Positions 1 through 64,000 of a DNA stretch of 64,000 nucleotides are shown here, in pieces; within the stretch, counting starts at the first letter, position 1, and each line of letters opens with the position of its first letter. This stretch comes from Candidatus Binatia bacterium. GTDB lineage: Bacteria; Desulfobacterota; Binatia; Bin18. The position numbers and the translations under genes were made by a program. The stretch lies in the NCBI GenBank assembly GCA_963664395.2, contig OY761159.2, positions 1,184,001 to 1,248,000 on the forward strand. The letters are read 5' to 3'. Under the pieces are notes generated by a model. That model worked only from the letters and a program-made list of their open reading frames with translations, had not been told where the DNA came from and ran no database searches.

Positions 1-34
1 AGTGACTGCGGCGGGTTTGCATCTCTCTCGGTCC

Positions 35-376
35 CTACCGATTCACAACCGTCACCAGGTCCACAGAGCGGGGGCCCTCGGCAAACCACGAGACCGTGAC
101 GTCAATGCGCGTGACTCCAGTCTCGGGTGAGTCAGGCCTCACCTGCCAGCTTCGGGTGTACTCTGGTCGTGGCGAGTCTTCACCATCCCGGAGCGGTTCA
201 AAGGCCGCTCGAAACTCTTCCATCTTTTCTTGGGCTAAAATCGTTGCCTGGGTCACGTGCGCACTGACAGACCCGGCCCGAATGATCGTGGTGACTCCAG
301 CCGCCAGCCCGAGCGAAGCAATCGCGAACACCGCCATGGCCACCAGGACTTCAATGAGCGAATAGCCACGACTCAT
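35..376 (-). CDS. pilV: Type IV pilus minor pilin, PilV-like
   Basis: Class III prepilin signal MSRG/YSLIEVLVAMAVFAI (Gly-1, Glu+5), QA..LAQEKMEE motif and C-terminal IDVTVSW; start moved to ATG 376. Confidence 0.75.
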   Translation of the reverse strand: MSRGYSLIEVLVAMAVFAIASLGLAAGVTTIIRAGSVSAHVTQATILAQEKMEEFRAAFEPLRDGEDSPRPEYTRSWQVRPDSPETGVTRIDVTVSWFAEGPRSVDLVTVVNR

Positions 377-521
377 AATAGTCGTTTTCTTATTTATGAG
401 GGCATTTTGCACTCTCTACTACTATATCGATCTCTCTATTTCGCAAGAGGCCAGTCGGCTCATATGGGGAGTGGGTATAGGCCGCTGAGTTTCCAATTTG
501 CGTCCTTTGTCTCGCCTCATC

Positions 522-550
522 CGTCTGTATAAACAGACGCTGTTATACAG
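522..550. promoter_or_regulatory. Nested inverted repeats, candidate repressor operator
   Basis: CGTCTGT-ATAA-ACAGACG (522-539) and CTGTATAA...TTATACAG (525-532/543-550), directly before the RBS of the ArsI/CadI-like gene. Confidence 0.4.
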
Positions 551-560
551 GAGGTTTTCG

Positions 561-899
561 ATGAACGGTCAATCTGCAGTAGAATTTGCGACTCCGGCCC
601 GAGTCCACATCGGTTTGTCAGTTCGTGACACGGAGCGCTCCGCCATCTTCTATCAACACCTGTTCGCCCAGGAGCCGACCAAGGTGCGCCCCCGCTATGC
701 GAAGTTCGAGGTTGCCGACCCGCCCCTGAACCTCAGCTTGGATGAAGATGCAAACCAACAGACCCGGCCCGGTTCGAGCGCTCACTTCGGGGTTCAGGTC
801 AAATCGACTGAGACCATCGCTCGGATTGCCGCCCGGTTGCTCCAGAGATCCAGGTCGTACACGCAACCATACATTGCATCCTTTTCCGAGACCACATAG
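561..899 (+). pseudogene. ArsI/CadI-family VOC metalloenzyme, C-terminally truncated
   Basis: RVHIGLSV..S..FY..LF..EPTKVRP.YAKF...DPPLNLSL and HFGVQV match the family; RBS AGGAGG. The CCYA..DK.W..DPDG C-terminal part is absent in all forward frames. Confidence 0.7.
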
Positions 900-924
900 T
901 TTTCAGACAGAGAGGGATGAAATC

Positions 925-1359
925 ATGCCGCATGAAACATTGTTGAAATTCAATTACCCGGACACCCTGCTGCGCGAGTATACGCACTGGGCGGTCTTAC
1001 TGCGTCCAAAGCAAGTAACGGTCGGTTCGCTTGTACTGGTGTGTAGCGATGAGGTCACGAGTATGGCGGAGGTCTCAGCCGAGGCGTTTGCCGAGTTGCA
1101 TACGGTCACTGCTGACCTTGAAGGGGTACTCACACAGACCTTTGCCTTTGACAAGATTAACTATCTGTTACTCATGATGGTGGATAAGCACGTCCACTTT
1201 CATGTGATTCCACGTTACGCCACTCCGCGAACGGCCTGTGGCGTTGAGTTTTCTGACAGGGCATGGCCCACGCCCCCTGACGTCACACAAGCCGTGGAGC
1301 TGACCGAGCAGCAGTTCGCGGAATTACTCCAACTGCTCCGGACGGCGTGGCCGGCATAG
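925..1359 (+). CDS. HIT family nucleotide hydrolase
   Basis: HVHFHVIPR histidine-triad motif, DKINYL; ATG 925 after GAGGGA. Confidence 0.9.
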   Translation: MPHETLLKFNYPDTLLREYTHWAVLLRPKQVTVGSLVLVCSDEVTSMAEVSAEAFAELHTVTADLEGVLTQTFAFDKINYLLLMMVDKHVHFHVIPRYATPRTACGVEFSDRAWPTPPDVTQAVELTEQQFAELLQLLRTAWPA

Positions 1360-1470
1360 CGGGATTGACACGCCCGGCCCGCTGGTGTCGGGGTCTGCTT
1401 CGCAGAAACATCGTGGTGAAAGTATACAGGGGGTTGCAAAATCTGCACTAACCGTTACTAAGCTGTAATT

Positions 1471-1791
1471 ATGATGCATGCTGCTGTGGATGTGATGTTG
1501 GTGGATGTGGAAGGTGGCGAGCAGCAGCCCCGCTATTCGTCGCACAACCCTTTCAAAGCGCTCCTCCGTGACGTTTTATCCGATGCCTTTGTGGTACGTG
1601 ATCTCGTGCGGAAGGGGAACAAGCTGTTTCTCTCTCAGCTGGAGCTGGACCGCATATGGTTTTTCTCAAAAGATGAGAGCCCGTTCAGCTTCCTGTGGAT
1701 CTGTCAGCACCTGGCTCTCGACTCGCAGAAAATCCAAGCCTTGTATTTCTCTGCTGAGCCGGTGACGATCCCGCGTTGGTGGGCGGCATAA
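1471..1791 (+). CDS. Hypothetical protein (106 aa)
   Basis: Clean ORF filling the intergenic space; L..VL.DA...W.FS....PFSF..IC..L pattern resembles conserved deltaproteobacterial hypothetical proteins. Confidence 0.65.
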   Translation: MMHAAVDVMLVDVEGGEQQPRYSSHNPFKALLRDVLSDAFVVRDLVRKGNKLFLSQLELDRIWFFSKDESPFSFLWICQHLALDSQKIQALYFSAEPVTIPRWWAA

Positions 1792-1808
1792 CAGATTGTG
1801 TTCGTCAC

Positions 1809-1847
1809 GAGAGCCGGGAAAGAGATTCGTCCTCTTCCCCAGCTCTC
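1809..1847. terminator. Hairpin between convergent genes
   Basis: GAGAGCCGGGAAAGAG-7 nt-CTCTTCCCCAGCTCTC imperfect stem. Confidence 0.5.
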
Positions 1848-1861
1848 ATAACAGGGCGAGT

Positions 1862-3700
1862 TTACTGCTCAGCCTTCACCTTGCGTAATGCCTCGGTCAA
1901 GAGCGGCACGACCTCGGCATAGTCGCCGACAATACCCAGATCGGCAGTCTTGAATATCGGCGCTTTCGCTTTTGTGTTGATGGCCACAATGGTGCCGGCC
2001 TTGCGCAAACCGACCATATGCTCGAACGCGCCTCGAATACCAATGGCAAAATACAGCTTCGGCGCGATCGCCCGGCCGGTGATGCCGACTTGATGTTGCC
2101 GGGGGAGCCACCCCAGGTCTGCAATATCCCGCGTCGAAGCCAGCGGCGCCCCACCTAATACATCGGCCAGGTGTTCGATCACAGGCAGATTCTCCGGCCC
2201 GCCGATGCCTTTCCCAACGCCAATGGCGATGTCCGCGGCATCCAGAGCCGCAGCTTTGGCTGCGTCGGCGCCCGTTTGTGACACGCGTTGCACCCGGCTG
2301 CGCACATCATCCTCAAGCGTCAGTCTTTCAATACGTGCCTGACGGCTGGGATCAGGCCGAGCCTGAGACAGCATGCCAGGTCGGACCGTTGCCATTTCGG
2401 GCGTCGTCTTAGACAGAATGGGCGCAACGATATTGCCGCCAAACGCGGGCTTGAGTTGCCGTAAGCGCCCCTGAGGGTCCACTTCCAAATCCACGCAATC
2501 GCCGGTGAGACCCAGGCCGAGCCGTGCGGCAACACGCGGGGCCAGATCGCGGCCAATCGCAGTTGAACCCAGCAGCAGCACCTTTGGTTTGTAGGCTTGA
2601 ATCGCCTGACTCAACAGCGCGGCATAGAGATCGGTATCATAGCAAGCCAGACGGGCATCATCGGCCTGGTATACCACGTCAGCGCCATGCGTGGCTAAAG
2701 ACGTGATATGGGCGTCGAGTCCGCTGCCGATCAAGACAGCACCTACTTCGCCGCCGTACTGCGCCGACAGCTCAACGGCTTTGCCTAAAAGCTCAAAGCT
2801 GACGGGCCGGAGGGTATTGCCTAAGGTTTCGGCAACAACCCAGACTGCTTTCCCCGGCTCGGGTTCAGCGATTCGTATCCCTTTTTCGCCGGCCGCGCTG
2901 TCATCCGCCCACGTCCCAAACAGACCGCGGGCTAAGAGTTCCTGGACCAGGGCGTCAATCTGTTCAGACAGTTCCCCTTCAAACACACGGTTTTCACGAC
3001 TGTCTTCGACAGTTTGGACAGACTCCACCCAAGTCGGCGAGCCTGCGGCTCCAAATTGCGAAAGGTCCGATGAGAGATCGCGGGCCGTCACCGTCTCAAT
3101 AGACTTCTCTTTGGCCGCTTCCCGCTCGGCCCTCTTGGGAAAGCGTTCCGGCGCCAGGTCTTCGGTAACAGAAATCAACGCCGGCAGGGGACAGTCAAGG
3201 ATATCAAAACCGCTATCGGTCTCACGTTCAACACGGATAGTCTTCCCGTCGGTGTCGCGCGTTAATGCTCCCACGCCCGTCACCTGCGGAATGCCGAGTA
3301 GCTCGGCCACCTCCGGTCCGACCTGACCGGTTTCTGCATCCGTACTATGCCGGCCACACAGGATGAGGTCATAGCCTTCTTTCTCGCACGCCAAGGCTAA
3401 AGCGCGCGCCGTGGCCAGCGTATCCGCGCCGGCAAAGGCCCGGTCCGTCAAATGCACCACCCGGTCCGCTCCCAGGGCCAAGCAATGCCGGAGAGCCTCC
3501 TCTGCCTGTGGCGGCCCCATAGTGAGCGCAACCACTTCGCCGCCGTGTTCTTCACGCAGCTCAAGCGCTTTCAATAATCCACGCACATCAAACGAACTGA
3601 CCTCGGACGGTACGCCCTCACGCTGGAGGGTTTTTGTTTCCGGGTCGAGCTGCATGGCCGAAACCACGGGGACTTGTTTCACCAACACAATACTCTTCAT
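1862..3700 (-). CDS. Fused electron transfer flavoprotein beta+alpha (FixA/FixB-like)
   Basis: N-half VLVKQVP, DTLATARAL, D.ETGQVG (ETF beta); C-half RDLAPRVAARL, PAFGG, QVGITG..IAPKLY (ETF alpha). Confidence 0.9.
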   Translation of the reverse strand: MKSIVLVKQVPVVSAMQLDPETKTLQREGVPSEVSSFDVRGLLKALELREEHGGEVVALTMGPPQAEEALRHCLALGADRVVHLTDRAFAGADTLATARALALACEKEGYDLILCGRHSTDAETGQVGPEVAELLGIPQVTGVGALTRDTDGKTIRVERETDSGFDILDCPLPALISVTEDLAPERFPKRAEREAAKEKSIETVTARDLSSDLSQFGAAGSPTWVESVQTVEDSRENRVFEGELSEQIDALVQELLARGLFGTWADDSAAGEKGIRIAEPEPGKAVWVVAETLGNTLRPVSFELLGKAVELSAQYGGEVGAVLIGSGLDAHITSLATHGADVVYQADDARLACYDTDLYAALLSQAIQAYKPKVLLLGSTAIGRDLAPRVAARLGLGLTGDCVDLEVDPQGRLRQLKPAFGGNIVAPILSKTTPEMATVRPGMLSQARPDPSRQARIERLTLEDDVRSRVQRVSQTGADAAKAAALDAADIAIGVGKGIGGPENLPVIEHLADVLGGAPLASTRDIADLGWLPRQHQVGITGRAIAPKLYFAIGIRGAFEHMVGLRKAGTIVAINTKAKAPIFKTADLGIVGDYAEVVPLLTEALRKVKAEQ

Positions 3701-3873
3701 AGACACGCCCACTCCCTGGATAAAAGAAGTGCGCAGCAGCCTATCTTGCTTGTCCGCACAGCGTCAACCAAGCCGGCGCAACGTTGTCTGAATCGCGGTT
3801 TCTGGACCTGGAATATATTGATGAGTTTCTCGTCTGGATTGAATGAGAGGGCAGGATCCTCGGTGGTAGCTAC

Positions 3874-4323
3874 TCACGCCCCGCGTCCGGGTGTATATTC
3901 GTCGGCAGGGAGGCTGTAGTAGGTAATGATCTTGCGCTCCTTAAACCACCAGCGACCGGCGTCTTTGATGAATTTGTCATCATAGCGACCAAAGGCGACC
4001 ATGGGCTTATCAGTCGATTTTGTGATGGCGTCGGCATCCAGATAGCAGGTTGAGGTGGCTTCGTTGCCCGAGACTTCAATTACGGGCGACTCGATTTTGT
4101 GGCGCAGAAAGCGCACGCCGTTCCGTAGCGTCGTGTCGTAGTTGGCGTACCAGCCCTTAATGGCGTCTCGGCCCTTATAGCGTATGTCACTTTCATACAC
4201 CGGAAGCAGAACCGCGTCGGTATGAAACAGCTCGGCGATTTCGTCTACCGTGCCACGGTCCACCACATGGCAGTAGGTGTGGAGCAGTTGCTGAATGGCA
4301 ATAATGTCGTCCGCGTAAGACAT
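3874..4323 (-). CDS. SnoaL-like/NTF2 family protein
   Basis: DIIAIQQLL..YC..VD, GRYDD.F....G.W.F.ER; RBS AGGAGG. Confidence 0.85.
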   Translation of the reverse strand: MSYADDIIAIQQLLHTYCHVVDRGTVDEIAELFHTDAVLLPVYESDIRYKGRDAIKGWYANYDTTLRNGVRFLRHKIESPVIEVSGNEATSTCYLDADAITKSTDKPMVAFGRYDDKFIKDAGRWWFKERKIITYYSLPADEYTPGRGA

Positions 4324-4345
4324 GCCCGGCCCTCCTGTTGCGTGT

Positions 4346-5203
4346 TTATTGTCTCCGTCCCCGTATCCGCAGTAATTCATTAATCGTCAGGTCGATGTCC
4401 TCATCTCGCAACAGTGGTGCAGCGACGCGCTTACGCCGGACCGTATCAAGACTGATGTCCGCCGTGATAAAATCCTCCTCGTAATAGCGGCCTTTGGCCA
4501 CACACTGTCCAAAAGGATCAATCACCTCTGAGCCGCCCCAGAATCCCACACCGTCCTCAAAGCCGACACGATTGGCATAGATCACAAACACGCCGAATGT
4601 TTCGGCATAGGCGCGATTCATCGACTCCCAATAGCGCGCGTTCTCGTCCCGTTCCGTGTTGTCAGCAATACCGCGTAACGGACTGGATGACGGACAGATA
4701 AGCAGCAGGGCTTGATCGAGGGCCGCAATACACACAGTAGACGGATGCCACAGATCTTCGCACACCAGGACTGCTGCGCGACCATATGGGGAGTCAAAGG
4801 CTCGAACGGTATTCCCACGAGCGAAATAGCGCTGCTCGTCAAACATGCCATAGGTTGGCAGATAGACCTTGCGATGGACGTGTTGGATGTCGCCCGCACT
4901 GAGATACACGGCTGAGTTATAAAAGCAAAAATCCGGGCTCTCTTCGACCAGTCCGGCCACGCAGGACACCGACTTGCTGAGCTCCTTCAGTCGAGTGAGC
5001 TCAGGCGCGTCTTGACGCAGGGCGACCGTCGCCACCATGTCGCGTAAGTGATAGCCGGTCAAACTCAATTCGGGAAAGATGAGGAGGGCAACGCGCTCAT
5101 CCTTGGCCTGGACAATAGCCTGTTCGTAGAGGGCCAGGTTTGCCGCAACATCTCCAAGGCGAGGGTTGATCTGGGCAATGCCGATTTTGAAGTGCGTTTT
5201 CAC
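4346..5203 (-). CDS. Carbon-nitrogen hydrolase (nitrilase superfamily, NAD-synthetase glutaminase-like)
   Basis: Glu-Lys-Cys triad: FPELSLTGY, HRKVYLPTYGMFDE.RYF, VCEDLW. Confidence 0.9.
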   Translation of the reverse strand: MKTHFKIGIAQINPRLGDVAANLALYEQAIVQAKDERVALLIFPELSLTGYHLRDMVATVALRQDAPELTRLKELSKSVSCVAGLVEESPDFCFYNSAVYLSAGDIQHVHRKVYLPTYGMFDEQRYFARGNTVRAFDSPYGRAAVLVCEDLWHPSTVCIAALDQALLLICPSSSPLRGIADNTERDENARYWESMNRAYAETFGVFVIYANRVGFEDGVGFWGGSEVIDPFGQCVAKGRYYEEDFITADISLDTVRRKRVAAPLLRDEDIDLTINELLRIRGRRQ

Positions 5204-5222
5204 GGTGATGCGCTAGGTACGA

Positions 5223-5750
5223 TCAGCTTCCTTTTCCAAACAGGCTGTTCAGCCATCTGACTAAGGCGCGCCACAGATTCACCAGTGGCCCGTGTTTGAC
5301 CTCTTCATCCGGCGAGGCTTGGATCTCGGCTTCCAGGGCCGTGAAGAACTGACCGATCAGCATCTTGGCAGCGCCGTCCACCATGCGTTGTCCAACACTG
5401 GCCAGCAGCCCGCCGATCTGGACATCGCCGTGGTAGGTGAGCACGGTCTGGCCGTCTTGCTCGGCTAAATCGACCGTACCCGATCCCTTGAGAAAGCCCT
5501 GTTTCCCTTTGCCGTCCAGGCTGAGCTTGTAGTGCACGGGCGGCTGGAGCTCCTCCATTCTGACTTTGCCGTTGTAGACCCCTTTGATCGCGGCCACACC
5601 GACCTTGATCTCCCCGCTGTATTCATTGTCACCGCTCTCTGTCAGGCTCTCACAGCCGGGCATGCACTTGGCGAGCTGATGCGGGTTGATCAGGAAATTC
5701 CAAACCTTCTGTTGGGAGGCCGGAATGATTCGCGTTCCGTTGAGTTTCAT
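5223..5750 (-). CDS. coxG: Carbon monoxide dehydrogenase subunit G (CoxG/SRPBCC)
   Basis: VW..L..P..LAKCMPGC, GG.LASVGQRM.DG.AK....QFF. Confidence 0.85.
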   Translation of the reverse strand: MKLNGTRIIPASQQKVWNFLINPHQLAKCMPGCESLTESGDNEYSGEIKVGVAAIKGVYNGKVRMEELQPPVHYKLSLDGKGKQGFLKGSGTVDLAEQDGQTVLTYHGDVQIGGLLASVGQRMVDGAAKMLIGQFFTALEAEIQASPDEEVKHGPLVNLWRALVRWLNSLFGKGS

Positions 5751-5779
5751 AGTCGTTATCCTGTGCGGTCGGCCGCACC

Positions 5780-6946
5780 TTATGTTCTGAGTGGTCGGAA
5801 GAATGCGCGGACATCATTGACCAACAGTTCAGGTTCTTCCATTGGCGCAAAATGCCCACCCGACGCCATCGGCGTCCAACGCTGTAAATTATAATACCCC
5901 TCGGCCCACTTCCGCGGCATGAGAACGACTTCTTCTGAAAAAACGGCAACGCCGGTCGGGGCCTGGACAATCGGCGTTTTCGCATGAGACGGCTTCCAGG
6001 GGTTATGCGTCGCTTCATAGTAATAGCGCGCGGACGTGCCAAAACTCCGGGTGACCCAGTATAGCATCATGGTGGTGCATAGATCGTCCTTACTGAAGCG
6101 TTTTTCGACATCCCCGTTGCAGTCACTCCAGGTGCGGCGCTTTTCAAGGATCCAGGAGCACAATCCCACCGGAGAGTCATTCAGCGCAAAGGCCAAGGTC
6201 TGCGGTTTGGTGGTCTGCAAGGCGGAATAGCCGCTCTCCGCGGTAAAAAAGTTCAGGTTCTTCTCGTACCAGCCCTCCTCACCCGGCCCATACTCGGACG
6301 CCGCGGGCATGGAGCCGACAAAAATATCCAGCGGGACCATGAGATTGATATGACAGCCAAGCAGGTGCTCGGCGTATTTATGTCCCAGTTGGGCGGTAAT
6401 CAGCGCACCCCAGTCGCCGCCTTGAGCCGCGAATTTCTGATAGCCCAGGACATCCTGCATGAGCCTGACCCAGAGGTCTGCCGTCCGCCAGAAGTTGATG
6501 CCCGGTGTTGTCAGCGGGGTGGAAAATCCATACCCCGGCAAGGACGGCACAACGACATCAAACGAGTCGTTCGGGTCACCACCAAACGCGGCCGGATCGG
6601 TCAACGGCCGAATGACTTTGTGAAAATCCCAGAAGGTCCACGGCCAGCCGTGGCTCAGGATCAGCGGGGTCGGATTCGGGCCTTTGCCCGGCTCGTGGAT
6701 GAAATGAATCGGAATGCCGTCAATAGTCGTCTTATAGTGGGAGAAGGCGTTCATATCGCGCTCGTGTGCGCGCCAGTCGTAGTCGGTGCGCCAGTATTCG
6801 ACCACTTCTTGGAGGTAGGCTTGATTTGTCCCGTACGCCCAGTGCTCGTTGGCAAACTCGCCCGGCCAGCGCGTCTTTACCAGCCGCTCCCGTAAGTCAG
6901 TCAATACCTCGTCCGGAACAGAAATCGTAAACGCTTCTTTGTTCAT
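5780..6946 (-). CDS. Epoxide hydrolase (EHN-domain alpha/beta hydrolase)
   Basis: HGWP, PSLPGYGFS, QGGDWG nucleophile, GGHFAPME. Confidence 0.92.
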   Translation of the reverse strand: MNKEAFTISVPDEVLTDLRERLVKTRWPGEFANEHWAYGTNQAYLQEVVEYWRTDYDWRAHERDMNAFSHYKTTIDGIPIHFIHEPGKGPNPTPLILSHGWPWTFWDFHKVIRPLTDPAAFGGDPNDSFDVVVPSLPGYGFSTPLTTPGINFWRTADLWVRLMQDVLGYQKFAAQGGDWGALITAQLGHKYAEHLLGCHINLMVPLDIFVGSMPAASEYGPGEEGWYEKNLNFFTAESGYSALQTTKPQTLAFALNDSPVGLCSWILEKRRTWSDCNGDVEKRFSKDDLCTTMMLYWVTRSFGTSARYYYEATHNPWKPSHAKTPIVQAPTGVAVFSEEVVLMPRKWAEGYYNLQRWTPMASGGHFAPMEEPELLVNDVRAFFRPLRT

Positions 6947-7064
6947 GACCACCCTCCTTTTTGGCCCATCCATTGTGCTCGACACCCAGATACTGCCCTT
7001 CCCTACTGCTGACAAGAGGGGCGTCTTCCCTAACAGGAACCCGACTATCGGGCGGAGTAAAAGG

Positions 7065-8912
7065 TCAGTCCACCTCGACTGCCGCCGGCGACATGTCGGG
7101 CCGCGTCTCGAACTGGGCTGAAATTCCTTCCAACTCTTTCCCGGAGATTGTCTCTTTCTCCAAGAGTGCCTGAGCTGCTCGACGCAGAAGAGGCAGCTTG
7201 GCCTGCAATATTTTTGTTATCCGCGCGTATTGTTCGTCGATAATACGGCGGACCTCATCGTCAATTTCCCGAGCGGTTTCTTCGCTGTAGTCACCCGGCC
7301 CGTGCGGTTGGCTGTTTTGTAAAAACATGGGCTGGCGCTCCTGGTCAAAGCTTTGCTGACCGAGTCTGGCGCTCATACCGTAGGCCTTGACCATGCTCTT
7401 GGCCGTATCGGTTGCTTTGAGCAGATCGTCTCGGGCTCCAGTCGAAACCTCCTGGTAAATCAGCTCTTCGGCCACTCGTCCGCCAAGGAGTACGGCAATT
7501 TTGTTTTCCAACTCGGATTTGGTCATCAGAAACCGATCTTCGCTCGGCAGTTGGAGTGTATAGCCCAACGCCGCGACGCCGCGCGGAATAATCGAGATTT
7601 TTTGGACTGCATCCGACCCTGGTAACGACATGCCGGCCAAAGCATGTCCAATCTCGTGATGAGCGACGCGCCCTTTTTCTTTTGGGCTTAAGACGCGGTT
7701 CTTCTTTTCCAGTCCGGCAATCACCCGCTCTACCGCTTCCTGGAGGTCGGGCAAGCCAACCGTGTCTTTGCCGCGCCGGACCGCAAGCAGCGCCGACTCG
7801 TTGACGATATTGGCCAGGTCCGCGCCGGCAAAGCCCGGAGTCATAGCGGCAATCACCTCCAGGTCGGTTTCAGACTCAAGAGGAACGGAGCGGGCATGCA
7901 CCTGAAGAATGGCCAGACGGCCGATTTTGTCCGGACGGTCTACCACCACGTTGCGGTCAAAACGGCCGGCCCGCAGCAGGGCTTGGTCCAGGATCTCAGG
8001 CCGGTTGGTGGCAGCCATCAGAATGACCCCGACCCGCTGATCAAACCCGTCCATTTCCACCAGGAGCTGGTTGAGGGTCTGTTCCCGCTCATCATGCGAG
8101 ACCGGTCCCATGCCGCGCGCTTTGCCCAGGGCGTCCAGTTCATCCATGAAAATAATGCAGGGGGCTTTTTCTTTGGCCTGGGTAAAAAGGTCGCGGACGC
8201 GGGCCGCCCCAACGCCGACAAACATCTCCACAAACTCTGAGCCGCTAATCGAGAAAAACGGAACCTGGGCTTCTCCCGCCACTGCTTTGGCCAGAAGCGT
8301 TTTCCCCGTCCCCGGCGGTCCAACCAGCAGAATGCCTTTCGGGATTTTCCCCCCCAGCCGACTGAATTTTTCCGGCGTCTTGAGAAACTCAATGACCTCC
8401 TGGAGCTCAATCTGGGCTTCTTCGACCCCGGCCACATCGGTGAAGCGGACTTTGACATCCTGCTCCATATAGATCTTGGCTTTACTCTTCCCGATCGACA
8501 TAAAGCCACCACCGAATCCGCCTCGCTGGGCCATCCGCCGCATCAGAATCAGCCAGACGCCAAAGAATAACAGGACAGGCAGCATCCAGGACAGCAGGTC
8601 TCTGACAAGCGTGTTCTCAATTTCACCGGCGAAGCGCACCCCGCGCGTGGCCAGTTGCTCTGCCAAGTCGGATTCCACCCGAACCGTCACAAACTGGCTC
8701 GGATGTCCTTCGACGTGATCTTTGAGCGTCCCTTGGATATAGTGCTGGGTGATACGGATCTCTGCGATGCGGCCGTCATCCACGTATTCCTGAAACTGGC
8801 TGTAGGGGATCTGTTCGATGCTGGTCGCCTGCATCCATAAGCCATGCAAGATGACGACCCCCCACAGGGCAATGAAAAGATACCAGATGTTAAACTTTGT
8901 CTTTTTGTCCAT
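7065..8912 (-). CDS. ftsH: ATP-dependent zinc metalloprotease FtsH
   Basis: Two TM segments, [30 protein letters not shown] zinc motif. Confidence 0.97.
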
Positions 8913-9128
8913 AACCGCTCTATTATAGCGTGCCGAAGCCGACTGCATAGCCAGTCCGGTACTTCTTGTGGTGAGGAAAGAACATGCAGCTATTACGATC
9001 AATCGGAGCAGACGACATTGACGTTACAAACTGCGGATTTCATCATGCAGGCAAAGGCTGGGGAAGCCATTCCCCAAATACAAATAGTGGATGCTAGTCA
9101 GGCGCTGGTATCATAGGAGGGAGGATCC

Positions 9129-9266
9129 ATGTTCTGGTTTGGTTTTATCGTTGGTGCGGTCTCGGCCACCGTATTTATTCTGTACGGTAATGGTGAGCTG
9201 CTGGTGAAACTCCGCGATCAGATAAAAAGCGCCGCTGACCGGTTTTGGGAGTCGCAGAAAAAATAG
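9129..9266 (+). CDS. Small single-pass membrane protein (45 aa), absent from the ORF track
   Basis: Strong RBS AGGAGGGAGG; MFWFGFIVGAVSATVFILYGNGELLVKLRDQIKSAADRFWESQKK-TAG. Confidence 0.7.
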   Translation: MFWFGFIVGAVSATVFILYGNGELLVKLRDQIKSAADRFWESQKK

Positions 9267-9589
9267 GCGGCCCTTCTACCGATTGCTCACAGCGCTCTTT
9301 CTTTGGGGAATCTATACCTTGGGTAGTATATATCCATTGACCCACGGAAAGCCGGGTAGTGTCTCACTTTGAAATTGCTTCTCCTCGCCGCTGATTGCCT
9401 GCCCATCTTTTTCGACGCCCTCGTCATTTTTTTCACTTCCTACTAATTTTGGTAGGGACAAGGGCGGCAAATTATGCACAGTATCCCTTTATCAGCGAGG
9501 CCAAAACACTGCGGCAGGCGGAGTCAAGGTCCGCCATACGAGAGCGAAAGCCAAAGGATTCAAACTGAGACACTACCGAAAGCCGGGGC

Positions 9590-9660
9590 ATCGCTGGCAA
9601 AACGGCGGGAGTGGGCATCAAAGCCCGGCCTGACCCTCAAACGGGGGGCAGCGCTACGTT
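9590..9660 (+). promoter_or_regulatory. Possible structured 5' leader resembling a degenerate c-di-GMP-I riboswitch
   Basis: GGCAAAAC..GGGA..GGGCATCAAAGC.CGGCCTGA..hairpin..GGCAGCG recalls the GEMM-I motif order; directly upstream of the surface protein RBS. Confidence 0.3.
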
Positions 9661-9678
9661 CCACCCCGTCAGGAGAGT

Positions 9679-12600
9679 ATGAAGCGACCCCGCGCAACAG
9701 GAATCAGGGCATGGGCCGGACCGGGGAACAGGCTGCTGGGGGCAGTGGCGACGCTCCTGCTGCTGGTCGGGCCCGTCCGGGCGCAGTCCAGCGACAAACT
9801 CCCAGAGCCGGGCGGGCGGTCAATTGAGGCGCTGCTGGCCCAGAAAGCGCAGCGGACGTCCGCCCAGCGGAAGGTCAGCTCGCAACTCCTGGACGCGGCG
9901 GGGGGCACGCAGCCCCCGGCGGACGGTGCCGCCCGCCGCCGGGCACCGGACCCGGGCGTCGCGGATGAATTGGTCACGGTAGACATTCGGGCGGACGTGA
10001 CGCCCGCGGTGCTGGCGCGTATCCGGGCCTTGGGCGGCACGGTACTGAGCAGCCTGCCGAGATACCGGGCCATCCGGGCGCGACTCCCGCTGGCTGCGGT
10101 AGAAAAGCTCGCCACGCTGGACGCGGTCCAGTTCATCCGCCCCGCCGACGAGGCGATCACGAACCAGTCGCTGGAGCGCTCAGCCGTCGCCCGGACGACT
10201 GGGGCAGGAAACGAACGCAACACGTCCGAGGGCGATGTGGCCCACCGGGCGGACAAGGCGCGTGAAACGCACGACGTCGATGGGACGGGTATCGGTATCG
10301 GCGTGCTCTCGAATGGGGTCGATACGCTCGCCGAGCGACAGGCGACAGGCGACCTGCCGGCCCGGGTGACGGTACTGGCGGGACAGACGGGAGAAGGCGA
10401 CGAGGGGACGGCGATGCTGGAGATCGTCCACGATCTCGCGCCCGGCGCCGAGTTGTACTTTGCCACGATACTTGGAGGGCAGGCGCAGTTTGCGGCGAAC
10501 ATTGAGGCGCTGTGCGCCGCGGGCGCGGACGTCATCGTCGACGATGCGATCTATCCCATTGAGCCAGCCTTTCAGGACGGCATCGTCGCCCAGGCAATTA
10601 ACGCGGCGGTCGCCGACGACTGCGTCTACTTCTCCATGGCCGGTAATGGCGGCAATCTGAGCAGCTACAGCGGCCGTCGGGCCGGCGTCTGGGAGGGCGA
10701 CTACGCCGCGGGAAGCGCCCTGGTCGTGAGCGGCGAAACGGTCGGCGTCCGCCACGACTTTGACAGCGGCCCGGGGGTGGCGGTTGAGAACCCGGTCACA
10801 AGGGACAGCGAGCACGAATTTGTGCTGCAATGGGCCGACCCGCTCGGGGCGTCCGCCAACGACTACGACCTGTTTCTGGTTGACAACAACGGCAACGTGC
10901 TTGACAGCTCGACCACCACGCAGGACGGCACCCAGGACCCGATTGAGTCCATCCGCTCGCGGAGAATTAACCACCTCGGTGACCGCCTCGTTATTGTCAA
11001 GGTATCGGGTGAGGATCGCTACCTGCGTCTGAACAACGTCGGGGCATGGTTCACCAGCGTGACCGCCGGCCAGACCTTCGGGCATAATGCGGCGTCCAAC
11101 GCCATCACCGTGGCCGCTGTCAATGTCACGACCGCCGGCGGTGAGGGCGGCGTCTTCAACGGCACGGAATCGGTCGAATGGTTCAGTTCGGACGGGCCAC
11201 GGCGGATATTCTTTCGCCCGGACGGTGCGGCCATCACGCCAAGTGACTTCTCATCCAGCGGTGGGCAGTTGCTCCAGAAACCGGATCTGACTGCGGCGGA
11301 CCGGGTGTCAACGGCGACTCCCGGCTTTGAGACGTTCCCAGGCACCTCGGCAGCGGCACCGCATGCGGCGGCAATCGCGGCGCTGATGCTGGAAGCGGCC
11401 GGCGGACCCACCAACGTCACGCTGGACGAACTCCGTAAGGCAATGACCGACACGGCGCTTAACATCGGGGACACCGGCGCTGACCGTGATTCCGGTGCTG
11501 GGATCGTCATGGCGCCGGGCGCGGTGGAGGCGGTTGCTGTGGCGGACCGCAACGGGGTGCCGGAGGCGTCGGGCACATTAGCCTCCCAATCGCTGGCGCC
11601 CGGCGGCGCTACGGCCACCATCGGCGTGGCAAGCGCGTTCACCGATCCAGATAGTCACGCATTGACCTATACGGCGCTGTCGGACAATACCGCCGTAGTG
11701 ACGACCAGCGTGGCGGGGTCCCGGTTGACACTGACATCCTGGGGGCCGGGCGAAGCCAAGGTGACGGTGCGGGCGACCGACCCCGAAGGGCTGAGCGCGA
11801 TTCAGATCATGTCGGTAACGGTCGTGTGGGGAGACGAGGACTATGACGCCGATGACGACAACCTGATTGAGGTCGGCACGCTGGCGCAACTCGACGCCAT
11901 GCGCCATGACCTGAACGGGGACGGCGTGGTGGATAGCGGGGCGGACGCGCAAGCGTACTACGCGGCGTTTTCCGAACCAGAACAGGGCATGGGCTGCGCG
12001 GACGACTGCTACGGGTACGAGCTGACAGAAGACCTGGACTTCGACACTAATAAAAACGGCCGGGCTGACGCGGGCGATGCCTACTGGAACGGCGGGGCGG
12101 GTTGGAACCCGATCCGCGGAAGAATCATCTCCTCGTTTGGCCTGCATTTGATCACCAGCGGGTTCGCGGCGACCTTTGAAGGTAACGGACATACGATTGC
12201 CAACCTGTATATCAACCGCAATGTCACGGCCGTCGGTCTATTCGGTGCGGCCTACTCGCGGGCCATCCGCAACGTGGGAATAGTAAACGCCAACGTTACG
12301 GGACAGAGCAGCGTCGGCGCCCTGGCCGGAATCAAGCTGGGCGACCTCAGTGGCAGCTACGCCACCGGTCGCGTGTCGGGGCAGGACGGTGTCGGCGGCT
12401 TGGTTGGCAGCCATCGCGGCTCCATAGCTGCCAGTTACGCGACCACGCAGGTGTCGGGACAGAACAATGTCGGCGGACTGATCGGCAGCAACTACCTGGG
12501 GACCGTGATTGCCTGCTATGCGACCGGCCGCGTGTCGGGTACTGCCAATGTCGGTGGCTTGGTTGGGCTGAACAGCAGCGACGATGAGGTCATTGCCAGC

Positions 12601-15057
12601 TATGCTACGGGCCACGTGTCGGGCGTCAGCAATGTCGGTGGTCTGATCGGAGACAACCAAGGCACTGCCTCCAACAGCTACTGGGATATGAGCACCTCGG
12701 GACAGACAACCGGAACCGCAGGCCAGACAACGGCGCAATTACAGTCACCCACGGACTACAGCGGCATGTATGCGGACTGGAACGTGGACCTGGACGGTGG
12801 CGGCACGGCGGACGACCCGTGGGACTTCGGGCTAAGCGACGAATATCCGGTGCTGGCCGTGGACTTCGATGGGAATGAGGACGTGACGTGGAAGGAGTTC
12901 GGCTACCAGCTCAGAGCCGGTCCGACCTTGATGGCGACTCCTGGGGCAGGAGAGGTAGCCCTGCGCTGGAACGCGGTGGACACGGACCCATGGAACCCGT
13001 CACCGCCGGACGTGACCTATACCGTCTATCGTAAGACTGACGCCACCATCACGGTCCTTGCCCAAGGCATCAGCGGGACGACCTACACTGATACCGGCGT
13101 GTCCATTGGCTCCACCTACACCTACCAGGTGGCGGCGGTGGTGGAGGGTGGGGAAGCGACGCGCAGCGCGCTGGTGATGGTGACCGCCCCCAACCATCCG
13201 CCGACGTTCCTGTCCTCCGAGGACGGCATGCGTACTGTGGCCGAGAAGACCGGGGAGAATGTGAACATCGGCGACCCAGTGAAGGCCACCGACCCCGACG
13301 ACCCCACCCTGACCTACAGTCTGGGCGGCCCGGACGCGGCGTCTTTCACCATCACCGAAAGGACCGGCCAGTTGCGGACCAAAGCTGAGTTGGACCACGA
13401 GACCCAGCCGCTCTACTCCGTGACGGTGAGGGTGAGCGACGGCAAGGATGTCGATGGTACCGCTGACCCGACGGTCGACGCCACCATCCCTGTGACGCTC
13501 ACCGTGACCGATGCCCCAGGCACAGTGACGCTCCCGTCGACGCCGCCTCTAGTGGGTACGATGCTGCAGGCGACCCTGACTGACCCCGATGGGCTCGGGT
13601 CCTCTGCGACCTGGAAGTGGGAACGGTCGCGGGACCAGAGCGTCTGGACCCTTATCCGTGAGACCTCCACCGGGGAGCCCGCCAACAGCTACACCCCGGT
13701 GGCTACCGATATAAACGAATACCTCCGGGTCACCGTGCAGTACACTGACGGCCACGAGACGCCCGACAAGGAGGCAGGGAGCGTCTCCCAGCGTGTCTCG
13801 GCCCGGCGGCCGCCGCCGCCGCCACCGCCCGGTCCTGGTCCCGGCGGTGGCGGCGGTGGTCCTGCCTGCACGGAGGACGACGTGCACGGCAACACTGCTG
13901 CCACCGCCACTGACATTGCGCTGTCTGCGGTGACTGCCGGGGCCATCTGTCCCGCCGCAGACGTGGACTATTTTACCGTCACCGCCCCCGGCCGGGGCCT
14001 CCTCTTTGTAGACACCCCGAGGGGCGTGCCGACCCGCGGGACCATCTGGCAAGACGGGATGGTCCTGGCATCCGGCCCTACGGGTAGGCAGCCGGATGAC
14101 CGGCTTGGCGCCCGTGTGCAGGCCGGCTCAGTCGTCGTGGCCGTGCAAGGCCAAGGGGGAGCGATCGGGACGTATGCCGTCGAGATCACCTTGGTGCAGG
14201 GCACTCTGGAGAACCCCGGCGCTGATTCGTTCCAAAGCGGGGTGGGCGTGCTGTCGGGCTGGGTGTGTGAGGCAGCGGTGGTGGAGCTTGAGTTGAACGG
14301 GATACCGCAGGAGGCGGCGTATGGCACCGAGCGATTAGACACAGCCGGGGTGTGTGGGGACACGGACAACGGCTTTGGGCTGCTGTTCAACTGGAACCTG
14401 CTGGGGGATGGGGAGCATACGGTGGTGGCCTGGGTCGATGGGGCGGAGTTGGGCCGGGCGAGCGTGACCGTGACGATCTTGGGGGCGGAGTTTCTGCGGG
14501 GTGTAACGGGGACGTGTGAGGCCGGAGACTTCCCGACGCTGGGTGAGCGCGTGACACTCGTGTGGCAGCAGAATAGTCAGAACTTTGTGATTGCGGGGGG
14601 CAGTCCCCCGGCCGGGGCTACCACGGGCCGGACGAGTGCCCTGATGGGGTTTCTGGAGAATCCGGGTCCCAATTCCTTTCAGAGTGGGGTCGGGGTCCTC
14701 TCGGGCTGGGTGTGTGACGCAGACCGGGTCGAGATAGAGATCGGGGCCGCCGGACGACAGGTGGCGGCGTATGGAACGGAGCGGCTGGACACAGCCGGGG
14801 GGTGTGGCGATACGGATAATGGCTTTGGGTTGTTGTTCAACTGGAATCTGTTGGGGGACGGAGAGCATACGGTGGTGGCCTTCGTGGATGGGGTTGAGTT
14901 AGGCCGGGCGACGGTGCGGGTAGCGACCTTGGGGGAGGAATTTCTCCGGGAAGCCGAGGGGGAATGTACGGTGACGGACTTCCCCGTGCTGGGCGAGACG
15001 GTGACGCTGGAGTGGCAGCAGAATAGCCAGAACTTCGTAATCACGGCGGTAGAGTGA
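9679..15057 (+). CDS. Large secreted S8/S53-like serine peptidase with Ig-like, GLUG, FN3, cadherin-like and duplicated C-terminal domains
   Basis: Signal peptide (..VRA/Q); DEGTAMLEIVHDLAPGA, KPDLTAAD, GTSAAAPH; V.G...VGGLVG repeats; FN3 (LRW..YTYQVAAV); cadherin (ATDPD..LTYSL..LDHE); Pro/Gly linker. Confidence 0.9.
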   Translation: MKRPRATGIRAWAGPGNRLLGAVATLLLLVGPVRAQSSDKLPEPGGRSIEALLAQKAQRTSAQRKVSSQLLDAAGGTQPPADGAARRRAPDPGVADELVTVDIRADVTPAVLARIRALGGTVLSSLPRYRAIRARLPLAAVEKLATLDAVQFIRPADEAITNQSLERSAVARTTGAGNERNTSEGDVAHRADKARETHDVDGTGIGIGVLSNGVDTLAERQATGDLPARVTVLAGQTGEGDEGTAMLEIVHDLAPGAELYFATILGGQAQFAANIEALCAAGADVIVDDAIYPIEPAFQDGIVAQAINAAVADDCVYFSMAGNGGNLSSYSGRRAGVWEGDYAAGSALVVSGETVGVRHDFDSGPGVAVENPVTRDSEHEFVLQWADPLGASANDYDLFLVDNNGNVLDSSTTTQDGTQDPIESIRSRRINHLGDRLVIVKVSGEDRYLRLNNVGAWFTSVTAGQTFGHNAASNAITVAAVNVTTAGGEGGVFNGTESVEWFSSDGPRRIFFRPDGAAITPSDFSSSGGQLLQKPDLTAADRVSTATPGFETFPGTSAAAPHAAAIAALMLEAAGGPTNVTLDELRKAMTDTALNIGDTGADRDSGAGIVMAPGAVEAVAVADRNGVPEASGTLASQSLAPGGATATIGVASAFTDPDSHALTYTALSDNTAVVTTSVAGSRLTLTSWGPGEAKVTVRATDPEGLSAIQIMSVTVVWGDEDYDADDDNLIEVGTLAQLDAMRHDLNGDGVVDSGADAQAYYAAFSEPEQGMGCADDCYGYELTEDLDFDTNKNGRADAGDAYWNGGAGWNPIRGRIISSFGLHLITSGFAATFEGNGHTIANLYINRNVTAVGLFGAAYSRAIRNVGIVNANVTGQSSVGALAGIKLGDLSGSYATGRVSGQDGVGGLVGSHRGSIAASYATTQVSGQNNVGGLIGSNYLGTVIACYATGRVSGTANVGGLVGLNSSDDEVIASYATGHVSGVSNVGGLIGDNQGTASNSYWDMSTSGQTTGTAGQTTAQLQSPTDYSGMYADWNVDLDGGGTADDPWDFGLSDEYPVLAVDFDGNEDVTWKEFGYQLRAGPTLMATPGAGEVALRWNAVDTDPWNPSPPDVTYTVYRKTDATITVLAQGISGTTYTDTGVSIGSTYTYQVAAVVEGGEATRSALVMVTAPNHPPTFLSSEDGMRTVAEKTGENVNIGDPVKATDPDDPTLTYSLGGPDAASFTITERTGQLRTKAELDHETQPLYSVTVRVSDGKDVDGTADPTVDATIPVTLTVTDAPGTVTLPSTPPLVGTMLQATLTDPDGLGSSATWKWERSRDQSVWTLIRETSTGEPANSYTPVATDINEYLRVTVQYTDGHETPDKEAGSVSQRVSARRPPPPPPPGPGPGGGGGGPACTEDDVHGNTAATATDIALSAVTAGAICPAADVDYFTVTAPGRGLLFVDTPRGVPTRGTIWQDGMVLASGPTGRQPDDRLGARVQAGSVVVAVQGQGGAIGTYAVEITLVQGTLENPGADSFQSGVGVLSGWVCEAAVVELELNGIPQEAAYGTERLDTAGVCGDTDNGFGLLFNWNLLGDGEHTVVAWVDGAELGRASVTVTILGAEFLRGVTGTCEAGDFPTLGERVTLVWQQNSQNFVIAGGSPPAGATTGRTSALMGFLENPGPNSFQSGVGVLSGWVCDADRVEIEIGAAGRQVAAYGTERLDTAGGCGDTDNGFGLLFNWNLLGDGEHTVVAFVDGVELGRATVRVATLGEEFLREAEGECTVTDFPVLGETVTLEWQQNSQNFVITAVE
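14206..15054 (+). repeat. Two diverged intragenic ~130-codon repeats
   Basis: LENPG..SFQSGVGVLSGWVC...YGTERLDTAG.CGDTDNGFGLLFNWNLLGDGEHTVVA...WQQNSQNFVI starting at 14206 and 14653. Confidence 0.9.
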
Positions 15058-15202
15058 GTGGTCGGCACGGGGAGGTCTATGATTCCTCTTTCTCTGAACG
15101 GTCTTTTTTATTTCGCTCGCTTTGTTCGCTTCCTGGCCTTGTGCTAGAGTTCGGGCACGCAAGAAGTGTGTGCAGAAAGCACGTCATAAGGAGGGCAGGC
15201 GT

Positions 15203-16411
15203 ATGGCAAAGCCGCTGGATGGAATTCGTGTCCTGGATTGGACCATATGGCAGCAGGGGCCGGTCGCGACTATGATGCTCGGCGATTTGGGCGCTGAGGT
15301 CATCAAACTTGAAGAACGCGTGGGGGGCGACCCCGGGCGCGGCGTGATGCAAATTGCCGGTGCCAAAACCGGCACGCGCAATTACTATTTTGAAGCCAAC
15401 AACCGGCATAAAAAGAGCATCACGCTTGACCTCAAGAAGCCCGAGGCAAAAGAAATCGTGTATAAGCTGGTCGAAAAGTCGGACGTCTTTGTCCAGAACT
15501 ATCGCAAGGGCGTGGCGGCTAAGCTCGGACTCGATTATGCCACCCTCTCGCAATACAACCCCAAGCTGATCTATGCCAGCGCAACCGGCTATGGTCCGAA
15601 CGGGCCGGACGCGGGCGAACCCTCCTTCGACTATATGGGCTTGGCCCGGTCCGGGATCATGACCGCGGCGGGTGAGCCGGATATGGAACCCATGAACATT
15701 ACCGGCGGTATCGCCGACCAGATGGGCGCCATCATGCTGGCCCACGGGATTACCGTGGCCCTGTTGGCACGCGAACGCCTGGGCATCGGCCAGGAGGTCG
15801 ATACCTCACATCTGGGCAGTATGATGGCCCTCCAGGGGCTCAATCTGGCCTGTCGCCTGACACTGGGTAAAGAGTTCAAACGTTTTTATCGCACCAAAGC
15901 GGTGAACCCACTCTGGAATCACTATAAGTGCCAGGACGATAAATGGCTCTGTCTGGCCATGCCGCAAGCCGACCGCTACTGGTCGGATTTCTGCAAGACG
16001 CTCGGTATTCCGGAGCTGGAGAAAGACCCGCGCTTTGAGAATATGAAGGTGCGCGGTCACAACGCCGAGGAGATCATCGCTATTGTCGATCAAATTTTTG
16101 CCTCAAAGCCCCGCGCTGAATGGATGCAAATTCTGAGAGACGGCGGTGATTTTATCTACACGCTGGTGAATAATGTCACGGATCTGCCGGATGACCCGCA
16201 AATGCAGGTCAACGACTATGTGGTGGATTATGATCACCCCACCTGGGGCGAGACGCAGATCGTCGGCTCCCCGTTGATCTTGAGCAAGACGCCGGCCGAC
16301 CCGAAAGCCCCGGCGCCGGAGTTCGGCGAGCATACCGAACAGGTTCTGGTCGATATGCTGGGCTATTCCTGGGAAGAGGTTGGGAAGTTGCGAGAGTCTG
16401 AGGTCCTGTAG
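15203..16411 (+). CDS. CoA transferase family III (CaiB/BaiF)
   Basis: PLDGIRVLD, LGDLGAEVIK.E, NR.KKSITLDLK, APEFGEHT; RBS AAGGAGG. Confidence 0.95.
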   Translation: MAKPLDGIRVLDWTIWQQGPVATMMLGDLGAEVIKLEERVGGDPGRGVMQIAGAKTGTRNYYFEANNRHKKSITLDLKKPEAKEIVYKLVEKSDVFVQNYRKGVAAKLGLDYATLSQYNPKLIYASATGYGPNGPDAGEPSFDYMGLARSGIMTAAGEPDMEPMNITGGIADQMGAIMLAHGITVALLARERLGIGQEVDTSHLGSMMALQGLNLACRLTLGKEFKRFYRTKAVNPLWNHYKCQDDKWLCLAMPQADRYWSDFCKTLGIPELEKDPRFENMKVRGHNAEEIIAIVDQIFASKPRAEWMQILRDGGDFIYTLVNNVTDLPDDPQMQVNDYVVDYDHPTWGETQIVGSPLILSKTPADPKAPAPEFGEHTEQVLVDMLGYSWEEVGKLRESEVL

Positions 16412-16423
16412 GGGCTTCCGGAG

Positions 16424-16444
16424 GGGCAGCCCGTGTGGCTGCCC
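16424..16444. repeat. Short palindrome (REP/terminator-like) between convergent genes
   Basis: GGGCAGCC-CGTGT-GGCTGCCC. Confidence 0.5.
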
Positions 16445-16450
16445 GTGTCG

Positions 16451-17395
16451 CTACGACCAAACAACTCGATGCCGCAGCTCTTCTCCCCGCACATAACGCC
16501 GTAAATTCTCCAGCCACAGTTCACCTACCCGCGGCAGATACAGCGGCGAGGTTGAGGCCGTATGCGGGGTGATAAACACATTCGGCATATTCCATAAGTC
16601 ATCGTCCGCCGGCCACGGTTCTGTGGGCAGGACATCGAGGCAGGCGTGTCGAATCGTTCCCGCCCGCAGCGCGTCTTTGAGCGCAGCAATATCGACGATG
16701 ACTCCCCGAGCAATATTGATCAGCGTAGCAGAGGATTTCATCACAGCCAGCGCATCCGCACCAATTAACCCGTACGTCCGGGAGGAGGCCGGAATGGCCA
16801 CAATGACAAAATCGGCCTCGGGAAGAAACCGGTGGAGGTCGGCCAGCGTGCCTTGTCGATCAACCCCGACCACGGGTTCGGTTGATTGACGGATGCCGAG
16901 AATCCGCATCCCAAAGCCGGTCAGCATGGCAACAATGCGACTGCCAATGGCACCGAGGCCGACGACCAGAGCGGTTTTGTCGCTCAAGCTTTCAAGCCCG
17001 AGTTCTTGCCAGCGATGCTGGCGTTGATGGGCGGACAATTCACCAAAACGTTTTGCCGACCACAGCACAAAGCCCACGGCAAACTCAGCCACCTCAGGCG
17101 CGTTTGTGCCGGGACTGTGGGAGACGAGCGCGCCTTTGGCCCGCATGGCATCATAAAAACGGCCGTCTGTCCCGGCGTCTTCGGTATGCGCCCAGCGTGG
17201 CTGAGGAAGCTGTATCGCGGTCTCTATGAATGTTTTGCGATACGCGTCGCCGGCTAACACGACGAGGTCGCAGTCATCCGGCGAGGCGGACCACGAGCCG
17301 TCCGGCTCAATCAAGGCCCAGCGCAGTTCCGGCACAATTGCGCGGGCTTGTTTTCCAAAACGGGCGAAAAATTCTCGGCCGGCGGCGACTTTCAT
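16451..17395 (-). CDS. D-2-hydroxyacid dehydrogenase
   Basis: GLGAIG Rossmann motif, INIARG, LDV...EP, ITPH. Confidence 0.92.
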   Translation of the reverse strand: MKVAAGREFFARFGKQARAIVPELRWALIEPDGSWSASPDDCDLVVLAGDAYRKTFIETAIQLPQPRWAHTEDAGTDGRFYDAMRAKGALVSHSPGTNAPEVAEFAVGFVLWSAKRFGELSAHQRQHRWQELGLESLSDKTALVVGLGAIGSRIVAMLTGFGMRILGIRQSTEPVVGVDRQGTLADLHRFLPEADFVIVAIPASSRTYGLIGADALAVMKSSATLINIARGVIVDIAALKDALRAGTIRHACLDVLPTEPWPADDDLWNMPNVFITPHTASTSPLYLPRVGELWLENLRRYVRGEELRHRVVWS

Positions 17396-17414
17396 CAGGC
17401 CCTCCCTTCAAGAT

Positions 17415-19889
17415 TTACGGCGCCGGCTGAAGCAGCGTCTTCTGCTCCGTCACCGCGCTAATCTTGTCTCGGGAATACAAAACGGGGAAATACTGCCCGC
17501 CGGCCCACAGACCGGACAGGTCGCGATAATGCGCATGGGCGGGGTCGCCAGCCTGTCCGGGTGTATTGATACCCAATGACCGGTTCCAGTCACTGAGGTC
17601 GGCGATCAGCCGAAAGGAAGCGCCCACCGTCTGCATATCCTCGCTGCCGGTATTATTGATCGTAAAGCTATCGCCACCGCGAGGAATGGGGCCAACTTCG
17701 AGCCGGGCTCGGAGTTCATCGTTCACCGCGGCGCTCAGCATGTGTTTGACAACGATGTGGTGGTAGGCTGTCTGGCCATACGTCCAGTGGTCCATGTTCG
17801 GGCCAAAGCGGGCGACGAGGGCTTGGACGGCGGTCTCAAAACTCTCACGCACAAATTGATCTCGTCCGGCGAGTGGATCAGGACCATAGCTCCCATCCGG
17901 CGCCAGCAGGCTGTTGATGACAGGCGTCAGAGTTGTGTCAGAAAAAGATTCCGGTTCGGGGACGTGCAGGTTCCGAAATTTCTCCCAGAGCTGCCGTTGC
18001 CAGGCAGCATAGATCCCCGCTGCAACGGACTCTTTATCAAGCACGAAATCCCACGCCCGGAGCTTTTTGACAGCCGCCCGGACGAGCGGGTCGGCTGACT
18101 CCAAATCTTTAAGAAACGGCACGAGCAAACGCGCCGGAATCGAATACTCGTCGTTTTGGAGCTGTATCATCTCACGGGCGGTCAGGCGGGTGCCTTGGGC
18201 CAGCACTTCCGCAATCCGGGCGAACCGATACGGCTCAAGCCAGAAATAGCTGATCGGATAGGGATAGCCGAGCGGCAGATTCTCCTGATTGGCGGTCGCA
18301 ATAAATCCTTCGGGCGGATTCAGACTATGCGGCAGTTCTTGAATCGGCACATAGCCGTCCCACTCAAAGCGTCCATCCCCAGGCACGGGAACGAGACCGT
18401 TCCAGTTCGGTCGTTGGGGAACGACACCGACCGCCTGCCAACCGATATTGCCCTGCGTATCGGCCCAGACCATGTTCTCTGAGGGCGCGCGTGAATATGC
18501 ACACGCCGCGCGAAATTCCTGCCACGTTTTAGCCTGATCCATGCGCAGGCTGGCCAGATACGGCACCCCACCGATATCGAGCCAAGCGGCCCGCAGGGCA
18601 AAGGCCAGGTGGCGTTTCGGGTCTTCTGCCAGGACGGGGCCATGCCGGGTATATTTCAGTTCCACTGCGGTTACGTCTTGGCCTTTGACAGGGACAGTCT
18701 CTTGGACAATACGCATGTCCTCCCATGCCCCCCGGTACCAATACTGATTCGCATTGTTTGGATTGGTCTTGTACACGTACAAGTCTTCGGCGTCGGTGGG
18801 GAAAATCGTCAGCCCCCAGGCTCCCTGCTCATTATGTCCGATGGAAACGCCGGGCAGATGGGGTTCACCGCCGCCGATCACGTTCCAGCCCGGCGCAACG
18901 AGATGTACCCAGTAGCGCAGCGAGGGCACGGCTATTGAACGGTGCGGGTCATTCACCAGAAGCGGCTGCCGAGAGAGTGTCTTGGTACCGCTCACTACCC
19001 AGTTGTTGCTCCCCTCGTCCGCGGCCCTTCCGGCGAGCGAGGCAGCCTGAGTGACGGCTTCGCTTGTAGCCGTTGCCCGGTTCTTTGGATCGACAATGTC
19101 TTCGGGCGCAAACTCGACGGCCGCACGCGCGGCTTGATAATATCGGAGAACGTCACTGGGAATCGTGGCCAGATCAAGCCCCTCGGGGCTAGTCAGCGCA
19201 GGGACGCCGGGATGCAGGTGCAGCATCATCCGAATCGCGTCGGGCGACATGGTTTGCAGCGCCTTTGCAATCAACACCTCAATTTCCAGATTGAGAAAGA
19301 TGCCGCCGATCCGTGCCAGCACGATGTCCGGCGTCCACGGCTGCGGGGTGATGCCCAGCAGGCCGAATTCGAGCGGCAAGAGATCGGGGTGTTCCCCCAC
19401 ATGCTGAATATAGGCGTTGATGCCCGTCACAAAAGCGGTGATAATTTCTTTTCCAGCCGGGTGGTAGAAGCCATACTCCTGCTCCAGGTCGCCGCGAAAG
19501 CGCAGCAGCCGCGCCCCGATATCGCGTTCCAAGGCTTTCGGCCCCTGGACCTCGGCCATTGTTCCAGTGACACGCCGTCGCCAGATCTCAAGCTGAAACA
19601 GGCGGTCTCGTGCGGCGTTATAGCCTTGGGCGAAAAACAGGTCGTGTTGATTCTTGGCATAGATATGGGCAATGCCCCAGCGGTCGGTCAGGATTTCGAC
19701 CGGCTCACGGAGACCGGAGACGCGCAGTGTTTCCATTCCATCCTCCTGAACGCTAGGCTGAGGCACGACCGCGGCTCGACCCAGGGGCGGAGTGAGCCAA
19801 GCGGCGACACACAAGAAGAGGGCAAGCAAAGATGCAGCTTTTGCAACCGTCGGCATAGTCGCTCCTGTCACCCGCCTAGTCTTGGTCAC
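17415..19889 (-). CDS. Penicillin acylase family (S45, Ntn hydrolase), secreted
   Basis: Signal peptide; D.WGIAHIYA, FAQGY..ARDRLFQ, G/SNNWVV autocleavage site, NDPHR, TRHGP. Confidence 0.95.
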   Translation of the reverse strand: MTKTRRVTGATMPTVAKAASLLALFLCVAAWLTPPLGRAAVVPQPSVQEDGMETLRVSGLREPVEILTDRWGIAHIYAKNQHDLFFAQGYNAARDRLFQLEIWRRRVTGTMAEVQGPKALERDIGARLLRFRGDLEQEYGFYHPAGKEIITAFVTGINAYIQHVGEHPDLLPLEFGLLGITPQPWTPDIVLARIGGIFLNLEIEVLIAKALQTMSPDAIRMMLHLHPGVPALTSPEGLDLATIPSDVLRYYQAARAAVEFAPEDIVDPKNRATATSEAVTQAASLAGRAADEGSNNWVVSGTKTLSRQPLLVNDPHRSIAVPSLRYWVHLVAPGWNVIGGGEPHLPGVSIGHNEQGAWGLTIFPTDAEDLYVYKTNPNNANQYWYRGAWEDMRIVQETVPVKGQDVTAVELKYTRHGPVLAEDPKRHLAFALRAAWLDIGGVPYLASLRMDQAKTWQEFRAACAYSRAPSENMVWADTQGNIGWQAVGVVPQRPNWNGLVPVPGDGRFEWDGYVPIQELPHSLNPPEGFIATANQENLPLGYPYPISYFWLEPYRFARIAEVLAQGTRLTAREMIQLQNDEYSIPARLLVPFLKDLESADPLVRAAVKKLRAWDFVLDKESVAAGIYAAWQRQLWEKFRNLHVPEPESFSDTTLTPVINSLLAPDGSYGPDPLAGRDQFVRESFETAVQALVARFGPNMDHWTYGQTAYHHIVVKHMLSAAVNDELRARLEVGPIPRGGDSFTINNTGSEDMQTVGASFRLIADLSDWNRSLGINTPGQAGDPAHAHYRDLSGLWAGGQYFPVLYSRDKISAVTEQKTLLQPAP

Positions 19890-20317
19890 GCCTCGTCAAT
19901 CGGTGGTAATACGTCGGGGGTGATCTGATAGCCGTCCGCCAACGCATTGGTGCTGTTGAACAGCGCCACAATGGCCATCACTTCGCCCAGCGTTTCGGTG
20001 TCACAGCCCAGCTTGCGCAGGGCCGCGGTGTGGGAGTTGATACAGTAGGCACAGCCGTTGGTGGCCGAAACGGCCAAAGCGATAATCTCCCGCGTGCGGG
20101 GATCGAGGGGCGATTCCCGGCCACTCGCCTCGGGGTGCATGAGCGCCTTCAGCCGGGTCCAGATCATCTCCAGATTATCCGGATGGCTGGCCAGCACCCG
20201 CCAGAAATTCGGCACTGCCGGAATGCCCTTGGTGGCTTTGATGTCGGCATAAATCTCCGCGACTTTACCGCTGGATTCTTCTTCCGCGACCATGCGCACA
20301 GTTGCAGCCTGTGTCAT
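19886..20317 (-). CDS. Carboxymuconolactone decarboxylase/AhpD family protein
   Basis: REIIALAVSATNGCAYCINSH (CxxC..H). Confidence 0.92.
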   Translation of the reverse strand: MTQAATVRMVAEEESSGKVAEIYADIKATKGIPAVPNFWRVLASHPDNLEMIWTRLKALMHPEASGRESPLDPRTREIIALAVSATNGCAYCINSHTAALRKLGCDTETLGEVMAIVALFNSTNALADGYQITPDVLPPIDEA

Positions 20318-20476
20318 AACACTCCCTCCCTCGCCCCTTCAGATTGCTGCGCTCAGGGTGTCCCAAAAAGAAACAGAAAGAAAGGGCGGAGGATACGCCG
20401 GAGGATTGCCAGAGTACAGCGAGAGAGTTGCGGCCGTGTCAGAAATTCCGTACAGCAGTCTCTAAGGAGGGTACAT

Positions 20477-21439
20477 ATGGCGATTCTGATTACTGGAGGC
20501 ACCGGGTTTTTGGGCCGGCATTTGACACGGCATTTGGTTCAGTCGGGCGAGAGTGTCGTCATTCTCGATACCGTGCCGAATCGGCAGGTTGTCGCTGACG
20601 TGGCCGACCAAGTAAAGGTTTTGCAGGGTGATGTCATGGAAGTGACCGCGCTCATGGACGTGATCCAGCGCAATAAAATTGAAGGGGTTATTCACCTCGC
20701 CTACTATCTGGGGACCGGCGGCATCCGCAATCCGCTGCCGTCGATTAACGTGAACTGTATTGGCACGACACATATCTTTGAGGCCGCCCGGCTGAGCGGC
20801 CTCAAGCGCGTGGTGTATATGAGTTCGGTCGCGGTGTTTCCCGAGCGCACGGCCAACAGCGCCCCGGAGTTGGGCGAAGACGACCCGCCCGCGCCGTCCA
20901 CCAGCAACCAGGCCGGCCTGTACGGCGCGTGTAAGTTATTCAACGAGCATACCGCAGACTATTACAATCACGCCTATGGCATGGACTTTATTGCGATCCG
21001 GCCGACCTCGGTGTTTGGCGAGGGACGCGGCCAACGCCGGGGGGCAGCGGGGGATCATTTTATGGTGGCACCGGAGTTGGCCTTGCTCGGCAAGCCGGTC
21101 GTTATGCCGCCGGACGAGCAGATTGCCGACTGGCTGTACGTGGCCGATGCCGCAGAGGTCTTTCGCCGGGCGTATCACCTCGAAAACCCGCAATCCCGCG
21201 TGTTCAACATGGCCGGCCCCAGCCGCAAGACGGGCGAGATTACGGCCTATCTGCGCGAGCTGCTACCCGCCGCCAATATCTCAGTCAGTGATAAACCCAC
21301 AGCCATGACCTCACTGGTCAAAACCGACCGTCTACGGACCGAACTGGGCTTCACACCCAAGTATACGGTCGAGGACGGCATCCTGGCTTATTTGAACGAC
21401 GTGCGCAAACGCGAAGGAATGCCACTGGAGCCACGGTAG
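20477..21439 (+). CDS. NAD-dependent epimerase/dehydratase (extended SDR)
   Basis: ILITGGTGFLG, HLA, SS.AV, YGACK; RBS AAGGAGG. Confidence 0.92.
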   Translation: MAILITGGTGFLGRHLTRHLVQSGESVVILDTVPNRQVVADVADQVKVLQGDVMEVTALMDVIQRNKIEGVIHLAYYLGTGGIRNPLPSINVNCIGTTHIFEAARLSGLKRVVYMSSVAVFPERTANSAPELGEDDPPAPSTSNQAGLYGACKLFNEHTADYYNHAYGMDFIAIRPTSVFGEGRGQRRGAAGDHFMVAPELALLGKPVVMPPDEQIADWLYVADAAEVFRRAYHLENPQSRVFNMAGPSRKTGEITAYLRELLPAANISVSDKPTAMTSLVKTDRLRTELGFTPKYTVEDGILAYLNDVRKREGMPLEPR

Positions 21440-21509
21440 GACTGAGTTTTTCCCTGGAATCGTGCCATCCGCCGCCATAGCGTTATTGGCTGTCAGGCGT
21501 GTCTTCTGG

Positions 21510-21569
21510 CAGTGGTACCAAGATTACATGCACTGAGTCCTGACTCAGTGCATGTACGGTACCGCACTG
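21510..21569. repeat. Long palindrome with a perfect 15-bp stem
   Basis: TACATGCACTGAGTC-CT-GACTCAGTGCATGTA (21525-21556), with outer CAGTGGTACC...GGTACCGCACTG. Confidence 0.8.
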
Positions 21570-21641
21570 GAGCCCCCTCTATCGCAGCATGGAACGCTCC
21601 TTCCCGAAGATGAACGAGACACGCCGCTTACCTCTTGACGA

Positions 21642-22085
21642 TTAGAATTCCGGTGTCCCCGGCGTGGTAGAGATCTTCGTCACCTTCTCCTCAGCGTCGT
21701 AGGAGACGGTAAGCGTAAAGGTTTCGCCTGTGAACCCTTCAACCGGGGTGCCGATAATCTCCCACGCCCCGAGGGTGAGCACGTCCATGACGGCATGGCC
21801 GACCGCTCGTCCAGTAGACGGCTGGTTCCCGCGTTGCAGATGAAACTCGTCTGTCCGTCCATCTGCGACTGCAAACGTTTTCGTCGGCTGCCCAAGATGC
21901 AGCAGGACTTCATCTCGTGGCTGTCCGATGCGCAACGCCCCTGTGTTGGGATCAGGCTTACCAGACATAGCCATGCCGACCGAACACGAGGGCAGGAACA
22001 GCAGCAGGACACCGCCCACCACAAGCACGACTAACGCCCCGCTATGGTATCTTAAAGCATAAAGGTACCTTGTCCAGTCGGGCAT
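21642..22085 (-). CDS. Hypothetical lipoprotein
   Basis: Hydrophobic stretch plus lipobox LPS/C; conserved-looking GRAVGHAVMDVLTLGAWEIIGTPVE; RBS AGGAGAGG. Confidence 0.75.
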   Translation of the reverse strand: MPDWTRYLYALRYHSGALVVLVVGGVLLLFLPSCSVGMAMSGKPDPNTGALRIGQPRDEVLLHLGQPTKTFAVADGRTDEFHLQRGNQPSTGRAVGHAVMDVLTLGAWEIIGTPVEGFTGETFTLTVSYDAEEKVTKISTTPGTPEF

Positions 22086-22471
22086 ATCCCTCTCCTGTGT
22101 CTGATACTGAGTACCCGGCAGTTGCCGGGCCGTGTTCACGTCATAACAGCGAATGGAGTAAAGCCCTGCCTGTTTCACCCCGACGCGGTTAGCTACTCCC
22201 GAGTCATACAGTGCTTGTTGTATTGAGCAGGCGACCCGACTCAGCGGGTTCACTGCGAGACGTGAGCGGGCATAATGCGAGAAATCGTATTGATTGTCAA
22301 AACCGGTCGGCCTGCGTTCCGTAATCCAAAGTGAGGCACTCCCGTTTGGTGCTTTTACTGGACCCGCCAGAAGTACGGCTACAAATTGGACAATATCGTT
22401 ACTCTGGCTTATTCTGATTCGCAGTATCGGAAAACGGTCTAGAGATTTTTTCAGAGGATACGTGAAGTGCT

Positions 22472-23710
22472 ATGACCTCCGGCCACCGGCAATACCCCCC
22501 GGCGCGTATTGAGTCCCTGAAAGTGCAGAATTTCCGAGCGCTACGGGAAGTCGAGTTTAAGAACATCACGCCCATGACCGTGCTGCTTGGCCCCAATGGC
22601 AGCGGCAAGTCTACGGTTTTTGACGTATTCGCGTTTCTGGCCGAGTGCTTTGAGTTGGGGCTGCGCCGGGCTTGGGATAAGCGCGGGCGGGCCAGGGAAC
22701 TCAAGACGCGCGGCGCACAGGGACCGGTAACCATCGAGATCAAGTATCGTGAGCCCGGCTACCCGCTCATCACCTATCATCTGGCCGTTGATGAACGCGA
22801 CCGCGCGCCGGTGGTCGTGGAAGAGTGGCTGCGCTGGAAGCGGGGGAGTCGTGGGCAACCGTTTCGTTTCCTGGAATACGCACGCGGCCAAGGCCGAGCG
22901 GTTAGTGGCGAGATGCCGGACAAACAAGACAGGAGGGTAGATATTTCGCTCAAATCCCCTGACTTGCTGGCAGTCAACGCGCTTGGACAGTTCGCCGCGC
23001 ACCCGCGAGTAGCCGCGCTACGGGATTTTATCACCGGCTGGCATGTGTCCTATCTGTCGGCCGACAGCGCACGCGGGCAACCCGAGGCGGGCCCCCAGGA
23101 ACGGCTGAGCAAAACGGGCGACAATCTCGCCAACGTCATTCAATACCTGGCCGAACAGCATCCGGAACGCCTGGAGAGCATCTTCAGCGTCCTGCGCCGG
23201 CGGGTGCCGCGTATTGAGCGCGTGCTGACCGAGACTATGCCCGACGGGCGCTTGCTGTTGCAGATCAAGGACGCCCCCTTCAACAATCCGGTGCTGGCCC
23301 GTTTCGCTTCCGACGGCACCCTGAAGATGCTGGCCTATCTGGTTCTGCTATACGACCCCGAACCGCCGCCCTTTATTGGCATCGAAGAACCGGAGAACTT
23401 CCTGCACCCACGGTTGCTGTCCGAACTAGCCGAGGAATGCCGCGCGGCCAGTGAGCGCACGCAGTTGCTCGTGACTACCCATTCGCCATTTTTCCTGAAC
23501 GCTTTGCAGCCCAAAGAAGCGCGGGTCCTGTGGCGTGATGAGCAGGGCTATACACAGTCGCAACACGTGCCGGATTTACCTACGGTACGTGACTTCCTGG
23601 AGCACGGCGGGCTGCTGGGGAACTTGTGGATGGAGGGATATTTCGGCGTGGGTGATCCGCTGGTCAATCAAGGTGCGCCGACCGCTCCTCCACGAGGACC
23701 CGAGCGGTGA
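22472..23710 (+). CDS. ABC/AAA_21-type ATPase (module 1)
   Basis: LKVQNFR, Walker A GPNGSGKS, signature ASDGT, Walker B IGIEEPE, TTHSP. Confidence 0.92.
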
Positions 23711-24333
23711 TTGCCAGACACTTGGAATTGCTCGTTGAAGAGCCCTCAATGGAAGTGTTTCTGCGAGAACTCCTGCCGCGCATTTTGTCCGCAGACTGTG
23801 ATTTCGAGATTCATCCGTTTCAGGGAAAACTCGACCTGCTAGGCAATTTAGGAAATCGTTTGAGGGGCTACGCGCAGTGGTTGCCCGACGACTGGCGCAT
23901 CCTTGTGATAGTGGACCGCGATGACGATGACTGCCGGCAACTCAAGCAGCGGCTAGAAGATGTAGCGTCAGGAGCGAATCTACGCACGAGATCGCAAGCG
24001 GGAGGGCGGCCTTGGCAATTGGTCAATCGCGTTGTCATTGAAGAGTTGGAGGCGTGGTATTTCGGTGACTGGGAGGCTGTGCGTAGCGCCTATCCAAGAG
24101 TATCGCCGACCGTTCCGAATCAAAGCCGTTATCGCAATCCTGACTCAGTCCAGGGTGGAACCTGGGAGGCGTTCGAGCGAATACTGAAAGGGCGTGGGTA
24201 TTTCAGGACAGGATTACGCAAGATGGAAGCAGCGCGGACCGTTGCCGCCTATATTGACCCGGCGCGGAACCGTTCGCACAGCTTTACAAAATTCCGCGAC
24301 GCTCTCGTCGAGGCGACATCTTGTCAGCAGTGA
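23707..24333 (+). CDS. DUF4276 family, TOPRIM-like protein (module 1)
   Basis: [37 protein letters not shown]; GTGA overlap with the ATPase. Confidence 0.85.
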
Positions 24334-24374
24334 AACCTGCTCGATAGACGGTGTAACGATTTGAGAGGGAAAGT

Positions 24375-25439
24375 ATGGACTTCGGAGTTGGCTTTCAGTC
24401 GCATATTCACAACGGATGGAAACACGCCCTGCTGGCCGAGCAGATGGGGTTTACGCATGCCTGGTTTGTGGACTCGCAGTTGATCACCTCGGATGTGTAT
24501 GCCTGCATGACCCTGGCCGCCGCGCATACAACAACAATTCGACTCGGAACCGGCGTCACCATTGTGGGGACGCGGATTCCACCCGTCATTGCGCATTCTA
24601 TTGCCACCATCAATCAGCTTGCGCCCGGTCGGGTGATTCTCGGTCTGGGCACCGGTCATACGGCCTGGCGGACCATGGGCATGCCACCGGTTTCGCTCGC
24701 AGAGTTCCGGCATGCGGTCGAGGTTTGCCAGGGTCTGCTCCGGGGTGAGACTGTCCCCTATCACGAGCGCGGCCGGCAGGGCCGGATTCGGTTCATGGAT
24801 GTCGAACACGGCTATATCAACGTGCATGAGCGCATCCCCATCTATCTGGCGGCCTCGCATCCCAAGGCTCAGGCGCTGGCCGGTGAGCTGGGCGACGGCC
24901 TGTTGACCCTGAGCCTGCTCTCGCCCGAGTCGCTCAGCCGTAATCTGGCGTCGGTCGCAAGGGGCTGGGAGAGCCGGGCCGGCGGGAAACCGGCCGACTT
25001 CGGTGTGGTCACGCTCGGCATCTCCTGCGTGTTGCAACCCGGCGAGGCCGTGAATAGTCCGCGTGTGTTGTCGCGGGTCGGCCCGCGCATTGCGGTGTCC
25101 CTGCACTATGCCTATGAAGTCGCCAAACAGGGCAAAGCGGTGCCGCCTTTTTTACAGCCCTTTCTGACTCCGGACTACCAGCGCTACCTGGACGACCGCT
25201 GGGAAGACATTCATGCCACGCATTCACGCTTTCTGCATCCGGGCGAAGAAAAATTCATCACCCCCGAGACCATTCGGGCCATGAGCCTGACCGGCTCGCG
25301 CGATGAAATTCTCGAACGCCTGGTTCAGCTTGAAGCCGCCGGACTCACCCAGATGGTTGTCTCACCCCCGTGGGGCCTGGTGGAGGAAAGCATCGTGGAG
25401 TTCGCCCGAGAGATTATCGGACCGTATAGAAACCGATAA
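24375..25439 (+). CDS. LLM-class flavin-dependent oxidoreductase
   Basis: AEQMGF..AW..DS, T..IRLGTGV, APGRVILGLGTG, IPIYLAAS.PK...LAGE..DG. Confidence 0.92.
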   Translation: MDFGVGFQSHIHNGWKHALLAEQMGFTHAWFVDSQLITSDVYACMTLAAAHTTTIRLGTGVTIVGTRIPPVIAHSIATINQLAPGRVILGLGTGHTAWRTMGMPPVSLAEFRHAVEVCQGLLRGETVPYHERGRQGRIRFMDVEHGYINVHERIPIYLAASHPKAQALAGELGDGLLTLSLLSPESLSRNLASVARGWESRAGGKPADFGVVTLGISCVLQPGEAVNSPRVLSRVGPRIAVSLHYAYEVAKQGKAVPPFLQPFLTPDYQRYLDDRWEDIHATHSRFLHPGEEKFITPETIRAMSLTGSRDEILERLVQLEAAGLTQMVVSPPWGLVEESIVEFAREIIGPYRNR

Positions 25440-25529
25440 CCGAGCGGACATCACTTGATTTCGCCGAGGGGTTTGGAATCAGGGGCTGAAACCGCTAGGC
25501 TGAGAGCCACTCTCTCGGAAGGACAAAAT

Positions 25530-26378
25530 ATGGATACGACGCAGGGCGAAGCAGTACGCTATGAACAGGTCGGACATATAGGTTGGCTGCGGCTCAACCG
25601 GGCGGACAAGCTGAACGCCATGACGCCCCAGATGTGGCAGGAGTTACGGGAACTCGGCCATACCCTGTCTACCGAAGCGCACGCGCGCGAAAACCAGTTA
25701 CGGGTGCTGGTCGTGATTGGCGAAGGCCGCGCGTTCTCGACCGGCATCGATACTGCGGCCTTTGGCGGCACGGCCTTTGGCGGACACGAACGCGAGCCCG
25801 TGCCCGAGGTGGTGGCCGACGATGATCCCATGGTGACCATTATCCAGGGCTTTCAGGAGGCATTCACCTGGCTTGAAGAAGCTCCCTATCCGACCATTGC
25901 CGCGGTCCGAGGCTATGCTTTAGGCGCGGGCATGCAGATGGCGCTGGCCTGCGATATCCGGGTGGTCGCCCGCGGCAGCCGGCTGGGCTTGCTGGAGCAT
26001 CGCTACGGCCTCATCCCCGACCTGGGCGGCACCCAACGCCTGCCCCGGCTGGTCGGCAGCGGCAAGGCCAAGGAACTCATCTTCACCGCCCAGCAGATTG
26101 AGGCGGAAGAGGCATATCGGATCGGTCTGGCCGAACAGCTCGTTGACGACGAGGCATTGGAGGCGACCGTGACGAGCCTGGCGGAACAACTGGCCAGCCA
26201 GCCGCCGCTGGCCGTGCGCGCTGCCAAGCGGGCGATTGATGCCAGTCAACATCTTTCAGTCCGTGACGGATTACTGCTGGAAGCCAAGAGCCAGGCCGTC
26301 TGCATTCGCTCCCAGGATGCCAAAGAAGCGGTTCGAGCGTTTATGGAAAAACGGATGCCCCAGTACTCAGGACAGTAA
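25530..26378 (+). CDS. Enoyl-CoA hydratase/isomerase
   Basis: LNR.DKLNA, GRAFSTGID, G.ALGAG...ALACDIR, PDLGGTQRL.RLVG. Confidence 0.92.
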   Translation: MDTTQGEAVRYEQVGHIGWLRLNRADKLNAMTPQMWQELRELGHTLSTEAHARENQLRVLVVIGEGRAFSTGIDTAAFGGTAFGGHEREPVPEVVADDDPMVTIIQGFQEAFTWLEEAPYPTIAAVRGYALGAGMQMALACDIRVVARGSRLGLLEHRYGLIPDLGGTQRLPRLVGSGKAKELIFTAQQIEAEEAYRIGLAEQLVDDEALEATVTSLAEQLASQPPLAVRAAKRAIDASQHLSVRDGLLLEAKSQAVCIRSQDAKEAVRAFMEKRMPQYSGQ

Positions 26379-26410
26379 TCGTACTCTGGACAGGAAAAGG
26401 AGGCGGGACA

Positions 26411-27232
26411 ATGACAGACCACGGCTATGCCCGACCGGATATGCTGGCAGAGACCCAATGGCTCGCGGCGCATCTCCAGGACGATAACCTGCGAATCGTC
26501 GATTGTGATAATCGTGAAGCCTACCGTCGCGCCCATATTCCGGGCGCGATTCCCGTGCGCGGCCATCACTATCTCAAGGAGAAAGAAGGCGCAGCGCATA
26601 TCATGGGTCCGGACCAGTTTGCGCAGACCATGGGTGAGATGGGCATTGGGGATGACACGCTGGTGATTGCCTATGATGGCTTCAGCGGTCTGTACGCTAC
26701 CCGCTTCTGGTGGGCGCTGCACTATTACGGCCACACCAATGCCAGAGTGTTGAACGGCGGCTGGGAGGCCTGGCTGGCCGAGGGGCGGTCCGTGACAAAC
26801 GCCTCGTCCCGTCCGGCCAAGGCGAGCTTTACGCCCCAGGCCAATGAGGACCTGATCGCCCGCTGGGAACAGGTCCAGGCGGCCATTGCCTCTGATAGCG
26901 TGATTCTCGATGTGCGCTCGGATGCGGAGTGGAGCGGCGAAAATGCCCGTGGCACCAAGCGTGGCGGGCGGATTCCCGGCGCGGTCCATCTCGAATGGCT
27001 CAACTATATTGACCCCAAGACAAAGAAGTTCAAACCCGCGGACGAACTCCGCCCCCTGTTTGAGCAGGTCGGGGTCAGACCCGAGTGTGAGGTCGTCACC
27101 TATTGACAGGGCGGCATCCGTGCGGCGCACGGATTGTTCACCCTGCGGCTGCTCGGTTTTGACAAGGTGCGCAATTACGATGCCTCCTGGGCCGAATGGG
27201 GCAATCGCGAGGATCTCCCACTGGAGAAGTAG
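26411..27232 (+). CDS. Tandem-domain rhodanese/sulfurtransferase, putative selenoprotein (Sec at TGA 27104-27106)
   Basis: [26 protein letters not shown]; reading through TGA gives [13 protein letters not shown]...[20 protein letters not shown], the canonical rhodanese active-site loop and C-terminal signature. Confidence 0.9.
27107..27145 (+). promoter_or_regulatory. Bacterial SECIS-like stem-loop
   Basis: CAGGG-CGGC-ATCCGTGC-GGC-GCACGGAT-TGTTCA-CCCTG immediately 3' of the UGA: 8-bp perfect upper stem with a G-containing loop and a 5-bp lower stem. Confidence 0.8.
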
Positions 27233-27251
27233 GCACGCTGCGTGTCTTCAT

Positions 27252-28145
27252 ATGACTGGATACAGACAACCGCTGTGGCTCCTGGCTGTTCTCCTCATCT
27301 GCTTTTTTCTCTCCAGCCAGGTTTGTAGCGCTCAGCCTGCGGCTGAGTCCGAACCACACGGCAGCCTGCTCATACGGACTCCGGGAGAGCAAGACCACCA
27401 AGACCGGTCGGGGGAGGTCTCGGCCACAGTTTATAGCCTCGAACCCGAGACGCTCGTTGCTCGGGCGACCTTGGGCACACCCGTCTCTCTGCCACCTGGG
27501 TCCTACCGGGTTGAACTCGATGTTCTCGGCGGAACGGTTTCACGCGAGCGTGTCCTGGTACGAGCCGGCCGGACAAGTACGGTCATTCTCAGCGAAGTCG
27601 CGGTCCTCCAGGTCAACGTGCTGGACAAAAAGGGGCAGGATATCGGCTTGGGCGTTGAGGTCTACGACGGTGTTTCAAACGAGCTGCTCGGAGAATTCCT
27701 GAGCGGAGAACGCATCCTGGCTCAACCCGGTCTGGTTGATGTCAAGGTCGCCGTCCCACCCCAGAGCCAGTGGTGGCGCGCTGTTGAGCTTCTGCGCGGC
27801 GGACTACGGGAACTGACGCTGCGCGAGCGCGTTCGGGGCGAACTCCGGGTTCATCCCAGGCTGGCCGGAAAAGATGTGAGTCCGCTGACCCACGTCATTA
27901 TTTACGCAGCCGGGACGCAAAAAGAGATTGCCCGTAGCGAGCCTGGTCAGAAACATCGCTTTTCCCTGGAGACCGGCAGCTACGATGTGTTTGTGGCCAA
28001 CCCGACCGGACGCGGGAAGCCGTTCGTGCTGGAACGCGCGGAGGTCCCGGATGAAACCCCGGTCGAAAAAGACGTTCATCTGGACCAACTGAATGGACCG
28101 TCCGACCAGCCCCCGCCACCCTCTTCGGAAACGCACGCCCTCTAA
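27252..28145 (+). CDS. Hypothetical secreted protein with repeated PEGA/carboxypeptidase-regulatory-like beta domains
   Basis: Signal peptide (..VCSA/Q); recurring L.PG.Y.V motifs (LPPGSYRV, AQPGLVDV, LETGSYDV). Confidence 0.7.
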   Translation: MTGYRQPLWLLAVLLICFFLSSQVCSAQPAAESEPHGSLLIRTPGEQDHQDRSGEVSATVYSLEPETLVARATLGTPVSLPPGSYRVELDVLGGTVSRERVLVRAGRTSTVILSEVAVLQVNVLDKKGQDIGLGVEVYDGVSNELLGEFLSGERILAQPGLVDVKVAVPPQSQWWRAVELLRGGLRELTLRERVRGELRVHPRLAGKDVSPLTHVIIYAAGTQKEIARSEPGQKHRFSLETGSYDVFVANPTGRGKPFVLERAEVPDETPVEKDVHLDQLNGPSDQPPPPSSETHAL

Positions 28146-28219
28146 GGCAGGCGGGCCGGGGTGTTCCCCCTACCCTCAGTTTTTGAATCTCGCCTGCAAG
28201 CGGGACATACCACCTTCCC

Positions 28220-28441
28220 TTACCAAGCGAAGAGTGGAATGGCCGCGGCGAGCAGCAGCACGCTGATACCAATCGCAATAGCACCCCAGAACGTCGGAGG
28301 GCGCCGGACTTCCAAAACGGTCCCGCAGTGTACACACTCGGACAGGAAGGAGCCACCGGTCACATAGACCCGGTTCCATTTATGACACGCGGGACAACGA
28401 GGGGTGGGACGCCCGCGAAAAAGTGTAGCAAACTGAGACAC
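28220..28441 (-). CDS. Small zinc-ribbon membrane protein
   Basis: CPAC..16 aa..CVHC followed by a C-terminal TM helix; GTG 28441 after AAGGAAAGG. Confidence 0.6.
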   Translation of the reverse strand: MSQFATLFRGRPTPRCPACHKWNRVYVTGGSFLSECVHCGTVLEVRRPPTFWGAIAIGISVLLLAAAIPLFAW

Positions 28442-28507
28442 GGTTTTCCTTTCCTTTTCTCTCACCCTAACGGTGAGACAGAGTTCGCGTCAACCCGGCT
28501 GTCTTTC

Positions 28508-29326
28508 CTAGTGGCGATTCTCGCTATGGTGTCGGGCAGTTAATCGAGGCGTCACCAAATCCAAAAGCTGCGCGTGGAGCTTGCCGTTGCTGGCAACCAC
28601 GCCTTGTAAGAGTGTCGTTGGCTGATTGAAGCGGACCGGCTTCCCGCTGAGGGTGGTGACTCTTCCTCCTGCTTCCTCCACGAGGAGCGTACCAGCGCAA
28701 ATATCCCACTCATTCTTGGGCACCAGCGTAAACGACGCGTCTGCCTCACCGTTCGCAATACAGGCCAGCTTGTAGGCAATACTGCCCATGGGGCGTGCCT
28801 GGAAAAGAGAGGCGAAGTCTTTCCACTCCCCCCGTTTGGTCTCCGAGCGACTTGAGAGAATGGTTGCATCAGCCAGGTACTGCGTTTCGGGAACATGTAA
28901 TTGGCGGGCCTCACACCACGTGCCTTGTCCACGCGCAGCCCAGAAGAGCTGGTCCAGAGTTGGATTATAGACGACGCCGAGAATCGGCCAGCCCTCTTCA
29001 ATGAGTCCGATGGAGACGGCGAATTCCGGTATTTTTTGAATGAATTCCTGGGTCCCATCCATAGGATCAACAACCCACACGCGGTGAGCGGTGAGCCGCC
29101 GGGACGAATCGACCGTCTCTTCAGACAGCCAGCCATAGTCAGGAAAAGCCGCGTGGAGCATGGCGTGGATCTTTCGGTTGGCCTCCCGGTCCGCAACCGT
29201 TACCGGGCTGCTATCACCACTTTTGTACTCAACCGTGTAGTTGGTCTCATAGATATTGCGGATAATGTCTCCTGCGGCATGTGCCGCCGCAATGGCGATG
29301 TCTTTCTCTTTTTTCATATGTGTCAC
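28508..29326 (-). CDS. cysQ: 3'(2'),5'-bisphosphate nucleotidase CysQ / inositol monophosphatase family
   Basis: SPVTVAD, WLSEE, WVVDPMDGT.EF, EWDICAG...VEEAGG; GTG 29326 or ATG 29317. Confidence 0.85.
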   Translation of the reverse strand: MTHMKKEKDIAIAAAHAAGDIIRNIYETNYTVEYKSGDSSPVTVADREANRKIHAMLHAAFPDYGWLSEETVDSSRRLTAHRVWVVDPMDGTQEFIQKIPEFAVSIGLIEEGWPILGVVYNPTLDQLFWAARGQGTWCEARQLHVPETQYLADATILSSRSETKRGEWKDFASLFQARPMGSIAYKLACIANGEADASFTLVPKNEWDICAGTLLVEEAGGRVTTLSGKPVRFNQPTTLLQGVVASNGKLHAQLLDLVTPRLTARHHSENRH

Positions 29327-30300
29327 TGCCCCAGCACTTGAGCAAAGATCAGCGGAGCCACAATTGAGGCGTCAGATTCAATGAGGTAACGCGGCGTATC
29401 TACTCCGAGCTTGCCCCAGGTGATCTTTTCATTGGGTACCGCGCCGGAATAGGAACCATAACTTGTCGTTGAATCACTAATCTGACAAAAATAGCCCCAC
29501 AGCGGGGTGTGGCTGCGTTTCATGTCCTGGATCAGCATGGGGACCGCACAGATGGCAAAGTCCCCGGCAATCCCCCCACCAATCTGAAAAAATCCGATGG
29601 AGTGATCGTCCGAGACCGCGCTATACCAGTCGGCGAGATACGTCATGTATTCAATCCCGTGCCGCACGGTGTGAACGTTTTTAATCAAGCCGATCATACA
29701 ATAGCTGGCATACACATTCCCGCAGGTTGAATCCTCCCAGCCTGGTGAAACAATGGGCAGATCCTTTTCCATTGCGGCATAGACCCAGGAGTCTCTGGGA
29801 TCGATCTGGTAATAGGGTTGCAGCATGCCGGTACGGAGGATTTCGTAGAATGTTTCATGCGGGAAAGCCCGTTGGCCGGAGTGGTCGGCCCGCATCCACA
29901 GTTCCTGGAGGGCACCTTCGACCCGGCGCATGGCCTCAAACTCGGGAATGCACGTATCGGTGACGCGGTTCATATGCCGGTCAAGCAGGACCGCCTCATC
30001 CTGGGGGGTCAGATCCCGGTAGTGCGGCACCCGCTCGTAGTGCTCATGCGCGACCAGGTTAAAGATGTCTTCTTCCAGATTCGCGCCCGTACAGGAGATG
30101 GCATGAATGCAGTCATTGCGGATCATTTCAGCCAGGGAGATGCCGAGTTCAGCCGTACTCATGGCACCTGCCATAGCCAGCAGCATCTTGCCACCTCGGT
30201 CGAGATGCTGCCGATAAGCGGTGGCCGCCTCGATAACGGTGGCCGCATTAAAATGCCGAAAGTGGTGTTGCAAAAAGTCAGTGACAGGCTGACGACTCAT
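29323..30300 (-). CDS. Deoxyhypusine synthase family protein (bacterial short type)
   Basis: AGAMSTAELG, CTGANLEED, FQIGGG, GSYSGAVPNEKITWGK, ESDASIVAPL. Confidence 0.92.
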   Translation of the reverse strand: MSRQPVTDFLQHHFRHFNAATVIEAATAYRQHLDRGGKMLLAMAGAMSTAELGISLAEMIRNDCIHAISCTGANLEEDIFNLVAHEHYERVPHYRDLTPQDEAVLLDRHMNRVTDTCIPEFEAMRRVEGALQELWMRADHSGQRAFPHETFYEILRTGMLQPYYQIDPRDSWVYAAMEKDLPIVSPGWEDSTCGNVYASYCMIGLIKNVHTVRHGIEYMTYLADWYSAVSDDHSIGFFQIGGGIAGDFAICAVPMLIQDMKRSHTPLWGYFCQISDSTTSYGSYSGAVPNEKITWGKLGVDTPRYLIESDASIVAPLIFAQVLGQ

Positions 30301-31277
30301 CCCTTCCTCCTTCTGCCCTCTCTGCCCTGTATGAGGGCACGCAACGCTTCGCCGGTCATTGCTCCACGGAGCACCCGGCCTCTTGGGTCGGGCGCACACG
30401 CCTGGGTGAGCAACTGTTGGAAATCAACGTGCTGCTCGGCCCAGTCTCGTACCGCGGCGAGTCGCTCCAATAACGCCAGGCGCACGGCGTACGCGTCGAT
30501 CTCATACCTCTGCCCGTGCTCCGTATGCCTGAACTGCCGGGGTGCCGCATACGGTCTGGCCTCGGCCAGAAACATCGCAACCTCAGACGGGACCTGAGCC
30601 TGTAGTGCCGCACTCGATGTCTTCCGTATTGCAGTTGAGGAGAGAGCGGCAACGGACTCAGGCAGGGGCAAGAAATGAATCACATCCCGGTAGGGTTGAT
30701 TGGCGGGGCGGTGCAGCAGATCGTCAAATGCGCGCTGTGCCATGTCGCCGCGGTTGGCTACGACCAGGGAGGTGAGCGCAAAAAGCTGATCCAAAGCAGC
30801 CTCTCTATCCCGATAATAGCGAGCGTCCAGAATCTGCACCAGCTTGTCCATGCCCACAATAAAAAACAGTCCGACCTGCTTGTCAAAGAGGGACTGAAAT
30901 GCCTGTGCTTGCTCAAAATACAGCCCCCGGTTGACCAAGGCCACGCCCAGGTGTTGATGCTGTTGTACGTGCAGGAGCAGCAATAACAGGCGATCCTCCA
31001 GACCCATCCCCGTCACGTGTTCCTTATCCACTGTGACCTTTGCAACCGTGTACAGCAATTGGTCCAGTCGAAATGCCAGGCAGGCGTGCTGAGCGAGCTC
31101 AGCGTGCGCCAGGGTCAGGGGGTTGAATGAGCCACACAACACCCCCAACCGTTGCGGAGGAGGGTTCAGCGGCTCAGACAGCAGACACGCCGTAGGAGGC
31201 GCAACAATATCGAGAGACTGGAGACTATCCCGCAGTGCAAACAATCGTGACAGGTCGTAAAATTCGGGCTGCATCAC
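30297..31277 (-). CDS. NadD/NMNAT-like nucleotidyltransferase with C-terminal extension
   Basis: GSFNPLTLAH, DRL, FIVGMDK, SSTAIR. Confidence 0.8.
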   Translation of the reverse strand: MMQPEFYDLSRLFALRDSLQSLDIVAPPTACLLSEPLNPPPQRLGVLCGSFNPLTLAHAELAQHACLAFRLDQLLYTVAKVTVDKEHVTGMGLEDRLLLLLLHVQQHQHLGVALVNRGLYFEQAQAFQSLFDKQVGLFFIVGMDKLVQILDARYYRDREAALDQLFALTSLVVANRGDMAQRAFDDLLHRPANQPYRDVIHFLPLPESVAALSSTAIRKTSSAALQAQVPSEVAMFLAEARPYAAPRQFRHTEHGQRYEIDAYAVRLALLERLAAVRDWAEQHVDFQQLLTQACAPDPRGRVLRGAMTGEALRALIQGREGRRRKG

Positions 31278-31469
31278 CTACCGTCACCCACTATCACCTA
31301 CTTGGCAGCATACACGACTTCTGCAAAACGCACAGGCGAGGCGTGAGGAATCGAGACGGGCTCCATCAGCCTTCTCGGCCCTTTGGGTATTCCAGGCCTT
31401 TTGGACATTCCGGGCATTCCGGGCATTCCTGGATTGACCGTCAATTTCAGTGCGTGCTACCCTTTCCTG

Positions 31470-33266
31470 ATGCATGTCTCTTCTTCCGCAGCTCGGGCTT
31501 TCCTACTGTGCTGTACCATCTCTTTTGCCTCGTGTAGCGCTGCCCGCCCCATCCCATCCCCTGCCCCACCGCGTGTCGCCCCACCGGTCGCCCCGGTCCA
31601 GGCAGTGCAATTTCCGGGCTCGCCTATCGTCCTCGCCCCTGAAGACAAAGCGCGCGGGCATTTCCTCAAAGGCCAGGTCGCTCTGAATTCCGGCGACTAT
31701 GACACCGCATTCAGCGAGCTTGAAAAAGCCGTTGCCAATGATCCTCACACTCCATTTCTCCGCCTGCGTCTTGCCACCTTAGCCGTGCGTCAAGGCAAGC
31801 TCACCGACGCCCTGGAGCATTGTCAAAAGGTCGTTGCCAGCGAGCCGGACAATATTGACGCACAGCTCCTCCTCGCCGGCCTGTTAGCCTCAACCGGCAA
31901 AGAAAACGAAGCAGTTCAGGTCTATGAAAAACTCCTGACCTACGGCTTAGATGATCAGGAACCCTACCTCTACCTGGGCACTCTGTATGCCAAGCAAGGG
32001 CAGTTTCAAGAAGCGACAAACGTTCTCAGCAAGCTGGTTATCCGTCACCCGGACTCGATCCTTGGCTATTATTATCTCGGCCAAACGCACGCGGCGACCG
32101 AACAGTTGGATCAGGCGGAAACATATTACCACAAGGCGCTCGGCCTCAATCCACAGTCTGAATTGGTTCTCCTTGATCTCGCTCTTGTGTATGAAATGCA
32201 AAAGAAAAATGCACAAGCCATAGAAGTGTATCAGAAAGCCCTGGCTATCAATCCTCGCAGTGAACAGGTGCGTAAACGGCTCGGACGTTTCTATCTTGGT
32301 CAGAAGAAGCTTGACGATGCGTTGGATCAGTTTCGGGCGCTTGAAAAGATAGAAACAGACCCCCAGGAAACCCGTCTCAAAATCAGCCTGATCTATCGAG
32401 AAAAAGGCGATTACGAAAAGGCCGTTACCGCCCTCACCCTCGTCTTAGCCTCCCAGCCTGAGAATCATCGCGCCCGCTACTTTCTCGGCGTCGTGTATAC
32501 GGAATCCGAAGACGACGAAAAGGCAGCAGCCGAACTGTTACATATTCCTCGGCAGTCCGAGTATTTTGCAGACGCGCGCGTCTACCTGAGTTATATCTAC
32601 CAACGCCAGGAAAATATCGCTCAAGCCATCACAGCAGTAGAACAGGCCCTCAGCGTCAAAGAGGACGACGTGGATCTCATTGGTTTTCTCGCCTCACTCC
32701 ATCGCGAGAACAACAACCGCCCCAAAGCAGTCGAGCTCCTTGAGCACCTTATCGATATCGCCCCGGACAACGATCAGTACCACTTCACGCTGGGAGCAGT
32801 ATACGACGAACTCAAAGAAAAGGAGCGCTGCATCCAGCACATGCAGAAAGCCATTGTACTCAATCCCGAGAATGCGGCAGCGCTGAACTACCTGGGATAT
32901 ACGTGGGCAGAGCAAGGCGTTCACTTGGATGAGGCTGAGCAACTGATTCACCGAGCGCTGGCAATCGAACCCAACGACGGCTTTTATATTGATAGTCTGG
33001 GCTGGGTGTATTATCAGCGCGGGGAGTATATGGAAGCCATTCAGCACCTTGAACAGGCGGTTGAACTGGTCGATACTGATCCCACCTTGATTGAACACCT
33101 GGGAGATGCGTACTCCAAAATCGGGCGCAACTCAGATGCCTCCCGCGTCTACCAGGAAGCGATGAACAATACATCCGAAGAGGCACAACTCGATCGCTTG
33201 CGGATAAAGCTGAACGCGCTGGCCCCGGTGGGGATACACAAGACGAGCGGAAGTGGGCTCCAGTAG
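31470..33266 (+). CDS. Tetratricopeptide repeat lipoprotein
   Basis: Lipobox FAS/C, many TPR repeats, C-terminal ALNYLGY.WAE..DSLGWVYY..EHLGDAY. Confidence 0.9.
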   Translation: MHVSSSAARAFLLCCTISFASCSAARPIPSPAPPRVAPPVAPVQAVQFPGSPIVLAPEDKARGHFLKGQVALNSGDYDTAFSELEKAVANDPHTPFLRLRLATLAVRQGKLTDALEHCQKVVASEPDNIDAQLLLAGLLASTGKENEAVQVYEKLLTYGLDDQEPYLYLGTLYAKQGQFQEATNVLSKLVIRHPDSILGYYYLGQTHAATEQLDQAETYYHKALGLNPQSELVLLDLALVYEMQKKNAQAIEVYQKALAINPRSEQVRKRLGRFYLGQKKLDDALDQFRALEKIETDPQETRLKISLIYREKGDYEKAVTALTLVLASQPENHRARYFLGVVYTESEDDEKAAAELLHIPRQSEYFADARVYLSYIYQRQENIAQAITAVEQALSVKEDDVDLIGFLASLHRENNNRPKAVELLEHLIDIAPDNDQYHFTLGAVYDELKEKERCIQHMQKAIVLNPENAAALNYLGYTWAEQGVHLDEAEQLIHRALAIEPNDGFYIDSLGWVYYQRGEYMEAIQHLEQAVELVDTDPTLIEHLGDAYSKIGRNSDASRVYQEAMNNTSEEAQLDRLRIKLNALAPVGIHKTSGSGLQ

Positions 33267-34170
33267 CATCATCACTTCGGGCATGTCTCCCAGGCGCACG
33301 GCTCTCCCTTTTCTCCCATTCCCACGCGCAGGACGACGGAGGCGACACACGTCCTTCCCGTTCCTCTGGACCGTGGTTCTTGTCTGTCTCGTAGTCTGGG
33401 GCAGTGGCTGTGCTGCGCGCCGACCTTCCCGCCCCTCTCCTCCGGCCCCGCTCCCTTCCGCCCAAGAACTACTGGCACCGCTGGCGGCCAGACAGAAGGC
33501 CATCACCAGCCTCCGGGGGCTGGCGTCCGTCTCGTATCGAGATACGCACAACCGGGGTTCCGCCACGCAGGCTATCGCCCTTGCCACTCCCGACCGTTTT
33601 CGCCTTGAGCTGTTCTCGCTCTTCGGTGTGGCAGCAGTCCAGACCTGTGATGGGCAGCGTCTGGCGGCCTATTTCCCGCGCGATCAGGTGCTCTATCGCG
33701 GAGCGGCCAGCCCGATGAACATTGCCCGTTTTACTCAGGTGATGCTCTCCGCCCGCGAGGTCATACGCCTGCTGTCGGGCTTTCCCCCTTTTCCCATTGA
33801 GACAGACAGGACCGAACTGCGGGTGCGCCGCGAGTCGAACGGAGCATACTGGATCGATTTTCCACGCGCAGACGGGAGTTCCACCCTGCTGTGGTTCGAC
33901 CCGGACACGCACGACCTCTCGGGTTGGGCGGTGCGGGACCAGACCGGTGTTCTGTCCAGCCAGGGCACGCTCGCCGACTACCGCCAAGTGCAGGACATCT
34001 TTTTTCCGTTTGCACTGACCTTGTCTGATGGACAAGGAGCGCAGTATCTCGCACTGACGTATAAAGAGGTATCCGTCAGTGCCGATTTGCAGGCTTCCCT
34101 CTTTCGCCTGGGCGGCCTCGCAGGCGTACAGGAAATTGATATGGATGCCTATCTTCCGCACTCACCCTAG
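33253..34170 (+). CDS. LolB-like/DUF4292 lipoprotein
   Basis: Lipobox GSG/C, PDRFRLEL.S.FG; conserved position after the TPR gene; start uncertain (ATG 33283 possible). Confidence 0.7.
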   Translation: MGSSSIITSGMSPRRTALPFLPFPRAGRRRRHTSFPFLWTVVLVCLVVWGSGCAARRPSRPSPPAPLPSAQELLAPLAARQKAITSLRGLASVSYRDTHNRGSATQAIALATPDRFRLELFSLFGVAAVQTCDGQRLAAYFPRDQVLYRGAASPMNIARFTQVMLSAREVIRLLSGFPPFPIETDRTELRVRRESNGAYWIDFPRADGSSTLLWFDPDTHDLSGWAVRDQTGVLSSQGTLADYRQVQDIFFPFALTLSDGQGAQYLALTYKEVSVSADLQASLFRLGGLAGVQEIDMDAYLPHSP

Positions 34171-34181
34171 AACGAGCCGGA

Positions 34182-34634
34182 CTATTCCACCGGGCCGTCT
34201 CTTTTGAATACCACCGCAAATCCGCGCCGGGCCAATGAGAATTTACGATCCGCGGATTGGGCATAGCGCCCGAACTGGCCTTGTTTTTGTTGTTGCACCC
34301 AGTCTGGAAAGGAGTCTTCAATGTTCATATGGGCGACTTCTTGGGGTGGTAGTAGAACGACGGCATCAGCTCCTACCTCGCAGGCTTTGTCTCGGATAAG
34401 CGCGTTCATGCTTTCCAGCCCGTCAATTTCGTTCCCATAGGAAACAATATGGACAAAGACGTCATGCGGCCGGGCCGGGGGGGAGGTCAGCATGTCCACC
34501 GGGCAATCGACCGGACGCGATTCCGGATAGATGGGGGCAATGCGCTCCTCAATGGCAACAGGTTTTGCCGGGCGCACAAAACATCCCACGAAAAAAATCA
34601 GCACAACACAGAACCACCAAGAGTGTGTACGCAC
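34182..34634 (-). CDS. Hypothetical lipoprotein
   Basis: Lipobox VG/C; KACEVGADAVV motif typical of YbjQ/RcsF-like small domains. Confidence 0.65.
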   Translation of the reverse strand: MRTHSWWFCVVLIFFVGCFVRPAKPVAIEERIAPIYPESRPVDCPVDMLTSPPARPHDVFVHIVSYGNEIDGLESMNALIRDKACEVGADAVVLLPPQEVAHMNIEDSFPDWVQQQKQGQFGRYAQSADRKFSLARRGFAVVFKRDGPVE

Positions 34635-34787
34635 GTTTCTCCCCTTTTGTCTTGTCGCCCGCGACCGGGATGTCAATGAGTAAACGTGCCAACATCTGCA
34701 TGTCTATTGAGGGCGCGTTTACTCATTTTTGCCAGGTAGCATAGAATGCTCCCGGTGCGGGCGCAAGTCTTGCACTGGCCCTCCGCC

Positions 34788-35954
34788 CTAGTCTCTGAGC
34801 AGTTTCCGGGCAATCACCCAGCGATGCACCTCGGTTGGTCCTTCGAAAATCCGCATGGGCCGCAGACGGCGATAGATAAACTCAAGCGGCATCTCCTTGG
34901 ACATGCCCATACCGCCGTGCATCTGCATGGCTCGGTCAGCAACGCGGGTCGCCATTTCCGTGGCAAACACCTTGAGCATGGAGGCCTCCTGACGCACATC
35001 GTCTCCCTGGTCAAACTTCCAGGCTCCGTGATGCACCATCAGCCGTGAGGCGTGAATATCGATCGCCGAGTCAGCAATGAACCACTGAATGGCCTGGCGG
35101 TCGGCCAGCTTCTGGCCAAAGGTCACCCGTTGTTTGGCATACTCGACCATCATGTCCAGACAGCGCTGCGCCAAGCCGACACACCAGCTCCCGATCTCTA
35201 CGCGTCGGACGGTCAAACGTAATTGCATAGGCGCAAAGCCATGTCCTATTTCACCCAGGACATGAGAATCCGGGATCGTCATGTCCTCGAACACCAACTC
35301 CCAGGGGGCATGTCCGCCAATAACCGGAATCTGGCGTTGCAGCACAAGACCTGGGGTGCCTTTATCCACCAAAAACGCGGTAATCCCGCCGCGGGCGCCT
35401 TTGCCCTTTTCCGTCACCGCCATGACAATAATAAAGTCGGCGACATGCGCGCGTGAAATCCAGATCTTCCGCCCGTTGATCACCCACTGGTCCCCTTTTT
35501 TCACCGCTGAGGTCTGCATGCCGGCCGGGTCTGAGCCCGCGCCAGGTTCGGAAATGGCAATGGCCGACTGCGCCTTGCCCTCGGCATACGGCAGGAGGTA
35601 TTTCTCTCGCTGCTCGGGTGTACAGGTCTGCATCAACATGTGCAGATTGGGCGCATCGGGCGGAAAGGTAAACGGCGTAATAGTCTTATACAGTTCCTCG
35701 GTCGCCAGACATTTCGGCAGCGCGCCCAAATTCAACCCGCCAAATTCCTCAGGCACGTCCAGCCCCCACAGACCGGCTTCTCGGGCGACTGACAGCAAAC
35801 GTTCTTCGGCCTCAGGTGGCACCAGCTCCTCACCGGTCATGCCTTGCGTATCGCGCTCCAGGACCAGGGATTCAAGCGGCATCAGCTCCTGACGCACGAA
35901 ACGGCGCACCGTGTCCTGCAACATGCGGTATTCTTCGGGCAGTTCAAAATCCAT
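34788..35954 (-). CDS. Acyl-CoA dehydrogenase
   Basis: MDFELPEE, ISEPGAGSD, NGRKIWIS, R.TFG..LA.RQAIQ, QMHGGMG, RIFEGPTEV. Confidence 0.95.
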   Translation of the reverse strand: MDFELPEEYRMLQDTVRRFVRQELMPLESLVLERDTQGMTGEELVPPEAEERLLSVAREAGLWGLDVPEEFGGLNLGALPKCLATEELYKTITPFTFPPDAPNLHMLMQTCTPEQREKYLLPYAEGKAQSAIAISEPGAGSDPAGMQTSAVKKGDQWVINGRKIWISRAHVADFIIVMAVTEKGKGARGGITAFLVDKGTPGLVLQRQIPVIGGHAPWELVFEDMTIPDSHVLGEIGHGFAPMQLRLTVRRVEIGSWCVGLAQRCLDMMVEYAKQRVTFGQKLADRQAIQWFIADSAIDIHASRLMVHHGAWKFDQGDDVRQEASMLKVFATEMATRVADRAMQMHGGMGMSKEMPLEFIYRRLRPMRIFEGPTEVHRWVIARKLLRD

Positions 35955-36195
35955 ACAGCGTCCTTTCCACAACAGACTGCCGGACAGCCTAGCAGGATCG
36001 GACGCGGAAATGCAGGGGTGACGGTGGGCGGAACTTGCGCTCCTATACGCGGGGCCTATATGTCGAATGAAAAGGCATGGAATGATGGGGGGATGTACTG
36101 CCCAAAGTTGTGGAAGAATACAGTGCTTACCGGAAGGTGTCGGAAAATCGAATGCAATCGCTGACCAGCTCGAATCGTACAAATAGGGGTATGAG

Positions 36196-37488
36196 ATGGC
36201 GAAGATTGAAGGCTTCAGAGTAAAGAATTTCAAATCGCTTAAGGACGTGACATTGGGTCGGTTGTGGAATCAGCGCCAGAACGATCCGCTCACGCCCATG
36301 ACTGCGGTGATTGGTAAAAACGGGGTGGGGAAAAGTGCCTTGTTCGATGCGTTCGGGTTTCTGGCGGACGCCCTCAAGTTCGGCGTCGAGGAAGCTTGCG
36401 ACGCGCGCGGACGCGGCGGATTCGAGAAATTGCGGACTCAGGGAGAGACAGACTTCATCGAGTTTGAGGTATACTACAGAGAACGCTCTAAGGCCCGTCC
36501 CATTACCTATGAGGTCGCCATTGCAGCGGACGGGTCTGGGCGTGCCTACGTACGGAGCGAACGTCTCAGACAGAGACGGAGAGGCCAGAGCAAAGGGCGG
36601 CCATTCTCCTTCTTGTTGCTCAACAATGGGGAGGGCGTGGCTTGGAAGGGAGAACAAGCAGGTGAGCAGTTTAACGAAGAAGCAGAACCGCTCGACCTTC
36701 TTAATTTCATAGAATCCGTCCGAAAATCAGAAAGATCAGAGGAGTCCAGAGAGACCGAGATTATCGAACTGGAAGACCGGCGCAAGCTGGGCATCACCAC
36801 GCTTGGTGCGTTGAAACAACACCCGAGAATTTCTGCTTTTCGCCAATTCATCGAAGGCTGGTATCTGAGTTACTTCACCCCGGATGCGGCGCGCAGCCTG
36901 CCGCTGGCCGGACCACAGAAACATCTTAACATTCATGGGGACAATCTGGGCAACGTCGTGCAATTCATGGAACGCGAACATCCGAAGCGTTTCCAGTCCA
37001 TTCTGGAGGAGATCGCCGATAGAATTCCGGGCATAGACAAGATTAAACCGGAAAAAACCAATGACGGTCGGCTGCTGCTCAAGTTCAACGATAAGGGCTT
37101 TCAGGACCCCTTTTACGCCCAGCAGATGTCGGACGGGACGCTAAAAGTGTTCGCGTATCTTTTGCTACTCAATGATCCGACTCCCCCTCCGTTTCTGTGT
37201 ATCGAAGAACCGGAAAACGGCCTGTATCACAAGCTCCTGGAGACCCTGGCCCATGAATTCCGTGAACACGCAAGCGGACAGGGGGGAGGCTCGCAGATTT
37301 TCATCACAACGCACCAACCCTACTTCGTCAATGCGCTCGACCCGAAAGAGGTCTGGATTCTGGAAAAGGGCACGGACGGCTTTTCAACGATCCGGCGAGC
37401 AAGTGAGGATACGCTCGTGAACAACATGGTCGCGGAAGGCTTGCCGTTGGGTGGCCTCTGGTACAGCGATTATCTTGACGCGAGGTAA
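36196..37488 (+). CDS. ABC/AAA_21-type ATPase (module 2)
   Basis: FRVKNFKSL, Walker A GKNGVGKS, MSDGT, LCIEEPENGL, TTHQP. Confidence 0.92.
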   Translation: MAKIEGFRVKNFKSLKDVTLGRLWNQRQNDPLTPMTAVIGKNGVGKSALFDAFGFLADALKFGVEEACDARGRGGFEKLRTQGETDFIEFEVYYRERSKARPITYEVAIAADGSGRAYVRSERLRQRRRGQSKGRPFSFLLLNNGEGVAWKGEQAGEQFNEEAEPLDLLNFIESVRKSERSEESRETEIIELEDRRKLGITTLGALKQHPRISAFRQFIEGWYLSYFTPDAARSLPLAGPQKHLNIHGDNLGNVVQFMEREHPKRFQSILEEIADRIPGIDKIKPEKTNDGRLLLKFNDKGFQDPFYAQQMSDGTLKVFAYLLLLNDPTPPPFLCIEEPENGLYHKLLETLAHEFREHASGQGGGSQIFITTHQPYFVNALDPKEVWILEKGTDGFSTIRRASEDTLVNNMVAEGLPLGGLWYSDYLDAR

Positions 37489-37492
37489 TCGG

Positions 37493-38155
37493 ATGCACTT
37501 TGAGATACTCGTTGAAGACCAGTCCGGTAAGACGATGCTTGAGATTCTGATTCCGAAGATTATTGGCGATCAGCATACATTCAGATTTCATGATTATAAA
37601 GGTAGCGGCCATATTCCTAAAAACCTCACAAGTAGTACCGATGCGCGCAAGCGCATTTTGCTTGACCAACTTCCCAGATTGCTCAGGGGGCATGGAAAGA
37701 CGTTTGCCGGCTATTCCCCCAACTATCCGGCAGCGGTGATTGTGGTGTGTGACTTGGATAACAAATGTCTGAAAGCATTTCGACAAGAATTATTTGCCGT
37801 CCTGAATGCCTGTAACCCCAAACCGGAGACTCGGTTCTGTATCGCTATAGAAGAAGGTGAGGCGTGGCTGTTAGGCGATCTTCCTGCGGTCAAAGCAGCG
37901 TACCCGAACGCCAAGGACAGTGTGCTAAGCCGTTACGAAAATGACTCAATCCGCGGCACGTGGGAACTGCTGGCCGACGCGGTGTCCAGCGGTGGCGTAA
38001 GTGGGCTGAAGAAGAAAGGGGGACAGGTCGTCGGTAGAGAAAAATCGGTGTGGGCAGAGAAAATCACTCCACATATGAATGTCGATCTCAACGCTTCTCC
38101 CAGCTTTCGCTATTTTCGAGAAAAGGTCCGAGACTTGGCGCAAGCGACGCCCTGA
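37493..38155 (+). CDS. DUF4276 family, TOPRIM-like protein (module 2)
   Basis: EILVEDQSG, VCDLD, IEEGEAWLLGD, GTWE, N.SPSF. Confidence 0.85.
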   Translation: MHFEILVEDQSGKTMLEILIPKIIGDQHTFRFHDYKGSGHIPKNLTSSTDARKRILLDQLPRLLRGHGKTFAGYSPNYPAAVIVVCDLDNKCLKAFRQELFAVLNACNPKPETRFCIAIEEGEAWLLGDLPAVKAAYPNAKDSVLSRYENDSIRGTWELLADAVSSGGVSGLKKKGGQVVGREKSVWAEKITPHMNVDLNASPSFRYFREKVRDLAQATP

Positions 38156-38207
38156 GACGGTCACAGAGTCAGAGCCCGAATTACCTCTATTTAAGGTTAA
38201 AATACGC

Positions 38208-39524
38208 TCAACCCAGGCCGTGCTCGGCCTGCCAGGCCACCAGGTCTGAGAGTGCCCGGTCTGCGAGAGCGCGCTTTTTCTCACGGCCGCGTATACGCCG
38301 CGCGGACTTGCAGAGTCCGGGGAACAGCCCGTAGTTCACGTTCATGGGCTGGAAATCTTTGCGCTCGGGGTCGGTGACGTACGCAATCATGGCGCCCAGC
38401 GCCGTTGTGAGCGGCAGTGTCAACAGCGGCTGTGCCTTGACCTGAAGACCCGCGTTTCTTCCGGCCAGCCAGCCGGCCGCGGCCGACTCCAGATAGCCTT
38501 CGACACCAATCATTTGTCCGGCGAAGAACAGGTCGTCCCGCTGCCGAAACTGCAAGGTCGGCCTGAGCAGGCGGGGTGACTCGATGAAGGTGTTGCGGTG
38601 CAGGCTGCCGAGGCGGACGAACTCCGCGTTGGCCAGGCCGGGAATCATTCGGAAAATACGCCGCTGTTCGGGATACGTCATCTTGGTCTGAAATCCGACC
38701 AGCCCCCACAGCGTGCCGGCCCGGTCGTCCTGCCGCAGTTGCACGACCGCGTAGGGGCGCGTGCCGGTGCGCGGGTCGGTCAGGCCGACCGGCTTCATCG
38801 GTCCATAGGCTAACGTGTCTTTGCCGCGCCGGGCCATCTCTTCGATCGGCAGACAACCCTCGAAGTAGCGGCATTGCTCGAACGCCTTTTCCGGCACCTT
38901 TTCGGCGGCCAGAATGTCGCCAACGAGTCGGTAATACTCCGCTTGCGAGAGGGGACAGTTGAGATAATCATCGCCGCCGTAGTCATAACGCGAGGCCCGA
39001 AACGCCACCCGCGTGTCTATTGACTCGGTGGTCACGACCGGAGAAATGGCATCGTAGAAATATAGATACTCGCGGCCAAACAGTGCCCGGAGTTGTTCGG
39101 ACAGGGCCGGTGAGGTCAACGGACCACTGGCAATGACGGTTGGCCCGGACGGAATAGCTCGGACTTCCTCCCGTCTCACCTCAACCAGCGGATGGGCTGC
39201 CAAGGCATCCGTAATATACTGGGCAAAGACATGGCGATCGACCGCCAGGGCCTGTCCGGCCGGAACCCGCGCCGCGTCGGCCGCAACCATCACCAATGAC
39301 CCGAGGCGGCGCATTTCCTCTTTCAATAATCCAACCGCGGCTTCAAGCGCAGCACTCCGAAAGGAATTGGAACAGACCAGCTCGGCCAGTTTGTCCGTCT
39401 GGTGGGCGTCGGTGGGACGGACCGGACGCATTTCATACACGCAAACAGCCACGCCCTGCCGGGCGAGCTGCCAAGCCGCCTCACTGCCGGCTAAGCCGCC
39501 TCCAATAACGCTGACGGTCTGCAT
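38208..39524 (-). CDS. trmFO: tRNA (uracil-54-C5) methyltransferase TrmFO
   Basis: [50 protein letters not shown]. Confidence 0.97.
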
Positions 39525-39568
39525 GGCTGTTCTCTACCCTTCCCTTCCTGTCTTTGGAAGTAGGCCAT

Positions 39569-39594
39569 AAAAAAGGCGGCCTCGTGAGGTCGCC
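39569..39594 (-). terminator. Rho-independent terminator after topA
   Basis: Minus strand GGCGACCTC-AC-GAGGCCGCC-TTTTTT. Confidence 0.7.
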
Positions 39595-39663
39595 CTTCTG
39601 TTTTCCTTGTTCAAGCGCAGTTCAAGCATATACGTTTTACTGCTCCATCAGCTTACCACTCTA

Positions 39664-42015
39664 TCAACCAGCGTGAGCCATTGCTTCGACAGCCAGCTCG
39701 GTATTCTCCCGCTCGGGGCCGTCGGGGTCAATACGCACCTGATAGTCACACTCTTCGCGCACACACCGTCGGGTGGTCCCGGCCCGTTTGGTTGTCTTCT
39801 CGACCACAAACGGAGCCTGACAGTCCGGACAGGGGTCGGGGATAGGTCGGTCCCATAAGGCATATTTACAGTCGGGATAGCGCCCGCAACTGTAAAAGAC
39901 TTTGCCGCGGCGTGAGTATTTTTGCTGGAGTTCACCCGCATTACATTCGGGACATTTCACTCCGAGTGATTTGGATGCCGGCTGGCCTATCTTTTTGATG
40001 GTTTTACATTCCGGATAGCCCGAGCAACCGAGAAACTTACCATACCGCCCGTGGCGAATCTGCATGGGCCGCCCGCATTTTTCACACGTTTCATCGGTCA
40101 GAACGGATTCCTTTTCCTGCACGACAATTTCGCCGGTATCGTCCCGGCTGAAATTCCGCGTGGATTTACACTCCGGATAGTTGGAGCAGGCCAGGAACTC
40201 GCCGTTGCGGCCCCAACGCACGGTCATCTTTCCGTCTTCACACTCCTCGCAGGCAATAGCGGTCGGCACGCCGTCGCCTTTGACATCCCGCATCTCTTTT
40301 TCGGCTCGGGCCAAGTCTAAGGCAAACGGAGTATAAAACCGTTCAATCGCGTGCCGCCAATCTTCCCGTCCCTCTTCGATCTGGTCCAGCACGGCTTCCA
40401 TGCCGGCCGTGAATTCCGCATTCAAAATGTCGGGAAACGACCCGACCAATAAGTCGGTAATCAACATGCCCAGGTCGGTCGGGTGGAGGCGGCGCTGCTC
40501 GTCTTCGACCACATATTCTTTGTTCAGAATTGTGCCCATGATCGAAGCATAGGTGGACGGCCGACCGATGCTCTTGTCTTCCAACTCCTTAATGAGCGTC
40601 GCTTGGGTGAAGCGCGGCGGTGGCTGGGTAAAGTGCTGGTTGGGAATCAGTTTGCGCAGGGTGAGCGGTTCCCCTTCGGTGAGCGCCGGCAAGCGTTTTT
40701 CCGTATCGTCGTCCTCGCCTGTCTTGTCGTCTTTCCCTTCGGTATAGACGCGCAGGAAGCCGTCAAAACGAAGTACTTGGCCGGTTGCCCGGAAGATGCA
40801 CTCATGCGCCGCAATATCCACGCTGGTCTGTTCAAACTGCGCCGGCGCCATTTGGCTGGCCAGAAACCGATTCCAGATCAGGGTGTAGAGGCTCAACTCT
40901 TCTTTTTTCAAATACCGCGCAACCTGGTGAGGCGGATTTTCGAGTGATGTCGGCCGAATGGCCTCATGGGCTTCCTGGGCGGCTTTGCCCGACCGAAACG
41001 AAGGCGGCCGTGCCGGGACATACTCCTTACCATAGGTTGCGGCAATATGGCTCCGCGCAGCGGTCGTCATCTCTGGCGAAATCCGCGGGGAGTCGGTCCG
41101 CATATAGGTAATCAGACCGACTGCGCCTTCGTCTCCAAGTTCCACGCCGGCGTACAGGCGCTGGGCAATACCCATGGTGCGCGACGGCGAATAGCCCAGC
41201 TTGCGCGAGGCTTCCTGTTGCAGGCGCGAGGTAATGAACGGCGGGGCAGGATTGCGCTTGCGGTCTTTTTTCTCAATTTTTTGGATGGTCCACTGTGCGC
41301 CGTCCAAATCTGAGACAATTGCGGCCGCTTCCGCTTCGTTGCCGATCCGAAATTTCTTATTATCGACCTTGCGGTCACCCACCTTGAAGAGATTGGCCTC
41401 AAACGCGGGGGGGAGCGCGCCTTCAAGCGTAGCCGTAATAGACCAATACTCGACCGGCTCGAAGGCGCGAATCGTACGCTCACGCTCAGTGATGATACGG
41501 ACGGCCACGGACTGGACCCGACCGGCAGACAAGCCTCGACGGACTTTTTTCCAGAGCAACGGGCTAATCTGATAGCCGACTAAACGATCCAACACACGGC
41601 GGGCGATTTGGGCATCGTAGCGCTCCCGGTTTAACTCGGACGGGTTTTTGATCGCGTCTTGGACCGCTTTTTTGGTGATCTCATTGAGGAGGATGCGTTG
41701 GACGTTTTTGCCATCCCTGCCGAGTTTTTCCGCAATATGCCAGGCAATGGCCTCGCCTTCCCGGTCCGGGTCAGAGGCCAGAAATATCCGCTCTTTGCCT
41801 TTGGCAGCCTTTTTCAGGTCAGCAACAACTTTGGCCTTCCCCTGAATCACTTGGTATTCAGCAGTAAAATCATTCTCAATATCAACCCCGAGCTTGCTTT
41901 TGGGCAAATCCATGATGTGCCCAACCGAGGCTTTGACCTGATAGCCGGGACCGAGATATTTTCCAATCGTCCGGGCTTTGGCCGGCGATTCGACAATGAC
42001 GAGGTTTTTCGCCAT
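39664..42015 (-). CDS. topA: DNA topoisomerase I
   Basis: LVIVESPAKA, DPDREGEAI, SAGRVQS, ITYMRTD (catalytic Tyr), C-terminal zinc ribbons. Confidence 0.98.
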   Translation of the reverse strand: MAKNLVIVESPAKARTIGKYLGPGYQVKASVGHIMDLPKSKLGVDIENDFTAEYQVIQGKAKVVADLKKAAKGKERIFLASDPDREGEAIAWHIAEKLGRDGKNVQRILLNEITKKAVQDAIKNPSELNRERYDAQIARRVLDRLVGYQISPLLWKKVRRGLSAGRVQSVAVRIITERERTIRAFEPVEYWSITATLEGALPPAFEANLFKVGDRKVDNKKFRIGNEAEAAAIVSDLDGAQWTIQKIEKKDRKRNPAPPFITSRLQQEASRKLGYSPSRTMGIAQRLYAGVELGDEGAVGLITYMRTDSPRISPEMTTAARSHIAATYGKEYVPARPPSFRSGKAAQEAHEAIRPTSLENPPHQVARYLKKEELSLYTLIWNRFLASQMAPAQFEQTSVDIAAHECIFRATGQVLRFDGFLRVYTEGKDDKTGEDDDTEKRLPALTEGEPLTLRKLIPNQHFTQPPPRFTQATLIKELEDKSIGRPSTYASIMGTILNKEYVVEDEQRRLHPTDLGMLITDLLVGSFPDILNAEFTAGMEAVLDQIEEGREDWRHAIERFYTPFALDLARAEKEMRDVKGDGVPTAIACEECEDGKMTVRWGRNGEFLACSNYPECKSTRNFSRDDTGEIVVQEKESVLTDETCEKCGRPMQIRHGRYGKFLGCSGYPECKTIKKIGQPASKSLGVKCPECNAGELQQKYSRRGKVFYSCGRYPDCKYALWDRPIPDPCPDCQAPFVVEKTTKRAGTTRRCVREECDYQVRIDPDGPERENTELAVEAMAHAG

Positions 42016-42017
42016 GC

Positions 42018-43160
42018 TTACATTCCTCTTCTCTCCTGCCCTCTGGTAGAGGTGAAATACATCCCGGGCAGTTGGGCCACTACTCCTTTTAATTCCAATC
42101 CAAGCAGGACTTCAAGAACCCGTGCGGCCTCAAGTCCGCTCCCGGTGATGAGGGTATCCACATGCACGGCCTCTTCTGCAAACAATTGAAACAGCATATC
42201 TTCGTCCGGCTCTAATGGAACGACGGGGACGATTGTGTCAGGTTTCTCGGTTCGGTCCGTCAGGGCCGGGGCTATCTCACTCAGTATATCATCAATGCTT
42301 TCCACAAGTTTTGCACCATCCTTAATCAGACGGTGCGGCCCTCGGCTTCGACTCGCCGTGACCGGGCCGGGCACGGCAAACACCTCACGATTCTGGTCAA
42401 GCGCACATTGGGCCGTAATGAGTGACCCGCTCTTTTCGGTTGCTTCCACCACAACAGTGCCCAGACTGATACCACTGATGACCCGGTTTCGATATGGGAA
42501 GTTGCCCGCTTCAGGTGGGCTGCCAAAGGAAAATTCCGATACCACCGCTCCACTCGCCGCAATACGCTCTGCCAAAGCTATATGCTCACGCGGGTATACT
42601 ACGTCAAGCCCCGAGCCTAAAACGGCAATCGTTCTGCCGCCGGCTTCAAGGCTGGCTTGATGGGCTTCAGAATCGATACCGCGGGCCAGACCGCTCACTA
42701 CGCAGACCCCACACCCGGCCAGCTCCCGGGCCAATTCGCGTGCCACCCCACGTCCGTACGCACTCGCAGTCCGAGCCCCGACTACGGCAATGGCCAGGTT
42801 ATCTTGGGGCGCGAAATACCCCCGAATATAGAGGAAAGGCGGGGGATCATGAATCTGTTTGAGGCGTTGCGGATACTCGACATCCGTCTGAGTGACCAAA
42901 CGGACGTTCATCCGTGTCAGTTGCTCCAGCTCGGCCTCAACTTCTCCCCAGCGATCAAACGCTTTAATCTCCTGCGCAATGCGGGCGCTGATACCAGCCT
43001 TGGTGAGCATGGCCAGCGGCGTCCGTAAAATCTCGTGCGGAGACGCAAAACGATCCAGCAATTGCCGGTAGGTCACGTTTCCAACCCCGCGTACCAGACG
43101 CAGGGCTATCCAGTCGCCCCAGTCGGCCCGAGCCGCACTATGGTTCGCTCCGTGTTCCAT
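42018..43160 (-). CDS. dprA: DNA-processing protein DprA
   Basis: VVSGLARGID..AH, FP.RNR.ISG, SGSLITA..A..Q.REVFAVPG; adjacent to topA. Confidence 0.96.
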   Translation of the reverse strand: MEHGANHSAARADWGDWIALRLVRGVGNVTYRQLLDRFASPHEILRTPLAMLTKAGISARIAQEIKAFDRWGEVEAELEQLTRMNVRLVTQTDVEYPQRLKQIHDPPPFLYIRGYFAPQDNLAIAVVGARTASAYGRGVARELARELAGCGVCVVSGLARGIDSEAHQASLEAGGRTIAVLGSGLDVVYPREHIALAERIAASGAVVSEFSFGSPPEAGNFPYRNRVISGISLGTVVVEATEKSGSLITAQCALDQNREVFAVPGPVTASRSRGPHRLIKDGAKLVESIDDILSEIAPALTDRTEKPDTIVPVVPLEPDEDMLFQLFAEEAVHVDTLITGSGLEAARVLEVLLGLELKGVVAQLPGMYFTSTRGQERRGM

Positions 43161-43335
43161 CCCTTTTCGACCTCACCACGCGGTATGCCACTCCCCTGTA
43201 CGGCTGCTCTTCGTTCGCTACAATCTTCTGGTATCCTGAGTATACTGGGTGGTAGGTTATTTTCAAAAATCATGGCACAAGTCAAAGGAAGTGGCGAACA
43301 AAAAACCCCCAACCCCTACCTAATCCCTAAATCTT

Positions 43336-45054
43336 ATGCCAACAGTACAGCAGTTCTTAGAAGAAAAGACGACGCGGGCCATTCAGACCGCCATCGGGAC
43401 GACCGCCCCGGCGATTATCAAACCCGCGGCAAACCCGAAATTCGGTGACTACCAGGCAAACGGAATCATGGCAGTCGCCAAGGCCCACAAACACAATCCG
43501 CGCCAATTGGCGGAAGCCGTTGTTGCCCAGCTCAACCCGGATGAGATTCCCGCAACGTGGGAGATTGCCGGACCAGGCTTTATCAATTTCCATCTTGACC
43601 CAAACTGGCTGGGACAGACCCTGCTCGCCACCGCCCGGGACGAGCATCTGAGCGTTGATCCTGCCGCCAATCCAGAAACCATCGTCATCGATTTCAGTGC
43701 CCCAAACGTGGCTAAATCCATGCACGTTGGCCATATTCGTTCAACTATCTTAGGCGACGCGCTCACCCGCATCCTGCGTTTTCTCGGGCACACGGTAGAG
43801 ACGGACAATCATCTGGGCGATTGGGGGACGCAGTTTGGCATGTTGATTGTGGGCTATCGCTCTTTTCTTGATAAGACGGCGTATGAGCAGGACCCCCTGG
43901 CCGAGATGGAACGCCTGTATAAAGAAGTACAAGCCAGGGCCACAACGGATTCGGCGATAGCAGATCGGGCGCGAGAAGAACTCGCCAAACTTCAGCAGGG
44001 AGATGCAGCAAATACGGCCTTGTGGAACGAATTTATGCAGGTTTCACGCCAGGCGTTCGAGCGCATCTATACGCGCCTGAATGTGAAATTCGACCACTGG
44101 CTCGGAGAGAGCTTTTACAATTCGATGCTCGCCGGTGTCGTTCAGGAACTGCGCGCTAAGAACCTGGCCCGTCCGAGCGAAGGGGCCATCTGTATTTTCT
44201 ACGATGAGGATACTGACCTGGCCGGGACCCCTTTCCTGATTCAAAAACAAGACGGCGCCTTCCTGTATGCCACAACTGATTTGGCAACGATTAAATACCG
44301 GGCTGAAACCTTTCAGCCGAATCGGATCGTCTATGTGACGGACAGTCGTCAGCAGCTCCATTTTCGGCAACTCTTTGCCGCGGCCCAAAGCTGGGGACAG
44401 GCTATGGCGCTGGAGCATGTCTGGTTTGGAACCATCCTGGGCGCAGACGGCAAACCGATCAAAACCCGTGAAGGCCAGCCCATAAAACTCGCCGCCCTGC
44501 TGGATGAAGCAGAGGAACGGGCACGAGCAATTGTCCGGGAAAAAAATCCGAGCCTGCCCGCCGCACAGCAGGCCCATATAGCCCGAGTCGTCGGCATTGG
44601 TGCGGTCAAATATGCCGACCTGATGCAAAACCGCACCGCGGATTACCGCTTTAGTTGGGATAAGCTGCTGGCCTTGGACGGCAATACCGCGCCGTATCTG
44701 CAATATGCCTATGCGCGGATTCGTTCGATTTTCAGGAAAGGCGGCTTCACCGACTGGCAGCCGGCTCCGCACATGCATGTCCGACTGCTGGCACCGGAAG
44801 AGCAAGCCCTGGCCAAACACATGCTCCGCTTTGGCGACGTGTTGCTCGAAGTTGAGCGCTCATATAAGCCCAACCTCTTAGCCAGCTTCCTGTATGAACT
44901 GGCCACGCACTTTAACCTCTTCTACCAGACGCATTCCGTTCTCAAGGCCCCGCAGGACCGGCAACCAACGCGGCTCTTATTATGCGCCCTCACGGCCCGG
45001 TATTTGAAAACGGGCTTGGACTTGCTCGGTATTGAGACCTTGGAGACCATGTAG
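43336..45054 (+). CDS. argS: Arginine--tRNA ligase
   Basis: FGDYQAN, AGPGFIN, PNVAKSMHVGH.RST, GDWGTQFG, GNTAPYLQYAYAR. Confidence 0.98.
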   Translation: MPTVQQFLEEKTTRAIQTAIGTTAPAIIKPAANPKFGDYQANGIMAVAKAHKHNPRQLAEAVVAQLNPDEIPATWEIAGPGFINFHLDPNWLGQTLLATARDEHLSVDPAANPETIVIDFSAPNVAKSMHVGHIRSTILGDALTRILRFLGHTVETDNHLGDWGTQFGMLIVGYRSFLDKTAYEQDPLAEMERLYKEVQARATTDSAIADRAREELAKLQQGDAANTALWNEFMQVSRQAFERIYTRLNVKFDHWLGESFYNSMLAGVVQELRAKNLARPSEGAICIFYDEDTDLAGTPFLIQKQDGAFLYATTDLATIKYRAETFQPNRIVYVTDSRQQLHFRQLFAAAQSWGQAMALEHVWFGTILGADGKPIKTREGQPIKLAALLDEAEERARAIVREKNPSLPAAQQAHIARVVGIGAVKYADLMQNRTADYRFSWDKLLALDGNTAPYLQYAYARIRSIFRKGGFTDWQPAPHMHVRLLAPEEQALAKHMLRFGDVLLEVERSYKPNLLASFLYELATHFNLFYQTHSVLKAPQDRQPTRLLLCALTARYLKTGLDLLGIETLETM

Positions 45055-45086
45055 AAACAAAAAATGCAGAAACGGAGGCAGGGAGC

Positions 45087-45911
45087 ATGGCTGAAACACG
45101 ACGGACAGATGGACCGGTTTCGATTACGTACGATATTGAAGGCAGTGGGTCTGTCGTTGTTTTCTTGCACGGCATCGGCGGCAATCGACTGAATTGGACG
45201 GGTCAACTGGCCCATTTTGGGAGGCGTTTTTGCGCGCTGGCCTGGGACGCGCGGGGCTATCTCGACAGTGACGACTCTCCCCAGACGCTACAGTTCAGCA
45301 ATTTTGCCGATGACCTGTGCCGTCTCCTGGACCGGCTCAAAGCCGACCAGGCCCACCTGGTTGGCCTGTCGATGGGCGGCATGATTATCCAGGACTTCTA
45401 TGGTCGGTATGCCGACCGGGTCGCCAGCCTCTCCCTGGTTGATACCTCGTCCGGTTTCGGCGGGGTTCCTGAGGCAGTCCGGCAGGACTTTCTCGCCCGG
45501 CGTCTTGAACCGCTGGAAAAAGGCTTAACCCCGGCAGATATTGCGCCTGAGGTGGTCAAGGTCCTGGTTGCCGAGAGCGCGGGGCAAGCCGTGCGCGAGC
45601 GGTTGATCGCCTCCATGTCGGCTCTGCGCACTGAGGCGTATAAACAGGCCCTGCACGCCATTGTGACAACCGATTTCCGTGAGGTCCTACCCCAGATTGC
45701 GGTGCCGACCCTGGTTATTGTCGGGGCAGAAGATCAGGTCACCCCGCCTTCGGCTTCGGAATTTCTGGTGAAACAGATTCCCGGCGCCGCGCTGGTGACC
45801 ATTCCCGACTGCGGGCATCTGTCGAATCTCGAAAAGCCCGACCTGTTTAATGCGGCCTTAGGCAAATTCCTGGACGAGCACGCCAGACGGGCGTCGAGCG
45901 TTGCCGACTAG
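45087..45911 (+). CDS. Alpha/beta hydrolase (enol-lactonase-like)
   Basis: LHGIGG, DARGY, GLSMGG, GAED, GHLSNLE.P. Confidence 0.9.
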   Translation: MAETRRTDGPVSITYDIEGSGSVVVFLHGIGGNRLNWTGQLAHFGRRFCALAWDARGYLDSDDSPQTLQFSNFADDLCRLLDRLKADQAHLVGLSMGGMIIQDFYGRYADRVASLSLVDTSSGFGGVPEAVRQDFLARRLEPLEKGLTPADIAPEVVKVLVAESAGQAVRERLIASMSALRTEAYKQALHAIVTTDFREVLPQIAVPTLVIVGAEDQVTPPSASEFLVKQIPGAALVTIPDCGHLSNLEKPDLFNAALGKFLDEHARRASSVAD

Positions 45912-45938
45912 TGCAAATGACGCTGCTGTAGAGCCGCC

Positions 45939-46009
45939 CGTCATTCCTGTGGAAGCAGGAATCCAGGCCCCCGCCGCCCGCTGGATGCCGGATCACGTCC
46001 GGCATGACG
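45939..46009. repeat. REP/RPE-like palindromic element (GTCATTCC...GGAATCCAG type)
   Basis: CGTCATTCCTGTGGAAGCAGGAATCCAG...CTGGATGCCGGATCACGTCCGGCATGACG between convergent genes. Confidence 0.75.
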
Positions 46010-46076
46010 AGAGCCCCCTGCACGGCGAGAGCTGGGCGTGAGACGCGCTAGGGGCAACGGCCGCTGGTTCGTCTCT

Positions 46077-48146
46077 TTACCACGATCGGCTGCGGCGCGA
46101 ACGCCAGCCGTCTTCTTCGTCCTCTTCTTCAATGGGAAAAACTGGGTTCAAGATGCGGTGGGGAATGTCTTCCAGAAAACGCGACGGCTTACTGAGCACC
46201 ATGCCGGTGGCGCGATCAAAGATATCATTGATGGGGTACGAAATAAACAGGTTTTCTTTGGCGCGAGTGGCGGCGACATACATCAGCCGCCGCTCTTCTT
46301 CGAGTTCGTCCTCATTTATCTCGCCATCTTCTTTGTAGCGTGGGGTCGGGAAGCGACCATCGACCGCCCAGATGATAAACACCGAGTGCCATTCCAGCCC
46401 TTTTGCCGAGTGAATGGTCGACAGGATCAGCACTCCTTTTTCATCCCGGTCGGTTGCCGGTACATTTCCCACGCTGCTGTTGGGTGGCTCCAGGGCCATG
46501 GCCGATAGCAGCCGGTCCAAACTGCGGTAACGTTCGGTAATAATTGAAAACTGCTCCAGATCTTTTTGGCGCTTGGAATACTCGCGGTCGTCTAGATTAT
46601 TCCGTTTGAGAATCGGCAAATAGTACTGCACGATCAGGTCAACCTGCTCGCGCGGCGATAGGATGGGGTCAGAAACCGACTGGAGCGCGGCGGCCAGTTT
46701 CTGCACCTCAGTCCTGACCGCTCCGCGCCCGGGATACTCAGCTAGGCGTTGCAACGGCTCAGGCCCGCCAAGCATATGGTTGAGAATCTTGTCGCTGCTC
46801 TTGGGCCCGACACCTTCGAGCAGGAGGAGCACCCGGTGCCACGACACCGTGTCCTGCGGATTGGCGAGGACACGTAAATGGGCCAGAATGTCCTTGACAT
46901 GCGCGGTCTCAATAAACTTGAACCCACCCCGCTTCACGAACGGCAGATCGCGGTTGCTCAGTTCGATTTCAAGATCAAACGAATGGAAGCTGGCCCGAAA
47001 GAGCACGGCCATCTCGGTCAGGGGCACCCCTTCTTCGCGCAATTCCAAAATCTTTTGGGCCACAAAGCGTGACTCATGGCGCACGCTGTCGGCTTCAATC
47101 AGCGCCGGCTGAAGGCCGCTGTCCTTTTTGGTGAACAGGTTCTTGGTGTAGCTTTCCTTGGCTTGCAGAATAATTTCGTTCGACAGGTCCAGGATCGGCT
47201 GGGTGCTGCGATAGTTTTCTTCGAGCTTGATGATTTTCGTGTCGGGGAACAAATCCGGAAACTCAAAGATATTGCGGACGGTTGCGCCACGAAAACTATA
47301 GATCGACTGGGCATCATCACCGACCGCCATGACGTTGTCATGCACGTGGGCCAGCAGGCGCACAATTTCGGCCTGGAGCCGGTTCGTATCCTGATACTCA
47401 TCCACCATGATGTAGCGATAGGTACGGGAGAGCCGTTCCGCGACCTCGGGGTGGCTGCGCAGCAATTCCCGTAAATGGGTCAGCAGATCATCATAATCCA
47501 GCAAGCTGCGTTCGTGTTTATACTGCCGGTAATATTCTTCAATCCGGCTGAGGTCGTCGAGTTCGGAAAACAGATACGAAAACTGCGAGTCAAGCACCTC
47601 CGCCACGCTGGTGGTCTTATTGGCCGCCAGGCTGATGATCTTGGCAATCGTCTGTTTCCGTGGGAAGCGGCGAATTTTTTTGTCCAGTCCAAGGCGGGTG
47701 CGGATCAGATTAATCGCATCCTCGGAGTCGGTCCGGTCCAGAATCGTGAAGGCGTTGGCAAATCCGAGCAAGGAGGCATAGCGCCGCAGGACGGTATTGG
47801 CAAAAGAATGAAACGTCCCGCCGGTCACCTTGTCACAGCGTCCGCCCATTAACGCTTCGGCGCGCTGAATCATTTCTTCCGCGGCGCGTCGGGTGAACGT
47901 CAGGAGGAGCAGCGAAGCCGGATCAACGCCTTCTTCAATCATCCGCGCGACCCGAAATATCAGGGTGCGCGTCTTGCCACTGCCGGCTCCGGCCAGTACC
48001 AAAACAGGGCCGTCGCGCGTGGTGGCGGCCTCGTACTGACTGGGGTTCAACTCGTTCTTGTAGTCGATAGAAAATTGCCGCGGCCGGTTGTTCTCCGCAT
48101 CCGACCGCAGCACATATTTCAAGGGCCGATTTTCGTCGTGTTCCAC
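46077..48146 (-). CDS. ATP-dependent DNA helicase, UvrD/PcrA/Rep family
   Basis: AGAGSGKT, TFT..AA, DEYQDTN, GDDAQSIYSFRGA, NYRS, TIHSAKGLEW, EERRLMYVA.TRA; start uncertain (GTG 48146 or TTG 48122). Confidence 0.95.
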   Translation of the reverse strand: MEHDENRPLKYVLRSDAENNRPRQFSIDYKNELNPSQYEAATTRDGPVLVLAGAGSGKTRTLIFRVARMIEEGVDPASLLLLTFTRRAAEEMIQRAEALMGGRCDKVTGGTFHSFANTVLRRYASLLGFANAFTILDRTDSEDAINLIRTRLGLDKKIRRFPRKQTIAKIISLAANKTTSVAEVLDSQFSYLFSELDDLSRIEEYYRQYKHERSLLDYDDLLTHLRELLRSHPEVAERLSRTYRYIMVDEYQDTNRLQAEIVRLLAHVHDNVMAVGDDAQSIYSFRGATVRNIFEFPDLFPDTKIIKLEENYRSTQPILDLSNEIILQAKESYTKNLFTKKDSGLQPALIEADSVRHESRFVAQKILELREEGVPLTEMAVLFRASFHSFDLEIELSNRDLPFVKRGGFKFIETAHVKDILAHLRVLANPQDTVSWHRVLLLLEGVGPKSSDKILNHMLGGPEPLQRLAEYPGRGAVRTEVQKLAAALQSVSDPILSPREQVDLIVQYYLPILKRNNLDDREYSKRQKDLEQFSIITERYRSLDRLLSAMALEPPNSSVGNVPATDRDEKGVLILSTIHSAKGLEWHSVFIIWAVDGRFPTPRYKEDGEINEDELEEERRLMYVAATRAKENLFISYPINDIFDRATGMVLSKPSRFLEDIPHRILNPVFPIEEEDEEDGWRSRRSRSW

Positions 48147-48271
48147 ACCACACCCCGGTGTTTTTTGAAGATAGCCTACCCTAGCGCATCGGAAGACAGG
48201 GAGAAACGGGGAGCCGCATGCTGTACCCCTACACACTGACAACCACGACCCCTTCTGGTATGTAAGAGGCG

Positions 48272-48514
48272 ATGAGTCGCAGGACCGAACACCTGAACCT
48301 GTACGGCGTCAAATGTCCGTTGAATTGGGCCAAGGCCAAGGTTCGACTGGAATATCTCGACCAGGGCGACCAACTCGAACTTGTCATTGACGACCCCAAG
48401 GGCCGGCGTGATATTCCTCGTGCGGCAGAAGCGGAAGGCTATGCCATTGTTGATATTACACAGACGGTTGAAGCGGATGTCCCTCAGCAGTGGCGCATCG
48501 TGATTGAGAAATAA
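48272..48514 (+). CDS. tusA: TusA/SirA family sulfur carrier
   Basis: LNL.G.KCPL..AK....L..GD.L....DDP....DIP. Confidence 0.85.
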   Translation: MSRRTEHLNLYGVKCPLNWAKAKVRLEYLDQGDQLELVIDDPKGRRDIPRAAEAEGYAIVDITQTVEADVPQQWRIVIEK

Positions 48515-48540
48515 TATTGAGAAATAATATTGAGAAATAT
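48503..48540 (+). repeat. 13-bp tandem repeat, 3 copies
   Basis: ATTGAGAAATAAT ATTGAGAAATAAT ATTGAGAAATAT. Confidence 0.9.
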
Positions 48541-48541
48541 C

Positions 48542-48745
48542 ATGGCAGACGAGAGTCCGAAATTCGACCTCCTCAGGCTCGCCAAAGCGGTTTTTCAGCA
48601 TCGGCGGACCAAGCATCCCTACGGCTCAAACTACGCCGTCAGCATCCGTATGGGCCATGCGGATATTCAGGATTTCACGGCCATTGCAGACATCCTGCTG
48701 GCCGTTGAAGAGCTGGGCTACGAGATCAAAAAGAAACCGGAATAG
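48542..48745 (+). CDS. Hypothetical protein (67 aa)
   Basis: Clean ORF with typical codon usage downstream of the tusA-like gene. Confidence 0.65.
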   Translation: MADESPKFDLLRLAKAVFQHRRTKHPYGSNYAVSIRMGHADIQDFTAIADILLAVEELGYEIKKKPE

Positions 48746-48753
48746 GCCTGGGC

Positions 48754-50049
48754 CTACTCAAACACCTGCTCGCCGGTGGCAAACAGCAGCCAGACCACCG
48801 CCCCGAAAACATACAGTCCGGAGGCGATCAAAAAGACCAGGCTCCATGAGCCGGTGGCATCCAGGATGTAGCCGGTCAGAGTGACGCCGATAATACCCGG
48901 AATCGTTCCGGCCGTGTTAGAAAGACCCAGGAGAATTCCGGCATACCGCGGGCCGATATCGAGGTGGTTCACAGCAAATCCGGACAGCGCAAAAGCGCCG
49001 AGTCCGAGCACGCAGCACATATAGATAATGGCCTGGGTTGCCGACGTGACTCCGCCAATGAGAAAGAGGAATAAGGCTGGACTGAAAAAGCCTATGCTCT
49101 GCATCAGCTTGCGCACAAAGGTGACGGACAGACCACGTTGCAGCATGCTATCCGCGAGCCAGCCAGCGACATTGGCCATGACAAACATGACCAGCCAGGG
49201 GAGGATGGTGTACAGCCCGACTTGGTGGATATCAACCCCAAGCGCCTGGTTAAAATACGTCGGCAGCCACGTCAGAATAACGTAGAATCCCCAGTTGGAA
49301 CAAAAATGGTTGATAATGATCGCCCAGACCGCAGTTTTGGACAGCAGGTGTCTCCACGGGATATGGGCGTTGGCTGGAATCGGCGGAACGTTCTCACGGA
49401 TATGGGCGACTTCTGTGGGGGCGATGGTTGGATGGGTTTCCGGCGTGTCGGTGACACGGGAGTACCAGAAGAGATACCAGATAAACCCGAGTCCGCCGAA
49501 CAGGTAAAACACCGTCGGCCAGCCCCAGGACACCACAATGGTCGGGGTCAGCAGCAGGGCAGCGACCGTACCCAGGGAAATACCACTCACATTCAGTGCG
49601 GCTGAGCGGGCCCGCTCCCGGCCCGGTACCCAGCGCGCAAAGAGATTATACATCGCAGGAAAGGCAACGCCTTCCCCCAGCCCCATGCCGACCCGGGCGA
49701 GAAAGAGCACCGTGAGTGAAATCGCCGCCGCGGGTGGCGTGACTAAGGTAAAGAAGGACCACAGCAACACGCCACAGCCAAGAACAATTTTTCCGCCATA
49801 GCGGTCTGCCAGCCAGCCACCGAAAATCTGGGTGGCCAGATAGCCGTAAAAGAATGAAGACAGGACAATCCCTTGGGTGGTTTGGTTCCAGCCATACTCC
49901 TGCGCCATGGGGAGAATGGCGACCGAGATATTGACCCGGTCGATATAACAAATAAACGTGCTGCAAAAGCACAGGCCAACCAGCGTAAAGCGGCGCGGCC
50001 AGTAGGCACGTAGAGCAGCCAGCCCGGACAATGGAACAGGGTCCGTCAT
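48754..50049 (-). CDS. MFS transporter, anion:cation symporter (ACS/SLC17-like) family
   Basis: YIDRVNIS.AI..M, QI.GG.LAD.YGGK, G.GEG..FP, WLP.YF, D..P.YAG...G.SNT. Confidence 0.92.
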   Translation of the reverse strand: MTDPVPLSGLAALRAYWPRRFTLVGLCFCSTFICYIDRVNISVAILPMAQEYGWNQTTQGIVLSSFFYGYLATQIFGGWLADRYGGKIVLGCGVLLWSFFTLVTPPAAAISLTVLFLARVGMGLGEGVAFPAMYNLFARWVPGRERARSAALNVSGISLGTVAALLLTPTIVVSWGWPTVFYLFGGLGFIWYLFWYSRVTDTPETHPTIAPTEVAHIRENVPPIPANAHIPWRHLLSKTAVWAIIINHFCSNWGFYVILTWLPTYFNQALGVDIHQVGLYTILPWLVMFVMANVAGWLADSMLQRGLSVTFVRKLMQSIGFFSPALFLFLIGGVTSATQAIIYMCCVLGLGAFALSGFAVNHLDIGPRYAGILLGLSNTAGTIPGIIGVTLTGYILDATGSWSLVFLIASGLYVFGAVVWLLFATGEQVFE

Positions 50050-50144
50050 ACTCCGGTATTCCCCTTTTTTATCGAGAGCCGGGCTACTGTACCGGATTCT
50101 CCCGCTCTTGCGAACGCATAGGGGAGATGGGCCGAATGGTGGCC

Positions 50145-50552
50145 CTATGTGTCCGCTGCGCTCACCTTGTGCATCGAACCATCACTCAGTTCGTAATAGA
50201 CGGCAATACGCGCGCCTTCGGACAGAGGCGGCAGGCAGAACTCGGACGGGTGCGCTTCGTAGTAGAGTTGCTCAGCTTCTTCACACCGAGCAACGAAAGC
50301 CTCAAGGGCAGCCTGATAGCGGCTTTCTGAGACGTTGATCTGCCGCAACTGGAAGAGTTCGTCATCCGCCTGATGGAGCTGTTGCCAGACTGCTGGTTCA
50401 TTGTCAACGGGCCAGGCATCGATCTGAGCGAAAGGGAGGCTCAGAGGCTGGGTTGCAGCCACATACTGGAGCGTGAGGGGAGAAACCGCATGCGGTCGGT
50501 GCAACGCGGTCAAGGCAGGTCTCCCCCCTTTTCGTTGGGGGGCTGGTGCCAT
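50145..50552 (-). CDS. Hypothetical protein
   Basis: Co-oriented 135-aa ORF filling the gap between the MATE and MFS genes; RBS-like GGAG; no motif recognised. Confidence 0.5.
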   Translation of the reverse strand: MAPAPQRKGGRPALTALHRPHAVSPLTLQYVAATQPLSLPFAQIDAWPVDNEPAVWQQLHQADDELFQLRQINVSESRYQAALEAFVARCEEAEQLYYEAHPSEFCLPPLSEGARIAVYYELSDGSMHKVSAADT

Positions 50553-50628
50553 GTCTCCATTCTACGAATGAACCGAACGGCAAAACAAGACAGGCTTGGG
50601 AGTGTGGGCGGCGTGGACACGCTGCCGG

Positions 50629-51948
50629 TTACACCCGAATCCGGGTCCAGCCGCCGGCCTGCCAACTCCAGACAAACGTGACGGACTGGAGGATACGATA
50701 GGCGAGGTTGGCGATCCAAATGGCGAGCAGACCAAATCCCCATATGGATTGCATGGCAAAGGCGATGGGCAAGAAAAGGCACCACTGCATAGTCAGGGAG
50801 ATCACCATCACCCGTCGGCTGTGGCCCGCTCCGTAGTGGGCATTCATCAGGACAACGCCGAGGGCTTCAAGCGTAATGGTCGCGGCAGTGAGTTGCAGCG
50901 GCAGCCGGGCGAGCGCCAGCGTCGTCGGGTCGCGCAGGAACAGCAGCAAAAACAGGTCGGGCGCAATCAGGGCAGGCAAGGCCAGGCCGCCGACCACCAG
51001 CATAGCCAATCGGGTGACATACCAGCCCCACATCCGCGCATCCTGCGCCTTGCCCGCGCCCAGCGCTTGGCCGACAAAGGAGGCCGCGACCAGTCCGAAG
51101 CCGTTCGTCAGTAGCAGCCACAGCAGCAGCAGGTTGGATAAGACGTGCCCCGCGGCCAGTTCCGCGGTGCCGATGTTACCCAGAATCCAGAAGAACGCCA
51201 GCATGCCGGCAGCAAAGAAGACGTGCTGAATACCGGCCGGAATCGAGAGACGCAACAGCGTCAGCAGAGTAGCCCGGTCCGGCCAGCGGGCCAGAAAACC
51301 TCCGTCGCGGGCGTGGCGCAGGGCGGTGAGCAGATACGCGGCCGACCCGATATACAGCGCCACGGTGGTGCCGATACCGGCCCCAACGACGCCCAGCCGC
51401 GGCGCGCCGAGGTTGCCGAAGATCAAGACCCAATTGAGAAAGATATTGATCACGTTCATCAGAATGATGGTGCGCATATAGAACTTGGACAGATTGACCG
51501 CGTTCCAGTAACCGCGGAAGACAAAGTTGATGCCCATGGCGAGCAGGCCGACCAGACGCGCCTGAAAATAGACCGTGCCGTGGCCGATGACCGCGGCGTC
51601 CGGGCTGAGCAGGGCGAACAGGTCCGGCGCCAGGCGTATCAGCAGAATCGAGGTGGGCAGCCCGAGCAGCATGACGAGCAATAGCCCGCCGTTCAACGGC
51701 ACTGCGATTTCACCCGTGCGACCGGCCCCCAGCCAGCGGGCCGAGGTGGCCTGCACGCCGGTCGCCAGACCGATGATAAACGCGCCGCACGTAAACGTAG
51801 TGAATTGCGCCAGACCGACCGCGGCCAGCGCACCATCGCCGAGTACGCCCAGCATGGCCATGTCCACCAGGTTCATGATGTTCTGGGAGATCATGCCTCC
51901 CATAATGGGCAGGGCAAGGCTGAGCGTCCGGCGCAGGCGGGAGGTCAC
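50629..51948 (-). CDS. MATE family efflux transporter
   Basis: LALPI...Q..MNLVD.AMLG.LG..ALAAVG, N.FLNWVLIFG.LGAP.LGV.GAG; start taken as GTG 51948. Confidence 0.92.
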   Translation of the reverse strand: MTSRLRRTLSLALPIMGGMISQNIMNLVDMAMLGVLGDGALAAVGLAQFTTFTCGAFIIGLATGVQATSARWLGAGRTGEIAVPLNGGLLLVMLLGLPTSILLIRLAPDLFALLSPDAAVIGHGTVYFQARLVGLLAMGINFVFRGYWNAVNLSKFYMRTIILMNVINIFLNWVLIFGNLGAPRLGVVGAGIGTTVALYIGSAAYLLTALRHARDGGFLARWPDRATLLTLLRLSIPAGIQHVFFAAGMLAFFWILGNIGTAELAAGHVLSNLLLLWLLLTNGFGLVAASFVGQALGAGKAQDARMWGWYVTRLAMLVVGGLALPALIAPDLFLLLFLRDPTTLALARLPLQLTAATITLEALGVVLMNAHYGAGHSRRVMVISLTMQWCLFLPIAFAMQSIWGFGLLAIWIANLAYRILQSVTFVWSWQAGGWTRIRV

Positions 51949-51973
51949 GGGCGTGATGGGTCCATCCGTGGGC

Positions 51974-52252
51974 CTAACTGTTCTCAAAGCTGATTCTGAG
52001 CCGGGTGCCGGTGGCCTGCGCGACCCTTCCCAGCGTCCTGGTGGATGGGTGGACACGTCCGCCTTCGAGTCGCGCTACCACCGATTGCGTGGTCTTCATG
52101 CGCTTGGCAAGCTGCGCCTGCGTAAGCCCGGCGCTGACGCGGGCCGCAATCAGCGCGCGGGCCAATTCAAACTCCGGCTCCAGCTTGTCATAGGCGGCCC
52201 GATAGTCCGCATTCCGACTCCATTTCTTGTGTAGATTGCTCACATTGCTCAT
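51974..52252 (-). CDS. XRE-family HTH antitoxin (HigA-like)
   Basis: YD.L.PEF.LAR.LI.AR..AGLTQ.QLA.RM.TTQS.VARLE.G...PS; ATGA overlap with the toxin stop. Confidence 0.9.
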   Translation of the reverse strand: MSNVSNLHKKWSRNADYRAAYDKLEPEFELARALIAARVSAGLTQAQLAKRMKTTQSVVARLEGGRVHPSTRTLGRVAQATGTRLRISFENS

Positions 52253-52581
52253 TGCAGCACCTCCCTGGCGCGTCTCAAGGCCAAGTCAATTTCCTGGCGG
52301 GGCGTCTGCCGTGTCTTTTTCATAAAGACCCGCACCACCACGACGCGTTTACCCCGAACGGTGACATACAGCGCTCGCGATATCCCGTCCCCGCCCTTCA
52401 TTCGCATTTCCCACAGCGGACCGGTCAAATGCCTGATATACGGCGCACCAACGCGGTCCAATCCAACCGCTTCGATCAACTCACAGATACGAACAAACCG
52501 CGCGCGCATATCGATGGGCAAAGCGGCGACTTCCTTGTCCACGGCCGTATTCAGGGTCTCAATGGTCCAGTTTACGGGCAA
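52249..52581 (-). CDS. RelE/ParE (HigB, Gp49-like) toxin
   Basis: LP..MRARF, P.IRHL.GPLWEMR..G..GISRALY, VV..VF.KKT.QTP..EI.LA..RA; start codon uncertain. Confidence 0.88.
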   Translation of the reverse strand: MPVNWTIETLNTAVDKEVAALPIDMRARFVRICELIEAVGLDRVGAPYIRHLTGPLWEMRMKGGDGISRALYVTVRGKRVVVVRVFMKKTRQTPRQEIDLALRRAREVLQ

Positions 52582-52584
52582 CGG

Positions 52585-52613
52585 AGTATCGCACATTTGA
52601 TATATGCTGACAA
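52585..52613 (-). promoter_or_regulatory. Sigma70-type promoter of the TA operon, with a palindromic spacer
   Basis: Minus strand TTGTCA-17 nt-GATACT; spacer GCATAT-ATCAA-ATGTGC is an imperfect inverted repeat (candidate antitoxin operator). Confidence 0.6.
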
Positions 52614-52720
52614 ATTGACCCGGGGGCGAGTCATGCCGCCCATGATGGGCAGGGCAAGGCTGAGCGGCCGGCGCAAGCGGAAGGTCACGGGAGTGACATA
52701 GGCGAAAAACCGTCAGGATT

Positions 52721-53791
52721 TTATCTTTCCGACGGACGGAATTGCATGTTGGCTTGTGGGAAATGGGTTTGCAAAGCCCGCATTGCTCCTATCCATATTT
52801 CTTTGTGCCATACATTCGCTCTGAGCGCATATGTCCGCCCATCGGAGTGCAAAAGCTCGTCACTCCCGGCAAACCAATATCCAGAATTAAAGCCTCTCCC
52901 AGACTCTACACCTTGTCGCTCTGCCGATTCGATGAACTCCTGCTGATTATTGAAATTCCCCTCTACGGATACAAACATGCTCTCGTAGGAGATTCCGGTT
53001 ACTTTGCTTGCGATTTTTTGAGGTGAAGAATCACCCGATTGAAGAAGTGTCTGAATCACTTGAAGAAGCGCTCTCCTCTTCGGCAAATTCTTATATTCCC
53101 GTCCCAGGACAGCAACATCATAACGGGTCGTATCTGGGCCAGCGATTCGGGTCTGCCTCTCTCGTTGGGCTTTCTCTTTCAATTGAGATTGAAACTCCTT
53201 TACCTCTGGCAGCGGAATAACCTGTTGAACATCCAGGAACACTCGCTCACCATCGGAATATGGTTGAAGACGAATGCACCGAATATCGAGGTCACGCTGA
53301 TTCAGCCACATGACCGCTGTCGTGAGTTCCTTGGAAAAGTCGGCAGATGCCAGTATCACTCGAACGTCTTGGGCAAAACGCTCCTCACCCGGCTCATCGA
53401 GGAATTCGAGCAGACTGCTCTCAGGGTCATCGTCGCGTCCCATTTTCTGGAGAAAATCACGGTAGTAGCCCACCGCTTTATCGAACGTCATGGTTGAGAC
53501 CATGGCGGCATATCGGAGCGCTTGCAGTTCCATATGTCCGCCGCTCTCGGTCCGCTTTAACTCGATCACAACCAGGTTTGCATTTTTGTCAACAGCAAGC
53601 AGGTCTATACGCCGTTTCGACTCCTCCCAATCGCCAAACTCTTCACTGATGACCAGCAGGTTAGGGTCAAGCACCTCGATTTGATCTCGAATGAGGGGCT
53701 GTAAATCGGTCCGTTCTCGGAGTCCTTGGCTGACAAAGTCCGTGCGTCTAAGCTCTTTCAGCGAGTTAGGCGTCACTTCGAAAATAGACAT
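52721..53791 (-). CDS. PD-(D/E)xK nuclease-domain protein (NucS/DUF91-like N-terminus)
   Basis: ERTDLQ, EEF..W..S.RRIDLLAVD....LVVIELKR, QALRYA; visibly more AT-rich, with an unrecognised C-terminal region. Confidence 0.8.
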   Translation of the reverse strand: MSIFEVTPNSLKELRRTDFVSQGLRERTDLQPLIRDQIEVLDPNLLVISEEFGDWEESKRRIDLLAVDKNANLVVIELKRTESGGHMELQALRYAAMVSTMTFDKAVGYYRDFLQKMGRDDDPESSLLEFLDEPGEERFAQDVRVILASADFSKELTTAVMWLNQRDLDIRCIRLQPYSDGERVFLDVQQVIPLPEVKEFQSQLKEKAQRERQTRIAGPDTTRYDVAVLGREYKNLPKRRALLQVIQTLLQSGDSSPQKIASKVTGISYESMFVSVEGNFNNQQEFIESAERQGVESGRGFNSGYWFAGSDELLHSDGRTYALRANVWHKEIWIGAMRALQTHFPQANMQFRPSER

Positions 53792-53812
53792 GAAATTTTG
53801 ATCCGTTCTTCT

Positions 53813-54064
53813 CTAAGTCCCTCGCTCAGCTTTCAAGGGGAATTTTTCAGGCTGTTCAATCGTCTGCAAGCCGAGGTCCACATCCAAATCGGGCCAATAG
53901 AAATGCCCCGGCGTTGGCTCTTCCACGTTGACTATCTGGCTAATGGATACGTCCCGAAACCACGGAAAATCCTCGTAGGACAGAAACAACTCCCGGTCAC
54001 CCGCCAAGAGCCAAATCCCATTCCCGGAGATGTTGGTGACTTCAACCGCAGCCGGGAGGGTCAT
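53813..54064 (-). CDS. DUF2442 family protein (putative antitoxin)
   Basis: [12 protein letters not shown]....[20 protein letters not shown]....IE.PEKFPL. Confidence 0.85.
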
Positions 54065-54372
54065 GCTACATGCCTCACGGTTGACGCCGGCTGAATGCAA
54101 GCAATCAGACTTTCCCTTTTCCTGGCTAGGGCGTGAAAGTCACATTCGACCTGGAGGCCGTGCCAAAACTCGTCGGACTGACCGAAGAATGCGCCAAAGC
54201 GTATGGACATCGCCGGCGTAATGGAGCGTTTACTGTGAACGATTTCATTGATCGCCCGTGGGGCAACCCCGATCTCGCGGGCCATGGCATTTTGCGAAAT
54301 GTCCATTGGCTTGAGGTATTCTTCCAGAAGAATTTCGCCGGGCGTGATAGGGTTCTGCATTTTACCGCTCAT
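54061..54372 (-). CDS. higA: HigA/VapI family antitoxin
   Basis: [26 protein letters not shown]...KR.IT..M..R....FG.S.EFW..LQ; RBS GAGGAG. Confidence 0.92.
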
Positions 54373-54406
54373 CGGCTCCTCATCTATTGCTTCCTCACTG
54401 GTGCTC

Positions 54407-54455
54407 GGGGAAACCCACCCCGCCGCTACGCGGCACCCCTCCGAGGAGGGGATTT
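54407..54455. repeat. REP-like element, copy 1
   Basis: GGGGAAACCCACCCCGCCGCTACGCGGCACCCCTCCGAGGAGGGGATTT; second copy at 55282-55330. Confidence 0.8.
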
Positions 54456-54494
54456 GTTGCAGTGCTGATGCCGGGCGCTGCTGAATTCAGTCCC

Positions 54495-55250
54495 CTACCC
54501 TCGCCCAATAAACGGCATTTTGGTTGCCATGACGGTCATGAATTGTACGTTGGCGTCGAGCGGCAGGTTGGCCATGTATACGACCGCCTGGGCGACGTGT
54601 TCGACATCGAAGGTCGGCTCGACTTCGATTGAGCCGTTCGGTTGCGGCACGCCGCGTTGCATGACTGCGGTCATGTCGGTCCCGGCGTTGCCGATGTCGA
54701 TCTGGCCACAGGCAATGTCGTATTTGCGCCCGTCGAGTGATGTTGATCTGGTCAGGCCGGTCATGGCGTGCTTGGTCGAGGTGTAGGGCGCGGAATTGGG
54801 CCGCGGCACATGGGCCGAGATGGAGCCGTTGTTTATGATACGTCCCCCGCGTGGGTCCTGGTCTTTCATGATCTTGAACGCTTCTTGGGTGCAGATAAAC
54901 GCGCCGGTCAGATTGACGTCTACAACGGCTTTCCACTGTTCATACGACAGTTCTTCCAGGGGGACGGGCGGGGCTCCGATTCCAGCGTTGTTAAACAACA
55001 CGTCGAGCCGGCCAAAGGTCGCTTGGGTTGTGGCAAACAGGGTGCGAATAGAGTCCGGATCGCTGACATCGGTCGGCACGATGAGCGTCTGCGCCTCACT
55101 CCCGGCCTCTTTTGCCGTTGCTTCCAAGAGTTCGGCTCGGCGGCCGGCTAAGACAACGGCGTAGCCCTCCTGGAGAAGCGCAAGGGCACTCGCTTTCCCA
55201 ACGCCGGTTCCCGCTCCTGTGATGATGGCGACCTTAGTCTGTGTACTCAT
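54495..55250 (-). CDS. Short-chain dehydrogenase/reductase
   Basis: [24 protein letters not shown]. Confidence 0.95.
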
Positions 55251-55281
55251 GGGTGTGCTCTCCTTTGCGTGTGGGCCGGAG

Positions 55282-55330
55282 GGGGAAACCCACCCCGGCC
55301 CTTTGGGCCACCCCTCCCGAGAGGGGATTT
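55282..55330. repeat. REP-like element, copy 2
   Basis: GGGGAAACCCACCCCGGCCCTTTGGGCCACCCCTCCCGAGAGGGGATTT. Confidence 0.8.
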
Positions 55331-55342
55331 GAGAAAGGGCAT

Positions 55343-56359
55343 TTACCTTGAAAAGGATTCGAGTATTTTGTCCCGATAGTGGTCGCGTTGTTCTTGGGTT
55401 GTGCCGGTGTTGGGAACGGCCAGAATGGTCGTGTCGAGGAGTCCTTCGCGCTCGTTCAGCTTTGCGCGGACGCGGTCAATCGGACCGACCGCGCAGAAGG
55501 CATCGACCATTTCACTCGGAATGAGATCAAAGCCCTTGTCTTTGTCGGGCGTATTCTGCAGCGCTCTGACCTTTTCAACCGTGTCGGTAAAGCCATGCGC
55601 GGCAAAGATATCATCGTAAATCCGGGCCCAGATACTGAACAGCATGGCCCCTGCGCCGACCCGCTGGGCGGTTGCCAGATCGTCGTCAATGACCACAAAG
55701 CATTGGCCCAGGACCTCGACATCGGAGCGGCTGCGACCTGCCCGGTCGAGCCCGGTTTTGAGCGGCGGCAGAATATTCTCGCGGACATGTTGCGGCGAGA
55801 ACATCGGATTCCCGATGAGGCCGTCACCCAGCTCACCCGTCAGGGCGGCCATACGCGGTTTGACCGCGGCAACATAGAGAGGCACCCGTGGCCGGGGCTT
55901 CGGATTAGGGCGCGGGAAGAAATTACGGGCGCGGATATTGTAGAACTTGCCTTCGTAGTTCACCTCGCCACCAGCCTCGGCTTTGTCCATAATGAGCTGC
56001 AGGACCTCGATATACTCCCGCATTTGACTGACCGGTTTGCCGGCGTCTCGTCCGGCGTACCAGTTGTTATTGCGGTGTTGGTGGGCGACTCCCAGGCCGA
56101 GCGTGAACCGGCCCTGACTCAACAGGTCAAGGTCCAACGCCTGAAAGGCGAGCATCACCGGACTATGATTAAAGGCCAGCACCACGCCCGCGCCGATTTT
56201 GATGGTCTGAATATTGGGCGCGATGCTGGCCAGGGGAATGAGCGCGGAATTGGTCAACTCGGCTTGCCAGAGTGAATCAAAGCCGGCGGCTTCGTATTTT
56301 TTCACCCAGCCGACCATTTCGTCGTGGGCGGCGGCGGCGAGAAACATGGAGTATTTCAT
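55343..56359 (-). CDS. LLM-class flavin-dependent oxidoreductase
   Basis: [48 protein letters not shown]. Confidence 0.9.
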
Positions 56360-56384
56360 GCGTGAATTCCTTCCATAAAAAGAC

Positions 56385-56408
56385 AGGGGCGCAGCGTGCT
56401 GCGCCCCT
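56385..56408. repeat. REP-like palindrome (GTAG-family-like)
   Basis: AGGGGCGCAGC-GT-GCTGCGCCCCT. Confidence 0.7.
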
Positions 56409-56439
56409 CCACAAAAACAAACAACAGAACGACGGATGA

Positions 56440-57096
56440 CTACGCCGACGGTTCGTGCTGTCCCCACTTGTCAAAGTGGGTCACTTCGGATGCGGGCCGG
56501 CGGCTGACCGGTCCGAATTTTCCCGAAGGAAAACCGATCGGAATGGTTGCCACCACGCCATATTCGAGCGGAATGCCCACGCGCTCTTGCAGTTCGTCCT
56601 CAAACATCTGGTGCATGGTCGTCAGGCTCGCCCCAAGGCCAAGGGCGCGACAGGCCAGCAGAATGTTCTGCACGCAGGGATAGATGGAGCCGTAGGAGGG
56701 CGGGGCTTTGCCTTCGCGTTTTTCCGCGGGCACGGAAAACGGCCAATCCCGTTTGCCGCAGATGAGAAGTAAAACCGGGGCTTCGTGCATGTGTTCGGCC
56801 AAGTGCATCGCCGCCCGAGCGGTCTTGGCAAAGGAGGAGGTATCGCCTTCCTTTGGCCTGAGCGCATTACCAAAACGGTCCAGCATGGCCTGGTGGTAAC
56901 GTTCCTGGAAAAACTTCTTGTTGGTCGGCTCTTGGAGCACCACAAACGCCCAGGCCTGGAGGTTCTGGCCGCTGGGGGCACGGATGCCGGCTTCAAGGAT
57001 TTTCCGAATCATCTCTGGCGGGACCGGGTCGGGTTTGAGCCGGCGCATTGCCCGCATTGAGTGCATGGTTTCAAACACACCAAGTTCTTCAGCCAT
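56440..57096 (-). CDS. Nitroreductase family protein
   Basis: RAMRR.KPDPVP, APSGQN.Q.W.FVV, SIYPCVQNILLACRALGLGA, IPIGFP. Confidence 0.92.
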   Translation of the reverse strand: MAEELGVFETMHSMRAMRRLKPDPVPPEMIRKILEAGIRAPSGQNLQAWAFVVLQEPTNKKFFQERYHQAMLDRFGNALRPKEGDTSSFAKTARAAMHLAEHMHEAPVLLLICGKRDWPFSVPAEKREGKAPPSYGSIYPCVQNILLACRALGLGASLTTMHQMFEDELQERVGIPLEYGVVATIPIGFPSGKFGPVSRRPASEVTHFDKWGQHEPSA

Positions 57097-57124
57097 CTTG
57101 TTTCTCCTTTTCGGTTCGGGGACG

Positions 57125-58270
57125 TTACGCGCCCTTTAATAAGTGTTTGGCAATGACCACGCGCTGAATCTGCGACGTGCCTTCATAAATCTGCAACAGC
57201 TTGGCGTCACGCATCAGCTTTTCCACCGGATACTCGCTGAAATAGCCGTACCCGCCGAAAATCTGCACGGCGTTGGTGGTTATCTGCATGGTCCGGTCCG
57301 CGCCAAACGCCTTGGCGTAACTGGAAACAATAGACGACGCTGCACCCTGGTCGAGCAGCCAGGCTGCTTTATAGGTCAGTAATCGCATGGCTTCGAGCTC
57401 AATCGCCATATCGGCCAGCATGAACTGGATGGCCTGGAAATTGGCAATGGCTTGGCCAAAGGCTTCACGCTGCCGGGCGTATTTGACCGATTCATCCAAT
57501 GCGCGTTGGGATATCCCAATGGCAAAGGCACCGACTTCGGGCCGGCTGCGGTCAAACGTTCGCATAGCGACTTTGAACCCCTGGCCTTCCGCACCGACCA
57601 GGCCTGCGCGCGGAACTTTGACATCCTCAAAAACAATCTCCGCCGTGTCTGACGCACGCTGGCCCATTTTGTCGTGCATCCGGTTGGCCGTCACGCCAGG
57701 TGAATCAGCCGGGAGAACAAAGCACGCCACCGCGCCATGTCCCCGGCTTTTATCCTCAGTCGCAAAGGTCACATACCAACGCGCTACCGAGCCGTTGGAA
57801 ATAAAGTGTTTGGTTCCGTTGAGGACAAAATCATCGCCGACCTTGCGGTAGGTTGTTGAGATAGCTGCGGCATCAGAGCCGGCGCCCGGCTCAGTCAGAG
57901 CGAAAGCAGCGTAGACCGGCTCGGAGACGAGCTGCCCGAGGTATTCTTTTTTCTGCTCATCGCTCCCGGCCACCAGCAAAGGCGTGGCCGCCAGATTATT
58001 GGCCACCATATTGAGCGCCATACCGGCACAGCCGTAGACGATTTCTTCATCGATCAGGCAGGTATCAAATACCTCCAGCCCCAGGCCGCCGTATTCGGTT
58101 GGCACGAGCGGATTGAGGATACCCAGTTTCCAGGCCTTGCGGCAGACATCGTCGGGGAAGGTCTGCTCTTTGTCATACTTTGCCGCAACCGGAATCATTT
58201 CCTCAACGGCAAACTTGTGGACCGTATCTTTGAGTTGTTGTTGTTCCGGGGTCAGTTCAAAGCCGTACAC
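57125..58270 (-). CDS. Acyl-CoA dehydrogenase
   Basis: FALTEPGAGSD, NGTKHFISNG, KMGQRASDT, QIFGGYGY..EYPVEK.MRDAK..QIYEGTSQIQR. Confidence 0.96.
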   Translation of the reverse strand: MYGFELTPEQQQLKDTVHKFAVEEMIPVAAKYDKEQTFPDDVCRKAWKLGILNPLVPTEYGGLGLEVFDTCLIDEEIVYGCAGMALNMVANNLAATPLLVAGSDEQKKEYLGQLVSEPVYAAFALTEPGAGSDAAAISTTYRKVGDDFVLNGTKHFISNGSVARWYVTFATEDKSRGHGAVACFVLPADSPGVTANRMHDKMGQRASDTAEIVFEDVKVPRAGLVGAEGQGFKVAMRTFDRSRPEVGAFAIGISQRALDESVKYARQREAFGQAIANFQAIQFMLADMAIELEAMRLLTYKAAWLLDQGAASSIVSSYAKAFGADRTMQITTNAVQIFGGYGYFSEYPVEKLMRDAKLLQIYEGTSQIQRVVIAKHLLKGA

Positions 58271-58319
58271 GATGGGCTCTCCTTCCTCTCTGTGAATGAT
58301 CGACGCACGCTAGCACGCA

Positions 58320-59312
58320 TTATTGTAACCAGGGTAAACAACCGGCCTCCTCCAGAATGGAATCTAACGCCGCTTTCTCTTCGACTTTGGCGTACCGTTC
58401 CCGCAGAACGCGAAACGACCGGGCATGGTATTTCTGCGTCCCCTGCGAGTACTCCGTGCTACGCAGCATGACCGAAAACGTCTCTTGACCGGCAGCGAGG
58501 GCCTGGGCGTTGGCCGCCGTCCAGGGTAAAAAGGTCTGGCCGATTTCCTGGAGTACGGGCTTCAGCGTTGGGGCCAGGTCGTCCCAGGTCTCCAGCGCGC
58601 CCTCAGCCTTGGGGTCCAGCATCTGCACCGCCCAGGACAAGACGTTCGGGGCAACCGCCCGCATCATCGTGCCAGCCGAGGGATCGGTGGAACATTGGTG
58701 CAGTTGAGCGGCAAGGCCAAAATCGCCAAACGTGGGCCGGCCACCGAACAGATACATACGTTGACTGAGGTGCGGTTCGAGCAGTGACAACAGACGATCG
58801 AAGGAAGACTCAATATGCTCCCGGGTCTGCTCGCTTGAGCCGACAAAGGACAAACGCGGGACCATGCGGGTACGAATTTGCTCAGTCGCCGCCGCATATT
58901 CTGCCTCACCCAGCCCAGGCCGGGTCAAGCGCGCGATGCGTTCGGCAGTTGATTTTTGGTCAGGCGCATACGTCCAGCGATAGTGGAACATCTGCTTATT
59001 GCCCCACTCGTCGCCATACTCTTCAATCAAGGCAGACAGGAAGGCCAAGGTCGGATCACTCGGGTGAATAGACGGCTCGGGCTGGAGTCCCTCAAAATGC
59101 TCCAGAATGGGCGTGGAGTCCTGCATGCCCTTCCCGTCCGGCGTGACGACAAGCGGAACGAGAGGCAGCTTGGCGTAGCGCGCGAATTCTTCCTGATTGG
59201 TGGAATCCCGCGCAATCCATTCGTGCGGAATACTCTTATACCGAAAATAGGCCCGGACTTTTAACGAGTACGGCGACAGCTCAACACCAAAGAGACGATA
59301 GGGTTGGGACAT
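58320..59312 (-). CDS. Glutathione S-transferase family protein
   Basis: SPYSLKVR, LPLVP, QDSTPI, IEEYGDEW, YLFGGRP..GDF. Confidence 0.88.
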   Translation of the reverse strand: MSQPYRLFGVELSPYSLKVRAYFRYKSIPHEWIARDSTNQEEFARYAKLPLVPLVVTPDGKGMQDSTPILEHFEGLQPEPSIHPSDPTLAFLSALIEEYGDEWGNKQMFHYRWTYAPDQKSTAERIARLTRPGLGEAEYAAATEQIRTRMVPRLSFVGSSEQTREHIESSFDRLLSLLEPHLSQRMYLFGGRPTFGDFGLAAQLHQCSTDPSAGTMMRAVAPNVLSWAVQMLDPKAEGALETWDDLAPTLKPVLQEIGQTFLPWTAANAQALAAGQETFSVMLRSTEYSQGTQKYHARSFRVLRERYAKVEEKAALDSILEEAGCLPWLQ

Positions 59313-59342
59313 AACAACACTCCTCACCTGATTGGGACGCGT

Positions 59343-60131
59343 CTATTTCCCATTAAAGTGGGGAGCACGTTTCTCTATGAATGCCGCAATACCTTCTTTC
59401 CCATCATCAGTCTTGGAGCGGGCGGCAATGGACTGGGTTTCATTTTCCATCTGCGTTTCAAGCGTTTCCGTCCAGCCAGTATGGAGTAATCGTTTGGCGC
59501 CACCAAACGCCCCGGTTGCTCCGGCTGCAAGCTCAGTGGCGAGTTTTTCCGCTTCAGCCAGCAAGTCCGCATCCGGGACGACCCGGTTCACAATGCCCCA
59601 TTCTGTGGCTTCTTTGGCCGACAGCAGCCGGTTGGTGATCGCAAGCTCCAATGCCCGCTTCATGCCGACAATGCGTGGCAGGAAATAGGTTGACGAACCG
59701 TCCGGGGTCAGCCCGGCGCGCGTATACGCCATGGTGAATTTCGCCGACTCGCCAGCAAAAACAATGTCACACGAACACGCAATACTCATTCCCGCCCCCG
59801 CGGCTGTACCATTCACCGCACCAATCAACGGTGCGTCCATACGCGCAAAACGTGACACGGCGCCGTGCAGATAGGTTGTTACCTCTTTCAGATGAGCGGG
59901 CAGCCTGGCGCCCTGGGCGGCAAAGCTTTTCAGGTCTCCGCCGGCACAAAACATCCGGCCATTGCCGGTCAGCACAACGGCTCGAATGTCAGCATCTTCG
60001 TCACATTCGAGTGAGGCCTGCATCAAATCCCGCGCCAGATCGATATTCAGCGCGTTCGCGGAATCCGGCCGATCCAGGGTAATTTTTGCGATATTGTCTT
60101 TTTTTTCAAATTGAATTGCGGTGTATGCCAT
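59343..60131 (-). CDS. Enoyl-CoA hydratase/isomerase (PaaG-like)
   Basis: LDRP..ANAL, FCAGGDL, NG.AAGAG.S.A..CD, GLTPDG.STY.LPR. Confidence 0.93.
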   Translation of the reverse strand: MAYTAIQFEKKDNIAKITLDRPDSANALNIDLARDLMQASLECDEDADIRAVVLTGNGRMFCAGGDLKSFAAQGARLPAHLKEVTTYLHGAVSRFARMDAPLIGAVNGTAAGAGMSIACSCDIVFAGESAKFTMAYTRAGLTPDGSSTYFLPRIVGMKRALELAITNRLLSAKEATEWGIVNRVVPDADLLAEAEKLATELAAGATGAFGGAKRLLHTGWTETLETQMENETQSIAARSKTDDGKEGIAAFIEKRAPHFNGK

Positions 60132-60158
60132 GCTGTCCTCCGTCTGGCGATGCTGGGA

Positions 60159-61046
60159 TTAGAGCGCCTGTAAAAAATCGACTATGGCTTGGCCAATCTC
60201 CTGCGGCGCGTCTTCCTGGATAAAGTGTGAGCCCTTGACGGTGATTTCTTTTTGATTCGGCCAGGCGCGGCAATACTCACGCTGCGGACCGGCCAGGATC
60301 GCACCGGGGTCGGCGTTCACAAAGAGTTTGGGCAGCTCGCTGCCTGACAACCACTGCCCGTATTGCTCGACGATCTCTACCACGTCGGCCGGTTCACCCT
60401 CGATCGGTATCTGACGCGGCCAGGTGAGCGTTGGGCGGCGAGACTCTCCCGGTTCGGTGTACGGCTTGCGGTAGACGGCCATTTCCTCTTCGGTCAGGGT
60501 GCGCACCACGCTGCCGGGCAGCACCCGTTCGACAAAGACGTTGTGCTGGAGCACCATCTCCTCGCCAGCCGGAGAACGAAAGCCTTGAAAGACTTTACGC
60601 GCCGCCTCAGGAAAGGTCTCCCACGTCAGGGGACACACAATTGCCTCCATATAGACAAGCGCCTTGATGCTGTCCTGATGGCGGTGTGCCCAGTGGAAAC
60701 CCAAGGCTGAGCCCCAATCATGGATCACCAGGGTGACGTTTTTCGTGTGCTGATCGAGCCCAAGCGCGTCAAACCAGGCATCCATATAGCGGGCGTGGTC
60801 AACAAATCGATAGGAGCCCGCGGGATTCTTGCCCGAATCGCCCATGCCGATGAGGTCAGGCGCCAGGCAACGCGCGCCACCTTCGACCTCGGCAATGATG
60901 TTGCGCCATAAATACGAAGAGGTGGGGTTGCCGTGCAGAAACACAACCGGGTCGCCGCTGCCGGTATCGACATAGGCCATCTCGCTATCGAGCACGGACA
61001 CCCGTTTCCGTTCATAGGGATCGTTCGCTGAAATAGATTGACTCAT
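60159..61046 (-). CDS. Haloalkane dehalogenase (LinB/DhaA type)
   Basis: LHGNPTSSYLWRN, APDLIGMG.S, IHDWGS, YMEA, PTLTWPRQIP, HFIQED. Confidence 0.95.
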   Translation of the reverse strand: MSQSISANDPYERKRVSVLDSEMAYVDTGSGDPVVFLHGNPTSSYLWRNIIAEVEGGARCLAPDLIGMGDSGKNPAGSYRFVDHARYMDAWFDALGLDQHTKNVTLVIHDWGSALGFHWAHRHQDSIKALVYMEAIVCPLTWETFPEAARKVFQGFRSPAGEEMVLQHNVFVERVLPGSVVRTLTEEEMAVYRKPYTEPGESRRPTLTWPRQIPIEGEPADVVEIVEQYGQWLSGSELPKLFVNADPGAILAGPQREYCRAWPNQKEITVKGSHFIQEDAPQEIGQAIVDFLQAL

Positions 61047-61077
61047 GCTTCTCTCCTCAAAAATTCTCTCTCCCGAC

Positions 61078-62112
61078 CTACTGATTTGTCCCCGCAACAT
61101 CTGCCATCAGAGCTAACGCTTCAGGCTGACTCGACTGGACCATCATGGTTGAAACACCAGCGTCTTCCCAGATTTTGAAACGCTCGCGAATCCGCTCCGG
61201 CGGGCCGCACAATGAGATTTCGTCGCACAGCTCATCCGGGACCAGCTCGGTCGCCTCTTTTTTCCGGCCGGACAGATAGAGGTCCTGGATCTCAGCCGCC
61301 GCGTCGGCATAGCCGTACTTCGAGACCATCTCATTATGGAAATTCCGGCCTTTGGCTCCCATACCACCGACGTACAGCGCCAGGGTTGGCTTGAGTTGGG
61401 CCAGGCAGGCTTTGACATCGTCTCCGATCACCACGGTACAACCGGCCAGAACCTCGAAGTTCTCCAGCGACTTGCCGTTGCCGGCCTTCGCAAAACCTTT
61501 CTCCAGATCGGGCGTGAACATATCCATCCGATAGGGTGAAAACCAGATCGGCAGCCAGCCATCGGCGAGTTCGGCCGTGATGCGGATGCTGAGCGGCTTC
61601 ATGGTTGCCAGGTAAACGGGCAGGCGGCGTGAGTGCAGGATCGACTTGAGGGGTTTGCCCAACCCGCTGGCGTCTTCGCCCTGATAGGGCAGTTGATACA
61701 CCTTGCCGTCTAACGAGACCGGCTCCTTACGGTCCCAAATCTTGTGCAGGATTTCAACGTACTCGCGAATGCGGGCGGCCGGTCGGCTGTAGGGCATGCC
61801 GTGCCAGCCTTCGATGACCTGCGGGCCGGACATACCCAGGCCGACAATCACCCGTCCGTTCGACAGGGCATCCAGGGTTGACATGGTCATGGCACACATC
61901 GCCGGCGTGCGGGCTGGAATCTGGAGAATGCCGGTGCCGAGTTTTATGCGCGAGGTCTTGGCCGCCAGATAGGCCAGCGGCGTCACCGCGTCGGAGCCAT
62001 ACGCCTCCGCACTCCAGACTGAGTCATAGCCCAGTTTTTCCGCCTCCAGAATCATATCCATGGGTAGCTCGACCTTGCCGCCAGAATAGCCAATACCAAT
62101 TGCAAGTTTCAT
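61078..62112 (-). CDS. LLM-class, probably F420-dependent, oxidoreductase
   Basis: W.AEAYGSDA..PL, RTPAM.AM...TLD.LS.GR...GLG.SGPQV.EGW.G, LYVGGMGA...NFH. Confidence 0.92.
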   Translation of the reverse strand: MKLAIGIGYSGGKVELPMDMILEAEKLGYDSVWSAEAYGSDAVTPLAYLAAKTSRIKLGTGILQIPARTPAMCAMTMSTLDALSNGRVIVGLGMSGPQVIEGWHGMPYSRPAARIREYVEILHKIWDRKEPVSLDGKVYQLPYQGEDASGLGKPLKSILHSRRLPVYLATMKPLSIRITAELADGWLPIWFSPYRMDMFTPDLEKGFAKAGNGKSLENFEVLAGCTVVIGDDVKACLAQLKPTLALYVGGMGAKGRNFHNEMVSKYGYADAAAEIQDLYLSGRKKEATELVPDELCDEISLCGPPERIRERFKIWEDAGVSTMMVQSSQPEALALMADVAGTNQ

Positions 62113-62168
62113 GAGGACTCCTTCCTTACAAGGGACTGTTTATATCGAACTGCCGGACGTGCGGCTAC

Positions 62169-63158
62169 TCAGGCGTTGCGCAGGGCTGCCGCTACTCGTC
62201 CATAGTCTTCAAGGCGCGGCAGGATGAGTGGCAGGTCAACTCCAGCCGCCCGATATTCGGCAATGCGCTGTTTGCATTGCTCTTCCGAACCGATGAGATA
62301 AAAAGACTCGACCATCTGGTCAGTGATGAGTTTTACCGCGTCTTTCCCTTCGTCTTTGGCATACGACTCTCGCAAGGGTTCGAGAATGGAGACATCGAAG
62401 CCGCCTTTTTCGAGCAGGATCTCACCGACATAGGCTTCGTCGAGAAGGCGGACGATACGCTTTTTGAGAGTCGGCATCATCCGCTGTGGATCATCGGTCA
62501 ACCGAATGACCAGCATGCAGGCAATATCGATGGACTGGGGATCACGGCCGGCCTCTTGGGCCGCGCTGCGGACCTCTTCAACTGCGTATGCGACATAGGA
62601 CGGTGGAACATAGGCGTTCAACAACACGCCATCGGCAATCGCACCAGCCAGACGTAGCCCTTTTTTTCCAATCGCAGCAAGATAGATAGGCAGATTTTGC
62701 TGAATCGGCGTGGTGGCCAGACGGGCGTTCCTGAGCGTAAACGGTCCGGCCGTGTCCGACACCCGTTCCCCGGACAGCAGCCGTCTCAGCAGAGAGACGC
62801 TACCCCGCATGGCGGCCTGTGCGTTGCCGTAGGCCATGCCCATCTTGCCTTGAATCACCTCGCGTTCACTGCGACCCATTCCCAACACGAAGCGGCCGCC
62901 CGTAATCCGGTCCAGCGTTGCCGCTGCCATAGCGAGTAAAGCGGGATTTCGTGTGTACGGGTTTGTGACGCCCACGCCGAGCTTAATCCTCTCGGTCGCC
63001 GCCCCGAGATAGCCGAGTAGAGAGAATATCTCCTCGTGGAAATAGCGCTCCGTGACCCACAGGGATTCATAGCCGGCGTTTTCTGCAATCTGTCCGTATT
63101 GCTTCAGTTCGGGGCCACTCTGGATGCCGTGGTAGAGGACGAGGCCTGATCGACTCAT
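62169..63158 (-). CDS. LLM-class flavin-dependent oxidoreductase (Mer-like)
   Basis: AE.AGY.SLW.TE, IKLG.GVTNP.TRNP.L.AM.A.TLD...GGRF.LG.G, IYLAA.G.K.L.LAG..ADG. Confidence 0.9.
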   Translation of the reverse strand: MSRSGLVLYHGIQSGPELKQYGQIAENAGYESLWVTERYFHEEIFSLLGYLGAATERIKLGVGVTNPYTRNPALLAMAAATLDRITGGRFVLGMGRSEREVIQGKMGMAYGNAQAAMRGSVSLLRRLLSGERVSDTAGPFTLRNARLATTPIQQNLPIYLAAIGKKGLRLAGAIADGVLLNAYVPPSYVAYAVEEVRSAAQEAGRDPQSIDIACMLVIRLTDDPQRMMPTLKKRIVRLLDEAYVGEILLEKGGFDVSILEPLRESYAKDEGKDAVKLITDQMVESFYLIGSEEQCKQRIAEYRAAGVDLPLILPRLEDYGRVAAALRNA

Positions 63159-63171
63159 AATCCGCTCCGTT

Positions 63172-64000
63172 CTAGGCTTGCTTCCGGGCGACAAACGTCC
63201 AATACGTCGGCACGATATCCGGATTCTCTTGGCTAACGCTGAATCCGGTCTCGTGCAGCATGGCGAGAATATCACTCCGGGTGTTGACGATATTCCCCCA
63301 GGTGACCTCGAACCATTGCTCCAGGATACTCATGGTAAAGCGTCGGTCGTGGACATCGGCGCCCGTTTCCGGGGCACACCGATCGACCAACAGCAAGCTG
63401 CCGCCGGGCTTGAGCGCCCGTTGGCAGGCACGCAGGATGTCAACTTTTTTTGCGTCGGGAAGCTCGTGAAAAACCTGGACCATAGTGATGAGATCAAATT
63501 CATTCTCAAAGGACAGGGCTTCCCCACCAACTGAAAGCACGTCTACCCGGTCGCCGAGCCCTTTCTCCTGAAGCAGCTTCCGGGAGGCTTGCACAAAATA
63601 GGGCAGAGGCTCGATGCCGGTCACGCGGCAGTTTACGAATTCCTGGGCAAAGCGCGCGATCACGGTGCCACTCCCGGAGCCGATATCCATGACCCGCCCG
63701 CCGGCCCCGAGTCGCTCTTCCATCCCAGGCAGTTTACGGGCAGCCGCCACCACGACTGGCGCCCGCAGGGCCGAGACTTTGCCCTGCTGGTGAAAGAAAT
63801 CTTCATCATGGTCGTGAAAGGTTTTCAGCGCCCCGGTCCGAAAGGCATCAGGATAGGCTGGAAAGTCCCGCGACAGGCTGGCCAGGACATGCGTGGTCAG
63901 CAACTCGGGAGCTTCGTCGCCAAGTAATTCGTCCATAAACGGCGCAAAGGTGAACCGCGTATCCCCGTCAGCTTGGAGTACCCCAACGGCACACGCGGCC
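63172..64000 (-). CDS. Class I SAM-dependent methyltransferase (5' end outside the window)
   Basis: VMDIGSGSG motif I, FDLI....VFHE, ALKPGG.LL. Confidence 0.85.
   Translation of the reverse strand, partial: AACAVGVLQADGDTRFTFAPFMDELLGDEAPELLTTHVLASLSRDFPAYPDAFRTGALKTFHDHDEDFFHQQGKVSALRAPVVVAAARKLPGMEERLGAGGRVMDIGSGSGTVIARFAQEFVNCRVTGIEPLPYFVQASRKLLQEKGLGDRVDVLSVGGEALSFENEFDLITMVQVFHELPDAKKVDILRACQRALKPGGSLLLVDRCAPETGADVHDRRFTMSILEQWFEVTWGNIVNTRSDILAMLHETGFSVSQENPDIVPTYWTFVARKQA

Follow-up and report, generated by a model that had tools for sequence, protein, structure and literature searches.

The solved tandem rhodaneses, such as those of T. thermophilus (1UAR), M. tuberculosis (SseA, 3HZU, and CysA2/CysA3) and A. 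vinelandii (RhdA, 1E0C), consist of two repeats, and their catalytic residue stands after a β-strand, where it heads a six-residue loop that is followed by a helix. This residue is a cysteine, the loop reads CRIAERS in 1uar and CRIGERS in 3hzu, and an RNA hairpin is not required. In formate dehydrogenase H of E. coli, a hairpin that lies within the coding sequence directly 3' of the UGA and has a G in its apical loop accompanies recoding by SelB, and bacterial SECIS elements are searched for as hairpins shortly 3' of a UGA with a G in the apical loop. Rhodaneses with selenocysteine (Sec) have also been catalogued. Three "Rhodanase-related sulfurtransferase" selenoproteins appear in the supplement to the Sargasso Sea study of 2005 (PMC1088965), where they are short fragments from a marine metagenome (74 to 160 residues shown), and eight Sec sequences of the rhodanase-related sulfurtransferase appear in the GOS study of 2008 (PMC2398784). 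A 2026 review lists a rhodanese-like form 4 with the motif UxxG (PMC13188914). The single-domain Sec rhodaneses (form 3, CxU, modeled by NF041203 rhodanese_LYCAU, and forms 1, 2, and 5 of PMC13188914) likewise contain Sec in a rhodanese domain but consist of a single domain of ~126 residues or are fusions, with the motif CxU, UxxS, or UxxxxU. A literature search for characterized natural Sec-rhodaneses found none among the matches listed, as judged from titles and the beginnings of abstracts.

Here, we analyzed a window of 64,000 nucleotides from a Candidatus Binatia bacterium in which open reading frame (ORF) 26411-27232 is very probably an intact gene; its product would be a cytoplasmic rhodanese with tandem domains that has Sec in place of the catalytic cysteine. 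The features of the gene are as follows.

26397..26403, plus strand: Shine-Dalgarno-like AAGGAGG, 7 nt 5' of the ATG at 26411, read directly from the sequence
26411..27232, plus strand: full coding sequence of the Sec rhodanese, 273 residues when TGA is translated as U, with U at 232 and the stop codon TAG at 27230-27232
26453..26779, plus strand: N-terminal rhodanese domain, a noncatalytic repeat, residues 15-123 (best Pfam stretch)
26873..27214, plus strand: C-terminal, catalytic rhodanese domain, residues ~155-268, aligned by the single-domain PDB entry 1qxn
27104..27106, plus strand: UGA, codon 232, predicted to encode Sec where rhodaneses have the catalytic Cys; aligns with the Cys of 1uar and 3hzu
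27117..27133, plus strand: predicted SECIS hairpin, stem TCCGTGC/GCACGGA, loop GGC at 27124-27126; also encodes I236-R-A-A-H-G241
27107..27145, plus strand: lower stem CAGGG (27107-27111)/CCCTG (27141-27145) and eighth upper pair A27116:T27134, pairable here but not conserved

The gene belongs to the catalogued "rhodanese-related sulfurtransferase" selenoprotein family (COG2897/SseA, cd01449), form 4, and its sequence U232-Q-G-G fits the UxxG motif. The first-pass annotation of this DNA was right that Sec-rhodaneses are a recognized class, but the novelty that it implied did not hold, since family, motif, and hairpin are all found in the 2005 supplement (PMC1088965). Rhodaneses of this kind have been catalogued since 2005, and the gene is not new in kind. 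Like the Binatia protein, the Sargasso Sea sequences are of the tandem rhodanese type and have Sec where the second repeat has its catalytic Cys; when compared by eye, they share TYuQ(G/A)G(I/V)RAAH with the Binatia gene, and their hairpin CGTGC-GGC-GCA directly past the UGA is nearly that of the Binatia gene, with the same core and GGC loop (PMC1088965). In contrast to those fragments, the Binatia gene is full length, lies in a near-complete genome, and occurs in every genome of the order that was searched.

The ORF contains a single in-frame TGA, at 27104-27106, and 41 sense codons separate it from the TAG at 27230-27232. Both the position of this TGA, where the second domain should have its catalytic Cys, and the continuation of the frame for 41 codons to a TAG ending at 27232 had been claimed before, and coordinates as well as frame were verified. 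PF00581 matched the protein in two stretches (E = 2.6e-37, Pfam), which indicates the tandem architecture of the SseA/TST type, and 1uar matched residues 5-273 with an E value of 4.6e-46. In the alignment with the PDB sequences, U232 shares its column with the Cys that is catalytic in 1uar and 3hzu. The AlphaFold model (pLDDT of 91.7) has the fold of a tandem rhodanese, with a TM score of 0.94 to 1uar; over all of the solved Cys enzymes, TM scores were 0.88 to 0.94 at 31 to 35% identity. In the model, strand 228-231 is followed by U232 and helix 236-247, and the C-terminal domain spans helix 152-159 to helix 259-263. The loop residues are UQGGIRA where 1uar and 3hzu have CRIAERS and CRIGERS, respectively. 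In the N-terminal repeat, Y88-D89 is invariant in 17 homologues, and by our reading of the alignment Asp89 appears to stand where this repeat would have its Cys. No equivalog model of NCBIfam reached its cutoff; the best was 3-mercaptopyruvate sulfurtransferase (NF008557), with 140.7 bits against a cutoff of 250, and the name SseA/3-MST orthologue was rejected on this score. NF041203, the model for a single-domain Sec rhodanese, gave 29.4 bits (cutoff, 115), on another part of the protein.

That the gene is a pseudogene, that its natural product is a protein of 231 residues, or that the TGA is an error of sequencing or assembly could be argued from the gene callers, which stop at the TGA: 66 of the best 72 database matches are fragments of 167 to 262 amino acids with 61 to 85% query coverage, as the first-pass annotation foresaw when it stated that standard pipelines would truncate the gene, and public databases mostly store the Sec rhodanese as 231 to 233 amino acids, without the catalytic residue. 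A stop at residue 231 would, however, leave the protein without its catalytic residue and active-site loop and without helix 236-247, strand 253-256, and helix 259-263, and the sequence 3' of the TGA is conserved as protein. A copy with one TGA was found in 38/38 genomes of the order searched, with 69 to 100% identity and alignments reaching residue ~273: in 28/28 genomes of the genus (including that of the window), 9/9 of other genera of the family, and 1/1 of a second family. The TGA stands at the identical catalytic column in 39/39 orthologous copies from these 38 genomes and is followed by 41 to 47 conserved codons; many Chloroflexota have the same TGA. One further copy, L053, was excluded, as it has only 31% identity and its TGA is near the start of the match, off the catalytic column. 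Moreover, contigs from a DNA run of another study (X3) covered 26882-27124 and 27104-27500 with 0 differences; all four read sets are contigs, and the absence of variants at 27104-27106 is read from these two error-free pieces alone. A sequencing error in place of TGC or TGT, which had been named as one of the findings that would overturn the claim, is excluded by these contigs together with the 38 genomes. The reading as a pseudogene, truncation, or error is refuted by the comparative data, and we give it practically no weight. RNA-library contigs were also present over 26200-27124 and 27104-27500 but, being contigs, give no measure of transcription or its level. The Sec rhodanese is universal in Binatia, an uncultured lineage of soil and groundwater, and common in Dehalococcoidia, and the practical value of the finding is in annotation: a dedicated model with a marked Sec column would mend hundreds of records.

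Downstream of the UGA, the window sequence can form a hairpin that in its 8-bp version consists of ATCCGTGC (27116-27123), the loop GGC (27124-27126), and GCACGGAT (27127-27134). With its stem of 6 to 7 bp, the hairpin starts 11 nt past the UGA, and the GGC loop starts 18 nt past the A of TGA 27104-27106. In its position just 3' of the UGA within the coding sequence, in the distance of ~18 nt to the loop, and in the G of the loop, it resembles the SECIS of E. coli formate dehydrogenase H, from which it differs by a three-base GGC loop and a perfect, GC-rich stem with no predicted bulge. Folding of a 76-nt stretch of the window sequence alone was not significant (z = -0.85; 33/200 shuffles folded equally well or better) and therefore gives the hairpin no support, and an Rfam search of 26900-27400 returned chance matches only (E ≥ 0.5) and no bacterial SECIS family. 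Comparison with other copies does show that it exceeds chance. In an alignment of 55 canonical hairpins (without L111, L129, and L146, whose hairpins differ, and the distant paralogue L063), six pairs of the upper stem were formed in 55/55 sequences, the seventh in 50/55, and the eighth, the A:U pair of alignment columns 13/31, in 9/55. The invariant core has 6 bp (27118-27132). In the lower stem, 78.9% of the cells were paired, no measure exceeded shuffles, and no covariation was found in the 55 sequences. Of the stem-loop proposed initially, the GGC loop at 18 nt and a stem of 6 to 7 bp thus stood, whereas the eighth pair and the lower stem were not borne out. Covariation in the hairpin had also been named as a check, but the 55 canonical hairpins showed none, as their six core pairs are the same in every sequence.

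Support for the hairpin comes instead from frozen synonymous sites, the contrast of Sec- and Cys-forms, hairpins that were replaced in four copies, and two compensatory changes. Among the 38 orthologues, 74 degenerate codons are invariant in the amino acid, and only 7 of them are also invariant in the nucleotides: that of Y231 (TAT), directly 5' of the UGA, and codons 236-241. The remaining 67 include none (0/67). Including the Chloroflexota, codons 236-240 read ATC CGT GCG GCG CAC in 58/59 unique Sec-forms, and codon 241 is GGN in 58/59. At the column of U232, 43 loci have TGC or TGT in the same CQGGIRAA motif, and 16 full-length database homologues show C there. These 43 Cys-forms share I-R-A-A-(H/Q), but only 3 of them use CGT for the Arg, and at position 241 most have Ala, Ser, or Thr. 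When a hairpin was defined as a bulge-free stem of 6 bp or more, 15 to 30 nt past the codon, whose loop has a G near its beginning, it was present in 63/63 Sec-forms but in only 2/45 Cys-forms with the same peptide motif; this count leaves out 11 rows without a CQGGIRA-type motif, namely, distant Cys paralogues and L053. The hairpin is thus linked to the UGA, and the alternation of Cys and TGA that had been predicted for relatives was indeed observed, with the hairpin accompanying the TGA. In the divergent Sec copies L129, L146, L111, and L063, the hairpin is a different one at an unchanged offset, and in two Cys reversions within the Sec clade (L083 and L084) the hairpin is lost. Three full-length proteins with 73 to 75% identity (P0004, P0006, and P0007) have C at the Sec column, as read from database protein sequences and not from DNA. 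In two of the Sargasso Sea sequences, both bases of the outer stem pair differ (G:C and A:T instead of C:G), as judged by eye from the supplement (PMC1088965). The hairpin fixes six codons and imposes Gly241, and both constraints relax once Sec reverts to Cys. The 18 nt not only form the hairpin but also encode I-R-A-A-H-G, with which the active-site helix begins, and since the constraints on RNA and protein overlap, the sequence is frozen. The locus thus offers a clean case from nature in which a SECIS overlaps active-site codons.

An open and conserved frame past the UGA could be explained by any read-through, for example, by a suppressor tRNA, by near-cognate insertion of Trp or Cys, or by a reassigned code. 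However, long ORFs of the genome end on TGA more often than on any other stop (570/1,539), and three orthologous copies terminate on a second TGA, so that TGA is also a stop within the Sec rhodanese gene itself. Read-through of this sort also leaves the position-specific hairpin after the TGA of Sec-forms unexplained, and homologues with Cys at the UGA column are typical of Sec/Cys pairs. Moreover, the genome encodes a complete Sec machinery. The first-pass annotation had named the sel genes as the place to check its proposal that the organism recodes UGA, and matches above the curated cutoffs were found for SelA (526 bits), the wing domain of SelB (80.7 bits, in an open frame of 677 amino acids), SelD (316 bits), and tRNA-Sec (66.7 bits, anticodon TCA), whose gene adjoins selA. 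Taken with the conserved TGA and the UGA-linked hairpin, these genes support the proposal, and the organism very probably recodes UGA as Sec; read-through without Sec is very improbable.

Given a Sec rhodanese, the UGA at 27104-27106 would be recoded in translation, and 41 more codons would then be translated. The hairpin in the mRNA, with its GC-rich stem of 6 to 7 bp and its GGC loop, would presumably be bound by SelB with Sec-tRNA(Sec), which would deliver Sec. By analogy with the Cys rhodaneses, the selenolate of Sec232 would lie where strand 228-231 ends, within the six-residue loop U-Q-G-G-I-R. A donor, for example, thiosulfate or a persulfide, would load it with sulfane sulfur, and the enzyme-bound Se-S intermediate would pass this sulfur to a thiophilic acceptor. 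SelB binding, incorporation of selenium, and the substrates are inferred in this scheme; the fold of the model and the position of the active site likewise suggest sulfane-sulfur transfer of the rhodanese type through a covalent intermediate. Nothing that is known about the mechanism of selenoproteins is altered by the finding.

A genuine selenoprotein could, however, also serve in selenium handling, with a Se-Se (perselenide) adduct on Sec232 that is passed to selenophosphate synthetase or to detoxification and serves a large selenoproteome. Binatia turn out to be selenoprotein-rich: besides the rhodanese gene, the genome has 17 or more candidate genes for selenoproteins, as 17/20 hand-picked candidates of a screen match known (seleno)protein families. 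A literature search found no paper combining Binatia or Binatota with selenocysteine or selenoprotein. A Sec formate dehydrogenase, which we sought for a comparison of SECIS elements, was not among the genome matches, 0/18 of which contain a stop. Selenium handling would be in line with this selenoproteome, with a SelD that is fused to a pyridine-nucleotide-disulfide oxidoreductase domain, with the retention of the Sec rhodanese in 38/38 genomes of the order, and with a weak, partial NCBIfam match to ExtH, a rhodanese of selenite/tellurite reduction (58 bits; cutoff, 200). A Cys rhodanese is able to bind selenium in vitro, which also counts for such a role. On the other side, carrying selenium does not require Sec, selD, selA, and selB are unlinked to the rhodanese gene (1.3 to 3.3 Mb distant on contig C1), the neighborhood is without any selenium-related gene, and the nearest structures are thiosulfate sulfurtransferases. 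A role in selenium handling is therefore unlikely. We are slightly more doubtful still about a narrower version, in which the protein would be a dedicated selenium carrier, not a faster sulfurtransferase, and its Se-Se adduct on Sec232 would feed the oxidoreductase-fused SelD. If true, this would explain why no genome of an order that is rich in selenoproteins and has no Sec formate dehydrogenase has lost the gene and why the UGA-proximal hairpin of 17 nt, which also serves as active-site codons, has stayed frozen in Binatia as well as in Chloroflexota.

The sulfurtransferase reading of the Sec rhodanese leaves the question of what its neighbors indicate. Three co-oriented genes flank it.

24375..25439, plus strand: luciferase-like monooxygenase (PF00296), upstream
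25455..26378, plus strand: enoyl-CoA hydratase (PF00378), upstream
27252..28145, plus strand: downstream gene, 297 amino acids, signal-peptide-like N terminus, without a Pfam family, 19 nt past the stop codon

The luciferase-like monooxygenase and the crotonase had been taken as a hint of an organosulfur role. Each of the two adjoins the rhodanese in 24/120 loci, all of them of the Sec type; of the 41 loci of the Binatia type, 24 have the enoyl-CoA hydratase and 23 the monooxygenase, for which L121 is the 24th locus. As the arrangement occurs in only part of Binatia and in no Chloroflexota loci, the hint was not sustained. No neighborhood was common across phyla, and the largest neighbor clusters were those of Cys loci only. 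The sole neighbor kept across Binatia is the 297-amino-acid gene, which tblastn placed directly downstream in 33 of the 41 loci of the Binatia type and in none of the Chloroflexota loci; 5 of the 33 matches were short, partial, and at the edge of the 300-nt flanks (E = 1e-6 to 4e-13). The protein gave nothing below an E value of 0.09 in Pfam, and its Atlas neighbors are hypothetical proteins of Binatota.

The open reading frame at 26411 to 27232 is supported as a genuine selenoprotein gene: a new member of a known family, in a lineage in which its annotation is truncated. A conserved UGA column, a hairpin linked to the TGA and the presence of all four Sec components bear out the first-pass annotation, which had proposed a Sec-rhodanese made by recoding of UGA. 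The hairpin was found where that annotation had placed it.

26411 to 27232, plus strand: Sec-rhodanese open reading frame (ATG 26411; 231 codons; TGA 27104 to 27106; 41 sense codons; TAG 27230 to 27232)
7 bases upstream of ATG 26411, plus strand: Shine-Dalgarno-like AAGGAGG, read directly
27116 to 27134, plus strand: SECIS hairpin, read directly (ATCCGTGC 27116 to 27123, loop GGC 27124 to 27126, GCACGGAT 27127 to 27134)

If the TGA is translated as U, the product has 273 residues and two rhodanese domains (Pfam PF00581, two stretches, E = 2.6e-37). Solved tandem rhodaneses were matched across its entire length in a PDB comparison, namely 1uar of Thermus thermophilus (residues 5 to 273 aligned, E = 4.6e-46) and SseA of M. 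tuberculosis (3hzu, E = 6.6e-42), and the catalytic Cys of both lies opposite U232. An AlphaFold model calculated from 17 homologues had a mean pLDDT of 91.7 and superposed on 1uar with a TM of 0.94; it reproduces the usual rhodanese catalytic cradle, in which strand 228-231 leads to U232 and is followed by a short loop and then by helix 236-247. According to this model, an end at residue 231 would cost the protein its catalytic residue, the loop, helix 236-247, strand 253-256 and helix 259-263. The fold suggests Sec232 as the nucleophile, which would carry the sulfane sulfur as an Se-S adduct.

As claimed in the first pass, the UGA occupies the position of the catalytic Cys, and all 39 orthologous copies have it in one and the same column; three of these copies terminate on a second TGA. 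A 40th locus (31% identity) had its TGA at another position and was excluded. In the survey of 61 genomes, including the window's own, every genome of the same order had a copy with exactly one TGA, at 69 to 100% identity and with an alignment extending to around residue 273. The order is represented by 28 genomes of the genus, one of them with a partial copy cut off by a contig end, by 9 genomes from the family's other genera and by a single genome of a second family. One genome of the order has a second TGA copy with 54% identity. The 23 genomes sampled from the remaining families of the class lacked the TGA form and had either Cys paralogues of at most 41% identity or no match at E = 1e-30. 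Two Cys paralogues (38 to 40% identity) are also encoded in the window's own genome.

The stretch, or part of it, was found in twenty public runs from ten studies, and four runs were compared over 26200 to 27500. The TGA does not stem from faulty assembly, since contigs of a DNA run from a study other than those of the best holders (26882 to 27124 and 27104 to 27500) matched with zero differing letters. RNA-library contigs from two studies also cover the gene; being contigs, they attest to its presence only and not to transcription. Within 27080 to 27167, contigs often stop at 27124 or start at 27104, and thus the conserved UGA-plus-hairpin island seems to break assemblies. Summed contig depth in four metagenome or metatranscriptome runs was 836 to 5098 in the bin 27080 to 27123 and 0.4 to 65 in the preceding bin. 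Many contigs from other members of the community align with this island alone, their flanks being divergent on either side.

A check for selA, selB, selC and selD found all four in the genome (14 contigs, 5.04 Mb): SelA (526 bits), a SelB-specific wing domain inside a 677-aa frame, SelD (316 bits) and a tRNA-Sec with anticodon TCA that adjoins selA. TGA is the commonest stop of long open reading frames (570 of 1,539 with at least 400 codons), and therefore the code is not reassigned. The SelD sequence makes up the C-terminal half of a 755-aa protein (G000:C1:4504791-4508708, in the window's own genome and contig; locus L003:1393-3657, minus strand), of which the N-terminal 317 residues form a pyridine-nucleotide-disulfide oxidoreductase domain.

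By itself, the hairpin proves nothing: the fold of the 76-nt segment had z = -0.85, and an equally good fold was reached by 33 of 200 shuffles. The codon alignment of 38 full-length orthologues indicates, however, that the hairpin is under RNA-level selection. Among 74 degenerate codons with an invariant amino acid, only 7 were invariant in nucleotides: TAT231, directly 5' of the UGA, and six consecutive codons, 236 to 241 (ATC CGT GCG GCG CAC GGA), which form the hairpin. With all loci pooled, codons 236 to 240 read ATC CGT GCG GCG CAC in 58 of 59 unique Sec segments, whereas they were free in 43 Cys segments with the same peptide, where Arg was CGC (18), CGG (15), AGG (5), CGT (3) or CGA (2). 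Codon 241 was GGN in 58 of the 59 Sec segments and mostly Ala, Ser or Thr in the 43 Cys segments. Thus, synonymous sites are held constant by the hairpin, which goes as far as imposing Gly241.

A scan for relatives with one genome per species gave 80 loci, by record title Binatia MAGs at 70 to 93% identity and mostly Chloroflexota (Dehalococcoidia, Tepidiformaceae and SAR202) at 47 to 56%. TGA and TGC/TGT alternate: the 76 loci with a CQ(G/A)GIRAA(H/Q)-type motif had TGA in 33, TGC in 40 and TGT in 3. In an objective test, a hairpin was counted if its stem had 6 bp or more, no bulge and no more than one G:U, and if its loop measured 3 to 8 nt, had G as first or second base and started 15 to 30 nt past the codon. 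After removal of eleven rows lacking the motif, 63 of 63 unique Sec segments passed, compared with 2 of 45 Cys segments. The six core pairs are constant throughout 55 canonical hairpins, so that a pair count over these gave no covariation. The 8-bp upper stem of the first pass is not conserved over its full length, with the 7th pair formed in 50 of the 55 and the 8th in 9, and its lower stem (79% of cells paired) did not exceed shuffles.

In a quick maximum-likelihood tree (119 rows, LG+G4, SH-aLRT only), the 40 Binatia-type rows fall together in a single clade (support 95) within a 63-row clade (61 Sec and 2 Cys) that is otherwise Chloroflexota (support only 80), and at least five Sec/Cys changes are required. 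The Cys forms L083 and L084 are nested in the Sec clade and have lost the stem. Hairpins that differ from the canonical one, with the loop again starting 15 to 30 nt past the codon, were found in four Sec copies. In the Dehalococcoidia loci L129 (3703-3750) and L146 (3697-3744), which are sisters within the main Sec clade, the canonical hairpin is gone and a new 7-bp hairpin lies about 7 nt further 3'; L111 (3682-3729), a Sec copy amid Cys forms, and L063 (G212:C37), a Sec paralogue of 38% identity with the motif UQSGVRS, each have their own hairpin at the same offset. Public labels of the Binatia-type lineage are inconsistent: MAG records L073, L077, L078, L080 and L082 carry the Binatia-type gene, yet are titled Methylomirabilota, "uncultured Enterobacteriaceae" or Deltaproteobacteria, and at least L078 and L082 seem to correspond to genomes placed in the window's family.

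The gene belongs to a catalogued family. "Rhodanase-related sulfurtransferase" (COG2897) was described with three sequences as a new selenoprotein family of the Sargasso Sea in 2005 (PMC1088965), counted with 8 Sec sequences in GOS in 2008 (PMC2398784), listed again in a 2022 review and named "form 4, UxxG" in a 2026 review (PMC13188914). The 2005 supplement gives the motif TYuQ(G/A)G(I/V)RAAH, with TYuQAGVRAAH as one form, and a CGTGC-GGC-GCA hairpin directly 3' of the TGA. Judged by eye, two of the three sequences have both partners of the outermost core pair replaced (C:G to G:C and C:G to A:T). Compared by eye, the gene studied here has a like motif and GGC-loop hairpin. The literature search retrieved no paper pairing Binatia or Binatota with selenocysteine or selenoprotein and, as far as searches show, universal presence of the Sec-rhodanese in Binatia is unpublished. 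Pipelines do cut the gene, as had been predicted: 66 of the best 72 database matches (65 to 93% identity), among them entries named "sulfurtransferase [Candidatus Binatia bacterium]", were 167 to 262 aa long and covered 61 to 85% of the query. No NCBIfam model matched the rhodanese at its cut-off.

The rhodanese forms a co-oriented row with the monooxygenase, the hydratase and the 297-aa gene. The genes next to it are the following.

23707 to 24333, plus strand: DUF4276 protein (E = 2.6e-33), just upstream of the monooxygenase gene
24375 to 25439, plus strand: luciferase-like monooxygenase, in the co-oriented row
25455 to 26378, plus strand: enoyl-CoA hydratase, in the co-oriented row
27252 to 28145, plus strand: 297-aa protein without a Pfam family, its N-terminus resembling a signal peptide, in the co-oriented row, 19 nt past the rhodanese stop

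The monooxygenase and the enoyl-CoA hydratase each adjoin the rhodanese in 24 of 120 loci, all Sec-type, and neither does so in any locus titled Chloroflexota. Among 41 Binatia-type loci, 8 of which have 300-nt flanks only, too short to judge upstream neighbours, 24 contained the hydratase and 23 the monooxygenase. The one further locus with a monooxygenase, L121, is titled Binatia and groups with Chloroflexota forms in the tree. Since the upstream genes occur in only part of the loci and no neighbour is common to loci across phyla, the role in organosulfur catabolism hinted at earlier finds little support. The 297-aa gene is retained directly downstream of the rhodanese in 33 of 41 Binatia-type loci, with the second family among them, and in no Chloroflexota locus; Atlas neighbours of its product are hypothetical proteins from Binatota only, with weak hints of a beta-sandwich.

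The genome as a whole looks selenoprotein-rich, with putative Sec positions. A rough screen for TGA-interrupted coding frames with such a hairpin downstream gave 104 candidates, with the rhodanese ranked second. In-frame stops were found in none of 18 formate-dehydrogenase-like matches in the genome. Twenty of the 104 candidates were chosen by hand from motifs, and 17 of these (L156 to L172) match known protein or selenoprotein families across the TGA, 9 above curated cut-offs: UGSC family (6), AhpD/YciW-like (5), PrdB/GrdB-like (3), SelW-like (1), glutaredoxin (1) and thioredoxin-like lipoprotein (1). Loops of GGC, GTC or GTG lie 18 to 21 nt past the TGA in several of these, in the style of the rhodanese.
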